Below, piece after piece: positions 1-64,000 of a stretch of 64,000 nt of DNA. Position 1 is the stretch's first letter. Each line of letters opens with the position of its first letter. Under the pieces are notes generated by a model, which was not told where the DNA came from, searched no databases, and was given only the letters and a program-made list of their open reading frames with translations. Made by a program: the position numbers and the translations under genes. Origin of the DNA: a virus; IMG/VR virus record IMGVR_UViG_3300044691_000347, positions 27,378 through 91,377 of that record; one strand, 5' to 3'.

Positions 1-252
1 AAGGGCTTTCGCGATACCCGCGAGCAGTCGCCCCGACACTAGGATTCGCCCAACCGTGTCGATCTCGGCTGCCACCCGCATTTGTGTCGACACCTCATAG
101 TCGAAGCCGGACACAGTCAACCCGTTGTCGTCGGCGACGATCAGAACACCCGCGAGCACGGGTACAGGCGGTCGAGCTGGAAGGCTGCGCGCCACCCAGT
201 TGACGGCGTCCGCGAAATCATCCCGTGCGATACGAAACTTGATGCCAGTCAT
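1..252 (-). CDS. dnaN: DNA polymerase III beta sliding clamp, 5' part (runs off the window edge)
   Basis: Hand translation [77 protein letters not shown] matches the actinobacterial DnaN N-terminus. ATGA overlap with the upstream gene. Absent from the ORF track. Confidence 0.92.
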
Positions 253-485
253 CGTGTTTTCTCCGTTACTTTCCATGCGGTGATGTGGTGCCAGCGTTCT
301 TGTACAGCGACCTGATAGCCCGCTTCGGTGAGTTGTCGCCGCTCAGACCAGACATGCGACGAGTCCGTGAACCGGAAAAACTCTTCACCGGTTGCAGGAT
401 CTCGGTAGACGATCCGGAATTCGGGGCGTTGGGTCTCCATTTCGCCGGCGGGTGGGATCCAGGGCTCAAGGTTGTCAGGCGGCAT
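249..485 (-). CDS. hypothetical protein
   Basis: MPPDNLEPW... tightly packed between RuvC and dnaN. Confidence 0.65.
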
Positions 486-1035
486 GGGTTGCCTCCGGGA
501 GTGAAAGTTTGTCCAGTGCAGCAAGATTCGCCACAGGCATAGGATCATCAATGGGTTCTCCGATGAGACGACATCCGATTGCCGCGAGGGTGAGCGCGTC
601 AGCCTCGTCGTTGCCGTTGATGTCGAGATCCGGGTATCGGCGCACGACTGCGGCAAGAACAGCGTCCTTGCCTGCGTTGCCTTTCCCTGCCGCATACTTC
701 GCGCGCACGGTCGGAGGGACCGGGATGACGGTTCGGGTCGTACCTGCGAGGAGGTCATACGCTATCCACCACAGGCCGGATCGGTCGTGCTGGTGTCCGG
801 TCGTGGATGCGTAGGAGGGCGCTTCGAGAACCACCAGGGCGCATTCCGGGATGACAGGCAAGATGTTCAGGGCGAGCGTGGTGATGCGCTTGTGCCGCTG
901 CTGCCAGGTCGCGTCAGTCTTGCCCGCGGATTTGATGGTGGCTGTCCACACGTTCGGGTCGCCAGGTTTTGTGATCGCGATCCCGGTTGAGGTGAGCGAC
1001 AAATCAAGGCCGACAACGGTTTCGAAAGCGATCAC
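475..1035 (-). CDS. RuvC-like Holliday junction resolvase
   Basis: VGLDLSLTSTG, VVLEAPSY, KYAAGKGNAGKD and NDEADAL motifs. Confidence 0.9.
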   Translation of the reverse strand: MIAFETVVGLDLSLTSTGIAITKPGDPNVWTATIKSAGKTDATWQQRHKRITTLALNILPVIPECALVVLEAPSYASTTGHQHDRSGLWWIAYDLLAGTTRTVIPVPPTVRAKYAAGKGNAGKDAVLAAVVRRYPDLDINGNDEADALTLAAIGCRLIGEPIDDPMPVANLAALDKLSLPEATHAA

Positions 1036-1292
1036 AGCGGCGTCACCCATTCGGCAGACTCGAAGGTCGAAAAGAATCGCATACAGTGGCTACATTTGCG
1101 GCCGCCATGGTTAACCCAGATAGATCTGTCGTAGGCGACGCATCCGGCACACGCGAACTTGGCTTTGCATCCGTGTATATTGACCCAGAACTGAGCGGCT
1201 GGCGGAACATTCTTATGCAGCGTTCCTTCGCAGGCGGGCGTGTGGTCCAAGTGTTCGATACTGTCGACCTGCTCAATGGTTTGAGTGCTCAT
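1032..1292 (-). CDS. Cys-rich hypothetical protein
   Basis: CxxC pairs; 4-bp overlaps on both sides. Confidence 0.65.
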   Translation of the reverse strand: MSTQTIEQVDSIEHLDHTPACEGTLHKNVPPAAQFWVNIHGCKAKFACAGCVAYDRSIWVNHGGRKCSHCMRFFSTFESAEWVTPL

Positions 1293-1615
1293 GCTGCCCG
1301 CTCTTGATAGATAGGTGACTTGGTTGTGTGCCAGTGTTGTCCGGATGGGCATTCGTAGACACGTGACGGGCGCGGCCCGGGTGCCGTATACCGCAAGAAC
1401 TTGTTGATCGCGTTGCGGGCTTCGAACTCGCTGCCGTACGCGGTTTTCTTCGGTGTCGGGCAGGCAGGTCGGCTCGCGTTGATCACATGCTGGTAGATGG
1501 CGACGAGGACATTGGCCTGGTTGCTTTTCGATTCGGGGTGCCCGCACAAGCAATGCGCAACCCAAGAGCCACGCCCAACATGTCGGACTTCGGTGATGCG
1601 ATGAACGTCGGTCAT
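1289..1615 (-). CDS. hypothetical protein (Cys/His metal-binding motifs)
   Basis: CPTPKKTAY...VYECPSGQHWH; translational coupling. Confidence 0.7.
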   Translation of the reverse strand: MTDVHRITEVRHVGRGSWVAHCLCGHPESKSNQANVLVAIYQHVINASRPACPTPKKTAYGSEFEARNAINKFLRYTAPGPRPSRVYECPSGQHWHTTKSPIYQERAA

Positions 1616-1941
1616 CTGGTCGGCACCTCCCGCAGCGTGCCATCCTTGCAACGCCATTTCGTACGCCAGCCGACGATCAGACGGGCCTCCGCGATCGTTC
1701 TGGGCCAGTAATCAGCGATAAACTCTGGGGAGATTCCCTCGTCCAGTTGGGCGGAATAATCGAAGTGGACCATTCGACACATAGCATCACAATGAACGCA
1801 CTGTTTCCAGGTGTAGATGTGCCCGTCGTAGATGTTGCGCTGATACTCGTACATCTCGCCGGGGTCGATCGTCCTGGAGCACAGCGAGCATGTGTGCGGC
1901 TTGCGTGCCTTGCGTTTCCCTGAGTCCAGTGACTCAATCAT
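1612..1941 (-). CDS. putative Zn-binding hypothetical protein
   Basis: RKARKPHTCSLCSRTIDPGE...CVHC. Confidence 0.75.
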   Translation of the reverse strand: MIESLDSGKRKARKPHTCSLCSRTIDPGEMYEYQRNIYDGHIYTWKQCVHCDAMCRMVHFDYSAQLDEGISPEFIADYWPRTIAEARLIVGWRTKWRCKDGTLREVPTR

Positions 1942-2149
1942 TCGGCATCGCCTTCAGTTCGCCTTTGCCGTGGTGGAAGACGCGGAGGGAGCGGCCCGTT
2001 GGGGACACGTAAATGTCCACCTCCTGCCCGGTATCAGTTTTCACACCGATGCAAACCTGGCCGTCTCGCTCCGTCAGGCGAGTGACTTCCGCTGCGCCCC
2101 ATTTAAATCCGTAGACGGTACGCTCAAAATGGGCTTTACGGGTTCCCAT
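1934..2149 (-). CDS. hypothetical protein
   Basis: ORF track; operon packing. Confidence 0.65.
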   Translation of the reverse strand: MGTRKAHFERTVYGFKWGAAEVTRLTERDGQVCIGVKTDTGQEVDIYVSPTGRSLRVFHHGKGELKAMPND

Positions 2150-2345
2150 TGCGCACCTTCCGCACCCGCACTTCGCCGACGACGAGTTCTGTTGAGGTGC
2201 GGAATGCGCCCGGATTGAGGATGATCAGATCGCGGGCGTGACCGACGGCTTCTCCTATACTGGCGTCGTCATGCAGACGCGTCGACGCCAACTGAAGCGA
2301 GTCACCGTTTTTCACGAGCACGACCAAGCCGACACGGTCACTCAT
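2136..2345 (-). CDS. hypothetical protein
   Basis: MSDRVGLVVLV start within a track ORF; operon packing. Confidence 0.55.
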   Translation of the reverse strand: MSDRVGLVVLVKNGDSLQLASTRLHDDASIGEAVGHARDLIILNPGAFRTSTELVVGEVRVRKVRNGNP

Positions 2346-2511
2346 TCTCAGCCAACTCCTCTGCGGCATCCTTGATAGCCCTCTCCAAAATGTCGTAATG
2401 CATTTCTCGGGAGCACAAAGCGCCGTAATCGCCGGGATGCAAATCATCATATTGTCTAGAGGCTGCAAGGTAGAGTGCAGCCGATATGACGTGCTCGACC
2501 TTGTCACGCAT
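2338..2511 (-). CDS. small hypothetical protein (57 aa)
   Basis: Hand translation MRDKVEHVISAALYLAAS...; fills a gap with overlaps. Confidence 0.55.
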   Translation of the reverse strand: MRDKVEHVISAALYLAASRQYDDLHPGDYGALCSREMHYDILERAIKDAAEELAENE

Positions 2512-2950
2512 CTTTGCCCTCCAGCATCGCGCGCACTTCGCCGGCGAGGTCGTATCCGCTCCACTCGTCCCACTTGTCGATCAGCTTCAACGCTTTCGCG
2601 ATCCGTTCCCGGTCCCGCTGCTGCCTGGCGGCGATAGCGACATAGTTCGTCTCGGTCTCGATCCGCAGGTCGGACAATTCCATATGCGCCTCATCGCGTT
2701 CACGCTCGACGGCCTCCAGCCCATCCAGCAGGGCGGGGAGGTTGTTGCGCGCCCACACGATGAGGTCGGTGTTCGCGTCGCTAAGAGCGGTGTCGTCGAT
2801 GTCGCAGGTTTCAGCTACCCAGACCCGCAATCCGGTGCGCTCGTCGTATGCGTTAGCCCGGTAGATCTCGGTAGAGTCGCCCTCCCAAGGTCCGGGCGTA
2901 GCGGCAGCCACCTTCTGGCGCCCTTCAGCGATCAGGTCACGGTCAGGCAT
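2504..2950 (-). CDS. Ead/Ea22-like phage protein
   Basis: AATPGPW...DANTDLIVWARNNLPALLD motif followed by a coiled coil. Confidence 0.65.
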   Translation of the reverse strand: MPDRDLIAEGRQKVAAATPGPWEGDSTEIYRANAYDERTGLRVWVAETCDIDDTALSDANTDLIVWARNNLPALLDGLEAVERERDEAHMELSDLRIETETNYVAIAARQQRDRERIAKALKLIDKWDEWSGYDLAGEVRAMLEGKDA

Positions 2951-3200
2951 TGCACCACTCCAAGAACTCGTTGTAGACGCTGTCATTGATGCCGTAGTTG
3001 CACTTGAGCCAGACGTCATACCGGACCTGTTGAGTCGACTCCGCTTCCAGTTCGGCGATGCGGGCGCGGGCGGCAATCAGCTCAAGAGCCATCGGCTTAG
3101 ACCAGGTGCCAGGATTGTCAGCGACACCGCGCAGCAGGTCATCAGGCAGCGGGTTCGGGTATTCGTCAGCCCAGTGACCGCGAATCTCGTTGTCAGACAT
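2943..3200 (-). CDS. hypothetical protein
   Basis: ORF track; operon packing. Confidence 0.65.
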   Translation of the reverse strand: MSDNEIRGHWADEYPNPLPDDLLRGVADNPGTWSKPMALELIAARARIAELEAESTQQVRYDVWLKCNYGINDSVYNEFLEWCNA

Positions 3201-3510
3201 CCTTCACCCACTTCGTGACCGTGATGATCTCCTCGACGGGGCGCACAAGCGTCAGTTCGACGGCATGCTGCCCACCACCAAGTTCTGCCGGTCCGTAAGA
3301 CTCCTGGCTCTCGGTCGAGCCGACCTGGTGTTCCCACCGATAGTGTTGACCGCTGGGACCTCGGGTGATCTGGTGCCAGATCGTGTACCAGCGCTCGGTT
3401 TCTCCACGGATTTCCGCGACGGTTTCAAATCCTTCGCAGGTGTCACCCACCTCGATCAGAGCGTCGTAATCCTCAGCAAGAATGGCTGTCAGATCATCAA
3501 TTTCGTTCAT
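3193..3510 (-). CDS. hypothetical protein
   Basis: ORF track; operon packing. Confidence 0.7.
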   Translation of the reverse strand: MNEIDDLTAILAEDYDALIEVGDTCEGFETVAEIRGETERWYTIWHQITRGPSGQHYRWEHQVGSTESQESYGPAELGGGQHAVELTLVRPVEEIITVTKWVKDV

Positions 3511-3671
3511 CGGCTAGGCCTCCATTTCAGTGTGATGCAGCCGATACCACTGCGGCGTACATGTCGCATAACCTTGATGGCTGCCCACAACGAGTTACCC
3601 TCATACTGCGTAAAGTCCTGGTACCCGTTGCCCTGATTAGCCCAGGCGAGCACTTCCCATTCAAAGCCCAT
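3507..3671 (-). CDS. small hypothetical protein
   Basis: Hand translation MGFEWEVLAWANQGNG...; TGATG and ATGA overlaps. Confidence 0.55.
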   Translation of the reverse strand: MGFEWEVLAWANQGNGYQDFTQYEGNSLWAAIKVMRHVRRSGIGCITLKWRPSR

Positions 3672-3949
3672 CAGCGGCGCACTTCGACGATGACAGCCCC
3701 ATGACGCTCGATCGCTTCAATCAGATCCCCGCACGCCGCCTGCAAATCGGCATCATCTGTGGCGATCCGGACGCCGTGCAGAAACGGAACGATCTCCAGG
3801 CCCAGCCGATGACCGGTCTGGAGATATCCGTCATCAAAATAGGTGTCTTGACTCTTGAAATAGGCTTCGAGGGTGTACGCCAGATCGAGATCCAGCCCGG
3901 AGCCTTCTGGAGGCGAAACGTCGGGGGTGTACGAGAATGTGCGGCTCAC
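3671..3949 (-). CDS. hypothetical protein
   Basis: ORF track; overlaps. Confidence 0.65.
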   Translation of the reverse strand: MSRTFSYTPDVSPPEGSGLDLDLAYTLEAYFKSQDTYFDDGYLQTGHRLGLEIVPFLHGVRIATDDADLQAACGDLIEAIERHGAVIVEVRR

Positions 3950-4104
3950 CGGTTGTTCCTCCGTGACTGGCGCGCCACCTTGTTGCGGGCGCGGCGTCGA
4001 GCTTTCACATGCTCGGGAACGGTGCCCTCATACATGCGCATCCCCTGAAGCCTTTTGAGGATGCCTTGCGCCCAGGACGTTTCGTACGGGTTCGTCTCGC
4101 TCAT
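3946..4104 (-). CDS. small basic hypothetical protein
   Basis: Hand translation MSETNPYE...YEGTVPEHVKARRRARNKVARQSRR. Confidence 0.6.
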   Translation of the reverse strand: MSETNPYETSWAQGILKRLQGMRMYEGTVPEHVKARRRARNKVARQSRRNNR

Positions 4105-4445
4105 GCTGCTACGTCCTCGATAGGGATCAATGTCAATGCTGTCGGGTCGGCTCGTTTTACAGCGTCGTCACCAAAAATTTTGCCGCCCCAAATCCCCGAC
4201 ACCGGAAACCCGTACTGGTTGATCAGCGACTTTCGTAGCGCCAGACATGCCTCCCGCGCGTCACAATTCCCGCACTGCCGCTGCGCCCTCAAACGCCGTT
4301 GATGTGCAGCCATCGTCGATTCACCATCCACATGGTGATCCCACTGCGACGCGCCACGATGCGCTGTCCGCCACTCCTGCGAGAGCTTCGAAGCACACGG
4401 CGCATCCCGGTATGGGTTGTCATCCCCGAACCGCCATCCACTCAC
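4101..4445 (-). CDS. WhiB-family transcription factor
   Basis: C...CGNC-x5-C plus the GIWGG turn motif. Confidence 0.8.
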   Translation of the reverse strand: MSGWRFGDDNPYRDAPCASKLSQEWRTAHRGASQWDHHVDGESTMAAHQRRLRAQRQCGNCDAREACLALRKSLINQYGFPVSGIWGGKIFGDDAVKRADPTALTLIPIEDVAA

Positions 4446-4555
4446 GCACACACCGCCGCAACGATCGGGGCAACCAGTACACCGACGATGACGATCAACA
4501 CGCCCGCGATCACGCCCAGTATCCGCAACACAGCCTGTTTGACCTGTGCTTTCAC
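4442..4555 (-). CDS. small membrane protein
   Basis: GGAGG RBS; single hydrophobic stretch ILGVIAGVLIVIVGVLVAPIV. Confidence 0.5.
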   Translation of the reverse strand: MKAQVKQAVLRILGVIAGVLIVIVGVLVAPIVAAVCA

Positions 4556-4591
4556 TACACACCTCCAACTCAATATCATATCTTAGATCCA

Positions 4592-4609
4592 CTACGATAG
4601 ATCGTATCG
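4592..4609. promoter_or_regulatory. putative operator (TACGATAG-family motif)
   Basis: CTACGATAGATCGTATCG, near-identical to sites at 9852-9893; AT-rich gap upstream of the WhiB operon. Confidence 0.5.
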
Positions 4610-4681
4610 CATTCAGAAGGCGGACGCTACCCCTCAGCTATAGCGAATCCATCCCTGACCCGCCGCAACCGTTCCCGACTG

Positions 4682-4897
4682 TTACTGCTGGTCGTGCGCG
4701 TGCTGCCCGTGCTCCCCCAGAGCGCCCCACACCTGCACCAGTGCACCAACCAACGCTTGGATTTCGTCACGGGTGACAGTCACGGTTATCCCATGGCCGC
4801 TGTTGGAGCTGTAGAGGTTGGCTTTCGCCGGCTGACTGGGATCGGTGTGCGGCATCGCTTGTACGTCGATTTGCGCCCCGGAAACGGTTTTGATCAC
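4682..4897 (-). CDS. hypothetical protein
   Basis: 3' part of a track ORF, GTG start. Confidence 0.5.
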   Translation of the reverse strand: MIKTVSGAQIDVQAMPHTDPSQPAKANLYSSNSGHGITVTVTRDEIQALVGALVQVWGALGEHGQHAHDQQ

Positions 4898-5037
4898 TCT
4901 GTTCGCCCTTGATTCGATAGTTTTACTTGCCGCTGTGATGGCGGGCGATGAGCCACGCAATCCAAGCGACCAGAACAAATAGGGCGACGAGTTCGACCAT
5001 GTCAACCCATGTATCGGAGTGCACTGCGTGTGTCCTT

Positions 5038-5316
5038 TCAGGCTGCGACGGACTGTCGCTGGTGGGCGCGGTCGATCAACCTTTGCAATTCGTCCCGCTG
5101 GTGGGCGCGGTCCTCCTGCAACCGTTCCTGCCAGACGCGGTCGTCGTGTGCAGTCCGGGCCGCAATCAGCTTGTGCAACGCCATCACGTATGCGTTGATG
5201 GCACGCTCCGACTCGACTGATCCGCGACCGTACAGGCCAGTGATACGGTCGGCGGATTCGCTCAAAAACTCGATGTGGGCTGCGGTGTCGCTCGCCCAAC
5301 TCCCTACACAGCTCAT
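5038..5316 (-). CDS. hypothetical protein
   Basis: ORF track; packing. Confidence 0.6.
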   Translation of the reverse strand: MSCVGSWASDTAAHIEFLSESADRITGLYGRGSVESERAINAYVMALHKLIAARTAHDDRVWQERLQEDRAHQRDELQRLIDRAHQRQSVAA

Positions 5317-5693
5317 CCCCGCACCTCACCAATCGGGTATTCGGACTCATCGAAACCGGTTGCGAGAAGGTCGAAGTCGCGCATGTCGTGTGCGACGAGG
5401 ATGTCTTCAAGCCAGTCGATTGCCTGCCGGTTGGTGGCCGTCCGGAACGCGAAATCGGCTTCGTCGGGGATCAAGCCGAGCAGTTCAGCGGCGACCTCGT
5501 CAGTCCAACGAACGGCGCCGCTCCGGAAGTCGAGGACCTGCACGGCGTCGGCGGCCCCGCGATTCTCTAGCAGCCCGTAGTAGCCGTGCTGCCGGATGGT
5601 GATGCCGGCGAGGCAGTTACGCCAGCGGGTCTGATCGAGGTTACGGTTGGCGGATTCGTAGACGTTTCGCATGAGCGGAATGTTGTGTTGCAT
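5313..5693 (-). CDS. hypothetical protein
   Basis: ORF track; packing. Confidence 0.7.
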   Translation of the reverse strand: MQHNIPLMRNVYESANRNLDQTRWRNCLAGITIRQHGYYGLLENRGAADAVQVLDFRSGAVRWTDEVAAELLGLIPDEADFAFRTATNRQAIDWLEDILVAHDMRDFDLLATGFDESEYPIGEVRG

Positions 5694-5977
5694 CAGTTAC
5701 TCCAGAGGTTGTTTTTGATGTCTTCAGCGGCGGCAGAGGCGGCGTCACGGTCGAGGTCAGTGACCCTGTAGACGAGACGATGTAGGGCTATCCCTGCACG
5801 GCGGCTGTCGAGGTCTTCGGCGAAGTCTCGAATCCGGTTGACGAGGATGCGGTACCGGTCGGCGTCATGCTGTAGCGAGTCGATGAGGGTGTTCGCAGTC
5901 GCGTTACTCAGGCTGGTCATGCCTTGGATGACTGCGAGAGTTACGTCGATGCCGACCGGATCAGGTGGCAGAGCCAT
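5693..5977 (-). CDS. hypothetical protein
   Basis: ORF track; packing. Confidence 0.65.
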   Translation of the reverse strand: MALPPDPVGIDVTLAVIQGMTSLSNATANTLIDSLQHDADRYRILVNRIRDFAEDLDSRRAGIALHRLVYRVTDLDRDAASAAAEDIKNNLWSN

Positions 5978-5983
5978 TGGGGT

Positions 5984-6169
5984 TCACCTTGTTTCAGGGT
6001 TGTAGAGGTGCGTGTCGAGTCGGGCGCATCCGCGTGGAGGATCTGCCCAAACGAGTTCGTCGCTGTAGTGCTGTCCGGTCCCAGCCATGTCCATGCATTT
6101 CTGGAACAGTGCGTGGGCGTCGTCGCGGTTGTGGGCTGCGATGTAGACGCTGATCCCGTTGTTGGCCAT
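5984..6169 (-). CDS. hypothetical protein
   Basis: ORF track; RBS-like GGAGAG. Confidence 0.55.
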   Translation of the reverse strand: MANNGISVYIAAHNRDDAHALFQKCMDMAGTGQHYSDELVWADPPRGCARLDTHLYNPETR

Positions 6170-6175
6170 CTGATG

Positions 6176-6328
6176 TCAGTTCTCTCCCTGATAGCTGCAT
6201 CCGCAGCTGGCCCATTCGCTGTCGATGATGTGGAAGTAGTGGTCGCGCGCATCGGCGTGCTGTCCCATAGCCCAGTTCAAGAGCCAGTCCAGGGCGTTAT
6301 CGTCGGCGGCTTGGTCTTTCTTGTTCAT
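6176..6328 (-). CDS. small hypothetical protein
   Basis: CAGGAGAG RBS before MNKKDQ. Confidence 0.55.
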   Translation of the reverse strand: MNKKDQAADDNALDWLLNWAMGQHADARDHYFHIIDSEWASCGCSYQGEN

Positions 6329-6555
6329 TGCTCTCCTGGTTTGGTAGAGGCGGCGGCCCGAAAGTCTCTTGGGGCGTTTCGGGCCGCTGCCCCTCCTCCC
6401 GATCTGCCGACATGCTCCGCAATAATGGGGTGGCCTGTCGATCAGCCGGGAAGGCTTTCTAAATGGGGTCACCGGGGGCAGTTTGGAGACACGCGCGCCC
6501 AATCCGGCCTTGGTGCGCTACCCCCGGTCGTTACCGGTCGGTCGACCCCTGCTAT

Positions 6556-6822
6556 TTATGCGGCGGCGTCCAGGACGTCTTGGGTGGCTTCTAATTCCCA
6601 GTCGGCGACGTCTTCCCACACGCCTGCCTCATAGCGGCGAACTCCCATGTGGTGGCTGACTTCTCGCCTCACACCGTGGACAGTTTCGTAAGCGGTTGTC
6701 GCTTCGATCGCAGCCAACACCGCGAGGGCTTCGGCCATGTTGCGGACGTGGATCCGGACGGCGCGGCGAGGCGGGTCAGCGGTGTACCACACATACAGGT
6801 CGTGCGTCTTCGGGGCGGTCAT
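6556..6822 (-). CDS. hypothetical protein
   Basis: MTAPKTHDLYVW; ATGA overlap. Confidence 0.6.
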   Translation of the reverse strand: MTAPKTHDLYVWYTADPPRRAVRIHVRNMAEALAVLAAIEATTAYETVHGVRREVSHHMGVRRYEAGVWEDVADWELEATQDVLDAAA

Positions 6823-7019
6823 GACAACCACTTCGGGCGCTGAATCGTCCACGGCTGGAAGCGTTGGCGCTCATAGGTTGCGAGCTCGACCGCGTAGTCA
6901 AAGGCTTCACGCCAGGTCTTCCGCATCCCGTAGAACTCGTATTCCTCGCCCGGTCGCCCAGCTGTGATAGCCCAACGATTCGAGCGGTACTCGCGGAAAA
7001 CGAAGAAGCGCAACATCAC
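6819..7019 (-). CDS. hypothetical protein
   Basis: ORF track; overlaps. Confidence 0.6.
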   Translation of the reverse strand: MMLRFFVFREYRSNRWAITAGRPGEEYEFYGMRKTWREAFDYAVELATYERQRFQPWTIQRPKWLS

Positions 7020-7972
7020 GGCAGCACTTCCATGAATCCGATGAACCGGGCGTCGATGGCGTCCGCTGACACGATCCGCTCGACTGAGCCCGGGAAGGTC
7101 TCGAAAAAGAACTGGGTTCCGGTGCTGCCGCGTTGCCAGCGGTACAGATCATCGTCGTCCTCATCGCTGGACGGTCGGAACATCACCCCAAATGGGACTT
7201 CGTCCACTGTCGCCCAAGTCCGCGGCACGGTCAGGCCAACAACTTCAGCCTCCGGAACAGGCTCGCACAGCACTTCCACGAAACCGCGCTCCAGATCCCG
7301 GAATAGGTGCAGCGCATAGAGTGCCCCGCTATCCAACTGGACACAGTGATCGTCCGCCCGCTCGTACACATACTTCGCCGAGACGAGACGGAACCGAATG
7401 CCGACAGGGATCTCAGTCACGCTGTCCCACGTCCGCGGCCCGCGTTCGCCAAAGAGTTCGGAGTCCTCGGTGTCGGCTTGGTCTGCTACCTCGGTGACCT
7501 GTCGGCCGCCGGCGATCCGCCGCACTTCATCCACGGACAGCAGACCGGACAGGTTCGGCGACGGGTCTACCCGAAAATAGCTTCCGGATCGCGTGTACCT
7601 GGTCTCGGAGAATTCGCCGATCCGGACAGTGACGCCTTCCGGGGTTTCGTCGGCGTAAGCCCAACGCCGGGGTTCGTACGCGACCGGGGCTTCTGTTACC
7701 AGCTCCCAAACGCGCGCTGTGGTCACGAAGTCGACTGCGACGACACGGTTCGCGGCACAGAAATCCTGTGTCGAAAGCCCAAACGGGGTCACCAGCTTGC
7801 AGAGCGCGTCGTGATGCAACTGTGCGGCCCGCTCGGTGTCCCATACGAGCACGCACTGACCGTTGACGTCTGCGAACTCGGCACCGCCTGAATACCCTGG
7901 CGTACTGGACAGAAGGCGACCGGCACATATCCGAATCGCGTACTTCGTTGTCGTAGAGCTATTCTCGGTCAT
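7016..7972 (-). CDS. hypothetical protein with three internal PRxW...P.G repeats
   Basis: PRRWAYADETPEGV / PRTWDSVTEIPVGI / PRTWATVDEVPFGV. Confidence 0.8.
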   Translation of the reverse strand: MTENSSTTTKYAIRICAGRLLSSTPGYSGGAEFADVNGQCVLVWDTERAAQLHHDALCKLVTPFGLSTQDFCAANRVVAVDFVTTARVWELVTEAPVAYEPRRWAYADETPEGVTVRIGEFSETRYTRSGSYFRVDPSPNLSGLLSVDEVRRIAGGRQVTEVADQADTEDSELFGERGPRTWDSVTEIPVGIRFRLVSAKYVYERADDHCVQLDSGALYALHLFRDLERGFVEVLCEPVPEAEVVGLTVPRTWATVDEVPFGVMFRPSSDEDDDDLYRWQRGSTGTQFFFETFPGSVERIVSADAIDARFIGFMEVLP

Positions 7973-8229
7973 GCCTGGTCTCCGTCGATGATGTTGTTGA
8001 TCATGTCGAGCGCTTTCGTCAACCCCATGTCGTAGCCTTGACGGACCGGGTTTTTGTATGTTCTGGTAGCGGCATCCGACATGGTTGACGTTCGGCGATG
8101 CTTATCAAGCGCGGAAGCGATCTGGGCTCGCAACACGTTCAAGTCGTCGCTGTGTCCACCAGAGCCGATCGGCACCGATTTGCCGTAGTGATCGAATCCG
8201 CCATGACTGCCATAAATGTGTGCGGTCAT
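7969..8229 (-). CDS. hypothetical protein
   Basis: MTAHIYGS; overlaps. Confidence 0.6.
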   Translation of the reverse strand: MTAHIYGSHGGFDHYGKSVPIGSGGHSDDLNVLRAQIASALDKHRRTSTMSDAATRTYKNPVRQGYDMGLTKALDMINNIIDGDQA

Positions 8230-8567
8230 GCCACACCACCTTGGTGGCGTGCGATCATCGCGGCAACCTGATCGGCTGCTTCGCTTTGGTTGTGCCAGCG
8301 CAGGTCGTGTTCGAGTGCTCGCAGTCCTTCGACGATGCTGGGTGTGTTCTGGTTGGTGAGGCGCACGAGTGCGGCGGCGAGCATGGTGACGGCGTCTTCG
8401 TGGCCCGCGTATTCGTTGATGATCAAGGCGAGTTCGGCGACGTCGACTCCGCGGCTGCCGTGCCGGGCGAGGTCGGTGCGCAGTTTGGTCAATGCTGTGT
8501 CGAGGAGTTCGTTGGCGGCTGCCGCATACTGGTCGGCAGCTGCGATCATGTTCGGCTGGTAGGTCAT
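8226..8567 (-). CDS. hypothetical protein
   Basis: MTYQPNMI; overlaps. Confidence 0.65.
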   Translation of the reverse strand: MTYQPNMIAAADQYAAAANELLDTALTKLRTDLARHGSRGVDVAELALIINEYAGHEDAVTMLAAALVRLTNQNTPSIVEGLRALEHDLRWHNQSEAADQVAAMIARHQGGVA

Positions 8568-9046
8568 TTCGAATCCCCCTCGCCGGGCGCGGCGGCCATG
8601 ATGGGCTCGCACCGCCATGTGACGGTTTCGACCTTGCGGGTTTTGGTGATCTTGGGTGCGGCAGCGATGTAGTCCGGATCGGGTACTTTTTCGACGATTG
8701 TCTCGACACCGGTCACGACGCGCGTGCATACCGCTTCGCGTCGGTCGGTGAGCCGAAGCAGCATAGCCCGCAGCGGTACGGTGGCGTCGAAAAAGTCGCT
8801 GTCGTAATGCTTTTCGATCACACCGGTAGCGATGGGCATCAGCTGCCGGATGGTCTCGGCCATCACTGAGCGATTGTCGTCCTTGTGCTCGTATGCGGCG
8901 GCATGCATAGGCCATAGGGTGCGCTCGAATGCTTGGCCGATCATCGCCGCCAAGTGCGGATTGTCCTCGATCAAGTCGGCGATGTCACGCAGGTCGGCGG
9001 CGATATCGGCAGGGTTTTTGCTGCCGGTGACGGGTTTGATGTTCAT
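8564..9046 (-). CDS. hypothetical protein
   Basis: MNIKPVTG...TDRREAVCTRVVTG...VTWRCEP; overlaps. Confidence 0.7.
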   Translation of the reverse strand: MNIKPVTGSKNPADIAADLRDIADLIEDNPHLAAMIGQAFERTLWPMHAAAYEHKDDNRSVMAETIRQLMPIATGVIEKHYDSDFFDATVPLRAMLLRLTDRREAVCTRVVTGVETIVEKVPDPDYIAAAPKITKTRKVETVTWRCEPIMAAAPGEGDSK

Positions 9047-9282
9047 CAGTTGTCCTTGTGGTCTTGGAGGAATGCGTCGCAGCGGGCACGCAGTTCGCGG
9101 ACTTCGCGGGCGGGCAGGTCGGCGCGGATGGCGTGAATAGGGTTGTCGTCCAACCCGACTCGAACGGAAAACAGTTCGGCACCGTCTTCGCATCCGACCT
9201 CAACTGCGTAGCCTTCGTGGTCGATCAGGGGCGCGGCACCGTAGAGGGTGACGCGCCGCCCGTCGTCGTGGCGAGTGATCAC
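9046..9282 (-). CDS. hypothetical protein
   Basis: GTG start overlapping the upstream stop. Confidence 0.55.
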   Translation of the reverse strand: MITRHDDGRRVTLYGAAPLIDHEGYAVEVGCEDGAELFSVRVGLDDNPIHAIRADLPAREVRELRARCDAFLQDHKDN

Positions 9283-9605
9283 GCGGCCCGCTCGGTCGCA
9301 GTTTCGCCCGCATACACGGCCCACCAGTAATTCACGGTGATGTGGGTGTCGTGGTCGGTGGATCGGTCGGCGCGTTCGAGGATGCAACGCGCCCCGTCTA
9401 CAGCATGTGCACCGCACAGATTCGCGTCGGTCACGATGTAGCCCTCGTCGGGGTCGTCGACTGTGTACTCCACGTAGACGGCTGATAGGTGCGCGCATTC
9501 GTCGCACTCGGTGTCGAGGAACTGGCGGGCGTCGCGGTCGACTGTCCCGGTGAAAGCTGGTGCCCAGTCAGGGATGTCGAGGAGGCCGCGGATGTCGATG
9601 TTCAT
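9279..9605 (-). CDS. Cys-containing hypothetical protein
   Basis: ORF track; packing. Confidence 0.65.
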   Translation of the reverse strand: MNIDIRGLLDIPDWAPAFTGTVDRDARQFLDTECDECAHLSAVYVEYTVDDPDEGYIVTDANLCGAHAVDGARCILERADRSTDHDTHITVNYWWAVYAGETATERAA

Positions 9606-9721
9606 GCCGCTACCTCAAGTTCGATGCGGACGACGATTTCGCCCTGGTAGTCGCAGGTGAAGCAGCCTTGCCCGTTGCAAACCTCGTGGATGACTGGGAT
9701 GTCCTCGAACATGTCGCTCAT
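9602..9721 (-). CDS. small Cys-containing protein, first gene of a leftward unit
   Basis: Hand translation MSDMFEDIPVIHEVCNGQGCFTC...; AAGGA RBS. Confidence 0.5.
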   Translation of the reverse strand: MSDMFEDIPVIHEVCNGQGCFTCDYQGEIVVRIELEVAA

Positions 9722-9772
9722 CGGGTGTCCTTCGCTTGGTGCCGGTGCCAGCCGGTCCGTGTGATGTATTCG

Positions 9773-9802
9773 ACTCTATCGTAGACAGTACGATACATGC
9801 AA
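9773..9802 (-). promoter_or_regulatory. SigA-like promoter (leftward)
   Basis: TTGCAT-N18-TAGAGT with TACGATA motifs in the spacer. Confidence 0.55.
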
Positions 9803-9847
9803 TAGGTATCTACATGTAGTTTGCTGCGATCTTCTGAGACAAACCTC

Positions 9848-9876
9848 TTGTATACGATCTATCATACTTGTAGGCT
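9848..9876 (+). promoter_or_regulatory. SigA-like promoter (rightward island)
   Basis: TTGTAT-N17-TAGGCT, followed by a GAGGAG RBS and the ORF at 9910. Confidence 0.7.
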
Positions 9877-9909
9877 TAGCGTAGATCGTATCGACACGAG
9901 GAGCCCCAG

Positions 9910-10134
9910 ATGACCGCCTGCACTACTCCCGCCCGTTGCCCCAAGTGCCGCTGCCGCATCGAGGAGGACTGGGAGCGCGACTACGTCGCGCAGGTCGGGC
10001 AGTGCCGGGACTGCGTACAGGACGCACAGCCTTCCTGCCGCATATGCCACGACACCTACCTGATGAACGTCGAGCGCGGCACCTGCGGCCTGTGTGAAGG
10101 CGCGTACGAGAACGCCATCCTCGGCATCTACTAG
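9910..10134 (+). CDS. Cys-rich miniprotein (four CxxC)
   Basis: CPKC, CRDC, CRIC, CGLC; RBS GAGGAG. Confidence 0.75.
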   Translation: MTACTTPARCPKCRCRIEEDWERDYVAQVGQCRDCVQDAQPSCRICHDTYLMNVERGTCGLCEGAYENAILGIY

Positions 10135-10207
10135 CCCGTTTGCATCGCGCTCGGGAGTCCGGGCGCGATGTCGACCAACAAAACCTCCACTCGCACAGGA
10201 GATTCCG

Positions 10208-10519
10208 GTGATCACTCTTGCCGACTGTTTCGCGACCGTCCGGCCGTACATTCTCTTCGGGCGCACCCGCTACAGCGCGAGTTGCACGACGTGCGGTACG
10301 TCCTGTAGCGGTTGGACCGAACGGCAGGCACGAGCCGAGTTCGAAGCGCATCGCGCGATCCCTGCACCGCCCGACGATGTTTTGGCGGCTCCGCTCACTC
10401 AGGCGATCGTCGCCGAGTACCCCTACTACTACATCCGGGGCCGCGGTCACCGTCTCGCCGCCATCACCGATTGCGGGCACGGTTACTGGTTGACCGACTC
10501 GTGCCCTTGCTGCCCGTAA
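10208..10519 (+). CDS. Cys-rich hypothetical protein
   Basis: CAGGAG RBS, GTG start; CTTC...CGHG...SCPCCP. Confidence 0.7.
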   Translation: MITLADCFATVRPYILFGRTRYSASCTTCGTSCSGWTERQARAEFEAHRAIPAPPDDVLAAPLTQAIVAEYPYYYIRGRGHRLAAITDCGHGYWLTDSCPCCP

Positions 10520-10549
10520 CCTACTGCTGTACAGGAGAATTCGATCATC

Positions 10550-10672
10550 ATGTGGGACAGTTCTGAAACCCAATTTTGTGCCGAATGTCAGCTCTACCAC
10601 TATCGAGACGAATGCACGGATCCGAATTTCAACGACCCGGCTAACTGGCGGCCGGACAGGAGAATCCGGTGA
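10550..10672 (+). CDS. small Cys-containing protein
   Basis: Hand translation MWDSSETQFCAECQLYHYRDECTDP... Confidence 0.45.
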   Translation: MWDSSETQFCAECQLYHYRDECTDPNFNDPANWRPDRRIR

Positions 10673-10899
10673 CCGCGATCTGTAGCGAGAATCTGATTCT
10701 GGGTGTCGCGATCATGTCGACCGCATCAAGCGGCTACGAACCTAGTCATGGCTGCCGCGCCTGCGGCATCCCGTTGTGGCTCGTCTGGTCGTTCGATGAC
10801 ATGCCGTTCGCTGCCTGCCCGCACTGTGGCGAGGAAGCCGAACAGATCCGCTACTGCCCGTCATGTGACCGCCCTGGCTGCCGCAACCCCGGCTGCTAA
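10669..10899 (+). CDS. Cys-rich miniprotein
   Basis: CRAC, CPHC, CPSC...C. Confidence 0.65.
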   Translation: MTAICSENLILGVAIMSTASSGYEPSHGCRACGIPLWLVWSFDDMPFAACPHCGEEAEQIRYCPSCDRPGCRNPGC

Positions 10900-10931
10900 C
10901 CCCGATCCCCCCAACCAACCAGGAGATTCCA

Positions 10932-11219
10932 GTGACAACGATTGATGATTTGACCCGCGGGCAGCAAGTGATGCTTCGGTTCTGCGGCAGCACTGAACTC
11001 GGCCACAAGCCGTACACCGAGGAGGCGAACTTCCGCGGCGTCATCGGCAAAGCCGAGGATCGGCGCGCGGTCTTCGAGTCCGTTGACGGAGACGGCAGTA
11101 CCTACAAGTGGAACGCATACCGCTTCGAGGGCGATTGGGCGTACGGAACCTCTGCGGAGCGGCTGCAATTCGTGCGGGCCATTGATCCGGCAGCGTCTAT
11201 CGGCAAGGCGGTGGCGTAA
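10932..11219 (+). CDS. hypothetical protein
   Basis: CAGGAG RBS, GTG start. Confidence 0.75.
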   Translation: MTTIDDLTRGQQVMLRFCGSTELGHKPYTEEANFRGVIGKAEDRRAVFESVDGDGSTYKWNAYRFEGDWAYGTSAERLQFVRAIDPAASIGKAVA

Positions 11220-11530
11220 TGTCTCGACGTTTAACGAACGCTGAAGTGCTACGGATCTTGCGCATGCACGTCGACCAGGCAACGAAACCGCGTGAGATCG
11301 CCCGCAAGCTGAAAGTCAGCGTGAACACTGTCAACGGCATTCTGTGGGGTCTCTCACATCTCAATATTACCCAGGGCCGCAACGTGTCTCAAGCACGACA
11401 GAACACTGCGGAACGCGCCGAACTGATCCGCGTCGTGTATGCGGCAACCGGCAGCAAAACTGCTGCCGCACGGGCCGCCGGCGTCACCTGGCAGGGCGCG
11501 AACTATCACCTGACGAAGGATGCGGCATGA
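11219..11530 (+). CDS. tandem HTH DNA-binding protein
   Basis: REIARKLKVSVNTVNGIL and TAAARAAGVTWQGANYHL. Confidence 0.75.
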   Translation: MSRRLTNAEVLRILRMHVDQATKPREIARKLKVSVNTVNGILWGLSHLNITQGRNVSQARQNTAERAELIRVVYAATGSKTAAARAAGVTWQGANYHLTKDAA

Positions 11531-12144
11531 GATGGATGCCCGTAGAGTCATATCGGGAGTTCGTTTCGAACACTCGCGATCACACAATGACGATCCTGCA
11601 TGATGACGGCCTGTACCGGCATGTGCGGTTTCAACGGCCAGGTTCGAGCATCTACCGGTTCGATCTGGTGACCTGGCCCGGTCATCTGTCGATTACGGGC
11701 GATCTGGAGTCGTACACGTTCGCACGTGACCTGGACATGTTCGAGTTCTTCGCGAGCACACCCGGTCACATCAATCCGGGGTATTGGGCGGAGAAGATCC
11801 GCGCCGGGTCGTCGCCGATGGAGCATTCGCCCGCGAGGTTTAAACAGGCCGTTGTACAACATTTTTGGGATAGTCGCGCCATGTACCCTGGCGAGTCTGT
11901 GCAACTGTTCCAGGCAATCCGTGCGGATGTCCTGGATTACAGCGAGTACGAGGAAACAGCGCGTGGTGCGCTCGACAGTTTCCGGTACAACTCTATCAAC
12001 AGCTACCGCGTGTTCGACTTCGCCGACTGGCGGGATTGGGATCTCGCCGATTGGTCCGTTCACTACCTGTGGTCGTTGCACGCGATCGTGTGGGGTATCG
12101 ACCAGTACCGGAAGGCGACTGCATCAATCGAGGTGCCGGCATGA
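11527..12144 (+). CDS. conserved phage hypothetical protein
   Basis: HTMTILHDDGLYRHVRF...FDLVTWPGHLSITGD...DMFEFF...INPGYWAEK, a recurrent phage family of unknown function. Confidence 0.85.
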   Translation: MRWMPVESYREFVSNTRDHTMTILHDDGLYRHVRFQRPGSSIYRFDLVTWPGHLSITGDLESYTFARDLDMFEFFASTPGHINPGYWAEKIRAGSSPMEHSPARFKQAVVQHFWDSRAMYPGESVQLFQAIRADVLDYSEYEETARGALDSFRYNSINSYRVFDFADWRDWDLADWSVHYLWSLHAIVWGIDQYRKATASIEVPA

Positions 12145-12440
12145 TCTTCGCCGAGCCCCGTTATCGGCAAGTCCGCATCGGCCTGTGCCATCCGCCCACC
12201 CCGCACGAGATGGAGGCCCGCTACCGCTGCATTGATGCCCGGCATGAAGGGGTGCTCCATAACAGCAACGCAGACGCCACCTGGTGCTTGTGCGGGCGCG
12301 TGGTTCGCCCCGGGGATTGCGGGCGTCGGTTGTCTCTGTACGAGCGCGCGGAGTCGGACTGCAACCGTCGGGACGAGGTGGGCCGGAAGGCTCGCGCGTA
12401 TCTGGCGGGGATGCAAGCCGAAGGCGAGGTCGCGGCATGA
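12141..12440 (+). CDS. hypothetical protein
   Basis: MIFAEP; ATGA overlaps. Confidence 0.6.
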   Translation: MIFAEPRYRQVRIGLCHPPTPHEMEARYRCIDARHEGVLHNSNADATWCLCGRVVRPGDCGRRLSLYERAESDCNRRDEVGRKARAYLAGMQAEGEVAA

Positions 12441-12676
12441 CGCTGCACCGGCCCGGTGAGTCGATCCCCGACATTCCGGTGCCGCACCTTCTGGAGGAGT
12501 GCCCACCTGATCTGTTGCCGCGGCGCGGTGAGGATGGTTGCTCGTGCCTGCGCGGTGAATGCAGTCTTCGATGGGCACATGACGGCGACGTGCACGCGCA
12601 GGTGAGCTTGTCCGGTTTGGTGCTGGATGTGTGGGAGCACGATTGCGTCACTGAGGAAGAGGAGTGGTGGATGTGA
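12437..12676 (+). CDS. hypothetical protein (frame continues past TGA to 12844)
   Basis: CSLRWAHDGDVH motif; in-frame continuation VYGADDAAH... Confidence 0.6.
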   Translation: MTLHRPGESIPDIPVPHLLEECPPDLLPRRGEDGCSCLRGECSLRWAHDGDVHAQVSLSGLVLDVWEHDCVTEEEEWWM

Positions 12677-12863
12677 GTGTATGGCGCGGACGATGCAGCG
12701 CATGCAGTGAAGGAAGCTGAGCGGCGCCGGTGGGCTACCAAGGGCCGTAGTCCTGCGGTCGCAGTTGAAGCGGTGCAGCGGCGGGTGCTGCCTTTGGTGC
12801 CTGCGTGGATGCCGATCACTGGAGAGTCTTCGAAAAGATCTTGATACGATAGCTCATATCGTA

Positions 12864-12892
12864 TTGCATACGCGCTACTCTTCTTGTAGGCT
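12864..12892 (+). promoter_or_regulatory. SigA-like promoter with adjacent inverted-repeat operator (12844-12864)
   Basis: TTGCAT-N17-TAGGCT; ATACGATA-N5-TATCGTAT abutting the -35. Confidence 0.7.
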
Positions 12893-12926
12893 TCTAGGTA
12901 TCAGCCAGTCAGCCAAGGAGCCGAAA

Positions 12927-13115
12927 ATGAGCCACCTCATCACCTCCGAGACAGTCCAGTCGGGCGACGCGATCCGGGAAGGGGCACACGTCTACACGAT
13001 CGAGAGTGTCCGCCGTGTCCTGCTCACCGACTACGGCTACCAGTCCAATGCGATCGTGAAGACAAGCGAAGGCCCCAAGACGATGTGGGCCGGCGCGATC
13101 TACCACCGCGCATGA
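12927..13115 (+). CDS. hypothetical protein
   Basis: AAGGAG RBS; MSHLITSET. Confidence 0.7.
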   Translation: MSHLITSETVQSGDAIREGAHVYTIESVRRVLLTDYGYQSNAIVKTSEGPKTMWAGAIYHRA

Positions 13116-13158
13116 CCGTCAGCTTCCCTGCCGTCAACGCGCCAGACCAGGAGCCGAG

Positions 13159-13359
13159 TTGACTGCCATATTGCCAGATACGAACCTCGTCGGGGTTGGA
13201 GATTTCGCCTATGCCGAGTGGTACGTGACTCTCGACGATCTCTCGGATTATCACGGCCGCGCGCACGAAGACTGCGAGGTTTGTGAATATTTGGCCGACA
13301 TGGATTACCTCTCGAACTGTGACGCACTCACAGACGCGCTGAACTGGGGCCCGAAATGA
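13159..13359 (+). CDS. hypothetical protein
   Basis: AGGAG RBS, TTG start; HEDCEVC. Confidence 0.55.
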   Translation: MTAILPDTNLVGVGDFAYAEWYVTLDDLSDYHGRAHEDCEVCEYLADMDYLSNCDALTDALNWGPK

Positions 13360-13616
13360 TCATCGCAGTCCTCGCCGACGCCTTCGAGCTGGTGTATGTG
13401 TGCAACGGCTGGACCCGCACCAGCCAACATGCCACCCGCGAAGCCGCTACGCAGTGCCTCAACGAGACGATCGCGGGCAAGGTGTGGGTGCGTCCGGTTG
13501 GTCGCCGGAACTGGTTGTACGCGAGCTGCACTGGCCTCGATTGCAGCGGTCTCCCGCATGCGGATGACAGCCACTCGCATCGAGTCGGGTACTACGAGAT
13601 TTGTCCGACCGCCTGA
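13356..13616 (+). CDS. hypothetical protein
   Basis: ATGA overlap. Confidence 0.55.
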   Translation: MIIAVLADAFELVYVCNGWTRTSQHATREAATQCLNETIAGKVWVRPVGRRNWLYASCTGLDCSGLPHADDSHSHRVGYYEICPTA

Positions 13617-13735
13617 AAAGTCCACTGCGGTCCGGTTCTACGGCACAAGGGTGTGCCGGTCGGCGACAATGACGTCCCGGCATCTTGGACCGGACCGCTC
13701 TCCCACTCCCTCAACACTTTTCGTAGACAGGAATC

Positions 13736-13966
13736 TTGATGCAGCTCACCTACACTGCCGACTGGGTTCAGACCACACGCACCCGCAGAACGCTGGAGAT
13801 CGGCATATATCTCGCGGAAGTGACCCACAATCGGGAGCCGTTCATGTGGGATGTGGACTCTGACCGCGGCGACCGACCAGCATTCGCGGGCGGCTGCGAA
13901 ACAAGCTGGGAACTCGCCTGCGCTGCCGCCGAAGCCGCTATCCGCGAGCATCACGCCGCACAGTAG
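13736..13966 (+). CDS. hypothetical protein
   Basis: ORF track; CAGGA RBS. Confidence 0.65.
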   Translation: MMQLTYTADWVQTTRTRRTLEIGIYLAEVTHNREPFMWDVDSDRGDRPAFAGGCETSWELACAAAEAAIREHHAAQ

Positions 13967-14003
13967 CCCTCAATAGCGCCCCCAAACCCTGAAGGATCAA
14001 CTG

Positions 14004-14174
14004 ATGGATCTCCATGAAGCCGAACAGATCATTGCCGGCGTGCGCGCCCTGGCCGATCGCTGGAACAGCGCAACGGTGATCGGTGCTATCTCCGGCGAGG
14101 AACGGCCGGATCTCATCACCCAAGGTTTCGCCGAACAATTGTACGCCGTACTTCCCGAGGAGAACGAGTCATGA
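14004..14174 (+). CDS. small hypothetical protein
   Basis: Hand translation MDLHEAEQIIAGVRALADRW; GAAGGA RBS. Confidence 0.6.
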   Translation: MDLHEAEQIIAGVRALADRWNSATVIGAISGEERPDLITQGFAEQLYAVLPEENES

Positions 14175-14449
14175 CCGACCTCAATGACCGGTTCCATGAG
14201 CAGATTCGACAGCTTCTAGCGGACAAGCATAGTTACGGCGGCTTCGTTATCGAGGTGACCCACGTGTCCGAGGTTGTCAAGCGTGGCGGCTTCTTCGGTA
14301 CACCGTGGGAGGAGACGTCGCTGACCGTGTTCTACAGGAATCCGAACGGTAACGATGCCGAGGTCGAGATCCCATACAATCTTCGCGAGCTGATCGCGCT
14401 GTTGCCTGACGCTGCCGAGTTTTTGCGGGCATTCGATGACCGTTCCTGA
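14171..14449 (+). CDS. hypothetical protein
   Basis: ORF track; ATGA overlap. Confidence 0.65.
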   Translation: MTDLNDRFHEQIRQLLADKHSYGGFVIEVTHVSEVVKRGGFFGTPWEETSLTVFYRNPNGNDAEVEIPYNLRELIALLPDAAEFLRAFDDRS

Positions 14450-14594
14450 CGAGCCCGCCGACCGCCCGGATCTTGCTGCGTGGCGTCGCCGGCATCAGCT
14501 TCGCAAGTCGAGTGCGGCGCAACCGATCCCGTCCGGCACCGAGTACAAGCGGAAACCGAAGACCGAGCAGGAGAAGGATAAACGCGATGAGTGA
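14436..14594 (+). CDS. small basic protein
   Basis: Hand translation MTVPDEP...RRRHQLRKSSAAQPIPSGTEYKRKPK...; overlaps both neighbours. Confidence 0.5.
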   Translation: MTVPDEPADRPDLAAWRRRHQLRKSSAAQPIPSGTEYKRKPKTEQEKDKRDE

Positions 14595-14916
14595 GCAGTT
14601 GGTTTCGGATGTAGAGCGTGCGTTGTGGATGGCTGAGACGGAGGAAAGCGCCGCGCTGGAGGTGCCCGCGGCTGACCTGCTGCGTGAGCTGGCGAAGCTC
14701 GGCTACGCGGTGGTGAAGCTGCCGGACATGGAGGTCGATGATCCGGAGATGGCTACTTGGCCCGTGGATTCTGCCGAGCGCATCGTCGTCGCGCCGACGA
14801 CGATGGGGCTGATCGACATCCGCGGCCGCAACTCATTCATGACTGCCGATGCAGCCTTGGCGCTTGCTGCGGCCCTGATCGCCGCCGCACAGCACGTGAA
14901 GGAGAACCGCGCGTGA
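14587..14916 (+). CDS. hypothetical protein
   Basis: MSEQLVSD...GYAVVKLP...AALALAAALIAAA, a common actinophage family. Confidence 0.7.
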   Translation: MSEQLVSDVERALWMAETEESAALEVPAADLLRELAKLGYAVVKLPDMEVDDPEMATWPVDSAERIVVAPTTMGLIDIRGRNSFMTADAALALAAALIAAAQHVKENRA

Positions 14917-15125
14917 AGATTGTTGAGTCCCGCACTGGCAATTGGTATTACCATCTCGGCGACGATCCGTCTGGACTCATCGCATGGTGCGGCGCGAAAA
15001 CCATGCACAGTTATGCCAGGCTAGATACTTGGGGACTGGTGACCCACATCGGGGAACGATACTGCGGCGAGTGCCGACGTCTCGCAGATTCGGCCGCCCA
15101 GCATGAGATGGGAACGGGCAAATGA
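14913..15125 (+). CDS. small Cys/His protein
   Basis: YH...AWCG...YCGEC. Confidence 0.6.
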   Translation: MKIVESRTGNWYYHLGDDPSGLIAWCGAKTMHSYARLDTWGLVTHIGERYCGECRRLADSAAQHEMGTGK

Positions 15126-15601
15126 GACGTGAAATGTTGTGTTGGTCGACGGGGCCGCGCATAAGCGGTGAGGGTATCCCTTACTGTCTCAAATTGGCTG
15201 GTCACGAGGGTCAGCACGAGTCGCATCCGGATTCAGGTTTAGATGTGTCGTGGGGTGATCCGCTGTGCATGGCAAATCCGGACACGATCCGCACTGCATG
15301 GATGCCCGACGAGCTGAAAGGCCCGTACGGCGGCAATGAGCCTGTCACCACTGGCATCGTAAAACCGCTCGTGTTGGAGGATCTTCGGCGTCTGGTAGCG
15401 GCTACGGAGGGTTGGGCGCCGCAGACGATCGTGCAGGTGCAGCATCCGGACGACCTGTCGGTGAGCCCGAAGCGTTGCCGGACCGCACTGGCAGTCGTAC
15501 GCGGCAGTAGTTCAGCGCCTCGAAAGATCGGTACCGGCAATGACGCTGACGTGATGGGCGAATATTTGAGTGCACGGGAGGAGTGGGGCGATGCTCTCTG
15601 A
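15122..15601 (+). CDS. hypothetical protein
   Basis: CLKLAGHEGQH motif; overlaps. Confidence 0.6.
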   Translation: MRREMLCWSTGPRISGEGIPYCLKLAGHEGQHESHPDSGLDVSWGDPLCMANPDTIRTAWMPDELKGPYGGNEPVTTGIVKPLVLEDLRRLVAATEGWAPQTIVQVQHPDDLSVSPKRCRTALAVVRGSSSAPRKIGTGNDADVMGEYLSAREEWGDAL

Positions 15602-16160
15602 CCCGCGCCCACTCCTGTATGTCGATGTCGATGGCGTACTAAATCCGTACGCGGCGAAAGCGCATCGCCGGCCGGAAGGCTATGGCACGCATCGGCCTAT
15701 GCCGCCGTCGTGGGTCGGGGGTACGGACGCGATGGGCCGCAAGGTGAAGTCGTTGCGGGTATGGCTGAACCCGTCGCACGGTCCAGCACTGCTCGCTCTC
15801 ACCGACCGGTTCGAGCTGTGGTGGGCGACGACGTGGCAGCATGAGGCGAACGAGTTCATCGGTCCACTGATCGGCTTGCCGGAGCTGCCTGTGGTCGAGT
15901 GGACGGGGCCGATGTTCGGGAATGGCCCCGACGGAACGTTTTGGAAGACCACGCAACTCGTCGAACACGCTGCGGGGCGCCCGTTCGCGTGGATCGACGA
16001 CGACATTAGCGACGATGACCGCCAGTATGTTGCGCGCCAGCATCCCGGGCCAGCGCTGCTGCACTACGTGAATCCAGCTCTCGGGTTGCTGGACGGCGAC
16101 TTCGCGACGATGGCGAACTGGGCTACGAGCTTGAACGACGTGGAAGGATGGGCGGCATGA
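15591..16160 (+). CDS. HAD-superfamily protein (HAD_SAK_2-like, Swiss-army-knife RNA-repair type)
   Basis: LYVDVDGVLN, WATTW, WK and FAWIDDD motifs. Confidence 0.85.
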   Translation: MLSDPRPLLYVDVDGVLNPYAAKAHRRPEGYGTHRPMPPSWVGGTDAMGRKVKSLRVWLNPSHGPALLALTDRFELWWATTWQHEANEFIGPLIGLPELPVVEWTGPMFGNGPDGTFWKTTQLVEHAAGRPFAWIDDDISDDDRQYVARQHPGPALLHYVNPALGLLDGDFATMANWATSLNDVEGWAA

Positions 16161-16218
16161 GTGACAACCCCGTTCCCGCGAAATCGCTTAGGGCAGCGAG
16201 CAGCACGTATATAATGCA

Positions 16219-16352
16219 GGGGTGACCATGTTCCCTTTCGAGGGATCGCAACTGTCTGATTTTCGGCGTGTCAGCCGCGAGTCGACATCGCCCCTCCGAG
16301 GGGACGTGAACCAATCGAGCCCCTGGACGGTCTTCACGTCCAAGGGCTCGAT
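16219..16352 (+). ncRNA. candidate structured small RNA with its own promoter and terminal hairpin
   Basis: TATAAT at 16210-16215; GGGGTGA/TCGCCCC closing stem; UUCG hairpin; terminal hairpin 16314-16352. Confidence 0.4.
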
Positions 16353-16443
16353 CAGGGGTATCAGGCTGATCGCTCAGCATTGACGTGGCGATCGTACTCG
16401 ATCGTCGCCGGCCCTATCGGTGTCGCACGCTACGATCCGTGAC

Positions 16444-16578
16444 ATGTCAGATGAGCTGGTAGTGCGTGAGTGTGTGATCTGCGGTGAGGCCGCCGAACCT
16501 GGCCGGTGGATGCTGTGCGACACCTGCCGGGCTCGGATCGAAGAGAACAACCGGACGAACTGGGGCGGCGAGTCTTAG
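16444..16578 (+). CDS. small Zn-ribbon-like protein
   Basis: Hand translation MSDELVVRECVICGEAAEPGRWMLCDTCR; TACGAT 7 nt upstream suggests a leaderless transcript. Confidence 0.5.
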   Translation: MSDELVVRECVICGEAAEPGRWMLCDTCRARIEENNRTNWGGES

Positions 16579-16599
16579 CCGGCGAGATCAGACCCGGGA

Positions 16600-16842
16600 C
16601 TAGAGCAACCCTTGTCGTTTCGCGGCTTCCGTTCGCTCCTGCGGGGTAAGGGTTTTCGGCATCTTCTTTCGATCCACCAGCAGATATAGGACGGCGAACG
16701 CCCCTGTAGCCAGTCCGAAGATGCAGCCCGTCAGCGTTATTCCGATCCAGGACTCATGGTCTGTCCAGGCGCCGAACGCTACGAACGGTGGACCGAACAC
16801 CAGGCATCCGATGATGTACCAATCCCACTCTTTGCGGGTCAT
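16600..16842 (-). CDS. two-TM membrane protein
   Basis: Two hydrophobic stretches; ATGA overlap. Confidence 0.65.
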   Translation of the reverse strand: MTRKEWDWYIIGCLVFGPPFVAFGAWTDHESWIGITLTGCIFGLATGAFAVLYLLVDRKKMPKTLTPQERTEAAKRQGLL

Positions 16843-17273
16843 GCTCTTATTGTCGCCCCTGACGCACACTCGCGTACGACGATTCCGGCTTTCTTCGCGC
16901 GGCGCACACAGTCCCATGTGCCGCGCGAACGAGGCATCGGGAAGGCTAGACATAGGTCGGCGCCGAGGTCGACCATCGCTTGGTTCCGGTATCCGCCGGC
17001 GGCTTGGCAGTAGGGTGTTCTGTCGCGCCGGAATCGTGGTGAGTGTTGGCATTCGGGGCGGCAGTGATCCCAGTCGGCGGGGTGTGGTTCGTCGAGGAGT
17101 CCGCCGCTGGTCCAGATGTCGGCGGCGAGGAGATCGGCGCCGTCTGCTGCACCGTGTACGAGGATGATCGGCCCGGGTTGTAGGTCGCGCCAAGCTTGGG
17201 CGAGAGCGTCCCGCATCGTGTCTCGGTCGGTCCAGTCACGGGAGCCTGTGACAAGGAGTCGGCGAACGCTCAT
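16839..17273 (-). CDS. SLOG-superfamily (DUF2493/YspA-like) protein
   Basis: LLVTGSRDW, VHGAADGAD, AGGYRNQAMVD and SRGTWDC motifs. Confidence 0.85.
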   Translation of the reverse strand: MSVRRLLVTGSRDWTDRDTMRDALAQAWRDLQPGPIILVHGAADGADLLAADIWTSGGLLDEPHPADWDHCRPECQHSPRFRRDRTPYCQAAGGYRNQAMVDLGADLCLAFPMPRSRGTWDCVRRAKKAGIVVRECASGATIRA

Positions 17274-17422
17274 CGTCGTTTCCGGCAGTGTCGGCACCGG
17301 TGCAGGATACAGCCGCGTTCGATGAACGGGTACGCCCAGTCGGGCGGTTCGACGTGATGGAATTCGAGCGCCCAGCGGTGTCGTCCGACCTTGCAGCGCA
17401 GGCGATCCCAACGGGTAGTCAC
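17270..17422 (-). CDS. small Cys/His protein
   Basis: CKVGRHRW...CRHC. Confidence 0.5.
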   Translation of the reverse strand: MTTRWDRLRCKVGRHRWALEFHHVEPPDWAYPFIERGCILHRCRHCRKRR

Positions 17423-17757
17423 GCCGCGTCCGCCTCGTAGTCGCTCACGCTGTCGGCTGGCCGTTCGAAGGTGTCGGCACCGCATTGCGGGCACTGCCGG
17501 ACCATCAGCTTCCGTGTCGGCGGCCGCCATGCGCGAAAAAACAAACCAGCAGGCGGAATGTACCTGGACCAGTGTGACGAGTAGAAGCAAAGCAGGTACT
17601 TGTAGGTGAGCATCCCGAACAAGCATTTCGGGCATTCACGAGTCGAGCCGGCTAGTGGCAGTTGCGTGAACGCGGTCGCGGCCCGCTCTTCGTCTTCGCG
17701 CTCGGCTTCATCGAGCCAGCGACAATCTTCGGGTGTCCGTTCGATACCCAGCATCAC
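17419..17757 (-). CDS. Zn-ribbon hypothetical protein
   Basis: CPKC...CPQCG. Confidence 0.65.
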   Translation of the reverse strand: MMLGIERTPEDCRWLDEAEREDEERAATAFTQLPLAGSTRECPKCLFGMLTYKYLLCFYSSHWSRYIPPAGLFFRAWRPPTRKLMVRQCPQCGADTFERPADSVSDYEADAA

Positions 17758-18092
17758 ACCACCTCCACGTTGTGGCTGGTTTTCGCCCAGTCGGGGATGT
17801 CTGCGATAGCGGTGACCTGGCCGCCAGACGCGAATGAGGGAGGTTCGGTGAGGGCTTTATCGATGACGTCACCGAGCCTTTTACTCCACAGCTGATCATG
17901 CAGCCTGAAAATCCGCTGCACCGTCCACGGTGCACCAGGGATCAGGTCTCGGACTGTTTCAGCGGCTTCATCTATCTCTTTCCGGGGGCCATCTTGGATG
18001 GCGTCGACGAGCTTGAGTGCGGCGCCCCGAAGTTCAGTCAGTTCCGCGCGGAGTTTCTGGTTCTGTTTCTTCAGCGTCTTCTTACTGGGCAT
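17754..18092 (-). CDS. hypothetical protein
   Basis: ORF track; overlaps. Confidence 0.65.
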   Translation of the reverse strand: MPSKKTLKKQNQKLRAELTELRGAALKLVDAIQDGPRKEIDEAAETVRDLIPGAPWTVQRIFRLHDQLWSKRLGDVIDKALTEPPSFASGGQVTAIADIPDWAKTSHNVEVV

Positions 18093-18270
18093 CGACGTAC
18101 CTCTTCCGGATTCGACTGATACGGCAGGGATTTCGAAGTTTGCTCCATGCCTGCCAGAACGTGCTGTACCTCCAGATAGATTTGCAGTCCTCGCACATCC
18201 ACAAGTCCCCGAACGCTCCGCAAACCCCAGCAGGATATTTGCACAGATGATTCTGTCGAATGAACATCAA
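18082..18270 (-). CDS. small Cys-containing protein
   Basis: HLC...GDLWMCEDCKSIW; similar to 24804-25088. Confidence 0.55.
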   Translation of the reverse strand: MMFIRQNHLCKYPAGVCGAFGDLWMCEDCKSIWRYSTFWQAWSKLRNPCRISRIRKRYVDAQ

Positions 18271-18488
18271 CGCGCCTCGTCTTGGAGGTTGAGTGTGTAG
18301 GCGTTCCGCATGTCCCAGATCGACAGTCCGGGGTTGACTTTCTTCGCGGCCCGTTTAGCGCCCCAAAAGGTTCGGTAGCTTTGTCCGCTGTCGGCGACGA
18401 TGTTGCCGTTTTGGGCTACCCGCCTCCACCTATAGCGTCCGGCGCTATCACGATAGATTTCTAGGTCGTCGACTCTGGTTGCGTTCAT
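18267..18488 (-). CDS. YegP/DUF1508-like protein
   Basis: EIYRDSAGRYRWRRVAQNGNIVADSGQSY. Confidence 0.8.
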   Translation of the reverse strand: MNATRVDDLEIYRDSAGRYRWRRVAQNGNIVADSGQSYRTFWGAKRAAKKVNPGLSIWDMRNAYTLNLQDEAR

Positions 18489-18772
18489 ACTGTTTCGGTT
18501 CCTTCGATAGTCCACCAGTCAGTGACATACCGGCGTCCGCGGGCGAAACCCGGTTCGGTGGTGATCTTGAAGACGTTGGATTCCGTTGCGGTCGGCAGCA
18601 GATCGCCGAGAGCATCGACAGCCCCCGTGGCGATGCGCATCCACATTCGGCGAGAAGCACCATGGCAGTCTTCCCACACTATGCAGGTTTCTGCGGTTTC
18701 GGCAGCGGCTTGCTCATACTGCCATCGCGCAACCCGTTCGATCGCTTTCGTACGGATCTCGTCAGCGTTCAT
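18485..18772 (-). CDS. hypothetical protein
   Basis: MNADEIR...RRYVTDW. Confidence 0.65.
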   Translation of the reverse strand: MNADEIRTKAIERVARWQYEQAAAETAETCIVWEDCHGASRRMWMRIATGAVDALGDLLPTATESNVFKITTEPGFARGRRYVTDWWTIEGTETV

Positions 18773-19143
18773 GCTTGTTCCTTGCGTCGTGTGCATGCCC
18801 GCCCGATCGCGGCCTGTAGTTCCGGAGACGGGCGAGCGTCACTGGCTGCCATCTGAGCGAGCGCGCCAGGTGGGACGACTGTTCTGTCGATCCTGTGGAG
18901 TCGTGCGAGGTCGGCCCGGTAGACGGCCTCGTACCGGAACCACGAGCCGACGGAAATGCCGGTGACACGCGCCAGGCGGACCGCAGTGTCCCTCGTGATG
19001 GATGTGCGCCCGTTGACGATGTCGTCGACCTGTTCGCGGCTGTACCCCAGGAGATCCGCGGCGCGCTGCCGGGTCAAGCCGCGCTCGTCGATCCATTCCT
19101 TCAGGTACTCGCCCGGAGCGACGGCATAGTTGGTTTCGGTCAC
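18769..19143 (-). CDS. HigA-family HTH antitoxin-like protein (no adjacent toxin)
   Basis: YAVAPGEYLKEW...GLTRQRAADLLG...IVNGRTSITRDTAVRLARVTG...W. Confidence 0.8.
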   Translation of the reverse strand: MTETNYAVAPGEYLKEWIDERGLTRQRAADLLGYSREQVDDIVNGRTSITRDTAVRLARVTGISVGSWFRYEAVYRADLARLHRIDRTVVPPGALAQMAASDARPSPELQAAIGRACTRRKEQA

Positions 19144-19391
19144 GTTTCGTCTCCTGATGTTCCGCGCATGGCTTCCCCGATCTGCTCAAACGCTTTGCCG
19201 GCGGATGTCGTCCAGTCTTTGAGTGCTTCATGGAAGGCGTGATGCTGTTCTCGGTCGAGGACGGGCACACCGCACAGGCGGCACACGTACAGGTCGAGAT
19301 GAGTGAATGCGGCATCTACCTGTTCAGCCTTCTGCCGCTCGTATTGCTGCACCATGGCAACGAATTCGTCGTAGCTGTGGTCGTCGCTCAC
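19140..19391 (-). CDS. hypothetical protein
   Basis: CRLCG...HHAFH. Confidence 0.6.
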   Translation of the reverse strand: MSDDHSYDEFVAMVQQYERQKAEQVDAAFTHLDLYVCRLCGVPVLDREQHHAFHEALKDWTTSAGKAFEQIGEAMRGTSGDET

Positions 19392-19570
19392 CCGGACACC
19401 ACCAGCATGAATCCGGTGAGCGCGAAGATGATGACAGCGCACGCCGCTTGGCCGATAGCGAAGACCCGGGCGACCTCGCGGACACCCTCACGCGGCGCGA
19501 ACTTGCCGACCAGGCCAGCTACCGCGATGACCGTGAACCACACGCCGATCGGAACAGCAGACGGGTTCAT
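19388..19570 (-). CDS. small two-TM membrane protein
   Basis: Hydrophobic stretches; overlaps. Confidence 0.6.
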   Translation of the reverse strand: MNPSAVPIGVWFTVIAVAGLVGKFAPREGVREVARVFAIGQAACAVIIFALTGFMLVVSG

Positions 19571-19722
19571 GCTGCTGCCTCTCCTTGGTTCCCGAACTTT
19601 TCGTTGAGGGCGTCGAACATGGATTGCCGGATCATCGGCCCGATCGGCTCGGTTTCGATCCCCATGTCGTCGTCACACTCGTAGCCGTCGAGATATTGAG
19701 GAAACCTGTCGCGGAGGCTCAT
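19567..19722 (-). CDS. small hypothetical protein
   Basis: Hand translation MSLRDRFPQYLDG; fills a gap with ATGA overlaps. Confidence 0.5.
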   Translation of the reverse strand: MSLRDRFPQYLDGYECDDDMGIETEPIGPMIRQSMFDALNEKFGNQGEAAA

Positions 19723-19934
19723 GACTGGTCCCACAAGTGTCCGGTTTTGTCTTCGAGGCGTTCAATCCGCTTCATGAGGTCGATCATCATTTCGACCAAC
19801 GGTGACGGCTTGGTCAGTTCCTGCTTCACTTCGTCTTCGGTCAACGGATGGAAATCCGGTGCACGCCGAACGATCGGGTGCCGGTATGGGTGCGGGAATA
19901 CTGGTTTGCCGCATACTGTGCACGTGTCGGTCAT
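19719..19934 (-). CDS. hypothetical protein
   Basis: MTDTCTVCGKP...HPYRHP. Confidence 0.6.
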   Translation of the reverse strand: MTDTCTVCGKPVFPHPYRHPIVRRAPDFHPLTEDEVKQELTKPSPLVEMMIDLMKRIERLEDKTGHLWDQS

Positions 19935-20434
19935 GTCCTGTAACCGTTCATTCCGAGCCGCGTCATGAGCTTGTCGTGCCACTCCTGATCGGAGCTGTAG
20001 CCTTCGGCCTCCAGTTCGCCGATAGCGCCCGCAATCCCGTCAACGATGGTGGAGGTGAATGCGTGATCGTTGGCGGCCTGCTGGGCTCTGCGGGCACGTT
20101 CGGTGGCTTCACGTTCAGCTTGTCGGCGAGGTTCGTCGAACCAGTCGAGGAGACTATTCAACGGCAAACCCTCATAGGCGCTGAAGTCTCGGGTTCGGTT
20201 ACCGCATTCGACGCGGAGATAGTTGTCGATGCTGTAGCAGGTGTGGCAGCCGCCGGACTCTTCCTGGTATTCGACGAAGTAGACGGGTTCGTCGGTCGCA
20301 CCGAACCGCTCCCGAACCCTGTCGGCAAGTTCCCCGGTGATGAGGGTGCGTTTGAATTCGAGGTCAATATCGCGTTCGTCCGATTCCTCAACCCATTTCC
20401 GTACGGGTGTGGAGGTGTAGTCGGGCTCGATCAT
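19931..20434 (-). CDS. hypothetical protein
   Basis: MIEPDY; shares GELAD(R/Q)(V/I)R with the upstream gene. Confidence 0.7.
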   Translation of the reverse strand: MIEPDYTSTPVRKWVEESDERDIDLEFKRTLITGELADRVRERFGATDEPVYFVEYQEESGGCHTCYSIDNYLRVECGNRTRDFSAYEGLPLNSLLDWFDEPRRQAEREATERARRAQQAANDHAFTSTIVDGIAGAIGELEAEGYSSDQEWHDKLMTRLGMNGYRT

Positions 20435-20838
20435 GCTGTTCCCTCCAGCCATGCGCGGATCAGGTCCCAGTCGTAGTCGCCGTGCCGGTCGCGGGCAATA
20501 CAGGCGTCTCGCGGGGTGTCGCCGTCGCAGATCACGTTCATGATCACTTGACAAGCGGTCATGTCGTACATGTCGGCGATGATCCGGACAGGCGCGTCGG
20601 GTTTGGCATCGAGCCTTCGCCGGATTTGATCCGCTAACTCACCGACAACCGACATTGTCGGATAGGTCGAGTTGGGTTCCCTGTTCTCGACTGTCCACGC
20701 CTGCCATTCTTCGAGCGTCGACACGGCGCGGCTAGCGTCACGCATGATCTGTGCGGCCTGCTGGCGTCGCTGCTCGACTTGTTCCGGGGTCAGCTTGCGT
20801 CGGATGGGATGCAGATCTTCATCCGTTAGCGCGCTCAT
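20431..20838 (-). CDS. hypothetical protein
   Basis: ORF track; overlaps. Confidence 0.7.
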   Translation of the reverse strand: MSALTDEDLHPIRRKLTPEQVEQRRQQAAQIMRDASRAVSTLEEWQAWTVENREPNSTYPTMSVVGELADQIRRRLDAKPDAPVRIIADMYDMTACQVIMNVICDGDTPRDACIARDRHGDYDWDLIRAWLEGTA

Positions 20839-21089
20839 GCGGGCTGCTCCGGATCGTTTTCGAAGGGGTGCGGCCAGGTGAGTATCTGCGTCAAGAACTC
20901 GATGTCTCGAACGGGCTCGCCGTTCTCGATGCGACCGGACCAGCGTTCCCCACTGCTGTAGTCGATCGTCATGTTGCGGCCATCAATCAACGCTTCCGCA
21001 GGCGGTGGCCCATCCCAGCTGCCGATCAGGTTGAAGTCTTTGTCCCACAACCTGTATCCCGACGGGGGAACGCCTCCCTCAGTGCTCAT
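20835..21089 (-). CDS. hypothetical protein
   Basis: ORF track; overlaps. Confidence 0.6.
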   Translation of the reverse strand: MSTEGGVPPSGYRLWDKDFNLIGSWDGPPPAEALIDGRNMTIDYSSGERWSGRIENGEPVRDIEFLTQILTWPHPFENDPEQPA

Positions 21090-21295
21090 GCTGTCTTCTC
21101 CTGGAGTTCGGCGACGTCCATGACGGTCGGTCGCGGGTCTAATGTGCTGTCACGGATGCGGGTGACGGTGTAGCAGAAGTCGGGATGTCGGTTGAGCCAG
21201 CTCGTTAGTTCGTGCTTGACTGTGAATCCGGCAATGATCCGATCGCCCGAATTATGTTGCTCGGCAACGACGTAGATGTACTGTGAGCGCGCCAT
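21086..21295 (-). CDS. hypothetical protein
   Basis: MARSQYIYVV...AGFTVKHEL. Confidence 0.7.
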   Translation of the reverse strand: MARSQYIYVVAEQHNSGDRIIAGFTVKHELTSWLNRHPDFCYTVTRIRDSTLDPRPTVMDVAELQEKTA

Positions 21296-21297
21296 AC

Positions 21298-21504
21298 TTA
21301 GCCTCCGACCGTAATATTGACGGTTAGGGAATGCAGCGCGAACCAGCCGAGAAACACAGTGGTCGTTGCCAGGGCAGCCCAGAATGTGACGTACCAGAAC
21401 GGGATAACGTACTCACCCCACGAATCGAAGGCTCCAGCGATCGTCGCAGACAGTGCCACGAGTAGCACCCACAGCGCGACAGCAATCCAGAAGGTTGTGA
21501 TCAT
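21298..21504 (-). CDS. small two-TM membrane protein
   Basis: Two hydrophobic helices. Confidence 0.65.
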   Translation of the reverse strand: MITTFWIAVALWVLLVALSATIAGAFDSWGEYVIPFWYVTFWAALATTTVFLGWFALHSLTVNITVGG

Positions 21505-23312
21505 GCGGCTTGCTCCGTCGTATCGTTTGTGGCGTAGAAGGATTCGAGGGGGCGGCCAGCGAACGCGGCGAGCATCCGGAGGGTTTCGATGATGTGCTGT
21601 GGCACGAGTCCACCTGCGATCTCATGTATCCGGCAGCCGTCGAGGTTCAGCCCACGCAACACGTCTTCCGGATGGGACCGCTCCAGATCGACGATGATCG
21701 GGTGCCTGATTCCGTGCTGCCGCGCGTACCGCCTGGCATCGCCGGATCGGCTGGCGATGATGATGTGTCGTTGATCAGACGGGCTGTATCCGGGGATCCG
21801 CGCATATTCGGCGAGGATGGCGTCTCGTTCGCTGTCGCCCGCCAAAGTGGCTGCCGTATGCATGTTCCGTACGAAGCCGACGGCGGCCGTAATGTCGCTG
21901 CCTTCGTCGGTCGGCGTGAAGGTGACCGCGTTGCGATCGACCGTGCCGATCTCCTGCCAGCCGCCATCGCGGAGCGCCTGCCAGCCGAGCGAATCCGTCA
22001 GGTCAGCACCTACCGGAGCGGCCAGTAGGCTTGCCGGCTGCGGGTCGCCAGGCAGCCAGCGGCGCAACGTGATCGGTGCTGGTGCATCCGGTTGTGTCGC
22101 AGGAGCGTTCACCGGGCGGAACACGACATTGCGTGTGACCGTGTTGAATCCGGCAAGCTGGTAGCTGGTCGTGGACATCTGAGCTGTCGGCTCTACAGGC
22201 TCGCGGAAGGATGTAATCCGGACCGGGTTCCGAACGTTGATCCGGTCGAACGTCCGCAGGTCGCCCGCTTCCTGCGTGTGCCCGTTCGCGGGTCCATCGC
22301 GCAACTCGACTTGCTCTGATCGTGGCTGGCGCCAACGGACTTCGATCACGCGCATGTGGCGCGATCGGTCGCGCTCTACCTCGCAGTAGACGAGATCCCG
22401 TGAGTCGATCCACACTCCCGGAAAGTGTGTGCGAGCTTCGCGCGTGAATGTGTGGGCCATCTCCTCGTTCAGATGGTTTCGCATGCTCGCATACACCTCT
22501 TCTACGACAGTGAGGCAGAAGATCAACTGTTCGAGTCGCCGCACATGCGCGAGGTCGAGGATCGCGGTCTCATCACGCAAATACCAGTTACCTGTGACGG
22601 GCGGTGTCTCGCAGTGGATTTCCATCCACTCGTCGCCGGTTTCGCGATTGAATCCGCTGATAGCGCTGGCGCACACGTCATAATCGGGCCGCATCAATAT
22701 TCGTTCGTGTCCAGCGATAACGCGGGTGGCCGCCGGGAACATCACACGCCCGGGTACCGTATAGTTGACCTCGCGGTAACGTTCAGTGTCCAGGCGGATC
22801 CCGTGTCGGCGCACGTCGTCGCAACGCCACCATTGCGGACCGTGCGTCAGTGTGGACGCGGAGCCGGTGAGTGGTTGCCAGCTGCTGCCGTTGGGCAGGA
22901 ACGGGTTCGGCATCCACAACTGGCTGTCGCCGAGTGGGTCGTCCGGAATATCCCACGTCCCCAACCGCAATGCCAGGTCTCTCAGCGTATAGCCGCGCGG
23001 CACAGCATTCGGTGTGGCCGCATATTCTGGTGCGCTCGGAGACTCTGGTACGGGCGGCGTAAATTCGCCGTCGAACGATGATCCGGGGCAGATGACGGGC
23101 GTGTCGTCTTCGCTGTACCGATAGTCTTCGTCGTAGGAACCGGACCATCGCATCTGCTCGATGTTCTGGGTGATCGCGAGCCCGTGCCATTCGCGGTCAC
23201 ACCATGAGTGTGGGCATTCCGGGAACGTGGGATCGTCGAAGTCGTATCCGGTTTCCGGCTCGCCCTGGGCAAGCTGTTCGTCGATGGCGTCGACAATGTC
23301 ACGGTCAGTCAT
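21501..23312 (-). CDS. large mosaic hypothetical protein (603 aa)
   Basis: Long ORF in operon orientation; several apparent small domains joined by Pro-rich linkers. Confidence 0.8.
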   Translation of the reverse strand: MTDRDIVDAIDEQLAQGEPETGYDFDDPTFPECPHSWCDREWHGLAITQNIEQMRWSGSYDEDYRYSEDDTPVICPGSSFDGEFTPPVPESPSAPEYAATPNAVPRGYTLRDLALRLGTWDIPDDPLGDSQLWMPNPFLPNGSSWQPLTGSASTLTHGPQWWRCDDVRRHGIRLDTERYREVNYTVPGRVMFPAATRVIAGHERILMRPDYDVCASAISGFNRETGDEWMEIHCETPPVTGNWYLRDETAILDLAHVRRLEQLIFCLTVVEEVYASMRNHLNEEMAHTFTREARTHFPGVWIDSRDLVYCEVERDRSRHMRVIEVRWRQPRSEQVELRDGPANGHTQEAGDLRTFDRINVRNPVRITSFREPVEPTAQMSTTSYQLAGFNTVTRNVVFRPVNAPATQPDAPAPITLRRWLPGDPQPASLLAAPVGADLTDSLGWQALRDGGWQEIGTVDRNAVTFTPTDEGSDITAAVGFVRNMHTAATLAGDSERDAILAEYARIPGYSPSDQRHIIIASRSGDARRYARQHGIRHPIIVDLERSHPEDVLRGLNLDGCRIHEIAGGLVPQHIIETLRMLAAFAGRPLESFYATNDTTEQAA

Positions 23313-23653
23313 TCGGTGGCGTCCCGGGATCTCGTGAAATCGATTCGATCAGGTTGTGGACATCTTGCGCAAGCGAAAGGCTTTGCGTCGCATACTCCAG
23401 AGGCCCTTGCCGATCGAAACTCGCTACAGTTCGGCGGATAGCCGCGTTACGGAGTCTCGTCAGCAATCGAATATCTTCGTTCACAAACCAATTATCATCG
23501 CCGAGTCAAACCCGGATTCTCACTTTCACATCAGGTTGAGCAGCGTCAGCACGAACAGGACGACGGCGAGTGCGAACAGGCCGCTGATGGTGCCGTAGAA
23601 CTGCCAAGCAGGTATCACGTTCGGTCCGAAGAACACGTTTCTACGTTTGGGTG

Positions 23654-24058
23654 TCACGTCGTTTCCTCGGTGTAGATGTCGGCGAGGGCCCGGATGTATT
23701 CGCACGGCCACGTTTCATATTCTGGCTCGGAGTCGCCGGCGAACGGCAGTGTCGAACATGCCTCGCACGCCCGAATCTCGATCACACGATTTTCCGCGGA
23801 CCGCGTTTGGACGAACACGCCGTCACCGTAACCGGTCAACGGTGCATGCTCACGCAGGATCAGACGCTTCAACGCGACTTCACGCGGCACACGGCGAGGG
23901 TCACAAGCATCTCTGATCGTGCCGGGAATGTGAATGTCGGCGATGCTGATGCCGTACATGTCACGATCCAGTTCGCGTACTCGTAGTTCGTTTTTCGCAC
24001 GCTTCTCGTCTTCCGCGAGGCCAGCAGTCAGGCGGGCGAGCGGATCATCGACGGTCAC
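23654..24058 (-). CDS. hypothetical protein (DUF6221-like)
   Basis: LAEDE...DPRRVPREVALKRLILREH...C..C...WPCEYIRALADIY. Confidence 0.7.
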   Translation of the reverse strand: MTVDDPLARLTAGLAEDEKRAKNELRVRELDRDMYGISIADIHIPGTIRDACDPRRVPREVALKRLILREHAPLTGYGDGVFVQTRSAENRVIEIRACEACSTLPFAGDSEPEYETWPCEYIRALADIYTEETT

Positions 24059-24318
24059 GTGTTCACTTCCGGATCGTGTTCAGTCTGGGTGAACGGGTGC
24101 GACGATTGAACGGTGATGCCCCGGGCACCATTACATGGATTGGCCGGATGATCCGAGCAGGGCGTCCCTACCGGTTCGGCGTGGAAGCCGTACGGATCGA
24201 CCGGGCAGTTGTGAAGCCTGCGCTGCCAGCCGTCGGAATGGACCCAACTGTTGCCGGCGGTGGGACTTTGCTGGATGGGGCCGTCGCAGTGCTTGCAGAT
24301 GGTCTGCTTCTCGCTCAT
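24055..24318 (-). CDS. Cys/His hypothetical protein
   Basis: CKHCDGPI...WVH. Confidence 0.6.
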   Translation of the reverse strand: MSEKQTICKHCDGPIQQSPTAGNSWVHSDGWQRRLHNCPVDPYGFHAEPVGTPCSDHPANPCNGARGITVQSSHPFTQTEHDPEVNT

Positions 24319-24545
24319 CAGTAGTTCACCCATACTTCGATGTTTTTCGATGCTTCGTAGTGGAAGGTTTCGACACAGTTTTGGGCGGCGATACAGTAGT
24401 GGTCGGTGGCGTCGGCGCTGAGTTTCGACCACTTCGGCAAGTCGGGGTCACCCAAGCGGATTCGCTGGTACATGACTTTCGCCGCTTTCACGATGGTCGG
24501 GGACCATTCGGAGGTCCGGAACTTACCGGTCGTGCTGTCACTCAC
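24318..24545 (-). CDS. hypothetical protein
   Basis: GTG start; packing. Confidence 0.5.
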   Translation of the reverse strand: MSDSTTGKFRTSEWSPTIVKAAKVMYQRIRLGDPDLPKWSKLSADATDHYCIAAQNCVETFHYEASKNIEVWVNY

Positions 24546-24803
24546 CGCGCACCCCACGTCCACATGCCGAGCAGATGCAGGGGCGCGGTATGGAACAGCC
24601 ACGGCAGGTAGATAGCGGTCGAATCATGATTGGGCAGTGCGGGGTTCACGATGTCTCCTCGTTGTCGTTGGGCCAAGAGTTGAAGCAAATGCCTTCGCTG
24701 TGGTCGCCGTCGTGGCCTTGGTTGAATCCGCATAAGTACTTGATGGTCGGGTGCGGCTCGTGACACATGGGCTCATCCACCGGAAACCAGCGACGGTTAC
24801 GGT

Positions 24804-25088
24804 TCACTGGATCTCCTGGAGGTAGCGGCGCCGGTAGTATCGGGCGCGTATCGGGTTGACTTGGTTCCAGGTCCGGTAGTCGAAGAATGCGAGTTTGCGG
24901 ATGATCCAGACGGCAAGGCAGTCGTCACACATCCACAGGTAGCCGTCGTCGCCGGCAGCTTCGTTGATCCGGTCGTTCGGTCGCGGTGACGTCGACAGGG
25001 ATCCGGCGGGGCGTGGCGCGGGCCGCATCGGTGGCAAGCATGTGTGTGACGCTGGCGGCGGTTCTGGAGCCATTCTCAGCCATGTCAC
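24804..25088 (-). CDS. hypothetical protein
   Basis: HTC...GYLWMCDDCLAVW. Confidence 0.6.
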   Translation of the reverse strand: MTWLRMAPEPPPASHTCLPPMRPAPRPAGSLSTSPRPNDRINEAAGDDGYLWMCDDCLAVWIIRKLAFFDYRTWNQVNPIRARYYRRRYLQEIQ

Positions 25089-25384
25089 TGAATCTCCTGG
25101 ATGTCGTTGAGTTCGATGTTTCCGTTGTACGGGAAACTGCCCGACTTCAACCGGTCCACCAGGTGGATTATCGCCGGTTCGAAAAACGTGCGCCGCAACG
25201 AATCCGGGTCGGCGAGATCGTTGGTCGACAGCCCGAATGTGACATCCGTGTGGTTTTGCCGGTCGAGGCTGAACATCTCGAAGCGCACGAACACGCCGCC
25301 CGGATTCTTCACGGCCATCCGCTCGAACGCTTCTTCATGCCCAACGGGAAGGGGCAGACCCTTGGCTGTTTCGCTGTCGCTCAC
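25085..25384 (-). CDS. hypothetical protein
   Basis: GGAGG RBS before VSDSETAK. Confidence 0.6.
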   Translation of the reverse strand: MSDSETAKGLPLPVGHEEAFERMAVKNPGGVFVRFEMFSLDRQNHTDVTFGLSTNDLADPDSLRRTFFEPAIIHLVDRLKSGSFPYNGNIELNDIQEIQ

Positions 25385-25483
25385 GTGCTTTCGCCTCCTG
25401 TGCGGCGAGCTGGACTCGCCGTCTTCATGCTTCGTGCGCATATCGCGGTATAAGTGTCTCTGCGGTGTCAAAGCCTCAATCTC

Positions 25484-25512
25484 TTGCATATTTAAACCCT
25501 AGGGTTTAAGCT
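25484..25512 (+). promoter_or_regulatory. SigA-like promoter containing a perfect 18-bp palindrome
   Basis: TTGCAT-N17-TAAGCT; TTAAACCCTAGGGTTTAA at 25492-25509. Confidence 0.75.
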
Positions 25513-25549
25513 GATGTCATCGCCGAAACCGACTGAAGGACACACCTGG

Positions 25550-25939
25550 ATGTATGAGTCGATGACTGATCGCGACGAGATCTCTGCCTCATCCCAGCTG
25601 GCGCACCGCGTAATCGCCCACCTCGCTGCGGACACCCCCGATACCCTGACCGACGTGTGGTGGCACGACGGTACCCCCGATCGTGAGATTGCCGTCATGG
25701 GAGGCTGGGACCAGGCCGACACCACCCCACGCGAGACTCTCGACTACGCCGTGATCAATTCGAACCTTGTCACCGTCTATTTCAACGGCGACCCCTCAGG
25801 TTCGGTGCGGTGGACTCTGTTCACCCAGCACGAAGACGAAAACGGTTTCGAGTACAAGACCGAGACCGCCGCAGGCGAATCCACCGGCGATCCCGCAGCC
25901 GTCATCGCCGCGATCCGGCAGGTTGCCGAGGCGCACTGA
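25550..25939 (+). CDS. acidic hypothetical protein
   Basis: GAAGGA RBS; first gene of the plus-strand cassette. Confidence 0.7.
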   Translation: MYESMTDRDEISASSQLAHRVIAHLAADTPDTLTDVWWHDGTPDREIAVMGGWDQADTTPRETLDYAVINSNLVTVYFNGDPSGSVRWTLFTQHEDENGFEYKTETAAGESTGDPAAVIAAIRQVAEAH

Positions 25940-26448
25940 TGGCCTGGTATACGATCCACCACAGCTGCGAACACCAGTCCGAACGTCAGATCTACGGCAC
26001 CAACACGCACGGTGAACGCGAGCGCGAAGCCGCGCACTACGGCCGCCGACGCTGCCCCGACTGTATCCGGGCGGCACGAGACGAAGAGTCCACCCAGGCA
26101 GCGGCTTACGCCGACATCGCGGGCTGGCCCGCACTGCAAGGCAGTGAGCGTCAAGTCCAATGGGCGCAGACGCTGCGCGCCAAAGCGCTCGACGAACTCG
26201 ATAACGCCTGCCGCGTGGCCGGGGTTGCCGAGCACGATCACGATGAGCTGCGGGCGGTGCTGCTGGGCCAAAGGCGGGCACGGCAGTGGATCGAGTACCG
26301 CGGTGGTAACCCGCGCGGCAACCAGATGATGAACCTCGTCAACATGACGACCTTCACCCCGCTGCCGGGCCTGCTCGCGGCGTGGAGAAGCGATCCGGAC
26401 AAGGGCGTTGTCGACCGGTTCCTAGACGCACACAAGGACAAGCCATGA
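25939..26448 (+). CDS. conserved hypothetical protein with a Zn-binding N-terminus
   Basis: MAWYTIHHSCEH...CPDC...PALQGSERQVQWAQTLR...ARQWIEYR. Confidence 0.8.
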   Translation: MAWYTIHHSCEHQSERQIYGTNTHGEREREAAHYGRRRCPDCIRAARDEESTQAAAYADIAGWPALQGSERQVQWAQTLRAKALDELDNACRVAGVAEHDHDELRAVLLGQRRARQWIEYRGGNPRGNQMMNLVNMTTFTPLPGLLAAWRSDPDKGVVDRFLDAHKDKP

Positions 26449-26792
26449 CACATGACCCGATGACCGCGATCACCGGCGACGACATCTCTGCGCCGTCGCC
26501 GTGGAAATCCCTTGCCCAGCAAGCTCGCCGGCTCGCAGAGATAGCCGACCAATATGCGCAAGCCGCACCCGCCGATCTCGCGCCCCGCACCGATGATGAC
26601 GACGAGTTCAACGCATTCACCGACCTGAACGCGCGAGCAACCGCCCTCGTCGGTGTCGTCGCCGCCTGCCGCCGCGCCACCTGGAAGACACTCCACGACC
26701 AGGGGGAGAACTACTCCGCGATTGCCCGCATGTGGAACTCCAGCCCGCAGAACGTCAGCCAGACGCTCAAAGCGCCGAAGCAGCCCCACTAA
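26445..26792 (+). CDS. C-terminal HTH DNA-binding protein
   Basis: GENYSAIARMWNSSPQNVSQ. Confidence 0.7.
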   Translation: MTHDPMTAITGDDISAPSPWKSLAQQARRLAEIADQYAQAAPADLAPRTDDDDEFNAFTDLNARATALVGVVAACRRATWKTLHDQGENYSAIARMWNSSPQNVSQTLKAPKQPH

Positions 26793-27412
26793 ATCACCGT
26801 CCCGCCGTACCATGCCCGGATCGATTCGATGTCGCCCGCGGACACGTCCATGCCGGCGAGTTCCAGGATTCTGCGATCCATCTCGATAGACGGCCCCGGC
26901 ATCGGATTCGCGTGGATCACAACTTGGGCGGCTGTCGCAGTCTCCTCGTCGTCCGACGTCACCAGCGCCAGCAGATCCCCGGACATCAGGATCGCTGAAC
27001 GGATCATCGCCTCCACGGTCGGCGGCCCGAACATGGCACGCAGCAACGCATCCCCGACGCACCCGTCAATCAGGTCGTCATGGCTCGGGCGCCCACACCA
27101 GCAGCGCTCACTCATGCCAGCCCTGTCTCCTCGTTGATTGGTGCGCCGCCACACGGTCGTGGTACCGCCGTGCGAGCGTGCCGTGGTAGCCCGCACTTCA
27201 ACCTTCTCGACACACCCTTTCCGCTTCAGGCCGAGGATCATCGGACCGAGTCGGCGAGACTCCGACAAGTCCGCCCAGCCTTTCACCCGCATCGCCGTAA
27301 GAATGTTCGCGTTGATGAACTCTTCACCAGGCGGCAGGCTGAGGATGAGCCGTTGCGCCACAGCCAGATACACGGTCGGATCAGGGCCGTCGACAACATC
27401 AGTCGTCGTCAT
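26789..27412 (-). CDS. hypothetical protein, probably two genes in one frame (second start 27115)
   Basis: Internal GAGGAG RBS and ATGA signature at 27112-27115. Confidence 0.55.
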   Translation of the reverse strand: MTTTDVVDGPDPTVYLAVAQRLILSLPPGEEFINANILTAMRVKGWADLSESRRLGPMILGLKRKGCVEKVEVRATTARSHGGTTTVWRRTNQRGDRAGMSERCWCGRPSHDDLIDGCVGDALLRAMFGPPTVEAMIRSAILMSGDLLALVTSDDEETATAAQVVIHANPMPGPSIEMDRRILELAGMDVSAGDIESIRAWYGGTVI

Positions 27413-28971
27413 GCCGCCACCGCCCCGGCGCCGTGGAGTACGGCACGCAACCGGGCACCGATCCACGCGCCAACCGCGGGGCTGACAGCGTTACCGTAAC
27501 CGTCACATTGATTCCGGGCGCTCCCCCACACCTTGAATGTGCCTTCACGGCCGGGCCGGGTGGTGTCGAAGCCGCACCCTGCACCAACCTCGGGGGCCGT
27601 CAGCATCTTGAGGTGGCATGCCTCCAACGGCAGATCAGCAAGAACCACAGCCATTTCCGCGCTCAACATCCCTGGAATTTGCAGGGACGTCACCGTCGGC
27701 ATCGGCTCCGAAGCGAGCACCGGGACTGTGTTCTTCCTGAACGGGATCACACCCGCCACCAGGGCGAGAGTTTCGGATCCGACGACAGTCGGCAGCGGGG
27801 TGCCGAGGCTGCGCGGTGCACCCTGAAAGTTGTTGATCGCCGCGAACATTGCATCCGTCGACAGCAAGGCCGTCTCCTGCTGCGAAGTCTGCGTAGACAT
27901 CGGCTGCCACGGATGCCGTTCAACACCATGCGCACTCTTAATAGGCATCAGAATGCCCGGGAACTCAGCGAATCTGCGGCGGCAACGCTCCGCGCGCGCC
28001 ATCGTCGCCGGCGCCAACGGAAGCCGAACCTCCCGGTCACCCACCTTGAACGTCTTCAACGGCCGCTCACCAATCCGGGCACCCAAATCAGTGAGATCCA
28101 AGGCATGTAGCGACGGAGTCATCGGCGGAACAACCTCGCGACGGCACCGCGGGCATGTGTAATTGTATTGTTTGCCGTACCGCACCGAACCGCTCGGTGG
28201 AATACCGGTCTTCCACGACCACACTGCAGGAACCGTGTCATCGCACGCAGCGCACCACGAGAGCGGCCGATGCTCCAAATCTGGGGCAGGCAAAGTCAGC
28301 AGCGAAAACACTATATAAATCCGGTCACGCGACTGCGGTGTATCGAAGAACTGCGAATTCAAATACAAAACCTGATGCCGGTACCCCTCGTTTCCGAGCT
28401 GCTTCAACCAATACCTGTACGTCGAACCATCCCCAACATTCGGTTTGCCGGGAATCGCAGGCCCCCACGACGTCAATTCCGTGGTGCATTCGATCAGAAT
28501 CAGCCGCGGATGATGACGTTGAGCATAATGCAGGACACAATTCGCTGTGGCCCTGTCCTTCTCCGAACGGGTGACCCGATCATCGAAATCCGGATCATCC
28601 AAATCAAAAAGCGATAACCCCTGCTCGTAAGCCTTCTTCGTGTTCGCCTGCGTATGATTCGTGCAAGTCACGCCCGCACACAAAATATCTGCGGCAGGCA
28701 AATCACGGGCACTATGATAGTCGGAAGAGTCCGGGTTGATCAGATCCGCGATCCAATGCTCCGTTTCCGGATGGTTCGCTTCATGCACTGAAGTTTTGTA
28801 GGCATTGTGATTCGCGGCCATAATCGTCGAAAATCCGGCACGCTTGATGCCTTCAGTCAAACCGCCGAAACCGGAGAACAAGTCAACGGCAACGAGATCA
28901 TCATGACGCCAACGACGCCGTCGCGTCGCCGGCCGATGCTCCGCAGTGCGACTGATCGTTGTGGGCTTCAT
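27409..28971 (-). CDS. DNA (cytosine-5)-methyltransferase
   Basis: VDLFSGFGG (motif I), GVTCTNH (IV), PQSRDRIY (VIII), YGNAVSP (X). Confidence 0.88.
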   Translation of the reverse strand: MKPTTISRTAEHRPATRRRRWRHDDLVAVDLFSGFGGLTEGIKRAGFSTIMAANHNAYKTSVHEANHPETEHWIADLINPDSSDYHSARDLPAADILCAGVTCTNHTQANTKKAYEQGLSLFDLDDPDFDDRVTRSEKDRATANCVLHYAQRHHPRLILIECTTELTSWGPAIPGKPNVGDGSTYRYWLKQLGNEGYRHQVLYLNSQFFDTPQSRDRIYIVFSLLTLPAPDLEHRPLSWCAACDDTVPAVWSWKTGIPPSGSVRYGKQYNYTCPRCRREVVPPMTPSLHALDLTDLGARIGERPLKTFKVGDREVRLPLAPATMARAERCRRRFAEFPGILMPIKSAHGVERHPWQPMSTQTSQQETALLSTDAMFAAINNFQGAPRSLGTPLPTVVGSETLALVAGVIPFRKNTVPVLASEPMPTVTSLQIPGMLSAEMAVVLADLPLEACHLKMLTAPEVGAGCGFDTTRPGREGTFKVWGSARNQCDGYGNAVSPAVGAWIGARLRAVLHGAGAVAA

Positions 28972-29243
28972 CGAACACCTCCGAAACCAGTCTCTCCACC
29001 GACGCAAACCCGCCGAAACCGAGCGAGCCCCGTAGAGCGATTCAGAAGCCGATCCGATACCGGTGTCGCAGAGACGGCATTACGTCCGGCAGCATGACGT
29101 ACAGCGGGCACTACGGGCATCCTGAAACCAAGCACGCCCAGCAGGGAAACAAGGGGCGTTGGACGAAACTGCGTCGATCCATAAACGGAACGGTAACCCC
29201 GTTTATGGTTCATATCTGAATCATTGTTGAGGTTTCTGTTCAT
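28968..29243 (-). CDS. hypothetical protein
   Basis: ATGA overlaps on both sides. Confidence 0.45.
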   Translation of the reverse strand: MNRNLNNDSDMNHKRGYRSVYGSTQFRPTPLVSLLGVLGFRMPVVPAVRHAAGRNAVSATPVSDRLLNRSTGLARFRRVCVGGETGFGGVR

Positions 29244-29635
29244 GCCGCGACCGTCTTTCCGGTGATGCGGGCGAGGCATGGCGCGTGTGCTTCCTGCCCT
29301 GTGACCGGGTTTTTGCATGGATCACCCGCCGGTTCTCCGCATCGTGGGCAGTCGTAGTTCAAGGCGCCTGCGGTTTGATAAGCGGCCATGGATGCTCGTC
29401 GCATCGGATGTTGCGTGCTGGTGCGGGTGCCGATTTGTTCGGCGAGGTCGATGACGTCTTTGGGCATGATCGCGTGGGTGTTGACTTTGTGGTGGATGGC
29501 GACGGCTTCTTCTGCGGTCGTTTTGTCGAGGTGCCCGATTTGGTGATGCCAGGTGGCGATCATGTCGCCGCTGGTTTCGCGTTGGTCGTATTCGGCGACG
29601 AGGTCGAGGATTTGTTGGGTTTCTGCACGGTTCAT
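29240..29635 (-). CDS. putative helicase loader/inhibitor-like protein with a C-terminal Zn finger
   Basis: MNRAETQQILDLVAEYDQR...W...AVAIHH...IMPKDV; CPRCGEPAGDPC; downstream of the initiator. Confidence 0.6.
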   Translation of the reverse strand: MNRAETQQILDLVAEYDQRETSGDMIATWHHQIGHLDKTTAEEAVAIHHKVNTHAIMPKDVIDLAEQIGTRTSTQHPMRRASMAAYQTAGALNYDCPRCGEPAGDPCKNPVTGQEAHAPCLARITGKTVAA

Positions 29636-30201
29636 GCGGCGTCGTCCTGCTGCTCGTTGGTTTCGGGTGTTCCGGCGAATGCCCGTTTGGGTTCGCGGCC
29701 GGTATTGCGGTCGGTGGCGATGTTCCACAGCGATTCGAGGTGCCGCGGCGGCTCGTTGAGGAGTTCGCGGGCTGCGGTGATGCGATGCCGAAGCTCTGCG
29801 TCCTGGTCGGCGGTGAGGTTGATCGTCGGGTTTCGTCCGAGTGCGATGGCTCGCGAGTACCGGTGGGCGTCGTTCGGCCCGAATCCCATGTCCTGCAAGG
29901 AATAGTTGGCGGTGTCCATGAGCTTGCGGCGGTCGTCGGGCAGGTCACGTAATGCTTCGAAGTAGGTGGCTTGGGCGTGTGTGACGATCGCGGCGGGTGT
30001 GGGTCGATAGTTTTCCGGGTTTTTCCGGTAGGCGAGGTCGACGCCGGCGAGGAGGTCTTCGCGGCTGAGTCGGGATTCGGCGAAGACGTGTGCCCAAGCG
30101 ACGATGGCGGTTTGGCTGGGGTGCGGGAACCACAGGTCGTAGCCGTTGCATCGTTCGAATACGGCTTGGGTGATGTCAATGTATTGTTCTGCGCTGGTCA
30201 T
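29632..30201 (-). CDS. replication-associated hypothetical protein
   Basis: ORF track; between the initiator and the loader-like gene. Confidence 0.7.
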   Translation of the reverse strand: MTSAEQYIDITQAVFERCNGYDLWFPHPSQTAIVAWAHVFAESRLSREDLLAGVDLAYRKNPENYRPTPAAIVTHAQATYFEALRDLPDDRRKLMDTANYSLQDMGFGPNDAHRYSRAIALGRNPTINLTADQDAELRHRITAARELLNEPPRHLESLWNIATDRNTGREPKRAFAGTPETNEQQDDAA

Positions 30202-31247
30202 GCGGTCTCCGGGTATTCGCTGTCGCCGCTGAGGATTTCGAGGAGCGGCCGGTCGTCGGTGGATGAGATCGGGGTGTCGGTGCTGGCGATGAGGCCGAGG
30301 CTTCGTTTCGCTGCTTGGGCGGCATCAGCCCATCCGAGACTTTTACGGTCGTGGTTCGACAGCTGGGAGCGGTCGACGGCGCCTGGGGTTGGGGCTGGCC
30401 GCGTTTTGGCGCGGATGATGTCGGTGACGAGGTGCGGCAGCTGCCGCGGTCCGAGGTCTTTGGTGAGCCACCGTTCGAGGCCCGCGGTGATGTCCTCAGC
30501 CGCGATGCCTTGTTTGAGCATCGCGGCGGCTTCGGTGGCGAGCGCGGTTCGGGTGGCCTGCGGGAAGTGCGCGCAGAGTGGCTTGATGAGTCGCCAGCCG
30601 TCGACGGAGACGGCTTTGCCGGGGCGTTCACTTTCAGTGTCGGGTTGCTGATCGGTTGCCTCGCGCGTGTGCGCGCGCGGGGGAGGTGAACTGGAGTTAT
30701 CGTCAACTTGAGGTACCCCCAACCCCAACCCCTTCCCCGCGGGCGTCGAGACGTCGTCGGAACGCCGTTCGAACGGCGTTCCAAGTCCGTTCGAACGGGG
30801 CTCGTTGGCCGTGTCTGCGGGGTCGATGCGGTCGGCAACTTCGCTGGCGTCGGCACGGCCGAGACGGCGCAGCTCCTCCGCGAGGACAGCTCTAAGGACG
30901 GGGCTTTCGATGCCTTCGGCGCATGCAAGCGCGTTTTTGAAAACGTTCGCGTTCTTGGTGATGCCGTCGTTTCGAATGAAGCTCCGTACAAGAGTTTCTT
31001 CGGTGTATTCGTCGCACACAATGAACCGGACAGCGATGAGTTCGGCGAGTGCGTCTGTAATGTCCTCACGACTTGTGTGCCGACTGCGTTTGGCCCACTT
31101 CCCGACCTGCGTAGGGATCATTCCGGCATTGTTGATGCCACGCTGAGACAGAAGCAGCATGTATACGCGTTGAGCGTTCGGAGTCAGGTCGACGAAGTCC
31201 GGGTCATCCCAGATGGATACGAGGATCCGGCCATGATCGCGCGGCAT
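30198..31247 (-). CDS. phage replication initiator (RepA/O-like, N-terminal wHTH)
   Basis: MPRDHGRILVSIWDDPDF..L...AQRVYMLLLSQ...RSFIRNDG; internal repeats. Confidence 0.75.
   Translation of the reverse strand: MPRDHGRILVSIWDDPDFVDLTPNAQRVYMLLLSQRGINNAGMIPTQVGKWAKRSRHTSREDITDALAELIAVRFIVCDEYTEETLVRSFIRNDGITKNANVFKNALACAEGIESPVLRAVLAEELRRLGRADASEVADRIDPADTANEPRSNGLGTPFERRSDDVSTPAGKGLGLGVPQVDDNSSSPPPRAHTREATDQQPDTESERPGKAVSVDGWRLIKPLCAHFPQATRTALATEAAAMLKQGIAAEDITAGLERWLTKDLGPRQLPHLVTDIIRAKTRPAPTPGAVDRSQLSNHDRKSLGWADAAQAAKRSLGLIASTDTPISSTDDRPLLEILSGDSEYPETA
30759..30798. repeat. iteron-like palindromes (putative origin of replication)
   Basis: 24-bp palindrome GGAACGCCGTTCGAACGGCGTTCC plus CCGTTCGAACGG inside the initiator gene. 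Confidence 0.6.
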
Positions 31248-31823
31248 TTACAGCTCTCCGTTGGCGAGGATTTCCGCCGCACGCTCTTGCGTCTGTTTGA
31301 CTCGCGTCCAGCAGCAGCCGCAAAAGTATTTCCATTCGTCAGAGACGCGCGCGGTCATCGCTACCTCCGTTAGTTCCAAGAGGTCTTCAATGCCCAGGCC
31401 CGCAACAACGAACTGCCGAACGGACTGGCGCCAGTCGGCGGCGGGCTCGATTTGATGTTTCCGCCCGGCCGGGTCAGTCCACGTCCATAAGTCCCACCAG
31501 CTACGAAAGTTGTCTTCTAGCGCTCGGTCCTGGAGGTGTGTGATTGCGCGCTCCCCCGCGGCCTGCCGCATTGCGTCGGCCCAGCGGAGCGCGTCTGCTG
31601 CCACGTCGGCGACGATCGCGGAATCGGGTGCGATAGAAGACTTGCCGCCGTTACAGTCAGCGCAAGCTGTGACGAGATTCGTGGGGTCGTCACTTCCGCC
31701 GAGCGCAACCGGGGTTACATGGTCGACAGTCAGTTTCACGTCCGGCGCGGTGGCACCGCAGTAACGGCAAGCATGGTTGTCTCTCCGCAAGATTTCGAAG
31801 CGGAGTCGTCTTGATACTGACAT
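31248..31823 (-). CDS. HNH endonuclease domain protein
   Basis: RFEILRRDNHACRYCG...VDHVTPVALGGSDDPTNLVTACADCNGGK. Confidence 0.9.
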   Translation of the reverse strand: MSVSRRLRFEILRRDNHACRYCGATAPDVKLTVDHVTPVALGGSDDPTNLVTACADCNGGKSSIAPDSAIVADVAADALRWADAMRQAAGERAITHLQDRALEDNFRSWWDLWTWTDPAGRKHQIEPAADWRQSVRQFVVAGLGIEDLLELTEVAMTARVSDEWKYFCGCCWTRVKQTQERAAEILANGEL

Positions 31824-31869
31824 AGGTGTGGCCCTTTCGCCGTTAGGCGGATTGGGGGGCGGATGAAAG

Positions 31870-32460
31870 CTAGGCGCTCTTGTCGCGAGGATCGACGGTG
31901 CGTCGCGGTTTGGTGTGCGGGTGGTCGATGTCGCGGTCGTACCAAGCGAGCGGGGGCGCGTATCCGCCGCGGGTGCGTGCGCGTCGGCCACCGTCGATGG
32001 ATGGTCCTTGTGTGCCGGATAGTTCGTTGTAGAGGTCTCGGCAGTCAGCCCATGTCTTGTATGTGATGTGGTCGCGGCGCAAGCTGTCGTTCAGTACGAG
32101 CCGGTCGGGGTGTCCGAGCCGCTGTGCGAGGATCGTGGTCGGCCAGCCGATGGCGTTGAGTGCCCGGATGCGCCGGCGGGCGCCGATGGCGGGCACAAGT
32201 TTTTGTTTCGGATGTGGATGGTGGTCGATCTTCCATATTTTGGCTGCGATTTCGATTCGTACATGGTCGGTGTTGCGACGTTCGATGTGGCTGATGGTTT
32301 GCATATCGAGTTCGGCTGCGTGGGCGATCATCGAATTGGTGATGCCGAGGTTGTGTAGGTGTTCGATGCGGTTTTGAACGAGATGGATGGGCATGGTGGC
32401 GGGTTCGCCGCATGTCTGGCGCGTCCGATACATTTTGGATGCACGGGCTGTGCGGGTCAT
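31870..32460 (-). CDS. HTH DNA-binding protein (paralogue C)
   Basis: GITNSMIAHAAEL; GARRRIRALNAIGW; PPLAWYDRDIDHP. Confidence 0.75.
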   Translation of the reverse strand: MTRTARASKMYRTRQTCGEPATMPIHLVQNRIEHLHNLGITNSMIAHAAELDMQTISHIERRNTDHVRIEIAAKIWKIDHHPHPKQKLVPAIGARRRIRALNAIGWPTTILAQRLGHPDRLVLNDSLRRDHITYKTWADCRDLYNELSGTQGPSIDGGRRARTRGGYAPPLAWYDRDIDHPHTKPRRTVDPRDKSA

Positions 32461-33317
32461 GCTGCTGTCTGCTGTCGTAGTTCGCGACGCATCCGGACTA
32501 ACGCTTGATCTGCGGTGGCTAGTTTGACACCCAAAACTTGGGCGACTCTGGTTTTGTTCCAGTTGTGTTCGATTGCGTGATTCAAAACCGCTGTCCGCTC
32601 AGGTTTCGGAATTTCGCCTTCATGCTCGCCCCGCAAGATTCGATGTAACAGAACTTCGTCGACGGCTGGATCGGCATCGTCTTCCGTTTCGACCGGCTCT
32701 CGCCAAGGATCGTCTATGTCGATCCCTTCCCATGCGAGCGGAGGGAGCCAACCCCTTTTGGCTGCTCGGTCACGAGTTATGCTGCTCGGTCCTGGTGTAC
32801 CCGATAGCTGGTCGTATACGTCTGCTACGGCATGCCACGTCTCATAGAGGTTCCCGAGGCGCGGGTGGGCCCATTGGTGAACCTGGGCATCAGATACATC
32901 GAGAAGATCACCTAACGCAGCTTGTGTCCATCCGATGGTCAGCAAGGCTTGCAACCGTCGGCGAGTTCCGTGGGCAGGCACGATCAGGCCACTCTGGGCA
33001 GGGACGGGCACATGTCCGACCATGCGGAGGCGTCCAGCGATTGCATGCTGTGTCAACTGTCGGCGCGCCAACCTTATTCTGTACACCGCAGCGTGGCTGA
33101 CACCGGCAGCCGCACCGATCGCGGGGTCTCCGAAGCCCATGCCGTGCAGCCATCGCACATGGTCGCCGATAGTGTCGGCGGAGATCGAAGTCGGTAGTCC
33201 TTGAACTCGTCGTCCATACAAGATTTTCTGTGTCTTGTAAGCGCCGAGGACAGGACGTTCCGAGTGGCGATCGACTGTCACACTATGACGCCATTCGGCT
33301 TTCTTACGCGCGGTCAT
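32457..33317 (-). CDS. multi-HTH DNA-binding protein (paralogue B)
   Basis: GFGDPAIGAAAGVS; GTRRRLQALLTIGW; PPLAWEGIDIDDP; VDEVLLHRILRG. Confidence 0.78.
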   Translation of the reverse strand: MTARKKAEWRHSVTVDRHSERPVLGAYKTQKILYGRRVQGLPTSISADTIGDHVRWLHGMGFGDPAIGAAAGVSHAAVYRIRLARRQLTQHAIAGRLRMVGHVPVPAQSGLIVPAHGTRRRLQALLTIGWTQAALGDLLDVSDAQVHQWAHPRLGNLYETWHAVADVYDQLSGTPGPSSITRDRAAKRGWLPPLAWEGIDIDDPWREPVETEDDADPAVDEVLLHRILRGEHEGEIPKPERTAVLNHAIEHNWNKTRVAQVLGVKLATADQALVRMRRELRQQTAA

Positions 33318-33748
33318 GTTGCCTTCACATTTGTGGATAGTGCTTCGCGGATAGACTGTCCGGACATTGCGAGAGTTTTCCCGATTCGTGCCGTGCTCCA
33401 TCCGCGCGCATAGAGTGCGCGGGCGTAAACTTTTTTGTCTCCGTATGGGATTATCGATGGTTTGCCGGACAGGATTCGGTCGATAAGTACGGGATCGACA
33501 TAGGGGATCATGCATGCGCGAGCTTCGGTGATGCTCAAGGTTGCGATGCGGTCTGCGTGTTCGCGTCGGACCGTTTTCTGCCGGCCTCTCGCAACGACAT
33601 GTGCAGTGGAGATGGGAATTCCAGCTAGCTTCGCCACCCTCTGATATGGGACTCCGGCAGCACGGAAGGCAAGTAGCCGACGTTTTGTCTCGTCAGCGTC
33701 GAGGTAGCCATGGTTCAACAACCATTCGCGGTAATTCGGTACGGTCAT
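33314..33748 (-). CDS. HTH DNA-binding protein (paralogue A)
   Basis: GVPYQRVAKLAGIP; VDPVLIDRILSG; GWSTARIGKTL. Confidence 0.75.
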   Translation of the reverse strand: MTVPNYREWLLNHGYLDADETKRRLLAFRAAGVPYQRVAKLAGIPISTAHVVARGRQKTVRREHADRIATLSITEARACMIPYVDPVLIDRILSGKPSIIPYGDKKVYARALYARGWSTARIGKTLAMSGQSIREALSTNVKAT

Positions 33749-34434
33749 GCGGCTTGCGCTCTCTGTGTGCGGATAGGCCATTGAATTGACACGTCGGTGT
33801 ACGGCTTGCCCTGCTTCTCCAAGTACTCGATGAACGACAACTGACGGTCGCGATGCCATGCGGCCTGTTTGGTCATGAGTTCGTCGACGGTGTACTCGGC
33901 GAGCTGCGGATAGACTCGCGGTAGCCGCCATGCGAGCCGTGCGGCGGCTATCGAATCGGCTTCGGCGTCGTGGGCGTTGTCGAGTCGTACTCCGTAGTGA
34001 CCGCACACGTCGACCAGCTTCCGGCGTCCCTTGCGGAACCGATCAAATTGTTGATCCAGGACTCTCACATCAACGATCAGCCCGCGGACCTCGAAATCCG
34101 GTGCGTACGTGGCGAGCAGGCTGAAGTCAAAGCTCCCGTTGTACACCGCGACATAGCGGCCTTCAGCCCAGCACGCGTACAGAGCGTCTACAGTCTCGCG
34201 CACTACTTCGGCGTGCGGGCGACCATACTTCTGCGCATACTCCGTTGAGATCCCGTGCACCTCAGTGGCTTCCGCGGGGATCGGGATCCCGGGATCGGCC
34301 AACCATCGCTTGCAGTGAATGTCGCTTCCGTCGATCCGTGGAAGGCAGCCAGTCACGATGCGATCAGTGAACACATCGGTACCCGTTGACTCCAGGTCAA
34401 AGGCCGCGGCAGGCATTTCGGTCCAACTGGTCAC
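33745..34434 (-). CDS. DnaQ-like DEDDh 3'-5' exonuclease
   Basis: FDLESTG, YNGSFDF and AHDAEADS motifs. Confidence 0.92.
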   Translation of the reverse strand: MTSWTEMPAAAFDLESTGTDVFTDRIVTGCLPRIDGSDIHCKRWLADPGIPIPAEATEVHGISTEYAQKYGRPHAEVVRETVDALYACWAEGRYVAVYNGSFDFSLLATYAPDFEVRGLIVDVRVLDQQFDRFRKGRRKLVDVCGHYGVRLDNAHDAEADSIAAARLAWRLPRVYPQLAEYTVDELMTKQAAWHRDRQLSFIEYLEKQGKPYTDVSIQWPIRTQRAQAA

Positions 34435-34634
34435 TGTTGCCTCTCCCAGGCGTCGAGGACGGTTTGTCCGGGCAGGATGTAGATGGCGCGGTAGAGGTCA
34501 CGCTGATTGGCGTAGCGGAGGGCTGCTAGCTCGTCGTCACCGAAATATGCGACCCCGAAGCAATCCCCGCCCTCGCCGGCTCGCGCCCCCTGAAGCGGGA
34601 TCGCGAGCCAGCCGCCGTCGATAGGCGCGGTCAC
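34431..34634 (-). CDS. hypothetical protein
   Basis: GTG start; overlaps. Confidence 0.55.
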   Translation of the reverse strand: MTAPIDGGWLAIPLQGARAGEGGDCFGVAYFGDDELAALRYANQRDLYRAIYILPGQTVLDAWERQQ

Positions 34635-35305
34635 TACGATTCCGGATCCGGCGGGAACATGGCACCGTCTTCGGCGTACGGGACGTCGGCGTAGTGGGAG
34701 GCGGGGACGTCCTGGACAGCATCCGAGGGCGCCGCCCTCCCGTAGCTGACGACGTTGGCCCGTTCCTTCCACAAGTGCACCAGGCGGTCTCGGTGCCCCC
34801 CCAGGTCGAACGTCTTCAGTTGGGTGCCGATCGAGTGGAGCGCTCCACGATCGGCAGCCTTTGCGATACCCGCTGCGATCTCTTCCGCCTGCGCATCACT
34901 GATCACGGGCGGCCCATCCGGGAGCGGCTCGACGACGAACGGCTTACGTTTTCCGCGCGTGACAGTGAGCGCGAGGGTCAGTTGCTTGCTGATATGCGAC
35001 AGGGCCTTGATTCGGATGCCACCGACTTTTTCGGGGCCGAAACGGATTTCGGGGTCGCGGTAGATCATCATGCGCCGACCCGCGTACGTGCTGGACTCCG
35101 CACCCCACGCGTTGATGAGAACACGGATCATGCTTTTACCTGGCCGGTAGGGGCGTCCGGGGCCGAACTCGACGGTGACGATTTCAACCGGTTGCTCGGC
35201 ATTGCCCTTGCGGGTTTCGGTGATGGTGACGACACGCGGACCAGACATCAGATCATCTGCGTTGATCTGGTCGGATTTCGGTGCGGCGGCTTCGGAAATG
35301 TCCAT
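34634..35305 (-). CDS. conserved phage protein, putative recombination partner of the exonuclease
   Basis: PKSDQINADDL...PGKSMIRVL..AWG...GGIRI.ALSHI; immediately after YqaJ. Confidence 0.75.
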   Translation of the reverse strand: MDISEAAAPKSDQINADDLMSGPRVVTITETRKGNAEQPVEIVTVEFGPGRPYRPGKSMIRVLINAWGAESSTYAGRRMMIYRDPEIRFGPEKVGGIRIKALSHISKQLTLALTVTRGKRKPFVVEPLPDGPPVISDAQAEEIAAGIAKAADRGALHSIGTQLKTFDLGGHRDRLVHLWKERANVVSYGRAAPSDAVQDVPASHYADVPYAEDGAMFPPDPES

Positions 35306-35306
35306 G

Positions 35307-36188
35307 TCAAAACCTCATCTCGGTGAGTTCACGTTCAGTGGTGGGCAGCCCTTCGATGGCCTCGCCATAGAGGCGGACCATCTCGGCGGCGTTCGCCTCG
35401 AATGCGCGGACGGCTTCGAGGATTGCCTCAAACCACTTCTGCTGTGGCAGCACTCGGCTTACATAGAGGGGCATCCCCCCTGCGAAAGACACGTAGTCGC
35501 ACCACGCGCGTCCGGAGACGAGCAGCCCGCATTGCATCTGCGCCATGTTCTCGATTGGCGGGTGGTCTGCGAGGATCGTTTCAAGGTGGATCTTCGGGCG
35601 CCGGGATTTCACCTCGATCAATCCGTCAGCGCCGACGAGACCGTCCGGGGAGTAGCCAAGTTGGATGCCGCGGTGCTCACGAACCATGAAACCGACTTCT
35701 TGGACGGGGGCGTAGTGCTCGCTGTACTTGTCGCGGGCGCGGGGTTCGTCTTCGAGGCCACGGAACATGTCTTCACTCATGAATGTGGGATCGATCCATC
35801 CGGTGATGCGTTCGGCGACGAGCAATGCTGTGAGGCCGCGGGATGTGTCGTTGCTGGCGGTCTCGAACCTGGTGTTCGCGGAGTTGCGGCGGGCCAGTTC
35901 GGCGCGTTCCGGATGCAGGGTCTTGATTGCTGCGTCGGCCTTAACTTTGCTACGGCACGGGTCGTTTGCTGCCGCGCCACATGCAGTGCAGACGTAGTCG
36001 GACGCGGAGGGCTTGCGTGTGGTGATGAGGTTGCCGACGACGGACGCGGTGACGATCCCTCGCCGCTGGGCGAGCCATTCGTCCGAGCCCTGGAGTAGGT
36101 CTGGATAGACACTGAGGTGCGCCCGGTGCCATTCAGGTGAGCCGTGCTCGGTGGGCGGGAGTTCGTGGCGCATAGCGAGTTCGGTCAT
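35307..36188 (-). CDS. YqaJ/lambda-type recombination exonuclease with a Zn-finger insert
   Basis: QGSDEWLAQRRGIVTAS, GYSPDGLVG, IEVKSR and QMQ motifs. Confidence 0.9.
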   Translation of the reverse strand: MTELAMRHELPPTEHGSPEWHRAHLSVYPDLLQGSDEWLAQRRGIVTASVVGNLITTRKPSASDYVCTACGAAANDPCRSKVKADAAIKTLHPERAELARRNSANTRFETASNDTSRGLTALLVAERITGWIDPTFMSEDMFRGLEDEPRARDKYSEHYAPVQEVGFMVREHRGIQLGYSPDGLVGADGLIEVKSRRPKIHLETILADHPPIENMAQMQCGLLVSGRAWCDYVSFAGGMPLYVSRVLPQQKWFEAILEAVRAFEANAAEMVRLYGEAIEGLPTTERELTEMRF

Positions 36189-36295
36189 CAGTGGCCGCCC
36201 AGAAGTATGTAAATGACGAAGATAAGAGTCGCCCCGAGCGCCATGGCGGCCAGTTCGGCGAGGAGTCCGTACATCAGTCCACGGAAGGTGTTCAC
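36188..36295 (-). CDS. small membrane protein
   Basis: Hand translation MNTFRGLMYGLLAELAAMALGATLIFVIYILLGGH. Confidence 0.5.
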   Translation of the reverse strand: MNTFRGLMYGLLAELAAMALGATLIFVIYILLGGH

Positions 36296-36543
36296 TTCTC
36301 CCCCTTCAATCGCCGAATTTCGTCTGCCTGTCCGTCGATCACGGTCTGCTGGTAGTCGACAGCGGTTCGGAGGGCGGAAACCTCGCGTGCCATCGCCGTG
36401 ACCTGTCGGGCCAAACCGAGAACGGCCAAACTCATCTGGTCGGCGTCGTTGATGTCGGCCCAGCCGATGTCGTCTTGGGCGGCCTGCGCGTGTTTGACCA
36501 GGTCATCGGCTGGTCGAAGGTCTGTCGTATGATGTTCGTGCAT
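36292..36543 (-). CDS. coiled-coil hypothetical protein, first early gene
   Basis: AAAGGA RBS; heptad pattern. Confidence 0.65.
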   Translation of the reverse strand: MHEHHTTDLRPADDLVKHAQAAQDDIGWADINDADQMSLAVLGLARQVTAMAREVSALRTAVDYQQTVIDGQADEIRRLKGEK

Positions 36544-36654
36544 GCCGCGTGATCCTTTGCTTGGGCGTGGTGCGCATTGCCCGTCCCCCATGCCAGTGGG
36601 GGCGGGCGTTTTAGTGTTTAGAAGTAGACGGTCATGCGATAGCGTCTATCGTAG

Positions 36655-36683
36655 ATAGTAGCTCGTATCATACGGCTACGCAA
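36655..36683 (-). promoter_or_regulatory. early lytic promoter flanked by 11-bp inverted repeats
   Basis: TTGCGT-N17-TACTAT; CATGCGATAGC (36633-36643) / GCTATCGCATG (36692-36702); CTACGATAG next to the -10. Confidence 0.6.
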
Positions 36684-36886
36684 GGGTGTCGGCTATCGCA
36701 TGCATTACATCAGTGGATAGTTGTTTGACCTGCGATTATGCGCAGGATGACACAGCCGGGTCGCGGAGGCGATGTACTTCACTGTTCCCAATCGGCTCGC
36801 ACTGTCATAACATCGATGCATGACAGCGTTCCTTACCTGACGGTAGGGAAAGATCAACGGCCGATCCGCGCACAGAAGGGTCTCTT

Positions 36887-37318
36887 GTGACGACCGACCA
36901 AACCACCACCACCACCTCGTGGTGGGATTATGTTGACCTGCTGATGCGGGCAGAGCGCATCAACAACGCCGAGTTGGCTAACGCCATCGGGGTCACCCCG
37001 GGAACCGTCGGAAGGTGGAAACTGCACTCGGTCGACGCCAAGAGCGCCGTCCTTGTCGCCAGACATTTCCGCCGGCCGGTCGGCGAAGCCCTAGCGCGAG
37101 CCGGAATCGTCCACGAAGACGAGCTCGGCTACAGCGCGCCACCCCTGCCGGAACCCAACCGCCTCACCAACGACCAGCTCGTCAGCGAACTTCTTCGGCG
37201 ATTGCGCCCGGACGAGGCCGCCGCCGCCAGCGAATCGCCCGCAGAAGATTTGACCGAAGCGGCAGATGCGGCTCCCGCAACGCGCACTGTACGTAAACGA
37301 ACACCAAACCGGAGCTGA
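36887..37318 (+). CDS. immunity repressor (Xre HTH)
   Basis: NAELANAIGVTPGTVGRW...EALARAG...LTNDQLVSELLRRL; divergent from the early operon. Confidence 0.78.
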   Translation: MTTDQTTTTTSWWDYVDLLMRAERINNAELANAIGVTPGTVGRWKLHSVDAKSAVLVARHFRRPVGEALARAGIVHEDELGYSAPPLPEPNRLTNDQLVSELLRRLRPDEAAAASESPAEDLTEAADAAPATRTVRKRTPNRS

Positions 37319-37378
37319 GCCACGAAAAACGGCGCCGACTGGAGCCCCCGCCACCAGTCGACGCCTGAGACTGTCCGT

Positions 37379-37846
37379 TCAGGCCGCGGAACCTAACTCG
37401 CCGATAGCCTCACCGAACAGTCGATCTTGTCGCAGCCGGTGTTCCTCCGATGCCCGGATCACTTGCGCGATCGGATCGGTCGGGAACGCTTCGAGGTTGA
37501 TCACGCACTCCCAATAGCTTCGGCCGCCTTGGGTGCCAACCTGCCAGAAGTCATCGGCGGTCGGCGGCTCGAACCACGCCGCCCAGCCCGCGCCGGCGAG
37601 TACTGCGCGTTCTTCGTCGGCGATGCCGACGTAGGGGTAAATGTCGATGTGGGCGGTGTCATGCCAGACGGTGACGCGCCCAACCTCTTTCCAGAGTGCG
37701 CCGCAGTCGTCGGGCCACCAGCTGACGATCCCGTGCGGGAGCTTCATGGTGATGCCGAGTGTCGTCAGCTCGATGACGCCGCGAGCGTAGATGGCTGGGC
37801 ATTGGTATGGCTGAGAGAGGTCGCGCATCATTGAGGGTCCTGTCAC
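37379..37846 (-). CDS. hypothetical protein
   Basis: ORF track; divergent from an Xre gene. Confidence 0.6.
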   Translation of the reverse strand: MTGPSMMRDLSQPYQCPAIYARGVIELTTLGITMKLPHGIVSWWPDDCGALWKEVGRVTVWHDTAHIDIYPYVGIADEERAVLAGAGWAAWFEPPTADDFWQVGTQGGRSYWECVINLEAFPTDPIAQVIRASEEHRLRQDRLFGEAIGELGSAA

Positions 37847-37990
37847 GGTGCCACGTCTCGCCCCGCCCTCCCGATTGGGTCTCGGCTGCTCGTGAATAGT
37901 GTGGATTGATGTCCCGCAAAATCGGGTATGGACACACCGTAGTACCCTGATTGTGGGTACCGCAAGGTCTGGTAGCGGCGCGTTAGCATA

Positions 37991-38389
37991 ATGAGGACTT
38001 TGGTCCCTGAACTGGTTTCTGCCGGTAACGATCGGAGACCTGGACCGATGACCGGGTTAAAGTTAGGTGTGGAGCGGTACCGAGACCTGAACGTGGTGCT
38101 TGGGCGTGTGATCGCTGAGCGCCGTGAAAGCCTGGGACTGACACAGGAACAGGTGTGGACCGCCGTCGGCCAGAACAGGAACTCATACCGTCGCCTCGAA
38201 TATGGGCAACGTGAAGTTACCGCGGAGCTACTGAAACAGGTTGCTTCGGTCCTGGAAACCCATGCGTGGAGTCTGTTACAGCGTGCCGAAACCGGTTCCA
38301 CACTGGTTGAAACTGGGCCTGCGCCCCGGCAAGTCGAGCAGCAGCGGGACGCGACAACCAACCTGGGGGCCGAGCTCGGGTTCGAATAA
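37991..38389 (+). CDS. Xre-family HTH regulator
   Basis: RRESLGLTQEQV...NSYRRLEYGQR. Confidence 0.8.
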   Translation: MRTLVPELVSAGNDRRPGPMTGLKLGVERYRDLNVVLGRVIAERRESLGLTQEQVWTAVGQNRNSYRRLEYGQREVTAELLKQVASVLETHAWSLLQRAETGSTLVETGPAPRQVEQQRDATTNLGAELGFE

Positions 38390-38426
38390 TGCTCGAATGA
38401 AATTGTGGCGGCGAACTCGCGGCGGC

Positions 38427-39251
38427 ATGTCGGGCTATCTCCCTAGACTGGCCGATGTGGTGGTATTTGTTGTTCTTATGCTTGCCGTAGCATTCGCCCG
38501 GCTCAGCATGTGGCGAACCCGCCCACGATCCCACACGTTCACGGTCGCACTTTTCGTCCTCGGGGTGGCGTTCGTGTTGTCGCTGCCCTATATCGGAGAC
38601 CGGTATGTCGATCCGGCGCTGTCGTTCGCCGGCGCCAACATCAGCGATCTCGCGCATACGATCCTGGTTGTTGTTGCCTGCTGGTTGTTCGGGGTGATCA
38701 ATTTGCGTGCCCTCTCGTGGAGTGGTTGGCAGCACGTGTGGACTGTGTGTGCCGCGTTCGCTGTCGCGGCCCTCGTTGTGCTGTGGCGGGTCGGGGATGT
38801 GTCGCGGGTGCCGGTGGATCGGGAGATGCAGCTCCAGGATTGGCCGACGAACACGTATCTGGGGATTTTCTACGGGTTCGCGGCGGCGACATGTGTGCTG
38901 GTTTTTTTGGGATCGGCCGCGGCGTGGCGGTCGAGTCGGCGGGCACTGCGGGGTGCGCTGCTGGCGTTGTGCGGTGTTGGCGTGCTGGGCGTGACCTATG
39001 TCGGGATCGGCGTGTTTTGGTTGGTGCATCGGACGGTGTGGATGCAGGCCGATGGGACTTTTCTGTTGCTGGCTGGCCCGGGTTTGTTGGTGGTCGGCAT
39101 CTCGCTGGCGGGGGTGGCGCCTGTGGTGGATACGTGGCGGCGTCGTGTGCGGGTGAGGCAACAGGCGTGGTCGGGGGCCGAAAGTCGAGACAGTCTCAGG
39201 ACATCTGAGGACCACCATGGGTCACCAACAACCCCCACCGATAACCACTAA
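38427..39251 (+). CDS. polytopic (about 7 TM) membrane protein, MAB_1171c-like
   Basis: About seven hydrophobic segments, NISDLAH motif, downstream of Xre. Confidence 0.7.
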   Translation: MSGYLPRLADVVVFVVLMLAVAFARLSMWRTRPRSHTFTVALFVLGVAFVLSLPYIGDRYVDPALSFAGANISDLAHTILVVVACWLFGVINLRALSWSGWQHVWTVCAAFAVAALVVLWRVGDVSRVPVDREMQLQDWPTNTYLGIFYGFAAATCVLVFLGSAAAWRSSRRALRGALLALCGVGVLGVTYVGIGVFWLVHRTVWMQADGTFLLLAGPGLLVVGISLAGVAPVVDTWRRRVRVRQQAWSGAESRDSLRTSEDHHGSPTTPTDNH

Positions 39252-39493
39252 TGCCCAGGTGGGACGGGTTTCGACTCTAACCCGCCCACCTGGGCCTTTA
39301 GGTCCTAATTCATCGTGTAAATGAACTCAGCCATGCCGAGCAGCCTAGTAGGCCCCAACCGATCCACGCCTTGGGGGCACCGACTCCGCGCAGCTAGGCA
39401 ACAAGATTCAGTCCAAATCCACTATGCCCGAATCAGGCTCCACAACAGGACCCTCACTGCCGTCTCCGCCATCAGGACACTCCGGAGACAGTC
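39187..39493. other. attP: core 39309-39334 (copy of the ettA 5' end) with arm-type repeats
   Basis: Minus strand ATGGCTGAGTTCATTTACACGATGAATTAG = MAEFIYTMN*; TTCAT-N7-ATGAA core; GAGACAGTC and TCAGGACA repeated on both sides. Confidence 0.8.
39255..39297. terminator. GC-rich hairpin beside the attP core
   Basis: GCCCAGGTGGGACGGGTT...AACCCGCCCACCTGGGC. Confidence 0.65.
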
Positions 39494-40727
39494 CGAGATC
39501 GACGACTGCCCCGAAGACACCGTCGATCGCCGCACGAGACCTCGCGTGACTCGACGGCATCAGATGCGTGTAGGTCCGCAACGTGAGCGCCGGATCGCCG
39601 TGACCCAGGTAGTCCGCAAGTTCCCGAATCGACACCAGATTCGCCAACTGCACCGACGCATAGAAGTGCCGCAGCTGGTGTTCGCCGTCGATGCGTCGCC
39701 GCATCGGTATGCCAGCTTTCCGGAACGCACCCCGCCACACCGTGGCATGGAACAGCTCCCCATACCACGTCTTCTTGTCCTCACGCGACATCAAGACGTG
39801 CGCCGTCACCAACGGGCCGTCAGCAAACTTCCAGGGCAGCGTGACCGAGATCGGCGGAAACGCCTCGACGTAGGCGTCGATCGACTTGAGTACATAGTCC
39901 GCCACTGGGACACTGCGTGTCCGATCATGTTTAGGAAGGGAGAACACCACTGCGCCATCCGACAGCCGCCGAATCTGGCGCTGCACATGCAGTACCCCCT
40001 CGTCACGATCCAGATCTTCGCCTACATCAACCGCAAGCATCTCCCCACGCCGCAACCCCAGACCGGCGCCGAGAGGAATGACGATCTTGCTCCGTTTAGG
40101 CAGAGCCTCATGGATCGCGTCGACCTTTGACTTGGCCCACGGGATCAACACCTTCTTGGGCACCTTCGGCGGAGTGATCGACTTAGACCGGCACGGGTTC
40201 TCGGTGATGTACTTCTCCCGAACAGCCATATCCAAAATGGACGACAGCTGACGGAACAACTGGGACACATACGACGGATCAAGCCGGCGCCCATAGTAGG
40301 TGCGCTCCCCTACCCATTCCAGCCAGTCACGTACCGCGACGACAGTGCCAGTTCGCGCAATCGCGTAGGACTCGAAGAACGGCAAAATATGCTGACTGAT
40401 CTGCGTCTCAGTCGTATTGCGGCTACTCGGGTCCGCAGACGTCCCTTTGATCCAGTCGGCCGCAACCTTCTTGAAGGCTGTCTTGCCGATGTGCGGGTCG
40501 ATGTAGTTGCGCTGGTTCAGATCGTTTTCGACCTCCACGGCGAACGCGTCCGCTTCACGCTTACGCTTGTCGGCGAACGACTTCGAGCCCTGACCGCCTC
40601 CGGGCTTGTTCCAGCGCACCTTGTACCGCATGCCCGAACCATGCTTGTCGGTTTTGACCTTGATCGTCTTCTTGGAGTCACCCGGATCGGGCTCGTCGGT
40701 GAACCACAGGTCTGTGACAGTAGCCAT
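39408..40727 (-). CDS. int: tyrosine integrase
   Basis: GLRRGE, HQLRH and LGH...TLRTYTH catalytic motifs. Confidence 0.95.
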   Translation of the reverse strand: MATVTDLWFTDEPDPGDSKKTIKVKTDKHGSGMRYKVRWNKPGGGQGSKSFADKRKREADAFAVEVENDLNQRNYIDPHIGKTAFKKVAADWIKGTSADPSSRNTTETQISQHILPFFESYAIARTGTVVAVRDWLEWVGERTYYGRRLDPSYVSQLFRQLSSILDMAVREKYITENPCRSKSITPPKVPKKVLIPWAKSKVDAIHEALPKRSKIVIPLGAGLGLRRGEMLAVDVGEDLDRDEGVLHVQRQIRRLSDGAVVFSLPKHDRTRSVPVADYVLKSIDAYVEAFPPISVTLPWKFADGPLVTAHVLMSREDKKTWYGELFHATVWRGAFRKAGIPMRRRIDGEHQLRHFYASVQLANLVSIRELADYLGHGDPALTLRTYTHLMPSSHARSRAAIDGVFGAVVDLGLSPECPDGGDGSEGPVVEPDSGIVDLD

Positions 40728-40736
40728 CCCTGTGCC

Positions 40737-40988
40737 TCACGCCGCCGTGACGGTGTCGCCGTCTTCGGCCAGCCACGCCATGACCGTGCGAGGATCCCAG
40801 CGCAGATGACGCCCCATTTTGCCGCCACGGACAGGGGTTGGTCCGCCTCCGGTTTTCCGCCAGTGGTAGATGGTTTCCGGCCTGACCTTCAGGAACGCGG
40901 CGAGGTCGTGGATGTCCCACAAGCCCGGGATCGGCGCGCCGGACGGGTTACTGATGTCGAGCTGAACAGGTTCGGGCATGTCGCCCAC
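40737..40988 (-). CDS. xis: excisionase / AlpA-like HTH
   Basis: LWDIHDLAAFLKVRPETIYHWRKTGGGP...GRHLRW; directly upstream of int. Confidence 0.8.
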   Translation of the reverse strand: MGDMPEPVQLDISNPSGAPIPGLWDIHDLAAFLKVRPETIYHWRKTGGGPTPVRGGKMGRHLRWDPRTVMAWLAEDGDTVTAA

Positions 40989-41090
40989 CTCCAGATACGA
41001 TAGCTTTCACTGCATGTAGTCTCTGCTATCATATCAGGTACGGTCAATCACCGACAGCACCCACGATCCAGCGACTCAACCTGGGACATG

Positions 41091-41280
41091 CGAAAACCCC
41101 CGAGAGCGCTTCCCAGACTCTCAGGGGTTTCCGTTAGCCCATCCCTCCCTCACCACCAGCGGGAGGAAAAGGCTGTCTTCGTGCAGAGTCCCCCGGTTCA
41201 GCCGCTACCGGAACCGGGGGCCCGCATTCCCGTCGTCGACATACGCTCCGAGGTCCAGGAGCGTGACGGGAAGTCTTTGC
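41091..41280 (-). other. array of four consecutive RNA hairpins
   Basis: Stems at 41091-41133, 41136-41174, 41190-41220 and 41227-41272. Confidence 0.55.
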
Positions 41281-41397
41281 GCTACATCAGCGACGCCGGT
41301 CCGTCACACTCAAGTGCTCTTCATGGTCTTCGCGCGGGTCCTCGTTCCAGTTGTCGCCAGCGCTACCGTCAGGTCCGGGTGCTTCCATCACAGCTAT

Positions 41398-41661
41398 TCA
41401 CCTCCTCCCAGTCATCGCAGATCGAATTTCGGCCACAGTGTCTCTGTAGCCGGGGCCTGCAACCGACCTGCGACCGAGAGGAGTGATGCGCCACCCGAAA
41501 GGGCGGTTAGTCACCTGGCCGTCATACGCCAACATTTTGAGCATCTTCCGCACCGCCCGGGCGGGCAAAAGGGTTTTGGCGCATAACTCGTCGACGGTTT
41601 GGTCGGAGCTCTGAATAGTAAGGGCCGCAAGAACTTTCGTCTCAGACTCAGAAAACGCCAT
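41398..41661 (-). CDS. winged-HTH protein
   Basis: TVDELCAKTLLPARAVRKMLKML...WRITPLGR. Confidence 0.7.
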   Translation of the reverse strand: MAFSESETKVLAALTIQSSDQTVDELCAKTLLPARAVRKMLKMLAYDGQVTNRPFGWRITPLGRRSVAGPGYRDTVAEIRSAMTGRR

Positions 41662-41897
41662 CACGGCCCCTCTCGCATCGAAACAGTTTTGGACAGGTTG
41701 GACAGGCAAGCCCCCGGGCTCGAACTGCAAAGGGCGTCACGGACCGGACCCGCGGGCTGCCTACTCCCGCCAGCCGATGAGGTACCGGCGGAAGATCATC
41801 GTTGTGAAGCCTCCGGCGGCCAGCGTGTGGAGCGGATACCGCCGGAGACTCCCAACATCCCGCCAGACGCCGAATGACTTGCGCGGGCGGGAGACTT

Positions 41898-42101
41898 TTA
41901 TTCGCGCGGACGCTGCGATTCCCGCATCACGTCGCGATCGGAACTCGGGCACAGCCGGCCGCGCTCAGCCTCATGGTCAACGATCCAGAGGCGCCTAACG
42001 TTGCCTTGTACACGCACCTCGCGTCCGCAGTCCGGGCATGCCATCTGAAACAGGCCCACAAAATCTGTACTGTTCGGCATGTAGTAGGGCTGGGGCGTCA
42101 T
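41898..42101 (-). CDS. small Zn-ribbon protein
   Basis: CPDCGR...DH...CPSS. Confidence 0.6.
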   Translation of the reverse strand: MTPQPYYMPNSTDFVGLFQMACPDCGREVRVQGNVRRLWIVDHEAERGRLCPSSDRDVMRESQRPRE

Positions 42102-42412
42102 CGTGCACCGCCATGGCAGACTGGGATTTCACCTGTATCCAACACCGCAGCCCAAAAAGCGCGCTGCACTGCATCCCACAAATCTTGATGGCGCCCCAGC
42201 CGTTCGCGGGCATCGACGAGTTCCATGGCTCCCTTGAACACCAGGGTTCCCGGCTGCACAGCCGGCAACGGCGTATCCGGCCACTCCACGGCAGGACTGG
42301 CATCGTCCCTGACCTGGACTCGCAGTATCCACGGACGGCGGCCAGTGAGCCGCCAGGTAGCGGACTTCCGGCCGTCGTCTGTGGTGGTTGTATGTTCGGC
42401 AGTCTGGTTCAT
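42098..42412 (-). CDS. hypothetical protein
   Basis: MNQTAEH; ATGA overlaps. Confidence 0.65.
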   Translation of the reverse strand: MNQTAEHTTTTDDGRKSATWRLTGRRPWILRVQVRDDASPAVEWPDTPLPAVQPGTLVFKGAMELVDARERLGRHQDLWDAVQRAFWAAVLDTGEIPVCHGGAR

Positions 42413-42549
42413 CGGACACCCTTGGCTGCCCACAGGCGCAGGTAGGCGAGGATGTAAGCAAGCGCGTCTGCGGATGGCATCTCGACCGCAGTAAGCGGAG
42501 CGACGGGTTTGCGTTGCGGCAGTGTGTCTCTGGATGGTGGAAGACCCAT
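42409..42549 (-). CDS. small hypothetical protein
   Basis: Hand translation MGLPPSRDTLPQRKP; strong RBS. Confidence 0.45.
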   Translation of the reverse strand: MGLPPSRDTLPQRKPVAPLTAVEMPSADALAYILAYLRLWAAKGVR

Positions 42550-42892
42550 GGCTTCCCCTTCCTAAACGTGTAGTCGGCGTGTGTCGGGCGCGCACCCCGG
42601 TGCGACTAGACGCCCGTGATGTATGGTCGTCGGCATCCCGGTACCCCGGAGGCGCAATCTAGGTGCGCCTGGCGGTTACCCGATTTGGAGCCCCACCCCG
42701 AAGCTTCCGCTTCCGGGTCGGTTCTGGCTTCCACCAGGCGCGATATAAGAACACCACTGGACATACCGGTGTTGCAAGCGCACCATGAAATTGCTGAGGA
42801 ACTTTTCCAAAGGCCCAGAAGGATTTTCCCAGATGCAAGAATTTTTTGCAGAGAGCAAAAGGCGGCCTGTCACCATGCAAAACGGAGGGACT

Positions 42893-43783
42893 GTGACGAA
42901 CGACGATGATGCTGGCACCACGCTGCCAAGACGGCAGTTGGGGCAGTATCTCAAGGATGCGCGGAACTCGCTCAACCTCACGCTCGAAGACGTGGCACCA
43001 CGCATACAGTGGTCGATATCCACGCTCTCGCGCGTGGAGTCGGGCAAGTCCCCCAGCGTCCGCATCGCCGACGTGGAAGCGCTGTGCAGGATCTATGAGC
43101 TGGAAGATCCCGTCGTAGTGGCCGGTCTCGTCGGGCTAGCCAAACAGAGCACAGGTCCGAGCTGGTGGCAGGCATACGACGACATCATCGGCGGCAGCAC
43201 CTTCGACCTGTACGTCGGCATGGAGTCGAGTTCCCGAAGTCTTCGAGTCTTCCGGCCAGATATCCCAAGCGGACTGTTTCAGACAGCCGCCTACGCTCGC
43301 GAGATCGAACGCCTGTACGTGCCAGGCATCACCGAAGAGGAACTGGATCGTCGGATCGAACTGAGAGCGAAGCGGCAAGCGCTGATCACCCGCAAGACCA
43401 ATCCGGCAACGATTGAACTCATCATCGGTGAAGGCGCGCTGCGGACTGTCGTCGGCGGACCAGACATCATGGAAGACGAACTGCTCCATCTGGCTGCCAT
43501 GCCAGCGAGCGTGACTGTGCTGGTGCTGCCCTTCGATGCTGGGTTCCCGGCTGGCATCCCGACGGGGCCCTTCACGATCCTGGACTTCGGCAAAGACTCG
43601 AAGGGCCGCGAGGTCTCGCCGCCCGTCGTCTACATCGAGTCGTATGCTGGCGACATCTACCTGGAGCGCCTCAAGGACGTGGCAAGGTATCGTCAGGCGT
43701 ATAGCGTCATACAGCAATCGTGCCTTGACGTTGCATCCAGCAAACGCCTGCTCAGGCAGGCAGCAAAGGAGTTTCGAGCGTGA
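42893..43783 (+). CDS. Xre HTH + DUF5753 regulator (WhiJ/Scr1-like)
   Basis: LPRRQLG..L...R, WWQAY, GLFQTAAYAR, RAKRQALI, IGEGAL, GPFTILDF and VVYIES motifs. Confidence 0.9.
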   Translation: MTNDDDAGTTLPRRQLGQYLKDARNSLNLTLEDVAPRIQWSISTLSRVESGKSPSVRIADVEALCRIYELEDPVVVAGLVGLAKQSTGPSWWQAYDDIIGGSTFDLYVGMESSSRSLRVFRPDIPSGLFQTAAYAREIERLYVPGITEEELDRRIELRAKRQALITRKTNPATIELIIGEGALRTVVGGPDIMEDELLHLAAMPASVTVLVLPFDAGFPAGIPTGPFTILDFGKDSKGREVSPPVVYIESYAGDIYLERLKDVARYRQAYSVIQQSCLDVASSKRLLRQAAKEFRA

Positions 43784-43986
43784 ACGTCGATCTGACGGGG
43801 GCCAAGTGGTTCAAGTCCAGTCGCAGTGGTGGGAACAAAGACTGTGTGGAGGCGGCTTTCCTCGATGGCGGCCTCGTGGGGGTGCGTGACTCCAAGAATC
43901 CCACCGGTCCGGCGCTGGTCTTCACCCCCAGCGAGTGGGACGCCTTCGCGGAAGGTGTCAAGGGCGGCGAGTTCGACCAGGCGTAA
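43780..43986 (+). CDS. DUF397 protein (copy 1)
   Basis: WFKSSRSGGNKDCVE...VGVRDSKNPTGPALVFTPSEWDAF. Confidence 0.93.
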   Translation: MNVDLTGAKWFKSSRSGGNKDCVEAAFLDGGLVGVRDSKNPTGPALVFTPSEWDAFAEGVKGGEFDQA

Positions 43987-43995
43987 CCCCTGATT

Positions 43996-44033
43996 CAACG
44001 GCTCGATTCCGGCGTGTCGGAATCGAGCCGTTG
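43996..44033. terminator. hairpin between the DUF397 copies
   Basis: CAACGGCTCGATTCCG / CGGAATCGAGCCGTTG. Confidence 0.55.
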
Positions 44034-44095
44034 TCATGTCCACCGCCAAGTCGTACCGTCAACTGCACCAACCGGTTTCGACCCGAGGAGGAAAC

Positions 44096-44296
44096 ATGGA
44101 CCTCGCCAATGCTCCATGGTTCAAAAGCAGCTACAGCGGCGGCGGCAAGGACTGCGTAGAGGCAGCGTTCCTTGGTGACGGCATGATCGGAGTCCGCGAC
44201 AGCAAGAACCCGACCGGACCCGCGCTAGCGTTCGCCCCGACAGAATGGGACGCCTTCACTTCAGGCTTGAAGAGTGGAGTATTCGATCGGCCCTAG
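44096..44296 (+). CDS. DUF397 protein (copy 2)
   Basis: WFKSSYSGGGKDCVE...IGVRDSKNPTGPAL; GAGGAGG RBS. Confidence 0.93.
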   Translation: MDLANAPWFKSSYSGGGKDCVEAAFLGDGMIGVRDSKNPTGPALAFAPTEWDAFTSGLKSGVFDRP

Positions 44297-44308
44297 GCCA
44301 CGAAAAAT

Positions 44309-44346
44309 GATGCCCCCCAAAGTCTTTCGAGACCTTGGGGGGCATC
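44309..44346. terminator. intrinsic terminator-like hairpin
   Basis: GATGCCCCCCAAAGTC-TTTCGA-GACCTTGGGGGGCATC. Confidence 0.65.
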
Positions 44347-44410
44347 TCGTCTGTCTGGGGGCTATCATTCTCGACAGGGCGGCGCGGAAGATAGCAGACG
44401 AGGGGAACCC

Positions 44411-44842
44411 ATGCGTATCAACACAATCGCCTGTGCGGTCGCGGCGGCACTACTCGCCGCCGGTGCCGTCCTGATAGAAGCACCGACCGCGCATGCTGCG
44501 AAGGACTGCGGCTTCGAGTTCTACCCCTACAGCGGCCCCACGGTGCTCGACCGAATGCAGATACGCGGCGACGGCCGAGCCGAATGCGATGCCCCACCCC
44601 AAGAGCACCACCTTGTACTTGCCCTCCAGTATCTACGCGGTGAGCGGTGGGAGACTTCAGTGTCACAAAAGTTCGACCAGATCCCCAGCCCAGCCGCGGA
44701 GTATACGATCACTGCCAACTGCTACGCCGGAACCTGGCGGATCGCGATGAGTGTGGTTGGCACGATGCAGGGCATGCCGTTCACATTCAGCGAGCAGTCG
44801 GCCACTCGGGATGTCAGCACTGCCCAATGCCCGGCCCAATGA
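44411..44842 (+). CDS. secreted protein (signal peptide, four Cys in the mature part)
   Basis: MRINTIACAVAAALLAAGAVL...AHA-AK cleavage-like site. Confidence 0.75.
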   Translation: MRINTIACAVAAALLAAGAVLIEAPTAHAAKDCGFEFYPYSGPTVLDRMQIRGDGRAECDAPPQEHHLVLALQYLRGERWETSVSQKFDQIPSPAAEYTITANCYAGTWRIAMSVVGTMQGMPFTFSEQSATRDVSTAQCPAQ

Positions 44843-44856
44843 CAGGAGACCCCCTG

Positions 44857-45045
44857 ATGGATGCGACCACGGTTCGTGAGGTGCGCAACCAGATCCAACC
44901 CCTGTACGAGCGGGTGGTTGCCGAATTGGGGCGTGAGCACCCATCAGCGGTAGCACTGGACCAGGCCGCTCGACTGCTGCCGCACACTCCGACACCTCGT
45001 CAGTACGCCGACTACACGCCCCAACCAGATCCCGAGTTGCACTGA
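44857..45045 (+). CDS. hypothetical protein
   Basis: AGGAG RBS. Confidence 0.55.
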   Translation: MDATTVREVRNQIQPLYERVVAELGREHPSAVALDQAARLLPHTPTPRQYADYTPQPDPELH

Positions 45046-45053
45046 GCAGGACG

Positions 45054-45332
45054 TCAGTACCGATCATCCACATATGGGGGCGGCTCATACTCGTCGCCCC
45101 GCTCAGCAGCATCCAACGCATCGCACAGCCGCGCCACCACTGAGGCAGAATCCTGCCCGCGGCGAAACCGCACCATCGGCGACCGCAAGATTCGGATCAC
45201 GCTGTTGACGTCATCCTTGGGTATCTGGCCGCCGATCTGTGCCTTGACAGCTACGTGCGCGTCATCCCCCGCATTGATCGCACCGACCACCACCCGGACG
45301 AGATTCTTCTGATCCGACGAAATCGAATACAT
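45054..45332 (-). CDS. hypothetical protein
   Basis: ORF track; TAGGCT just upstream suggests a leaderless transcript. Confidence 0.55.
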   Translation of the reverse strand: MYSISSDQKNLVRVVVGAINAGDDAHVAVKAQIGGQIPKDDVNSVIRILRSPMVRFRRGQDSASVVARLCDALDAAERGDEYEPPPYVDDRY

Positions 45333-45442
45333 GTTCGAAGCCTATCGGATCGGTCACTGTGTGACCAGTGGCCCTATACAGAGATGCGCCGGCTGCTCAT
45401 ACTCGGACTCGCCGGCACCACACAAATGAACCAGGACAACCG

Positions 45443-45799
45443 ATGACCATGCAGCAACCGCCCTACGGGCCGCCAGCCGACCAAGCGCAGCCCGAAGGCC
45501 GACGCCGCCTGACACTCCTCGGGTATGTCGTAGTTCTCGTGGTCGCGCTGATCATCGCCGATCAGTTTTACGGCGGACCTGGCGTTACTGCACTGCTGAT
45601 CTTCGGGGTGCCGATCTTGGTGGCTGCTCTGGTGATTCGTGCGCTCGTCCGTATCGGAGACAAGCGGCCCCCGCCGGTAGTCCTCACACAGCCGCCGACC
45701 GCCGGCCCTCCGCCGGGCTGGTATCCGGACCCATCGGGCGCGACCGGACTGCGCTGGTTCGACGGCGGTCGATGGACCGAATTCAAGCAATCTGTTTGA
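45443..45799 (+). CDS. two-TM DUF2510-domain protein
   Basis: PPPGWYPDPSG...LRWFDGGRWT. Confidence 0.85.
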   Translation: MTMQQPPYGPPADQAQPEGRRRLTLLGYVVVLVVALIIADQFYGGPGVTALLIFGVPILVAALVIRALVRIGDKRPPPVVLTQPPTAGPPPGWYPDPSGATGLRWFDGGRWTEFKQSV

Positions 45800-45814
45800 C
45801 ACAGACACGACAAA

Positions 45815-45848
45815 AGCGGCCCCGACCTCGTATGAGGTCGGGGCCGCT
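45815..45848 (-). terminator. terminator of the late (structural) operon, possibly bidirectional
   Basis: AGCGGCCCCGACCTC-N4-GAGGTCGGGGCCGCT followed by a T-run on the minus strand. Confidence 0.75.
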
Positions 45849-45865
45849 CCGACTGTCAGGGCATC

Positions 45866-47179
45866 CTACGGAATTGTCGCTTCGATGGCTTTTATGAGAG
45901 CCGTGGTCCCCTGATAGCTGGGATGGACCATGTCGCAAGTGAGTTGAGTGTCTATATTTGCTGTCGTGGCCGATACCGCCGACGCGGACGGCACTCTCAG
46001 TTGGCTATCTGAATCAATCACACCTGCAATGCCGTAAGGTAATTGCGAAAGCCATTGATTGAATTGCTTCCTGACCGTTTCCTTAGTCGTAGTCGCCCCC
46101 GAATATGGAGTAAAATTGACCGCATATATTGGAACAGTCGTGCCAACGATCGCACGCAGGTTCGTTAGACAGCTTGTCCAATACGATTGAATATTAGCTA
46201 GGGTCGTGGCACTTGCCATATCATTGCAGCCAACAGCCAACACGGCTGCATCGAAGTGGGCACTACCTGTGCTCTGCCGTGTGTATTCGGTATGCGATGA
46301 ACTTACCAGCGTCTGAGCCAAGATCCCATACAGCGAATGATTCTGCACCATATAATCGCCGCGCTTCGCCGCCCATTGATCCCAGAATCGGAAATACCAC
46401 GGTGTGGGGGCCGCATCAATCGCCGACCCATTCAAGGCCCACGACGGTCCCTGGGTTCCCTCCGGGATCGAGTCACCGAGGACCATGAGAGCCTTTTTAC
46501 GGTTCGTAGTGTCATACTCGATGACCACATCCAACGGCACCCAATAGGAGGTACCACCAGACGAAGCGGTTGCCGGATTAACTGCTGACGTGGTATCAGT
46601 CCAGTACCAAACCTTACCAATGCCGGTTTGCAACGTCTGGGATGTTCCGTGACATGCGATCGCAAGCAACCAGTCCACACCGTCGAACACTTGGTCGCCA
46701 CTCGCAGTGATATCAGATGGGATCGTGTAATAGGTCGCGGTGGTGGGAATAGTTCCCGACGTGACTACCGTAGTTGCGGTGCTACCGAGAAAGTTGCCCG
46801 TCGGGCCAGCTGTACCTACAGTCTGCGTTGTCGCTTGACCGACAATGATCTTGTCGATAGTCATGGATTGACTACCAGCGGCAGACGTCGCGCTATTGTA
46901 ATTCCTGATCTTAATCCGCCATGCCGTCGTGTTTGCAGGCAGCCGGAAAGGAATACGGAACGACAGGTTAGTGACTGACGCGAGAGTGGTCGCACCGCCC
47001 CCCACGAACGCCACCGATTGACCGCCCTGACCGCCGTTACTACAGGACAGGGTGCGGCTTGTCGATGCATGTTGGGTGGCGGCTTCGAAGATTCCGGCCT
47101 CCATATGATTCAGATTTGCCGCAGATATAGGCGATGATGTCGCCGGAGAATCCGCCCAAGTCTGCTGGGTATATGCCAT
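45866..47179 (-). CDS. tail-associated SGNH/GDSL hydrolase
   Basis: LGDSI, GCND and DMVHP catalytic blocks; structural-type N-terminus MAYTQQTW...ISAANLNHMEAGI. Confidence 0.8.
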   Translation of the reverse strand: MAYTQQTWADSPATSSPISAANLNHMEAGIFEAATQHASTSRTLSCSNGGQGGQSVAFVGGGATTLASVTNLSFRIPFRLPANTTAWRIKIRNYNSATSAAGSQSMTIDKIIVGQATTQTVGTAGPTGNFLGSTATTVVTSGTIPTTATYYTIPSDITASGDQVFDGVDWLLAIACHGTSQTLQTGIGKVWYWTDTTSAVNPATASSGGTSYWVPLDVVIEYDTTNRKKALMVLGDSIPEGTQGPSWALNGSAIDAAPTPWYFRFWDQWAAKRGDYMVQNHSLYGILAQTLVSSSHTEYTRQSTGSAHFDAAVLAVGCNDMASATTLANIQSYWTSCLTNLRAIVGTTVPIYAVNFTPYSGATTTKETVRKQFNQWLSQLPYGIAGVIDSDSQLRVPSASAVSATTANIDTQLTCDMVHPSYQGTTALIKAIEATIP

Positions 47180-47736
47180 TAAGGTGCCCCCGGATAGAGA
47201 GTCGACGACGGATACAAGGATCCGGACGGATAAGGGACAGATAGTCTGCCTGTTGCAGACGGAGATCCAGCACCAGAGAATGCGGCGGTCGCCTCGGGCA
47301 CTCCGGTAGAGGACAGTGCGCCGCTCGCGGAAAACCCTGCTTTCGCTTCAGCGATAGCGGTGACAGTAAAGGTGCCGACGCCTGTGAAATTCGCTGCGGC
47401 AGTCAATACGGCCGTCACGGATAGGACACCCGAGCCCGCGAAGCCGGCTGTGGCCTCGTGGCCGCCACTCAAAGTTCCACTGCCCGCGAAACCGGCAGTT
47501 GCTGCTACACCACCCGCCGCGGCACCGAGTAGCCCGGAGCCACTGAATGTCGCAATAGCGCGCGGCGACGCCGAAGCAGAGAGTGTGCCGCTACCAGTGA
47601 AGCCGCCAAGCGAAATGATGTATACCAGCCAGGCAGGGAGGATCGAGTTTGTTCCGTCGGGTAGCGCTCCAATAGATGTGCTGCCGCCCGGGAGGCCGAC
47701 ACCTTTAGCTGCGGTGCCTTTAGGGAGCAGTGGCAT
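47179..47736 (-). CDS. Gly/Ala-rich minor tail protein
   Basis: Repeated F(S/A)GSG.LS units; YPSGSLYPSSTLYP tail. Confidence 0.75.
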   Translation of the reverse strand: MPLLPKGTAAKGVGLPGGSTSIGALPDGTNSILPAWLVYIISLGGFTGSGTLSASASPRAIATFSGSGLLGAAAGGVAATAGFAGSGTLSGGHEATAGFAGSGVLSVTAVLTAAANFTGVGTFTVTAIAEAKAGFSASGALSSTGVPEATAAFSGAGSPSATGRLSVPYPSGSLYPSSTLYPGAP

Positions 47737-47741
47737 CAGCG

Positions 47742-48095
47742 TCAGCTCTGAACGAAGCCAGGGGTGATCTTGACGGTCGTCGCGCCACCGACCGTCAGGC
47801 TCGGGGTGAGCAGAGCTTTGTCGTAGAAGGCGCCCGCAGTGCTCGCGGAATTCAGGCCGCAATATGTGAAGGTTCCGGTCGGCACATTGAAAGTCAGTTC
47901 GGCCATGGTCAGGACACCGCCCGTGCCTGACGTCCAGGTGCCTTGTACGCGGACGTAACTGCCGCCGGTCACCTCGCTAGCGCCGGTCGTTCCCGGGTCG
48001 CCTGTGTGGAGTGAAACCCACACTGTGGATGCGCCGGTGAGAGTCTTGTATGCGTCGGCTAGAACTTGCCGAGTCGCCGCCACAGATATTGCCAT
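47742..48095 (-). CDS. minor tail protein
   Basis: WVSLHTGDPGTTGASEVTGGSY.R motif. Confidence 0.8.
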   Translation of the reverse strand: MAISVAATRQVLADAYKTLTGASTVWVSLHTGDPGTTGASEVTGGSYVRVQGTWTSGTGGVLTMAELTFNVPTGTFTYCGLNSASTAGAFYDKALLTPSLTVGGATTVKITPGFVQS

Positions 48096-48104
48096 GTGTT
48101 GCTC

Positions 48105-48416
48105 CTATGCGCGGGCGACTTGGCCCGAATACCAGCAGACGTCGTTGCCGTCCGAATAGTGGACGTAGATCCGGAAATTAGCTGGCAGATTGATAGTGTC
48201 GGAGACGGCGTAATCGACATCCCAGGAAATATTTGCCGACGTGACTGTCGCATCCCAGGTCGCGAGGACTGTCGCCCACTGGGTGTCGTAAATGATGAGG
48301 TCGACAGTCGTGCCAGCCGGGACGATCGCGCCCGATGGCATGTCGATTTCGTGTTCGAAGTCCTGCCCAGGGATGAGCAGGAGTGTCGCAGTAATCGGAC
48401 GATTACCGATATCCAT
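48105..48416 (-). CDS. minor tail/baseplate-associated protein
   Basis: IGNRP...L..GQDF...WYSGQV. Confidence 0.7.
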   Translation of the reverse strand: MDIGNRPITATLLLIPGQDFEHEIDMPSGAIVPAGTTVDLIIYDTQWATVLATWDATVTSANISWDVDYAVSDTINLPANFRIYVHYSDGNDVCWYSGQVARA

Positions 48417-48462
48417 AAAAGTCCCCTTTTGCGGGGTTGAGTAGATGCCGGAGCAGGCACCG

Positions 48463-48891
48463 CTAATGTCTGTGCAAGGTCGGGTGCACTGCGCGCGGAT
48501 ATTTGTCGAAAGGCGCTGGCGACCAGTCCGGATCGTCCGCGGTCAGTGCGGCAACAAGGTCGTCGTAGAAACAGCCCTCTTGGCCCTGCTCATACATCAC
48601 ATGGCCGACATCCTCGCCCGGATGGGCCAGCCGCTCAAACTCCCTGTGGCACTCCAAGAAAGCCACGAATAGGCGCACGGCTCCGGTACCTGTCGCCTCG
48701 GTCGGTGCGCCAAGCGGGTCATATTCTGGATCGTCAGCTTTGATGGCTTCCCACAGTTTCGGAACAACGATCTGATGCACGAACCGGCGTCCAGGGTCCA
48801 GCCGTTCGAGCGCGACATATTTGCGAGCCCCGAAACCGTCCAGCACAGCGGTATTCAGTAATGCTTTGACATGGAAGAGTTTGTCAGTCAA
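48463..48891 (-). CDS. hypothetical protein within the tail module
   Basis: ORF track; RBS GAGGTG. Confidence 0.6.
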   Translation of the reverse strand: MTDKLFHVKALLNTAVLDGFGARKYVALERLDPGRRFVHQIVVPKLWEAIKADDPEYDPLGAPTEATGTGAVRLFVAFLECHREFERLAHPGEDVGHVMYEQGQEGCFYDDLVAALTADDPDWSPAPFDKYPRAVHPTLHRH

Positions 48892-48898
48892 CGAATCG

Positions 48899-49765
48899 TC
48901 ACCTCAGCACATAAAACGGGAGCTTCGTCGAGGCGCTATAGTTCAAACTCGACTCGGTGATGCTGGACGGGACCGCGGTATAGGCTCCCGCGTAGCAGTA
49001 ATTCTTGCGGGGAAACTGGGTCGCTGGCGGCGAAATATCGGTGAGCGACGTCCGCATCAAGCTCGCGCACGTCTGAAAAAGACTAGTCACCTGAAGGACG
49101 CCCACAGCGAAAATATCGTTCTGGCTAGCCGTGATCGTGTAGCCCAACGAGAACCGTTGCTCTGTATTCGTCGTCGTGATGCTGGACGCGAGATTCGTGG
49201 TGGCAGACGCGGTGTTGAGCAATGTCAGATTGCCTGTGGTCGGGTCACAATAGAAGACACCGACATACGCGCCAGTGATGCCAGCAAATGTCGAACTGTT
49301 CCCGGTAATGAATCCGACCTGCGTGTACGTGCGGTCTTTCGCGGCCCGAATATAGCCGATCTCCAGGAAATCACTTCCATTACCCGCCGGCTGATAATCG
49401 GGTACCACTCCGAGGCCATGTGTGTGTGCTGACGCGGTGCTCCCGCCGCCAGACGATGTGCCTGAGGCTGAACCGAAACTGAGACTCGATCGCAGAAAAG
49501 TGGCGTCCTCATCATCGTTGATCGAATACCATAGTGCAGACCCGACAGGGATTTGCGAGAGGGAAGGTTTACCGGAAACCGCAACCTCAACATCGCCGAT
49601 ACGATCAGTAACTGTCGTTTGAAGTACCCCTTGGGCACCGCCGATCGACGACACAGCCCCGCTAGTCATCGATGTCTCAGCGTCGGATTGCGTCATCGCC
49701 TGAAACGCCGCGAAATCCCCTGGATTTAGTGAGCCAGACGGATCCGCATTATTAGGGGCAGTCAA
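48899..49765 (-). CDS. minor tail protein
   Basis: MTAPN...P start, Ser/Thr-rich, tail context. Confidence 0.75.
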   Translation of the reverse strand: MTAPNNADPSGSLNPGDFAAFQAMTQSDAETSMTSGAVSSIGGAQGVLQTTVTDRIGDVEVAVSGKPSLSQIPVGSALWYSINDDEDATFLRSSLSFGSASGTSSGGGSTASAHTHGLGVVPDYQPAGNGSDFLEIGYIRAAKDRTYTQVGFITGNSSTFAGITGAYVGVFYCDPTTGNLTLLNTASATTNLASSITTTNTEQRFSLGYTITASQNDIFAVGVLQVTSLFQTCASLMRTSLTDISPPATQFPRKNYCYAGAYTAVPSSITESSLNYSASTKLPFYVLR

Positions 49766-49821
49766 CTACTCACACCCTTTACATGACTATTTGAATCAGT
49801 GAATTAGATGACAGAACGAGA

Positions 49822-50136
49822 TCAGTAGACGCGATCTCGGAGCGAATCAATAACTTCTTTCAAACGCAACGACTTGTCGACCGGAGCGCACTGCGGAACC
49901 AGCTCATCCAAAAGGCGAATCAGCTCACGCATTATAGGTTTCAACTCACGCAACTCTTTACGCATTTTTTCGTAGTCGTCCGCCACCCCGGCAGCGATTT
50001 GAGTGAACTTTTCAGCCGCATCCGCCTTCGAGGACGGAGAATTCTTGGTGATGCGACCCTGAATAATCGGCGATATGATCGTCCCCACCAAAGCGAGCAT
50101 CGCGACCCACAAAGGGAGAGAAGCGGCGGTAAACAC
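49822..50136 (-). CDS. lysis-associated membrane protein (one TM plus coiled coil)
   Basis: N-terminal TM; downstream of the holin. Confidence 0.65.
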   Translation of the reverse strand: MFTAASLPLWVAMLALVGTIISPIIQGRITKNSPSSKADAAEKFTQIAAGVADDYEKMRKELRELKPIMRELIRLLDELVPQCAPVDKSLRLKEVIDSLRDRVY

Positions 50137-50631
50137 TCACAGCCTCTCAATCGCGCGGATTCTTCGCACATCCCGAAGCACCAAAACAGATGCACACACA
50201 GCCAAAGAAGAAACAATGAAAGCAGCGAAAATGCCTCGCACCAGCCAAGCCGACGAGAAAGCCGCAATCACATACGTTAAACAAACCATCATGATCGCCA
50301 TATCGCCGCCCGCCTGCGCATACCAACCCCGATAGATGTAGCCGCCCCCGCCACACCTGTCCTCGCTCAAAACCAGACGCTCACCGCGCGCAACCATCCA
50401 AACGCCAACACCGACAAGAAGGGGCCCTATCATCGTCAACGCCACCCACACGGCATTCATTAGCGGGCCTAGCTTATCGTTCACTGTCGTCGGGGCACCG
50501 AAGTACAGCATATAAAACCCTGACAAGGCCATACCCAGATAGACAATCACCTGAAACAGGCGAAGTTCATCAGAGTCTACGAGCGCAAAAAACCGGCGCC
50601 GCGCAGAATCAGCCCACTTGAAGACGGACAT
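50137..50631 (-). CDS. four-TM membrane protein of the lysis cassette
   Basis: Four hydrophobic segments. Confidence 0.7.
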   Translation of the reverse strand: MSVFKWADSARRRFFALVDSDELRLFQVIVYLGMALSGFYMLYFGAPTTVNDKLGPLMNAVWVALTMIGPLLVGVGVWMVARGERLVLSEDRCGGGGYIYRGWYAQAGGDMAIMMVCLTYVIAAFSSAWLVRGIFAAFIVSSLAVCASVLVLRDVRRIRAIERL

Positions 50632-50694
50632 AACAAACCCTCTCAAAGTAGGGCTACACGCAGTCGCGTAGCCCTACCAATCAGCTACGCAAAA

Positions 50695-50910
50695 TCAGGC
50701 TTTCGTTGGCTTCACCTGAGACCGAACCAGTTCAGTCGCCGGAACACCCAGCAGGGCCGCGACAATCGCGTCAATCAAATCGCCGGTAGCGCCGTCGATG
50801 CCGTACTTCACCAGCAGCACACCGACAAGACCAGTCAGGATCGTGTACAGAACTACACGGACCGGCTGCTGAATCCACAGCTGCTTCAGGTAATTGAGAA
50901 TAGTAGTCAC
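50695..50910 (-). CDS. holin
   Basis: Two TMs, QPVRV...ELVRSQVKP; directly after the endolysin. Confidence 0.75.
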   Translation of the reverse strand: MTTILNYLKQLWIQQPVRVVLYTILTGLVGVLLVKYGIDGATGDLIDAIVAALLGVPATELVRSQVKPTKA

Positions 50911-50923
50911 GTTTGATACTTCC

Positions 50924-51844
50924 TTACTTAGAAGGCTCGACAATGGTCAGCAGCTCTGCGACAGCATCGACCACTGTGCGGTTGCCGAGCTGCGGCCAGC
51001 CGCCGAAATTGTGGTTGGGACCGCCCAACTGATCGCGCACCTCTGCCAGAGCGTCCACGAGCGACAGGCCGCCAAGCTGCGGCCAGCCATTACCGTCAGG
51101 GCCACGGAGCTGATCCCAAACATCCTGAAGCAGTTGAGCCTGTGCAGGGGTCATTTCGTTGTCTCCTACGCCGCACGCAGCGGCGAAATCGTCAGCGGAC
51201 AAACCATCCGCTGCATTCATGTCGCAGTTTCCGAACGGCGAACAGCCGAGCGGAAGCGATGCGAGGCCAGCACGGTTCAACGACCGCCGCAAACCCTCGC
51301 TAGTGTGGTTGTGCAGCTTCGCCTTCCACGGCCGCGAATACACGCCATCCGTGAATTGATGGGCGATCTGGCCGGGCAGCTGGGGGTCGCTGCCGTAACC
51401 GGCGCCGATCATGCGGAGCCCGTCCGGGCGTGTGCGCCACAGCGAGTTGAAGTCCGACTTGTTGGCGTAGCCGATCACCCGGAGTGGGTTGCCCAGCCAG
51501 TCCGCGAGCGCCCAATAGGCGCTATTGATGCCGCCCGACTGATCGCCACCAGGATTGCCGCCCGACTCGACATCCAGCATGGCGACCATCTTCGGGTGAG
51601 GCGTCCCGACCATGGATTGCATAGTGCTGACGCAGTCCGCCCAGTTTGATCGCCAATAGAAGTAGACGATCCCCGCGGTGAGCGTGCCGGCGTCGAGGGC
51701 GTCGCACATCCAGCGGTAGTTGGTGGCGAAGTTGCCGTCCCTGTAGGTGCCGTCGTTGCTGCGGATGGAAAGGATCGGGTAGGGGTAGGTGTCGTCGACC
51801 GGTACTTGGAACTCGGAGACATCAGCGAACAGGGTGTCGGTCAC
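50924..51844 (-). CDS. endolysin (lysin A; GH25-like catalytic domain plus GWPQLG repeats)
   Basis: FADVSEFQ, MLDVESGGN, HQFTDG and CDMN motifs; two GWPQLG..T/SLVDA repeats. Confidence 0.88.
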   Translation of the reverse strand: MTDTLFADVSEFQVPVDDTYPYPILSIRSNDGTYRDGNFATNYRWMCDALDAGTLTAGIVYFYWRSNWADCVSTMQSMVGTPHPKMVAMLDVESGGNPGGDQSGGINSAYWALADWLGNPLRVIGYANKSDFNSLWRTRPDGLRMIGAGYGSDPQLPGQIAHQFTDGVYSRPWKAKLHNHTSEGLRRSLNRAGLASLPLGCSPFGNCDMNAADGLSADDFAAACGVGDNEMTPAQAQLLQDVWDQLRGPDGNGWPQLGGLSLVDALAEVRDQLGGPNHNFGGWPQLGNRTVVDAVAELLTIVEPSK

Positions 51845-52530
51845 AACCCAACCTCCTTATATCTCTTCAGGATTCCGGCACGACCGTCACCCATGTGGCG
51901 CTCAATGGCGACCACGCGGTCTTGCTCATCTGGGGCAGCATCCCGCAGGTAGGCCAAGACTTCGGTCACGGTCTTCGCGATCGGATCGAACGGCCGCGGC
52001 TTGTTGCTGACCGTCGCACCGTCACGTGACGGCTTGCCGCGCTGTCGAGTCGGCGGGGCAGACCCGTCGTATCCGGCAACGATCTGCGAGTCCGGGACAG
52101 CCATGGCGGGATCAAACCCGAGCGCTTCCGCCAACTGCCGCTTCGCATCCTGCGGGAGACTCCCCACGAACTCTTTGATGTCGAACTGGCTCCGGTCAGG
52201 TTCGGCGACATCCACCCACACACCAGGGCTCGTAAGCCAGTGCGGGTCGCTCGTGCGGGGGCGCTGATATTTGATCGTCTGCTCCGCAGGGATCACTGAG
52301 CCCTCAGGGCGCGCGCCACAGTCCCACTGCCGGCGAGACACCATCCGCAGGTACTCGGTCGGGAACGCGAGCGGAGCGCCCCGCATGCCGGGAAGGCCGC
52401 CGTACGTCCAGACAAATGCTTCTTCAGGGCAGTTCGGGTTGCATAGCTTCTGTTCCGGGAAAGTGCCGTCAGACAGCCATGGCGACGTATCCACCTCGAT
52501 ATCGCCGTCCGCTGTGTGGACTGTGACCAT
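51841..52530 (-). CDS. minor tail protein (DUF2744-like)
   Basis: CNPNCPEEAFVW...LPG..GAPL...IKYQRP...W; after the Tal-like gene. Confidence 0.75.
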   Translation of the reverse strand: MVTVHTADGDIEVDTSPWLSDGTFPEQKLCNPNCPEEAFVWTYGGLPGMRGAPLAFPTEYLRMVSRRQWDCGARPEGSVIPAEQTIKYQRPRTSDPHWLTSPGVWVDVAEPDRSQFDIKEFVGSLPQDAKRQLAEALGFDPAMAVPDSQIVAGYDGSAPPTRQRGKPSRDGATVSNKPRPFDPIAKTVTEVLAYLRDAAPDEQDRVVAIERHMGDGRAGILKRYKEVGL

Positions 52531-52545
52531 AGGGTGGCTCCTCGC

Positions 52546-54252
52546 CTAACGTCCAAGGACGCCTGTATCGTGCAGTCCGCTCATCACGTCGGAGAGCATG
52601 CTGAGGGCCATTTGCCCGCGGTCTTTGTTCTTAACTTTTTCGCCGATGGTGCATGACCATTCAGCGAATGATGTTTCGTCCCACGCCAACGTGAGCTCGC
52701 CGACCTGGTCGACATAGATGGTGTAGTCGGAAAATCCGAATTGGCTGGTAAAGTCTCCGAGGACTTGTGCGCCGATCCTGTCACCGAGGAAGAAATGCCC
52801 CTTCCCGTTGTCGCCAATAATCCACGGTGCACCGTCGCGCAGCTGTACTTCATGCGAGAACCACGACCGTGTGTCGTGGATGCCTTTACGTAGCGAGAGT
52901 AGTGCTTCCAAAGTGAATGCACGGTCGCTCGCGTTGGCCCGGTATTCGAACATCCGGATCCAGCCGGAATTGTCTTGACGTCCCGTTGAAAGGACGTGCA
53001 TCCAGGCCCCGAGCGTATCCCAATAAAGCGGCTGAAGAATTGCATCCAATTCCCCGCCAACGGGTGGCACAAAAACTGCGGCAGCGATAGCATCGCCGGC
53101 CATCTGAATTCCAGCTGACAGCAATTCATTCAAAAACGGGATGCTGTGACCGCCCGTGACAATCTGTACCGCGGTCCCATAGTTGAAGATGTACTTCGAC
53201 GACTCGATACCGGTCTCTTCACCCTCAAGGTACACCACGTAAGGGCATGTCTTGTCGGTGAGAAGCAGTCCGGGAATCTTGTAGGAGTCCGGTGCGGCAG
53301 GATCTACAACGAATTCTTCGGTTTCGTCGATGAAATCGTCTGCGATTTCCGCGAAGGTGCGTTCCAGGCCAAGGAAGGGATCGCCGCCATTCGAGGTATC
53401 CGTGTAGTAGCCGGACTTGTCTATGATGTCTACGACGAGCGTCAGATTGCGAAGCGTCTGGCCGTCGATCGGCTGCTCATCATCGGTTTCAATAAACCGT
53501 CTGACCTGCACCGAGAGTTGCGCATCGTCGAGGATGTCTTTCGACATGTCGACCCAATATTTGAACCGACTATTGGGGATAGACCAGAGTGTTCCCGCGT
53601 CCAAATCGTCGAGGAACGTGGTCGGTTTAACCACTACAGACCAGTTACTCATGCCAGGTGCGGAACCGCTTTGATCCATGGGATCGTCACTAAGATTCCA
53701 CAGGGAATCCTGCTCACGCATTACGTTCAAAAATAGCCCGGTTTTTAGCCCCCAAATTGAGGGGCCGGCCAGAAAGAAAACGCGCGGAAATTGTACGAGA
53801 TCCGGCAAAAACGGATTACACCAAACGAGATAATATTTAAGCATCTCGAAGTCGTGTATCCAGCGGACTACGAGGACGCGGGTACCGTCATCGCGTTTCT
53901 CTACTGAATGGTCATGAATGGTTCCCGACCAACGTGCGCCATCTTTATCGACGGTTATTACGACGTTACGTTTTTGGCCTGCCGCGATACGAACATCGAC
54001 TTGGTAAATCCATTTTGCCAATGGATCGGACAAGGGGATCTCGGTTTGACCCGTGCCGCTATCGTTGTCGATCCACGTGAAGGTGGCTGTCCACTCGGAG
54101 TTTAGGAGTCCTGCGAGATCGCCGTCGCCAGTCCAAATTCTTACAAGCGGAGGTTCGAGACGGGTTCGCGCGTCCTGCTTCTCGCGGGCGACCGTCGCAT
54201 CCCAGATAGCTTGGCATTGGTCTTGCAGGCTGAGAGTTGAAATATCTGGCAT
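52546..54252 (-). CDS. minor tail protein (Gp37/Tal-like baseplate hub)
   Basis: PPLVRIW, TVDKDGARWSG, NPFLP..QFP and GHFFLGDRIG motifs. Confidence 0.88.
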   Translation of the reverse strand: MPDISTLSLQDQCQAIWDATVAREKQDARTRLEPPLVRIWTGDGDLAGLLNSEWTATFTWIDNDSGTGQTEIPLSDPLAKWIYQVDVRIAAGQKRNVVITVDKDGARWSGTIHDHSVEKRDDGTRVLVVRWIHDFEMLKYYLVWCNPFLPDLVQFPRVFFLAGPSIWGLKTGLFLNVMREQDSLWNLSDDPMDQSGSAPGMSNWSVVVKPTTFLDDLDAGTLWSIPNSRFKYWVDMSKDILDDAQLSVQVRRFIETDDEQPIDGQTLRNLTLVVDIIDKSGYYTDTSNGGDPFLGLERTFAEIADDFIDETEEFVVDPAAPDSYKIPGLLLTDKTCPYVVYLEGEETGIESSKYIFNYGTAVQIVTGGHSIPFLNELLSAGIQMAGDAIAAAVFVPPVGGELDAILQPLYWDTLGAWMHVLSTGRQDNSGWIRMFEYRANASDRAFTLEALLSLRKGIHDTRSWFSHEVQLRDGAPWIIGDNGKGHFFLGDRIGAQVLGDFTSQFGFSDYTIYVDQVGELTLAWDETSFAEWSCTIGEKVKNKDRGQMALSMLSDVMSGLHDTGVLGR

Positions 54253-55179
54253 CTAGAACAACCCCCAAGGACGGGACCAACGCTGAGGGCAATAAACTTC
54301 CACCCGCGCGCCGCCACTAGGAGCGCCAACAACTTCGACGGGAATGTCTGTCGGCGGTGTGTAAGGTGGGATACGGTTCATGAAGAATATTCCGTTCATG
54401 AGGCCGATCAGGTTAGTGTTGTTGTAGTCTCGGATCATGATTTGCATCGGGTCGACATTGATGCGTGCGCCGCCATTGTCGGCGTCCAGCGGCGGCAGTG
54501 TGATTAGGCGGTCAGTCCAATCGCCGCCGGGGACGCGATGATACTTCTTCCCGGTCCACGAGAAATCGGGCAATGTCCACGTGCCTTGTGTGACGACCCA
54601 TTTCAAATACATGGGTTGATCGGTTGGGTTTGCGACCGTGACGAACCCGGACGATGTACCTGACGATCCGGTTTCGAAATAGTCGTAGGGCGCGGCTTCC
54701 CATTGGTCGATAAACCACATTGGCTGAGGTGCGGTGACCGTCATGGGTACGATCGCCGACTTGGTGAGGTGGGGATCGTTTTTCTGATCGAAATTGATTG
54801 AGTCGGTCATCGCCAGCCACAGCGACCGCGCGCCTGACCGGTCCGTGGTGATGCTCATCTTGGTTAGGTGCGCATCAGGATCCCACGGGTCAAGTTCGTA
54901 ATCCCAGGCTGCCCGCCACGACTCGTCACGGGCCTCCCAGTCTTCCGGGGTTTCACCACGAACATAGACGCCGAACGTCAGATCGCGCTGCTTGTACTGT
55001 TTGCCTTGGTAGGTGGAACCTTTTTGGTAGACCGAGGACTTGTACCTCGCGGTAACCGGCGCGTCGTAGATGCCCTTCACACTCGTTTGGAGTATGAGTT
55101 TGTCTGTCGCACCGGGTCCAGCGATTATGTTGTACGAGTCGTCGACGCCGAAGATTTCCACCTTCGCTGACTGACGCAC
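54253..55179 (-). CDS. distal tail protein
   Basis: Follows the tape measure gene; NPTDQPMYLKW, WTLPDFSW and IPPYTPP motifs. Confidence 0.85.
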   Translation of the reverse strand: MRQSAKVEIFGVDDSYNIIAGPGATDKLILQTSVKGIYDAPVTARYKSSVYQKGSTYQGKQYKQRDLTFGVYVRGETPEDWEARDESWRAAWDYELDPWDPDAHLTKMSITTDRSGARSLWLAMTDSINFDQKNDPHLTKSAIVPMTVTAPQPMWFIDQWEAAPYDYFETGSSGTSSGFVTVANPTDQPMYLKWVVTQGTWTLPDFSWTGKKYHRVPGGDWTDRLITLPPLDADNGGARINVDPMQIMIRDYNNTNLIGLMNGIFFMNRIPPYTPPTDIPVEVVGAPSGGARVEVYCPQRWSRPWGLF

Positions 55180-55181
55180 GT

Positions 55182-58100
55182 TTAGCCGTCCCTCGCGGTG
55201 ACACTGAGCGCCCGCAAATCAGAGATTTGCTGCGCTTTACGGAAGGCCGAATCGACGTCAGCCGTTTGGATGTTGATCGTCGTAGAGTTGTCGTTGTTGA
55301 CGACACCGCCTGCACTGCTCGTCTGTCCTGTAGCCGCTTCAGCGGTAGTGCCAGCGGTTGTTGGGACGCCCGTATAGCCTGTCTGGGCGAGCATCTGGGT
55401 GGCTTGTACACCCGCGGCTTTGGCTTGCTGCCACGCGGACAGCTGGTTGCCGTAGTCGGTAGCAGCACTGACGGCAGGGATACTGCGCGGGTCGGGGATG
55501 CCGAGTGGTCCGAGGTTGGCGCTGATCATGTCGTTCAGGCCGCTGTTGAATGCGTCCTTGAACCGGGAGACACCCTTCGCTGCCAGCGTTGCCCCAGTGT
55601 CCACACCAGGGTTAGCTAGTGCGTCTGTCGCGCCCGGGATGCCACTGAAGTTCGCATTCGGATCGACTGCTGGTCCCGGAATCGCGGGGTTGATGTCGTG
55701 CGGAAGGTTGCCGGCGAAGTCCTGAAATAGCTTCCACTGCGGATTAGTTAAGACCGCTTCGGGCAGACCGGACGTATTTATGCCGAGCGTGTTGTTTGGG
55801 AAGATTCCGCCCTGGTCGTACCAGTTATAGGACGCCCAGAATGCTTGGGCAGCTTTCGGATCACCATAGCGATCCTTGATATAGCGGGCCATGGCGTCGC
55901 CCTGGATCGCCGGATTGGGGTTGCTGTCCGGCAGATATTGATCCTTAGTGCTGCCCAAGAACTGGGCGATGCCGAACGCACCTGAGCTGGGATTGACCGC
56001 GGCCGGATTGAATCCAGATTCGTGTTGGATGATCCAAGAAGCAGCATTCCATTCCGCACCAGATCCCCACCCGTATTTAGCGAATGCCGACTGGACTTGG
56101 TCGACGACCGGGCCCGTGCCAGCAGCAGCTGTCGAACCTCCGCCGCCGATGTTTGTTTTGTCTTTGACGAAACCGATGGCACCGTCCACGACTTTGCTGA
56201 TCAGTGCGGACGGGATTTGACCGATCGCGCCCAAGTTGTCGAACGACGGAACCGTTTTGACCAGGTTCCGCAAGGGTGTCGCAAACACTTTGTCGATCAG
56301 GGCATTTTTGCCTGCGTTAACGACGTTGCCGAGCATTGAGCCGCCGTTGCCGCCGGACTTGTATTTGCCGATGAAGTCTTGCAACGTGTATTGCAGCCCG
56401 AACAGCTGATTGTCAGAGCCGCGTGCGTTGTCGCCGTACAGCACTCCGTCCCCGCCACGACTCTCCGCGTTAACACCGTTGAGGGTGCCCGCCATGTGCG
56501 AGTCTTCGCCGCCGCCGCCACGCATGATGCCGACCGTGACCGGGCCCGTCAGGCCCGGAGTCCACCCCATCGACGGGAAATCGGATTCAGTCGTGAACAG
56601 GCGAGGTGTGGTCGGCGAATTGCCTTGCAACACATTGACAATGCCCGACCAGAGACCCGAGCAATCCCACGACGGATCGCCGACACCGCCATACTGGTAC
56701 GGCTTGCCAGCTTGACTCTCCGCGAACTGCTGGGCCTTGTCGATAGCGTCATTGACTGCACCGCCCGTAGCCATCGCGACGCGCCCGGAGAACATACCTT
56801 CGGTGGGTGCCGACCCCTGTAACGCGGCATTGTTGTAGGCGAGCAGGTTGGATTCGCCGGCCGCCCGCACGGCGGGTACGGACATGACGACTTCGCCGGG
56901 CATGAGTAGCCCTTGTACGGAGTCCTTGCCTGGTGTGCCGCCGGAGACGAGGCCACCGGTTGCGAATGTGCCGTCTCCGCCGCCTCCGCCATTTGCGGAG
57001 GGTCCGAAGAAGGCGTCGCCTCCTCCACCACCGTTAGCTGTCGGCGCGGCTTGCGCACCGACGTGCGGGATGACTGTCCAAGTATTCGGCAAGCCAATAA
57101 AGCTGGCAGCTTTATTCCATAGCGCGCCAAATTCGTTTAGGACGTCGATCACGGCATTTACGGGACCGGTCAGTTTGCTGCCGAGGTTGCCCCAGGATGC
57201 GCCGACATCGGATACGATTTGACCGAAGAAGGCAGGTAGCCCTTTGAAGGCGCCCGTGAATTTGTCGAATGCGTTGGAAGCGTCGGTTGCGAGTTGGAGC
57301 CACCAACCTTTAATGTCGCCAACCCAACTGGCGACAGTTTTTCTAGTGTCACTGAGCACGCCGTCGAAGCTTTGCTTCACTCCAGTAGACCAGATACCGA
57401 CATCGGCTGCCGCACCGGTCAAACCGGTCTTGATGTCGTTCCACCAGTCTTTCAGCTGACCTTTTTCGCCCATCAAGATCGTATCGAACGGGGTCTGACC
57501 CGGGAGTGTGGGGATCTCGGAATCGTTCATGAAGTTGTAGGCACCGTTGAGGGCACCGCCGCCGGGTCTTGGGGCGTTTGCCTCTGTCTCGGCCGCAGTG
57601 GGGCCAGAGCCGGCAACTGACTTGATCCCCTTCGCTATACCCGCCGCGTCTTTGATGGCACCCGCAATGTCTTCGACGATCTGTTTTACGTTGTTGAAGA
57701 AATCTTGGATCTTCTTTTGGCCTTCGGGGGTGCCGAGAAAGTCAGCCCACTTTTTTGCGCCGTCAGTGAGCGACTGCACCCACGATTTGCCGGTTGGATC
57801 GGAACCCGAGAAGACGGATCCGATAAGGCGTCCGATCTGGGTGAGGAGGTCAGAGATTTGACCGAACGCGGTCAGGGAGCGTTGAATGAAATCGTGGAAT
57901 GCGGTTTGCCCCTCGGGAGACTGCGCCCAAGTACGGAACTTTTCAGTCAGGCCAAGGAAACTGTTCGACAGTCCGGGAAGGAAACTCGATCCGACACCGG
58001 TCAGCGACAGCAGTCCTTGAACAAGATTGTCGATACCTTGAATAACCGGAACGATCGACGCTTTGATATTGTCAAATATTCCGCTAACCGTCGACCGGTT

Positions 58101-60182
58101 CGCATCGTTATCTAGATCGGCGAGTGCGCCCCGAACGCCAGTGTTAATTTCGGTGGCGATCCCGGTGAAGCCGTCCTTCAGCGACGGCAACCAATGAGTG
58201 ATGAAAGTGGATGCGGAATCACCAAGCTTATCGAACAAGCCTTCTTGAATAGACTTTTTGAAATCAGAAAGTTGCGGTTTCAAGTCAAGCAGCTTTTGCA
58301 CGAAGTCTTGCGCAGCCGGTGCCAGACCAGCCATCGCCTTCTGATAGGCGGTGACGGACGGCAACCCCTTCGTCATTTCATCGGCGACAGCCTTCTCCGA
58401 CGCAACAAGATTCGTTTGCGCAGTCACCAAACTGGTTTGCGCATCAACCACGGCCTGCTGCGCTTTAGTTTCACCTTCAGCGGCCTTTTGGACACGGTCC
58501 TTCGCTGCAACAACACCGTCGGATCCCTCGACACCCCTAGCGTTGGCGTCGTTGGCGTCTTGCTGTGTGCGCGTCACCTTCGTGTTGACGTCTTGCTGAT
58601 CAGCCAACGCCTCATTCAAACGATGCTGTGCACTGGCCCGGTCGATCGCGTCTGCATTCGGGTCAGAAAGAGTCTTCACCAGGTCGCGTTGCGCTTCAGC
58701 GACACTGATAGCCGCGCCCTCTTCATCAAGCTTCGAACGCCCGAGTTCCGTGTTCAGGTCCTGCAACTGCCGGGTTGCGTCCTTACGGGCTGTAGTGAGG
58801 TCGCGTTGCGCCGACGCCGACTCACGTTGGGCGTCACCCACGCCACGCTCAGCCTCAACAACATTCTGTTGGGCAGACCCGACAGCCTGAGCGGCAGTCG
58901 CCTCGTCCTTCTGAGCGGACGCAATAGCCTTCGCTTGGTCCTGGGCTTCCTTCCCGGAATCAGACGCCATCTTCCCGGCAGCCTTGAACGCGTCGCTGAC
59001 TCCGCTGACCCCGATTTTTAGGGTGGCGAAGACGGCGACAGCGCCAGCCACAGCAGCCGGCAGAAGCGCTACAACACCCGCGGCCTGTACGAGCTGCCCG
59101 ATCAACGGGACAAGACTGACCGCGGCGAGTCCGACGAGGGCGGCCTGTGCGAGACCGAGCACGTTCGATAATGAAAATGCGCTGGTCGCAGCATTTTTCA
59201 AGCCATCGAGTGCAGCTGACGTTAATCCGGTGAATGCGGCGCTGACAACGCTTCCGGCAGAACTGCGACCGTTGTTAGGCTTGATGGCTCGCGCTGCACG
59301 GTCCGCATCCGACGACAGGGACTCGACATGCGAGGTTGAGGTAGAAAGATCGCGGCGCGCCTTGGCGAGTGACTGTGTGACCGAGAGTCGCCGAGACTCG
59401 GAGACGCCAGATTTCGCCATCGTCTCCGAGTAGCGAGCTTCAGCAATATTTAGTTTGTCGGTGGCGTCTGCTTGCGTTTGCCGGGCAGCAGTTAGTTTTG
59501 CCCCGATGGCCGCGACATCCGCTTCAGCCTTCGCGGCAGAAGCCTTGTCGATCTGCACCTGGAGTTTCACGGCCTGGACGGGGCGGGTGAAGATGTTGCC
59601 GGTCAGTTTCTTCGCGGCCGACGATGATGAGCTGACTGAACCGTTAGAGGCGTTGATACTGTCGCCAGCCGATGCAGCCAGAGACCGCAGTGCAGCTATC
59701 TGCGCCATAGCGGTCTTAGAGTCAATATTGACGCTCATAGACAGCGGGCTAGCAGACACCAGGGTCCGGAACTGTTCCAGCTGCCTAGTCGCACCCGATA
59801 AATCGAGTTTCAACTTCAGGTCGGGGAGATCTTGTGTGCCTGCTTTGATCTGCGACTTGATTCCGCGTGTCGAAGCCTTGACTTCGACTGTGGCATTGAC
59901 GCCAGCCGCAGCTTTCTTGACCTGGCTTTCCAGGTCGGCACGGAACCCGACCCCGAGCTTCGCACTCACACTAACTTTTGCGTCGACACCGTCAGCGGCA
60001 GTCTTCACTAGGCTCGCGACCTGGGTTTTGAATCCGGTCGCAAGCTGAGGTTTCAGCGAGATAGAAAGCGATTCATTGATCGGAGCAAGAAGTTTCTTGA
60101 CCTGCGCAGTAAAGTCGGCAGCTAGCTTTGGGCTCAAAAATAGCTTAGCCGTACCCGCGGTGTAATCCGTGCTCACGATCAC
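55182..60182 (-). CDS. tape measure protein with NlpC/P60-like and lytic transglycosylase domains
   Basis: 1666 aa, Ala-rich; PYQYGG...DCSG...H; HESGFNPAAVNPSSGAFGIAQF. Confidence 0.95.
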   Translation of the reverse strand: MIVSTDYTAGTAKLFLSPKLAADFTAQVKKLLAPINESLSISLKPQLATGFKTQVASLVKTAADGVDAKVSVSAKLGVGFRADLESQVKKAAAGVNATVEVKASTRGIKSQIKAGTQDLPDLKLKLDLSGATRQLEQFRTLVSASPLSMSVNIDSKTAMAQIAALRSLAASAGDSINASNGSVSSSSSAAKKLTGNIFTRPVQAVKLQVQIDKASAAKAEADVAAIGAKLTAARQTQADATDKLNIAEARYSETMAKSGVSESRRLSVTQSLAKARRDLSTSTSHVESLSSDADRAARAIKPNNGRSSAGSVVSAAFTGLTSAALDGLKNAATSAFSLSNVLGLAQAALVGLAAVSLVPLIGQLVQAAGVVALLPAAVAGAVAVFATLKIGVSGVSDAFKAAGKMASDSGKEAQDQAKAIASAQKDEATAAQAVGSAQQNVVEAERGVGDAQRESASAQRDLTTARKDATRQLQDLNTELGRSKLDEEGAAISVAEAQRDLVKTLSDPNADAIDRASAQHRLNEALADQQDVNTKVTRTQQDANDANARGVEGSDGVVAAKDRVQKAAEGETKAQQAVVDAQTSLVTAQTNLVASEKAVADEMTKGLPSVTAYQKAMAGLAPAAQDFVQKLLDLKPQLSDFKKSIQEGLFDKLGDSASTFITHWLPSLKDGFTGIATEINTGVRGALADLDNDANRSTVSGIFDNIKASIVPVIQGIDNLVQGLLSLTGVGSSFLPGLSNSFLGLTEKFRTWAQSPEGQTAFHDFIQRSLTAFGQISDLLTQIGRLIGSVFSGSDPTGKSWVQSLTDGAKKWADFLGTPEGQKKIQDFFNNVKQIVEDIAGAIKDAAGIAKGIKSVAGSGPTAAETEANAPRPGGGALNGAYNFMNDSEIPTLPGQTPFDTILMGEKGQLKDWWNDIKTGLTGAAADVGIWSTGVKQSFDGVLSDTRKTVASWVGDIKGWWLQLATDASNAFDKFTGAFKGLPAFFGQIVSDVGASWGNLGSKLTGPVNAVIDVLNEFGALWNKAASFIGLPNTWTVIPHVGAQAAPTANGGGGGDAFFGPSANGGGGGDGTFATGGLVSGGTPGKDSVQGLLMPGEVVMSVPAVRAAGESNLLAYNNAALQGSAPTEGMFSGRVAMATGGAVNDAIDKAQQFAESQAGKPYQYGGVGDPSWDCSGLWSGIVNVLQGNSPTTPRLFTTESDFPSMGWTPGLTGPVTVGIMRGGGGEDSHMAGTLNGVNAESRGGDGVLYGDNARGSDNQLFGLQYTLQDFIGKYKSGGNGGSMLGNVVNAGKNALIDKVFATPLRNLVKTVPSFDNLGAIGQIPSALISKVVDGAIGFVKDKTNIGGGGSTAAAGTGPVVDQVQSAFAKYGWGSGAEWNAASWIIQHESGFNPAAVNPSSGAFGIAQFLGSTKDQYLPDSNPNPAIQGDAMARYIKDRYGDPKAAQAFWASYNWYDQGGIFPNNTLGINTSGLPEAVLTNPQWKLFQDFAGNLPHDINPAIPGPAVDPNANFSGIPGATDALANPGVDTGATLAAKGVSRFKDAFNSGLNDMISANLGPLGIPDPRSIPAVSAATDYGNQLSAWQQAKAAGVQATQMLAQTGYTGVPTTAGTTAEAATGQTSSAGGVVNNDNSTTINIQTADVDSAFRKAQQISDLRALSVTARDG

Positions 60183-60193
60183 CGCCTGTACAG

Positions 60194-60652
60194 TTAGAGT
60201 TTAATGCCCATCGCCGCGAGGGCGTCCCGAACGTTTTCGGTGTCCATCTCATCCCGGATACGCTGTTCAGCTGTTTGCGGGCGAGGCTCGGGCGGGAAAG
60301 GTGGCGGCATTTTGCCGCTGAAGGATGCCGGGATGACCCGCATCAGTTCCTTCAGCAAATCAATCTGCCTGAGCTGCAAAAGGATCGGCAGCGAATAGCC
60401 GTACGGCGACAGTTTCGCTCTATCCTTCGATAGAGGCTTCGCCGCGCGTTCACGCCCGATCTCCTCGTCCATCAACACCGCGGACTGATACCAGCTGTCC
60501 ATAGGGAGTCGCCGCAACAGCCGATACAGCTGCTGCCACGGTCGAACGCCCCGGAAAAAGTCGAGCAGATCCCAGCCGTACCGTTCGGCTAGGTCTGCCT
60601 CGATGTCGTCCCCGTGCTCCTCAATAAGAAGCACGAGGGCTAGACGCCCCCC
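60194..60652 (-). CDS. tail assembly chaperone, -1 frameshift extension
   Basis: LIEEHGDDIEADL...LRRLP in the -1 frame; no good independent start. Confidence 0.75.
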   Translation of the reverse strand, partial: GGRLALVLLIEEHGDDIEADLAERYGWDLLDFFRGVRPWQQLYRLLRRLPMDSWYQSAVLMDEEIGRERAAKPLSKDRAKLSPYGYSLPILLQLRQIDLLKELMRVIPASFSGKMPPPFPPEPRPQTAEQRIRDEMDTENVRDALAAMGIKL

Positions 60653-61071
60653 GGAAGATCGTCGCCCTCCGCACCGGGAACAGTGTTGAAATGCTCCTGA
60701 ATATCGTTGATCAACAGCATCAACACCGGCGCCGGCTCGTCCTTGACGACGTTCCACACCGCCGGATAGCCGTCCCCGCACACAGCAGCGAAAAGTTTGC
60801 GGAGGCTCCCGAAATCGAAGCCTCCGTTGCGATCGACAAGTTCAGCGACGGCAGTCACACGCTCGACGGTGTCCGGTGCGGTGATCGGGGTCGGCGGCTC
60901 GGTCCCGTCGAACTCGTACGGCTCACGCGGCTTGTGCTCGGCGCGGGCCTGGTCGCGGAGGCTAGCCCAACGCGACTGCTTCGGCTCGACAGCCTCTACA
61001 AGCTCGACAGCCTTGACGGCCTTGACGGCAGGAGCGGTGGTCTTGCGGGAGGGGGTGGCAGCAGTAGCCAT
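60640..61071 (-). CDS. tail assembly chaperone
   Basis: Between the major tail and tape measure genes; ends at G GGG GGC. Confidence 0.8.
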   Translation of the reverse strand: MATAATPSRKTTAPAVKAVKAVELVEAVEPKQSRWASLRDQARAEHKPREPYEFDGTEPPTPITAPDTVERVTAVAELVDRNGGFDFGSLRKLFAAVCGDGYPAVWNVVKDEPAPVLMLLINDIQEHFNTVPGAEGDDLPGGV

Positions 61072-61098
61072 GGTGTGCGTTCTCCTGGCGAGAAGTTG

Positions 61099-61308
61099 TT
61101 ACTTGGTTTCGGGGTGCGGCTCAACGACGACGGCCGGGGTGCGTTGCTGCACACGCTTTTCGGGCGCGCGCTTCACGGGCTCCGACTTGACGGGCTCGGG
61201 TGCGGCGGCCGTGTAGCCGCGGTGGGTCAGGTGCTCACGCTCGGTGGCGGAGCCAACAAGCACGGCGACGCCATCGGGCGACACCATGCGAGTAGGGGTG
61301 AAAGACAT
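61099..61308 (-). CDS. small hypothetical protein
   Basis: MVSPDG...SATEREHL...GY. Confidence 0.65.
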   Translation of the reverse strand: MSFTPTRMVSPDGVAVLVGSATEREHLTHRGYTAAAPEPVKSEPVKRAPEKRVQQRTPAVVVEPHPETK

Positions 61309-61400
61309 CGGGTTCTCCCGGCTGTCCTGGCTGGGAAGGGTTGAACCGTCCCCGTGCGCGGCCAGGAATCACGCACGGGGCGGAGATCAAGAACGCCTGA

Positions 61401-62315
61401 TTAGGCGTAGGTGACGGCGAGCGGGGCTGAAGCGCCGGTGGCGTTGGTGACCACCAGATTCACGCTGCCCGCAGTCTTGGCGGGGGTGATGATCGCAAGG
61501 GTGTTGTCGTCGATCACGTCGTAGTGGGTCGCGGCCGTGCCGCCGAGCGTGACAGCCGTTGCGCCGGTGAAGTACTGGCCTGCCACGACACGCAGGTCAC
61601 CGCCAGCGGTGCCGAAGCTGCCGGCGGGGGTGACGCCCGAGATCAGGGGAACAGACGGGACAGCGGTGAAGCCCATGGCGGTGATGATGTCGGCGAGGCC
61701 GGGACCGCAGATCACGTTTTTCAGCGAGTAGCCGAGATCCGGATCAATTTTGGCGTTGGCGGTCATGTTGTAGGCCAGCGCCTGCTCCTGCGACCAGGAC
61801 TGCTCGGCAACCTCGGTGATGGTGGCGCGCGGCAGGATCCGAAGAATGGTGATCTGCTGGGCGCCGGAGCCGTCGACCATACCGAAAATGTAGCGATTGT
61901 AAATGGTGTCTGGAGTGGTTGGGTCGTTGAACTGGATTTCGTTGGTGGTGCCGTCAGGCGAGATCGCCGACAGGTCCACACCAGAATACAACTCTAGGTT
62001 AGCTCGCTTAGTTTCCTGCGACGTGAAAGTCACGGTCAGGTTGCGGGTGATGATATCGGTTCGAGTTGCTTCGAGGGCACCCCACGACTCGATATCATTC
62101 GACTTGATATCGGGCTTGAAAGACGGGGGCGCATCCTTAGCGATCAAACCCAGCGACTCAAAGCCAGTGAGCGCCTGAAAATCGGCGCTAGCGCCAGTAG
62201 TGAACGCAGCCGGAATCGACACGGTCATCGGGGCGACAAGAATGAAACCCTTGTTTGGCCGCCGAATAAGCCCCGGATTCCAGTTAGCAATTTCCTCGTA
62301 AGTGACAGCAGTCAT
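61401..62315 (-). CDS. major tail protein with a C-terminal IPT/TIG Ig-like domain
   Basis: IESWG..EATRTDI; ISGVTP...GG...GQYFTGATAV.LGG. Confidence 0.9.
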   Translation of the reverse strand: MTAVTYEEIANWNPGLIRRPNKGFILVAPMTVSIPAAFTTGASADFQALTGFESLGLIAKDAPPSFKPDIKSNDIESWGALEATRTDIITRNLTVTFTSQETKRANLELYSGVDLSAISPDGTTNEIQFNDPTTPDTIYNRYIFGMVDGSGAQQITILRILPRATITEVAEQSWSQEQALAYNMTANAKIDPDLGYSLKNVICGPGLADIITAMGFTAVPSVPLISGVTPAGSFGTAGGDLRVVAGQYFTGATAVTLGGTAATHYDVIDDNTLAIITPAKTAGSVNLVVTNATGASAPLAVTYA

Positions 62316-62393
62316 GTATGTAGTCCTTGTGAAGGCACACCTAGAAACCCGCACTCAAGACAGAGATCGGGTGGTGTGGGAAAGAGATGCGGA

Positions 62394-62771
62394 TTAGGAC
62401 CGGGCGCGGCGGTACGACAGTTTTATAGTCTCGGTGACACCACGATGGTCACGCCGATATGGCGGGATGTAGAGGCCGCCCGCTGATTCGTCGGCCGTGT
62501 CGATCAGATAACCGCCAGGCGACGTGTTTCCTGCAAACCGGATCCGTTCCTGACCTGTTTCGGCGAGCGTCTTCGACGCATCCCGGGTCGCTGCAACATA
62601 TTGGATGTCGATCAGCGGATTGTCTTTTATGCCATCCTCTTTGCCGCCTACACGGTTGACGAGGATATATGGGTCCGGGGTATTGTCATCTACATAGGTG
62701 ACGACGGCCGCGAGATCACCAAGCAACGCTCGCAGGACTTCATCGAATTTCGGGTACGGCGGAAAAGTCAT
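62394..62771 (-). CDS. tail terminator
   Basis: PYILVNRVGG; position upstream of the major tail gene. Confidence 0.75.
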   Translation of the reverse strand: MTFPPYPKFDEVLRALLGDLAAVVTYVDDNTPDPYILVNRVGGKEDGIKDNPLIDIQYVAATRDASKTLAETGQERIRFAGNTSPGGYLIDTADESAGGLYIPPYRRDHRGVTETIKLSYRRARS

Positions 62772-62777
62772 CCCCCA

Positions 62778-63074
62778 CTACCCTTCAATTTCGTCCATGA
62801 AATCATGAAGCACATGTTCCGGCTGATTGTATCTAGTACCGGCTTCGCGGTATTCGGCGTAATATCCGAACGCATCGACAACACCCTCTAGATAGCCAGA
62901 ATCATCGGTGTCGACCTCAGCACGAACATGGGTAGCGTTAAACCCGGTCCTCCAACGGGAACGGGTCGTCCACCGGTCCGCGCCCTGCTCCGCAACCTCC
63001 ATCAGGAAATCATGCAGTTCGGGGCTGGAGCGCAGAAGCAGGTCGAGATCGTTGTTAGAGCCGTCGTAATCCAC
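62778..63074 (-). CDS. neck protein (HK97 gp10-like)
   Basis: RTG...YAEYREAGT motif; position. Confidence 0.7.
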   Translation of the reverse strand: MDYDGSNNDLDLLLRSSPELHDFLMEVAEQGADRWTTRSRWRTGFNATHVRAEVDTDDSGYLEGVVDAFGYYAEYREAGTRYNQPEHVLHDFMDEIEG

Positions 63075-63432
63075 TGGAGCCGTCCTTAGCGATCCGGAAA
63101 CGTACACCAGGCAGCCAGCCAGTAAAAGGATTCGGGATGATGTGAACAAACCCATCAACCACGAACTCGCGGCCATCCGGGAAACGGATCACATCTGAAT
63201 CGATAACATCCGAGCCTGCCGGCGCGGTAATCTGCCCCAACAATTCGAGTATGTTGCCTTGCTGGGCGTCATCCCGGTCCAGGATCCATTTCAGGTCACA
63301 CGGGCCGATCTGGTGTGTCGTCTCATTCGGGCCGATCAGGTCGCCCTGCCAGTCCCGCTCATTCGCGGCACCGGTGCGAACGACCGTCAGCAAAATGCCT
63401 GCCGGGAAGGTTCGCGGCGCATAATTCACCAT
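63055..63432 (-). CDS. head-to-tail stopper
   Basis: P.GSDV..SD.I....REF.VDG...NPFTG. Confidence 0.75.
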   Translation of the reverse strand: MVNYAPRTFPAGILLTVVRTGAANERDWQGDLIGPNETTHQIGPCDLKWILDRDDAQQGNILELLGQITAPAGSDVIDSDVIRFPDGREFVVDGFVHIIPNPFTGWLPGVRFRIAKDGSSGLRRL

Positions 63433-63848
63433 GTGGTCGGCTCCGACGAGGCGAGACCGACACTCCGAAGAATATCGATCGCAGCCTCAGACAGCCGATC
63501 TAGTGTCGCCGCTATCTCATCGGCTTTGACCGAGTCCGCGTACGTGACGTTTCCGCCATCAGCGGACTGTGACTGGATGCCGATCACACGCCCGACAGTC
63601 CCCGCGGCCGGATTGATCCCGGCAAGCGACCACATAGCCGCATGACAGCACGTCGCGTCCCGCATTGCCTCCGCGAAGTCGTCATCTATCGGCAACCCGC
63701 TCGGCTCCGTGTAGTACAGGTCGTTGCGGGTGGCGCGCCGGACCAGCAGCGAGGCATACCGTATGAGGGTCACCGCATTGTCTGGGGCTGTGCTCCCGTC
63801 AAGCCAGTCACCTGTGATCAGGTCATCCGGCACCGCATACGTGAGCAT
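63426..63848 (-). CDS. head-to-tail adaptor
   Basis: YA..DDL...LIRYASLLVRRAT...DATC...AIDILRSVGL. Confidence 0.8.
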   Translation of the reverse strand: MLTYAVPDDLITGDWLDGSTAPDNAVTLIRYASLLVRRATRNDLYYTEPSGLPIDDDFAEAMRDATCCHAAMWSLAGINPAAGTVGRVIGIQSQSADGGNVTYADSVKADEIAATLDRLSEAAIDILRSVGLASSEPTTW

Positions 63849-63853
63849 GGCCG

Positions 63854-64000
63854 TTACTCCGGGGCCTTCGGGGTGCGCGGCTTACGGGTAGCGCGAGCAG
63901 GCTTCGGCTCGGCAGCAGGCTTCGGCCCATCTGCGGGCTTGATCTCGTCGACAGTCTCAGGCGCCGGCTCAGGCTTCGGCTCGGCGGCCTTCTGCTCGGA
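63854..64000 (-). CDS. 3' end of a Pro/Lys/Ala-rich protein (head module, truncated by the window)
   Basis: ...AEPKPEPAPETVDEIKPADGPKPAAEPKPARATRKPRTPKAPE*. Confidence 0.5.
   Translation of the reverse strand, partial: SEQKAAEPKPEPAPETVDEIKPADGPKPAAEPKPARATRKPRTPKAPE

What the first reader, a model, noticed from the sequence alone, without database searches (positions are those of the whole stretch)
39187..39493. Putative attP is a copy of the ettA start with a replacement leaderless promoter
Seen: just downstream of int, the minus strand reads TAGGCT-N7-ATG GCT GAG TTC ATT TAC ACG ATG AAT TAG (MAEFIYTMN*, 39334-39305). Inside it, TTCAT-CGTGTAA-ATGAA (39309-39325) is an inverted pair around a 7-bp spacer. 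GAGACAGTC (39187, 39485) and TCAGGACA (39196, 39472) recur on either side, and a strong hairpin (39255-39297) follows. Established: actinobacterial EttA (ABC-F translational throttle, e.g. M. tuberculosis Rv2477c) begins MAEFIYTMKK, and tyrosine-integrase cores have inverted sites around an overlap of about 7 bp plus distant arm sites. Inference: the phage integrates in the first codons of ettA rather than a tRNA gene. In the lysogen, the host promoter would drive only a 9-aa stub ending at a hairpin, while intact ettA would be expressed from a phage-supplied promoter directly behind int. Lysogeny would thus rewire a translation-control gene.
Basis: partly seen in the sequence, partly recalled or inferred. 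Interest (0 to 1): 0.78.

Follow-up and report, generated by a model that had tools for sequence, protein, structure and literature searches.

The report
Phage attachment site copying ettA start
This temperate actinobacterial phage carries, just after its integrase gene, a recombination site that copies the first 26 bases of the host translation-factor gene ettA plus a replacement promoter, so it almost certainly inserts at the start of that gene and rebuilds it, a known trick used here on a target not previously described.

Summary
The window is part of a complete 91-kb free phage record. Its minus strand reads TAGGCT-N7-ATGGCTGAGTTCATTTACACGATGAA-TTAG, 73 nt after the stop of a tyrosine integrase gene.

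- **Match to ettA.** The 26-mer occurs exactly in more than 120 actinobacterial genome contigs, and in all 120 loci examined it opens an ettA-type reading frame.
- **Integrated relatives.** Among 267 Nocardia species genomes, only two carry a second copy of the ettA start. They are the two with the closest integrases in that genus search (53% and 50%). Each shows attL as host promoter plus a 12-aa stub, and attR as int, TAGGCT-N7, then intact ettA.
- **Parallel attP sites.** Two other attP-form contigs (integrase 64% and 55%) have the same layout, and their cores match other ettA alleles. All allele differences fall in the 7-bp spacer of TTCAT-N7-ATGAA.
- **Arm sites.** Tandem arm sites sit at about -159/-148 and +129/+140 in every element.
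- **Promoter.** Host ettA looks leaderless: 115 of 117 loci have TANNNT 6-8 nt before the ATG. All five element-borne left arms keep such a hexamer.

Integration at the ettA 5' end with a supplied promoter is therefore well supported. "Rewiring" of ettA expression is untested, and preservation is the simpler reading. The closest known analogue is the dusA 5'-end islands. This scan's first readers noted the same design on two other genomes.

The parts
39187..39493 (-). Whole attP: right arm, hairpin, core, -10 hexamer and left arm
   Evidence: Same layout and distances in six related elements.
39408..40727 (-). Tyrosine integrase gene, 439 aa
   Evidence: PF00589, E = 2.7e-9. Catalytic R226, K266, H350, R353, H376 and Y386 are invariant among 10 homologues. 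Best homologues are 64-65% identical, from Nocardia elegans, N. africana and viral contig L199.
40737..40988 (-). Excisionase-like small DNA-binding protein gene, directly upstream of int
   Evidence: phrog_66 'excisionase and transcriptional regulator', E = 1.2e-7. 59% identical to the syntenic ORF in L199.
39472..39493 (-). Left (int-side) pair of arm-type sites, inside the 3' end of int. Minus strand reads GACTGTCTC-cg-GAGTGTCCTGA, at -159 and -148 from the A of the ATG.
   Evidence: Tandem sites at -159/-148 also occur in L199, G603, G463 and L315.
39342..39347 (-). Phage-supplied -10-like hexamer TAGGCT, 7 nt before the ATG
   Evidence: Host ettA loci have TANNNT at spacer 6-8 in 115 of 117 cases, and 2 of 117 have a Shine-Dalgarno-like tetramer. 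All five element-borne left arms keep TAGGCT or TAGGGT at N6-7.
39309..39335 (-). Common core: 26 nt identical to the ettA start, or 27 nt counting the preceding C in the Rhodococcus erythropolis group
   Evidence: Exact match in more than 120 genome contigs. Identity stops at both ends of the block.
39309..39325 (.). Candidate core-type sites TTCAT / ATGAA around a 7-bp overlap (minus strand TTACACG)
   Evidence: The sequence shows this directly. All differences between the core alleles seen on elements (TTACACG, TTACCAG, CTACCAA, TTATCAG) lie in the 7-bp spacer, and the 5-bp arms never vary. Cleavage positions are inferred.
39305..39334 (-). 9-codon stub MAEFIYTMN plus TAG. After integration it would be the only product of the native ettA promoter.
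   Evidence: Stubs MAEFIYQMNGIT*, MAEFIYQMNDIT* and MAEFIYQMNQ* are seen at attL of integrated relatives.
39288..39294 (-). Conserved heptamer CCCAGGT at fixed offset +15 to +21 after the core. Here it forms part of the hairpin stem.
   Evidence: Same offset in window, G603, G463, L315 and L340. L199 has CCCTGGT. Its role is unknown.
39253..39297 (.). 17-bp-stem hairpin, probably a bidirectional terminator, with no U-tract
   Evidence: -40.7 and -39.2 kcal/mol on the two strands, z = -6.4 and -6.9. It lies 2 nt after the stop of the convergent + strand ORF and 8 nt after the stub stop.
39187..39205 (-). Right pair of arm-type sites. Minus strand reads GATGTCCTGA-GACTGTCTC, at about +129 and +139.
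   Evidence: Tandem sites at +129/+140 also occur in L199, G603, G463, L315 and L340.
38241..39251 (+). Convergent ORF of 336 aa whose 3' end overlaps the right arm sites. A neighbour, not part of the recombination machinery.
   Evidence: No Pfam or PHROG hit. 36% identical to the syntenic ORF in L199.

Best explanation
The stretch 39187-39493 is the attP of a lambda-type tyrosine integrase system. Its 26-bp common core is a copy of the first 26 nt of host ettA.

**Proposed mechanism.**
- Int is proposed to bind TTCAT and ATGAA and exchange strands across the 7-bp overlap TTACACG.
- Tandem arm sites about 150 bp to the left and about 135 bp to the right organise the intasome.
- Integration puts the prophage between the native ettA promoter and the gene.
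- At attL the native promoter now makes only MAEFIYTMN* and runs into a strong hairpin.
- At attR the phage supplies codons 1 up to the exchange point, plus its own TAGGCT-N7 leaderless-type promoter, directly downstream of int. A full-length, unchanged EttA is still made.

**Target choice.** The target is a nucleotide-level ultraconserved segment, used the way other elements use tRNA 3' ends.

**What is shown.** Sequence identity to ettA, attL/attR of integrated relatives, core covariation with host alleles, and conserved arm geometry and -10 hexamer.

**What is inferred.** The cleavage positions, promoter activity, the terminator function of the hairpin, and integration by this particular phage.
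For: - **Free phage form.** The record is a complete virus with direct terminal repeats and a single copy of the core. Portal, terminase and tape-measure genes are present.
- **Match to ettA.** The 26-mer is exact in more than 120 genome contigs. In all 120 loci examined it is followed by the EttA-type continuation of the reading frame. EttA itself was confirmed by NCBIfam NF008775 at 923 and 853 bits, on two host genes.
- **Integrated relatives.** In 267 Nocardia genomes, only G463 and G603 have two ettA starts. They also have the closest integrases in that search. int lies about 75 nt upstream of intact ettA, and the other copy is a stub. The G603 copies are 11,983 bp apart and flank a pSAM2-type AICE.
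- **Parallel attP sites.** attP-form relatives L199 (Int 64%, syntenic 90.7-kb viral contig) and L315 (Int 55%) share the layout, with cores matching other ettA alleles.
- **Arm sites.** They lie at the same offsets in six elements, in three sequence variants.
- **Promoter.** The -10 hexamer is kept in all five element left arms. Hosts have it in 115 of 117 loci.
- **Integrase.** Catalytic residues are intact and an Xis-like gene lies adjacent.
Against: - No lysogen of this phage was found. The predicted attR junction is absent from metagenome contigs.
- No duplicated ettA start occurs in the 41 genomes of the Rhodococcus erythropolis genus set.
- The two relatives shown integrated with both junctions are AICEs, not prophages, and their Int is only 50-53% identical.
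- In the integrase tree, the phage-type and AICE-type ettA groups are not sisters. Integrases adjacent to ArgC-like and AurF-like genes lie between them, so target specificity is labile in this clade.
- The inverted repeat is only 5 bp per arm and is dictated by the coding sequence.
- No E. coli-type promoter or U-tract terminator is detected.
- No transcription-start data for ettA were found in the literature searched.
Confidence: 0.85

Rival explanations
1. Regulatory rewiring. The same attP, but the point of the design is to change ettA expression in the lysogen. The changes would come from new DNA upstream of the -10, read-through from int, and loss of native control. The result would be an altered translation or stress physiology, such as a whiB7-type response, that benefits phage or host.
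For: - Everything upstream of the -10 is phage DNA after integration.
- No hairpin separates int from the ATG. The 76-nt spacer folds no better than shuffles, z = +1.2.
- In M. tuberculosis, ettA is essential, and partial loss of function switches on whiB7 and gives low-level multidrug resistance (PMC9159947). Modest expression changes could therefore have a phenotype.
Against: - The phage keeps the host hexamer (TAGGCT) and the host spacing (N7).
- The G603 element copies 18 nt of the host upstream sequence exactly.
- All five left arms keep a -10 hexamer. This pattern is what purifying selection for unchanged expression predicts.
- There are no expression data.
Confidence: 0.2
2. Relic module. 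The int-attP cassette was acquired from an AICE-like element and is no longer used. The phage would be lytic or would integrate elsewhere.
For: - The integrated relatives with both junctions seen are AICEs.
- Only one other viral contig in IMG/VR has a stub-type ettA start.
- The nearest isolated phages, 84-87-kb Gordonia phages with 52% identical portal, lack a close homologue of this integrase.
Against: - The int reading frame is intact with all catalytic residues.
- An Xis-like gene, both arm pairs and the core are all intact.
- The syntenic phage L199 keeps the same module with a core tuned to a different host allele, which requires ongoing selection.
- The nearest integrases, P0002 and P0003, sit on bacterial genome contigs of Nocardia isolates.
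Confidence: 0.08
3. Chance or hitch-hiked host fragment. The ettA-like 26-mer would be a leftover of aberrant excision or a coincidence, with the real attP elsewhere, for example at a tRNA-like sequence.
For: None beyond the general rule that most tyrosine-integrase phages and AICEs use tRNA genes (PMC3218068).
Against: - Chance expectation is about 4e-11.
- There is no tRNA gene in the window.
- Symmetric arm sites are centred on this core in six elements.
- attL and attR of relatives are at exactly this sequence.
Confidence: 0.02

Closest known systems
dusA-specific genomic islands and prophages with dusA-associated integrases (Farrugia et al. 2015, PMC4482086)
   Same: A tyrosine integrase inserts the element into the 5' end of a conserved housekeeping gene. 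The element supplies a new 5' end, and putative promoter elements are present after integration. The displaced original 5' end marks the far boundary of the element.
   Different: - Different phylum (Proteobacteria), target gene and, presumably, integrase lineage (not tested).
- dusA gets a changed N-terminal sequence, whereas here the EttA protein is restored letter for letter.
- Here the gene looks leaderless, so the exchange happens within the first 26 nt of the transcript, and the replacement promoter is reduced to a -10 hexamer 7 nt from the core.
Rhodococcus phage Sleepyhead attP (PLoS One 2026, PMC13313380)
   Same: An actinobacteriophage of the same host group. Its attP lies beside int and matches the end of a protein-coding gene, rebuilding it on integration. 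Integrase relatives of the present one also lie next to the 3' end of an acyl-CoA dehydrogenase gene.
   Different: Sleepyhead rebuilds a 3' end (91-bp match), so no promoter has to be supplied. Its integrase was not compared here.
pSAM2-type AICEs (te Poele 2008, PMC2440964; Ghinet 2011, PMC3218068)
   Same: The integrated relative in G603 has Int, RepSA, an FtsK/SpoIIIE Tra protein and a GntR regulator. The window's Int belongs to the same integrase clade.
   Different: Classical AICEs use tRNA 3' ends, and only the pSLS integrase subfamily was reported outside tRNA genes, with targets not named. The window element is a 91-kb tailed phage, not an AICE.
Lambda and L5-type attP (core-type inverted sites around a 7-bp overlap, plus arm-type sites)
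   Same: A 5-bp inverted repeat around a 7-bp spacer. Tandem arm sites lie on both sides, an Xis-like gene is adjacent, and attP sits next to int.
   Different: The arm sites form a symmetric two-plus-two arrangement, and the left pair lies inside the int coding sequence. Binding and cleavage are untested. This comparison rests on my general knowledge of lambda and L5.
Genomic island '12.DUF756|ettA' in the MSC-1 soil consortium (bioRxiv 10.64898/2026.09.08.750204)
   Same: A 12-kb island named after a DUF756|ettA site and reported to excise after mitomycin C. This is the same size class as the G603 AICE.
   Different: It is only a label in a list. The host, sequence, att analysis and promoter aspect are not given in the text read, so identity with this family is not established.

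Membership tests
Tyrosine recombinase / phage integrase (PF00589) | Pfam catalytic-domain match above the gathering score | tested here: met
   37.5 bits against a cut-off of 27.1.
Tyrosine recombinase / phage integrase (PF00589) | Catalytic R-K-H-x-x-R-H/W-Y residues | tested here: met
   R226, K266, H350, R353, H376 and Y386 are invariant in the 10-sequence alignment and were read in the window protein.
Lambda-type attP | Inverted core-type sites flanking a 6-8-bp overlap within the attP/attB identity block | tested here: met
   TTCAT-N7-ATGAA lies inside the 26-bp core. Allele differences are confined to the N7 spacer. Cleavage sites were not determined.
Lambda-type attP | Arm-type sites on both sides of the core | tested here: met
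   Tandem 11-bp-spaced sites at -159/-148 and +129/+140, position-conserved in six elements.
Lambda-type attP | Int binds arm and core sites and catalyses attP x attB recombination | not testable with these tools
   Needs EMSA and integration assays.
5'-end gene-rebuilding integrative elements (dusA type) | Element integrated inside the 5' end of a conserved protein gene, with the displaced 5' end at the far junction | tested here: met
   Shown for relatives G603 and G463, and for the attL of L340. For the window phage it is inferred from attP only.
5'-end gene-rebuilding integrative elements (dusA type) | Element supplies the replacement 5' end and promoter | tested here: met
   The start codon region and a TANNNT-N6/7 hexamer are on the element side in five of five left arms. 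Promoter activity is not tested.
5'-end gene-rebuilding integrative elements (dusA type) | Integrase belongs to the dusA-associated integrase (DAI) lineage | not tested
   No DAI sequence was compared. Different phylum and target, so I claim a functional analogy only.
tRNA/tmRNA-targeting phage integration | attP core matches a tRNA or tmRNA gene | tested here: not met
   No tRNA or tmRNA gene in the window or beside eight integrase relatives. The core matches ettA.
AICE (pSAM2 type) | Int + RepSA/Prim-Pol + FtsK/SpoIIIE Tra module | tested here: not met
   Met for the G603 element. Not met for the window, which carries portal, terminase, tape-measure and minor tail protein genes instead.
EttA (target gene) | NCBIfam equivalog NF008775 above its cut-off | tested here: met
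   923 bits (G603 gene) and 853 bits (R. erythropolis-group gene, truncated) against a cut-off of 599.

The most novel reading that the evidence does not exclude
A clade of actinobacterial tyrosine integrases, carried by phages and AICEs, uses the ultraconserved leaderless start of the translation factor gene ettA as a portable attB. Swapping the promoter context, plus read-through from int, measurably changes EttA dosage in lysogens. That shift would alter the translation and stress state, for example the whiB7-type intrinsic resistance response, as a form of lysogenic conversion without any cargo gene.
Probability: 0.15. Interest if true: 0.75.

Novelty: new variant of a known kind. Interest (0 to 1): 0.55.

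Why it matters
- **A new target class for actinobacterial elements.** It defines an attB at the first 26 nt of an essential-type translation factor gene. The whole promoter of a leaderless gene has to travel with the element. Comparative evidence shows how tightly the -10 hexamer and its spacing are kept, which is itself indirect evidence that ettA is leaderless across Actinomycetota.
- **Predictable host range.** The core differs between elements only in the 7-bp overlap, in step with host alleles. This gives a testable prediction of integration host range: TTACACG in the Rhodococcus erythropolis group and some Nocardia, and TTACCAG or CTACCAA in most Nocardia.
- **A possible genetic tool.** The int-attP cassette could make a single-copy integration vector for Nocardia and Rhodococcus at a site present in many species.
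- **Possible physiological effect.** Partial loss of EttA function changes drug tolerance in M. tuberculosis, so any effect of insertion on ettA expression would be relevant.

The mechanism class is already known from the dusA islands, so this is an extension and not a new principle.

Tried and rejected
- **Megablast against the phage collection.** The int-attP region gave no match.
- **Single-protein scan of viral contigs.** Nothing found. An alignment query was needed.
- **The look-up of encoding contigs was closed.** I could not inspect the Nocardia elegans and N. africana contigs that encode the closest integrases (P0002, P0003).
- **Family-wide integrase search around R. erythropolis.** It gave only homologues of 45% identity or less, with no ettA start nearby.
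- **The 41 genomes of the R. erythropolis genus set.** No duplicated ettA start.
- **Predicted attR junction of this phage.** Absent from metagenome contigs.
- **My second metagenome scan was poorly designed.** It used H at the last base, which also matches the AAA lysine codon. As a result, 117 of 120 hits were ordinary intact ettA and only two were new stub sites. No prevalence can be read from it.
- **E. coli-type promoter and terminator scan.** It found nothing, as expected for actinobacterial -10-only promoters and terminators without a U-tract.
- **The idea that ettA-targeting integrases form one exclusive clade.** Not supported. The phage-type and AICE-type groups are separated by integrases adjacent to ArgC-like and AurF-like genes.
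- **The hairpin as a conserved feature of the family.** Only three of six elements fold strongly there. The CCCAGGT heptamer is what is conserved, not the hairpin.
- **Literature searches.** Searches for ettA with attB, prophage, ABC-F or leaderless gave no description of this site beyond an island label.

Full report
**What the window is.** The window is bases 27378-91377 of a 91,377-bp IMG/VR virus record. The record has direct terminal repeats and is scored complete. It encodes portal, large terminase, a 1,666-aa tape-measure protein and minor tail proteins. The nearest isolated phages are 84-87-kb Gordonia phages with a 52% identical portal. The ettA-like sequence occurs once in the record. 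We are therefore looking at a free phage genome and an attP, not a prophage junction.

**Checking the observation.**
- int is 39408-40727 on the minus strand, 439 aa, PF00589. The catalytic residues R226, K266, H350, R353, H376 and Y386 are intact. An excisionase-like ORF lies directly upstream.
- Seventy-three nucleotides after the int stop, the minus strand reads TAGGCT, then 7 nt, then ATGGCTGAGTTCATTTACACGATGAA, then TTAG. This encodes MAEFIYTMN*.
- A 17-bp-stem hairpin follows (-40.7 kcal/mol, z = -6.4). It lies 2 nt beyond the stop of a convergent plus-strand ORF, so it would work in both directions.
- The int-to-ATG spacer has no structure (z = +1.2).

**Is the core really ettA?**
The hits are in Rhodococcus (erythropolis, qingshengii, baikonurensis, jostii, opacus), Nocardia, and even low-GC freshwater acI lineages.
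- In all 120 loci examined, the match is followed by the EttA-type continuation of the reading frame. NCBIfam confirms EttA on the two host genes tested, at 923 and 853 bits against a cut-off of 599.
- Identity between phage and host stops exactly after ATGAA on the right. On the left it stops at the ATG, or one base before it in the R. erythropolis group.
- Upstream, only the TAGGCT(G) hexamer is shared.

**Direct evidence that relatives integrate there.** The closest integrases in the protein collection are from Nocardia: 64% in N. elegans and 63% in N. africana. I therefore searched one genome for each of 267 Nocardia species.
- Thirty-seven have a homologue. The two best are G463 (53%) and G603 (50%).
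- Those two are the only loci with an ettA start next to int.
- A degenerate ettA-start pattern hits 153 of the 267 genomes, and only G463 and G603 have two copies.
- In G603 the copies are 11,983 bp apart. The upstream copy is host promoter plus the stub MAEFIYQMNGIT*. The downstream copy follows int and opens an intact 558-aa EttA. The exact repeat is 44 bp.
- In G463 the repeat is 27 bp. The element-side copy keeps TAGGCT-N7, but the 7-nt spacer differs from the host-side copy. The promoter at attR therefore really is element DNA.
- The G603 element is a pSAM2-type AICE with Int, RepSA, FtsK/SpoIIIE and GntR. The G463 element has a RepSA-like gene too.

**Independent attP sites with the same design.**
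- Viral contig L199 is 90,754 bp. Its Int is 64% identical, and it is syntenic with the window across xis, int and the neighbouring genes. About 77 nt after int it carries TAGGGT-N7-ATGGCTGAGTTCATTTACCAGATGAA followed by non-ettA sequence.
- Metagenome contig L315 (Int 55%) carries TAGGGT-N6 plus the TTATCAG allele.
- L340 is an attL with a host-type upstream sequence and the stub MAEFIYQMNQ*.
- The core alleles seen on elements (TTACACG, TTACCAG, CTACCAA, TTATCAG) differ only within the 7 bp between TTCAT and ATGAA. Each matches alleles found in host genomes.
- This is the pattern expected if the 7 bp is the overlap region, which must match attB, and the 5-bp arms are core-type binding sites.
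- The identity block extends 9 nt further to the left than to the right. This fits exchange near the right end, because everything to the left is replaced by element DNA and must still encode MAEFIY.

**Arm sites.** Read on the minus strand, they are tandem units 11 bp apart.
- In the window, GACTGTCT lies at -159 and GAGTGTCC at -148. GATGTCCTGA lies at about +129 and GACTGTCT at +139.
- L199, L315, G603 and G463 have GACGGCCTG-type pairs at the same offsets. L340 has AAGACCTG pairs at +129 and +140.
- Conserved geometry with diverged sequence is good evidence for arm-type Int sites.
- The left pair lies inside the int coding sequence. In the window, the right pair overlaps the end of the convergent ORF.

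**The promoter claim.**
- In 117 host loci, 115 have TANNNT 6-8 nt before the ATG, none has it at spacers 9-23, and only 2 have a Shine-Dalgarno-like tetramer. This is the actinobacterial leaderless signature, which I infer from general knowledge. I found no transcription-start data for ettA.
- All five element-borne left arms keep TAGGCT or TAGGGT at N6-7, although the surrounding DNA is unrelated.
- The element must therefore carry, and does carry, a replacement promoter.
- The hexamer and spacing copy the host's, and ettA is essential in M. tuberculosis, where partial loss activates whiB7 (PMC9159947). I therefore read the design as preserving expression.
- Rewiring is possible but unproven. 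The DNA upstream of the -10 is new, and there is no terminator after int.

**Relation to known systems.**
- The nearest described analogue is the dusA 5'-end islands and prophages, which replace the gene's 5' end and keep putative promoters (PMC4482086).
- Within actinophages, Rhodococcus phage Sleepyhead rebuilds the 3' end of an acyl-CoA dehydrogenase gene (PMC13313380). More distant members of the present integrase clade lie beside the 3' end of an acyl-CoA dehydrogenase gene, or beside the 5' end of an ArgC-like or AurF-like gene, and none lies beside a tRNA.
- For AICEs, only the pSLS integrase subfamily had been noted outside tRNA genes (PMC3218068).
- The only literature trace of an ettA-adjacent island is the label "12.DUF756|ettA" in a 2026 preprint.
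- Earlier notes of this scan describe the same TAGGGT/GACGGCCT design on two other genomes, and a small element at the ettA start in Atopobiaceae.

**Phylogeny and host.**
- In a maximum-likelihood tree of 31 integrases, the window groups with L199, P0002 and P0003 (99/96), then with L315 and P0007.
- The AICE-type ettA integrases (G603, and G463 which is identical to P0008) sit in a different sub-branch of the same 18-member clade. Integrases adjacent to ArgC-like and AurF-like genes lie between them. ettA targeting is therefore either ancestral with later switches or arose twice.
- The host of this phage is not identified. The TTACACG allele points to the Rhodococcus erythropolis group or to the minority of Nocardia species that carry it. 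The integrase relatives point to Nocardia. The phage is about 60% G+C.

**Verdict.** The core interpretation, an attP at the ettA start with a supplied leaderless-type promoter, a stub and a hairpin, is well supported by comparative evidence. Integration by this phage, and any regulatory consequence, remain to be shown.

Noticed in passing
window 39288-39294 (-); also L199:5419-5425 and the attL of G603, G463, L315 and L340: The heptamer CCCAGGT (CCCTGGT in L199) sits at exactly +15 to +21 after the core in all six elements, preceded by an A-rich AAAG/TAAG. The flanking sequence is otherwise diverged and non-coding. It may be a site for an accessory or bending protein, or an extended core site. 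In three elements it is also the base of a strong hairpin.
   Followed up: partly
host loci L003-L122 (ettA starts); window 39309-39334: The first 26 nt of ettA are identical at the nucleotide level from Rhodococcus and Nocardia through to freshwater Nanopelagicaceae and Planktophila. They use GCT and ATT codons. In 153 Nocardia genomes, only codons 5-7 vary. This suggests constraint on the mRNA start of a leaderless gene, and it explains why the segment makes a good attB.
   Followed up: partly
L170, L172, L173, L176 (Nocardia genomes G466, G573, G517, G556): Integrases 44-48% identical to the window's lie beside the 5' end of an AurF-like gene, the 5' end of an ArgC-like semialdehyde dehydrogenase gene, or the 3' end of an acyl-CoA dehydrogenase gene. 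None lies beside a tRNA. This clade seems specialised on the ends of protein genes. attL/attR duplications were not checked for these loci.
   Followed up: partly
window 39472-39493 and 39187-39205: Both arm-site pairs lie inside coding sequence: the 3' end of int, and the 3' end of the convergent 336-aa ORF at 38241-39251. These codons are therefore under double constraint.
   Followed up: no
L196 (G603:C1:5664500-5680500): A 12-kb pSAM2-type AICE (Int, RepSA, FtsK/SpoIIIE, DUF2637-HTH, GntR/UTRA) is integrated at ettA in a Nocardia species genome. It is the same size class as the island '12.DUF756|ettA' reported to excise after mitomycin C in a soil consortium preprint.
   Followed up: partly
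L315 (ERZ761594.89, 42,494-bp contig, coverage 255): A high-coverage metagenome contig carries an attP-form ettA site. Its integrase is identical to P0005, a protein also seen on an 87-kb JGI contig. It may be a third member of this phage lineage. Only 2 kb was available.
   Followed up: no
window 39321-40130 (+): A 269-aa ORF runs antisense through int and starts inside the core. It is most likely a GC-rich artefact, not a gene.
   Followed up: no
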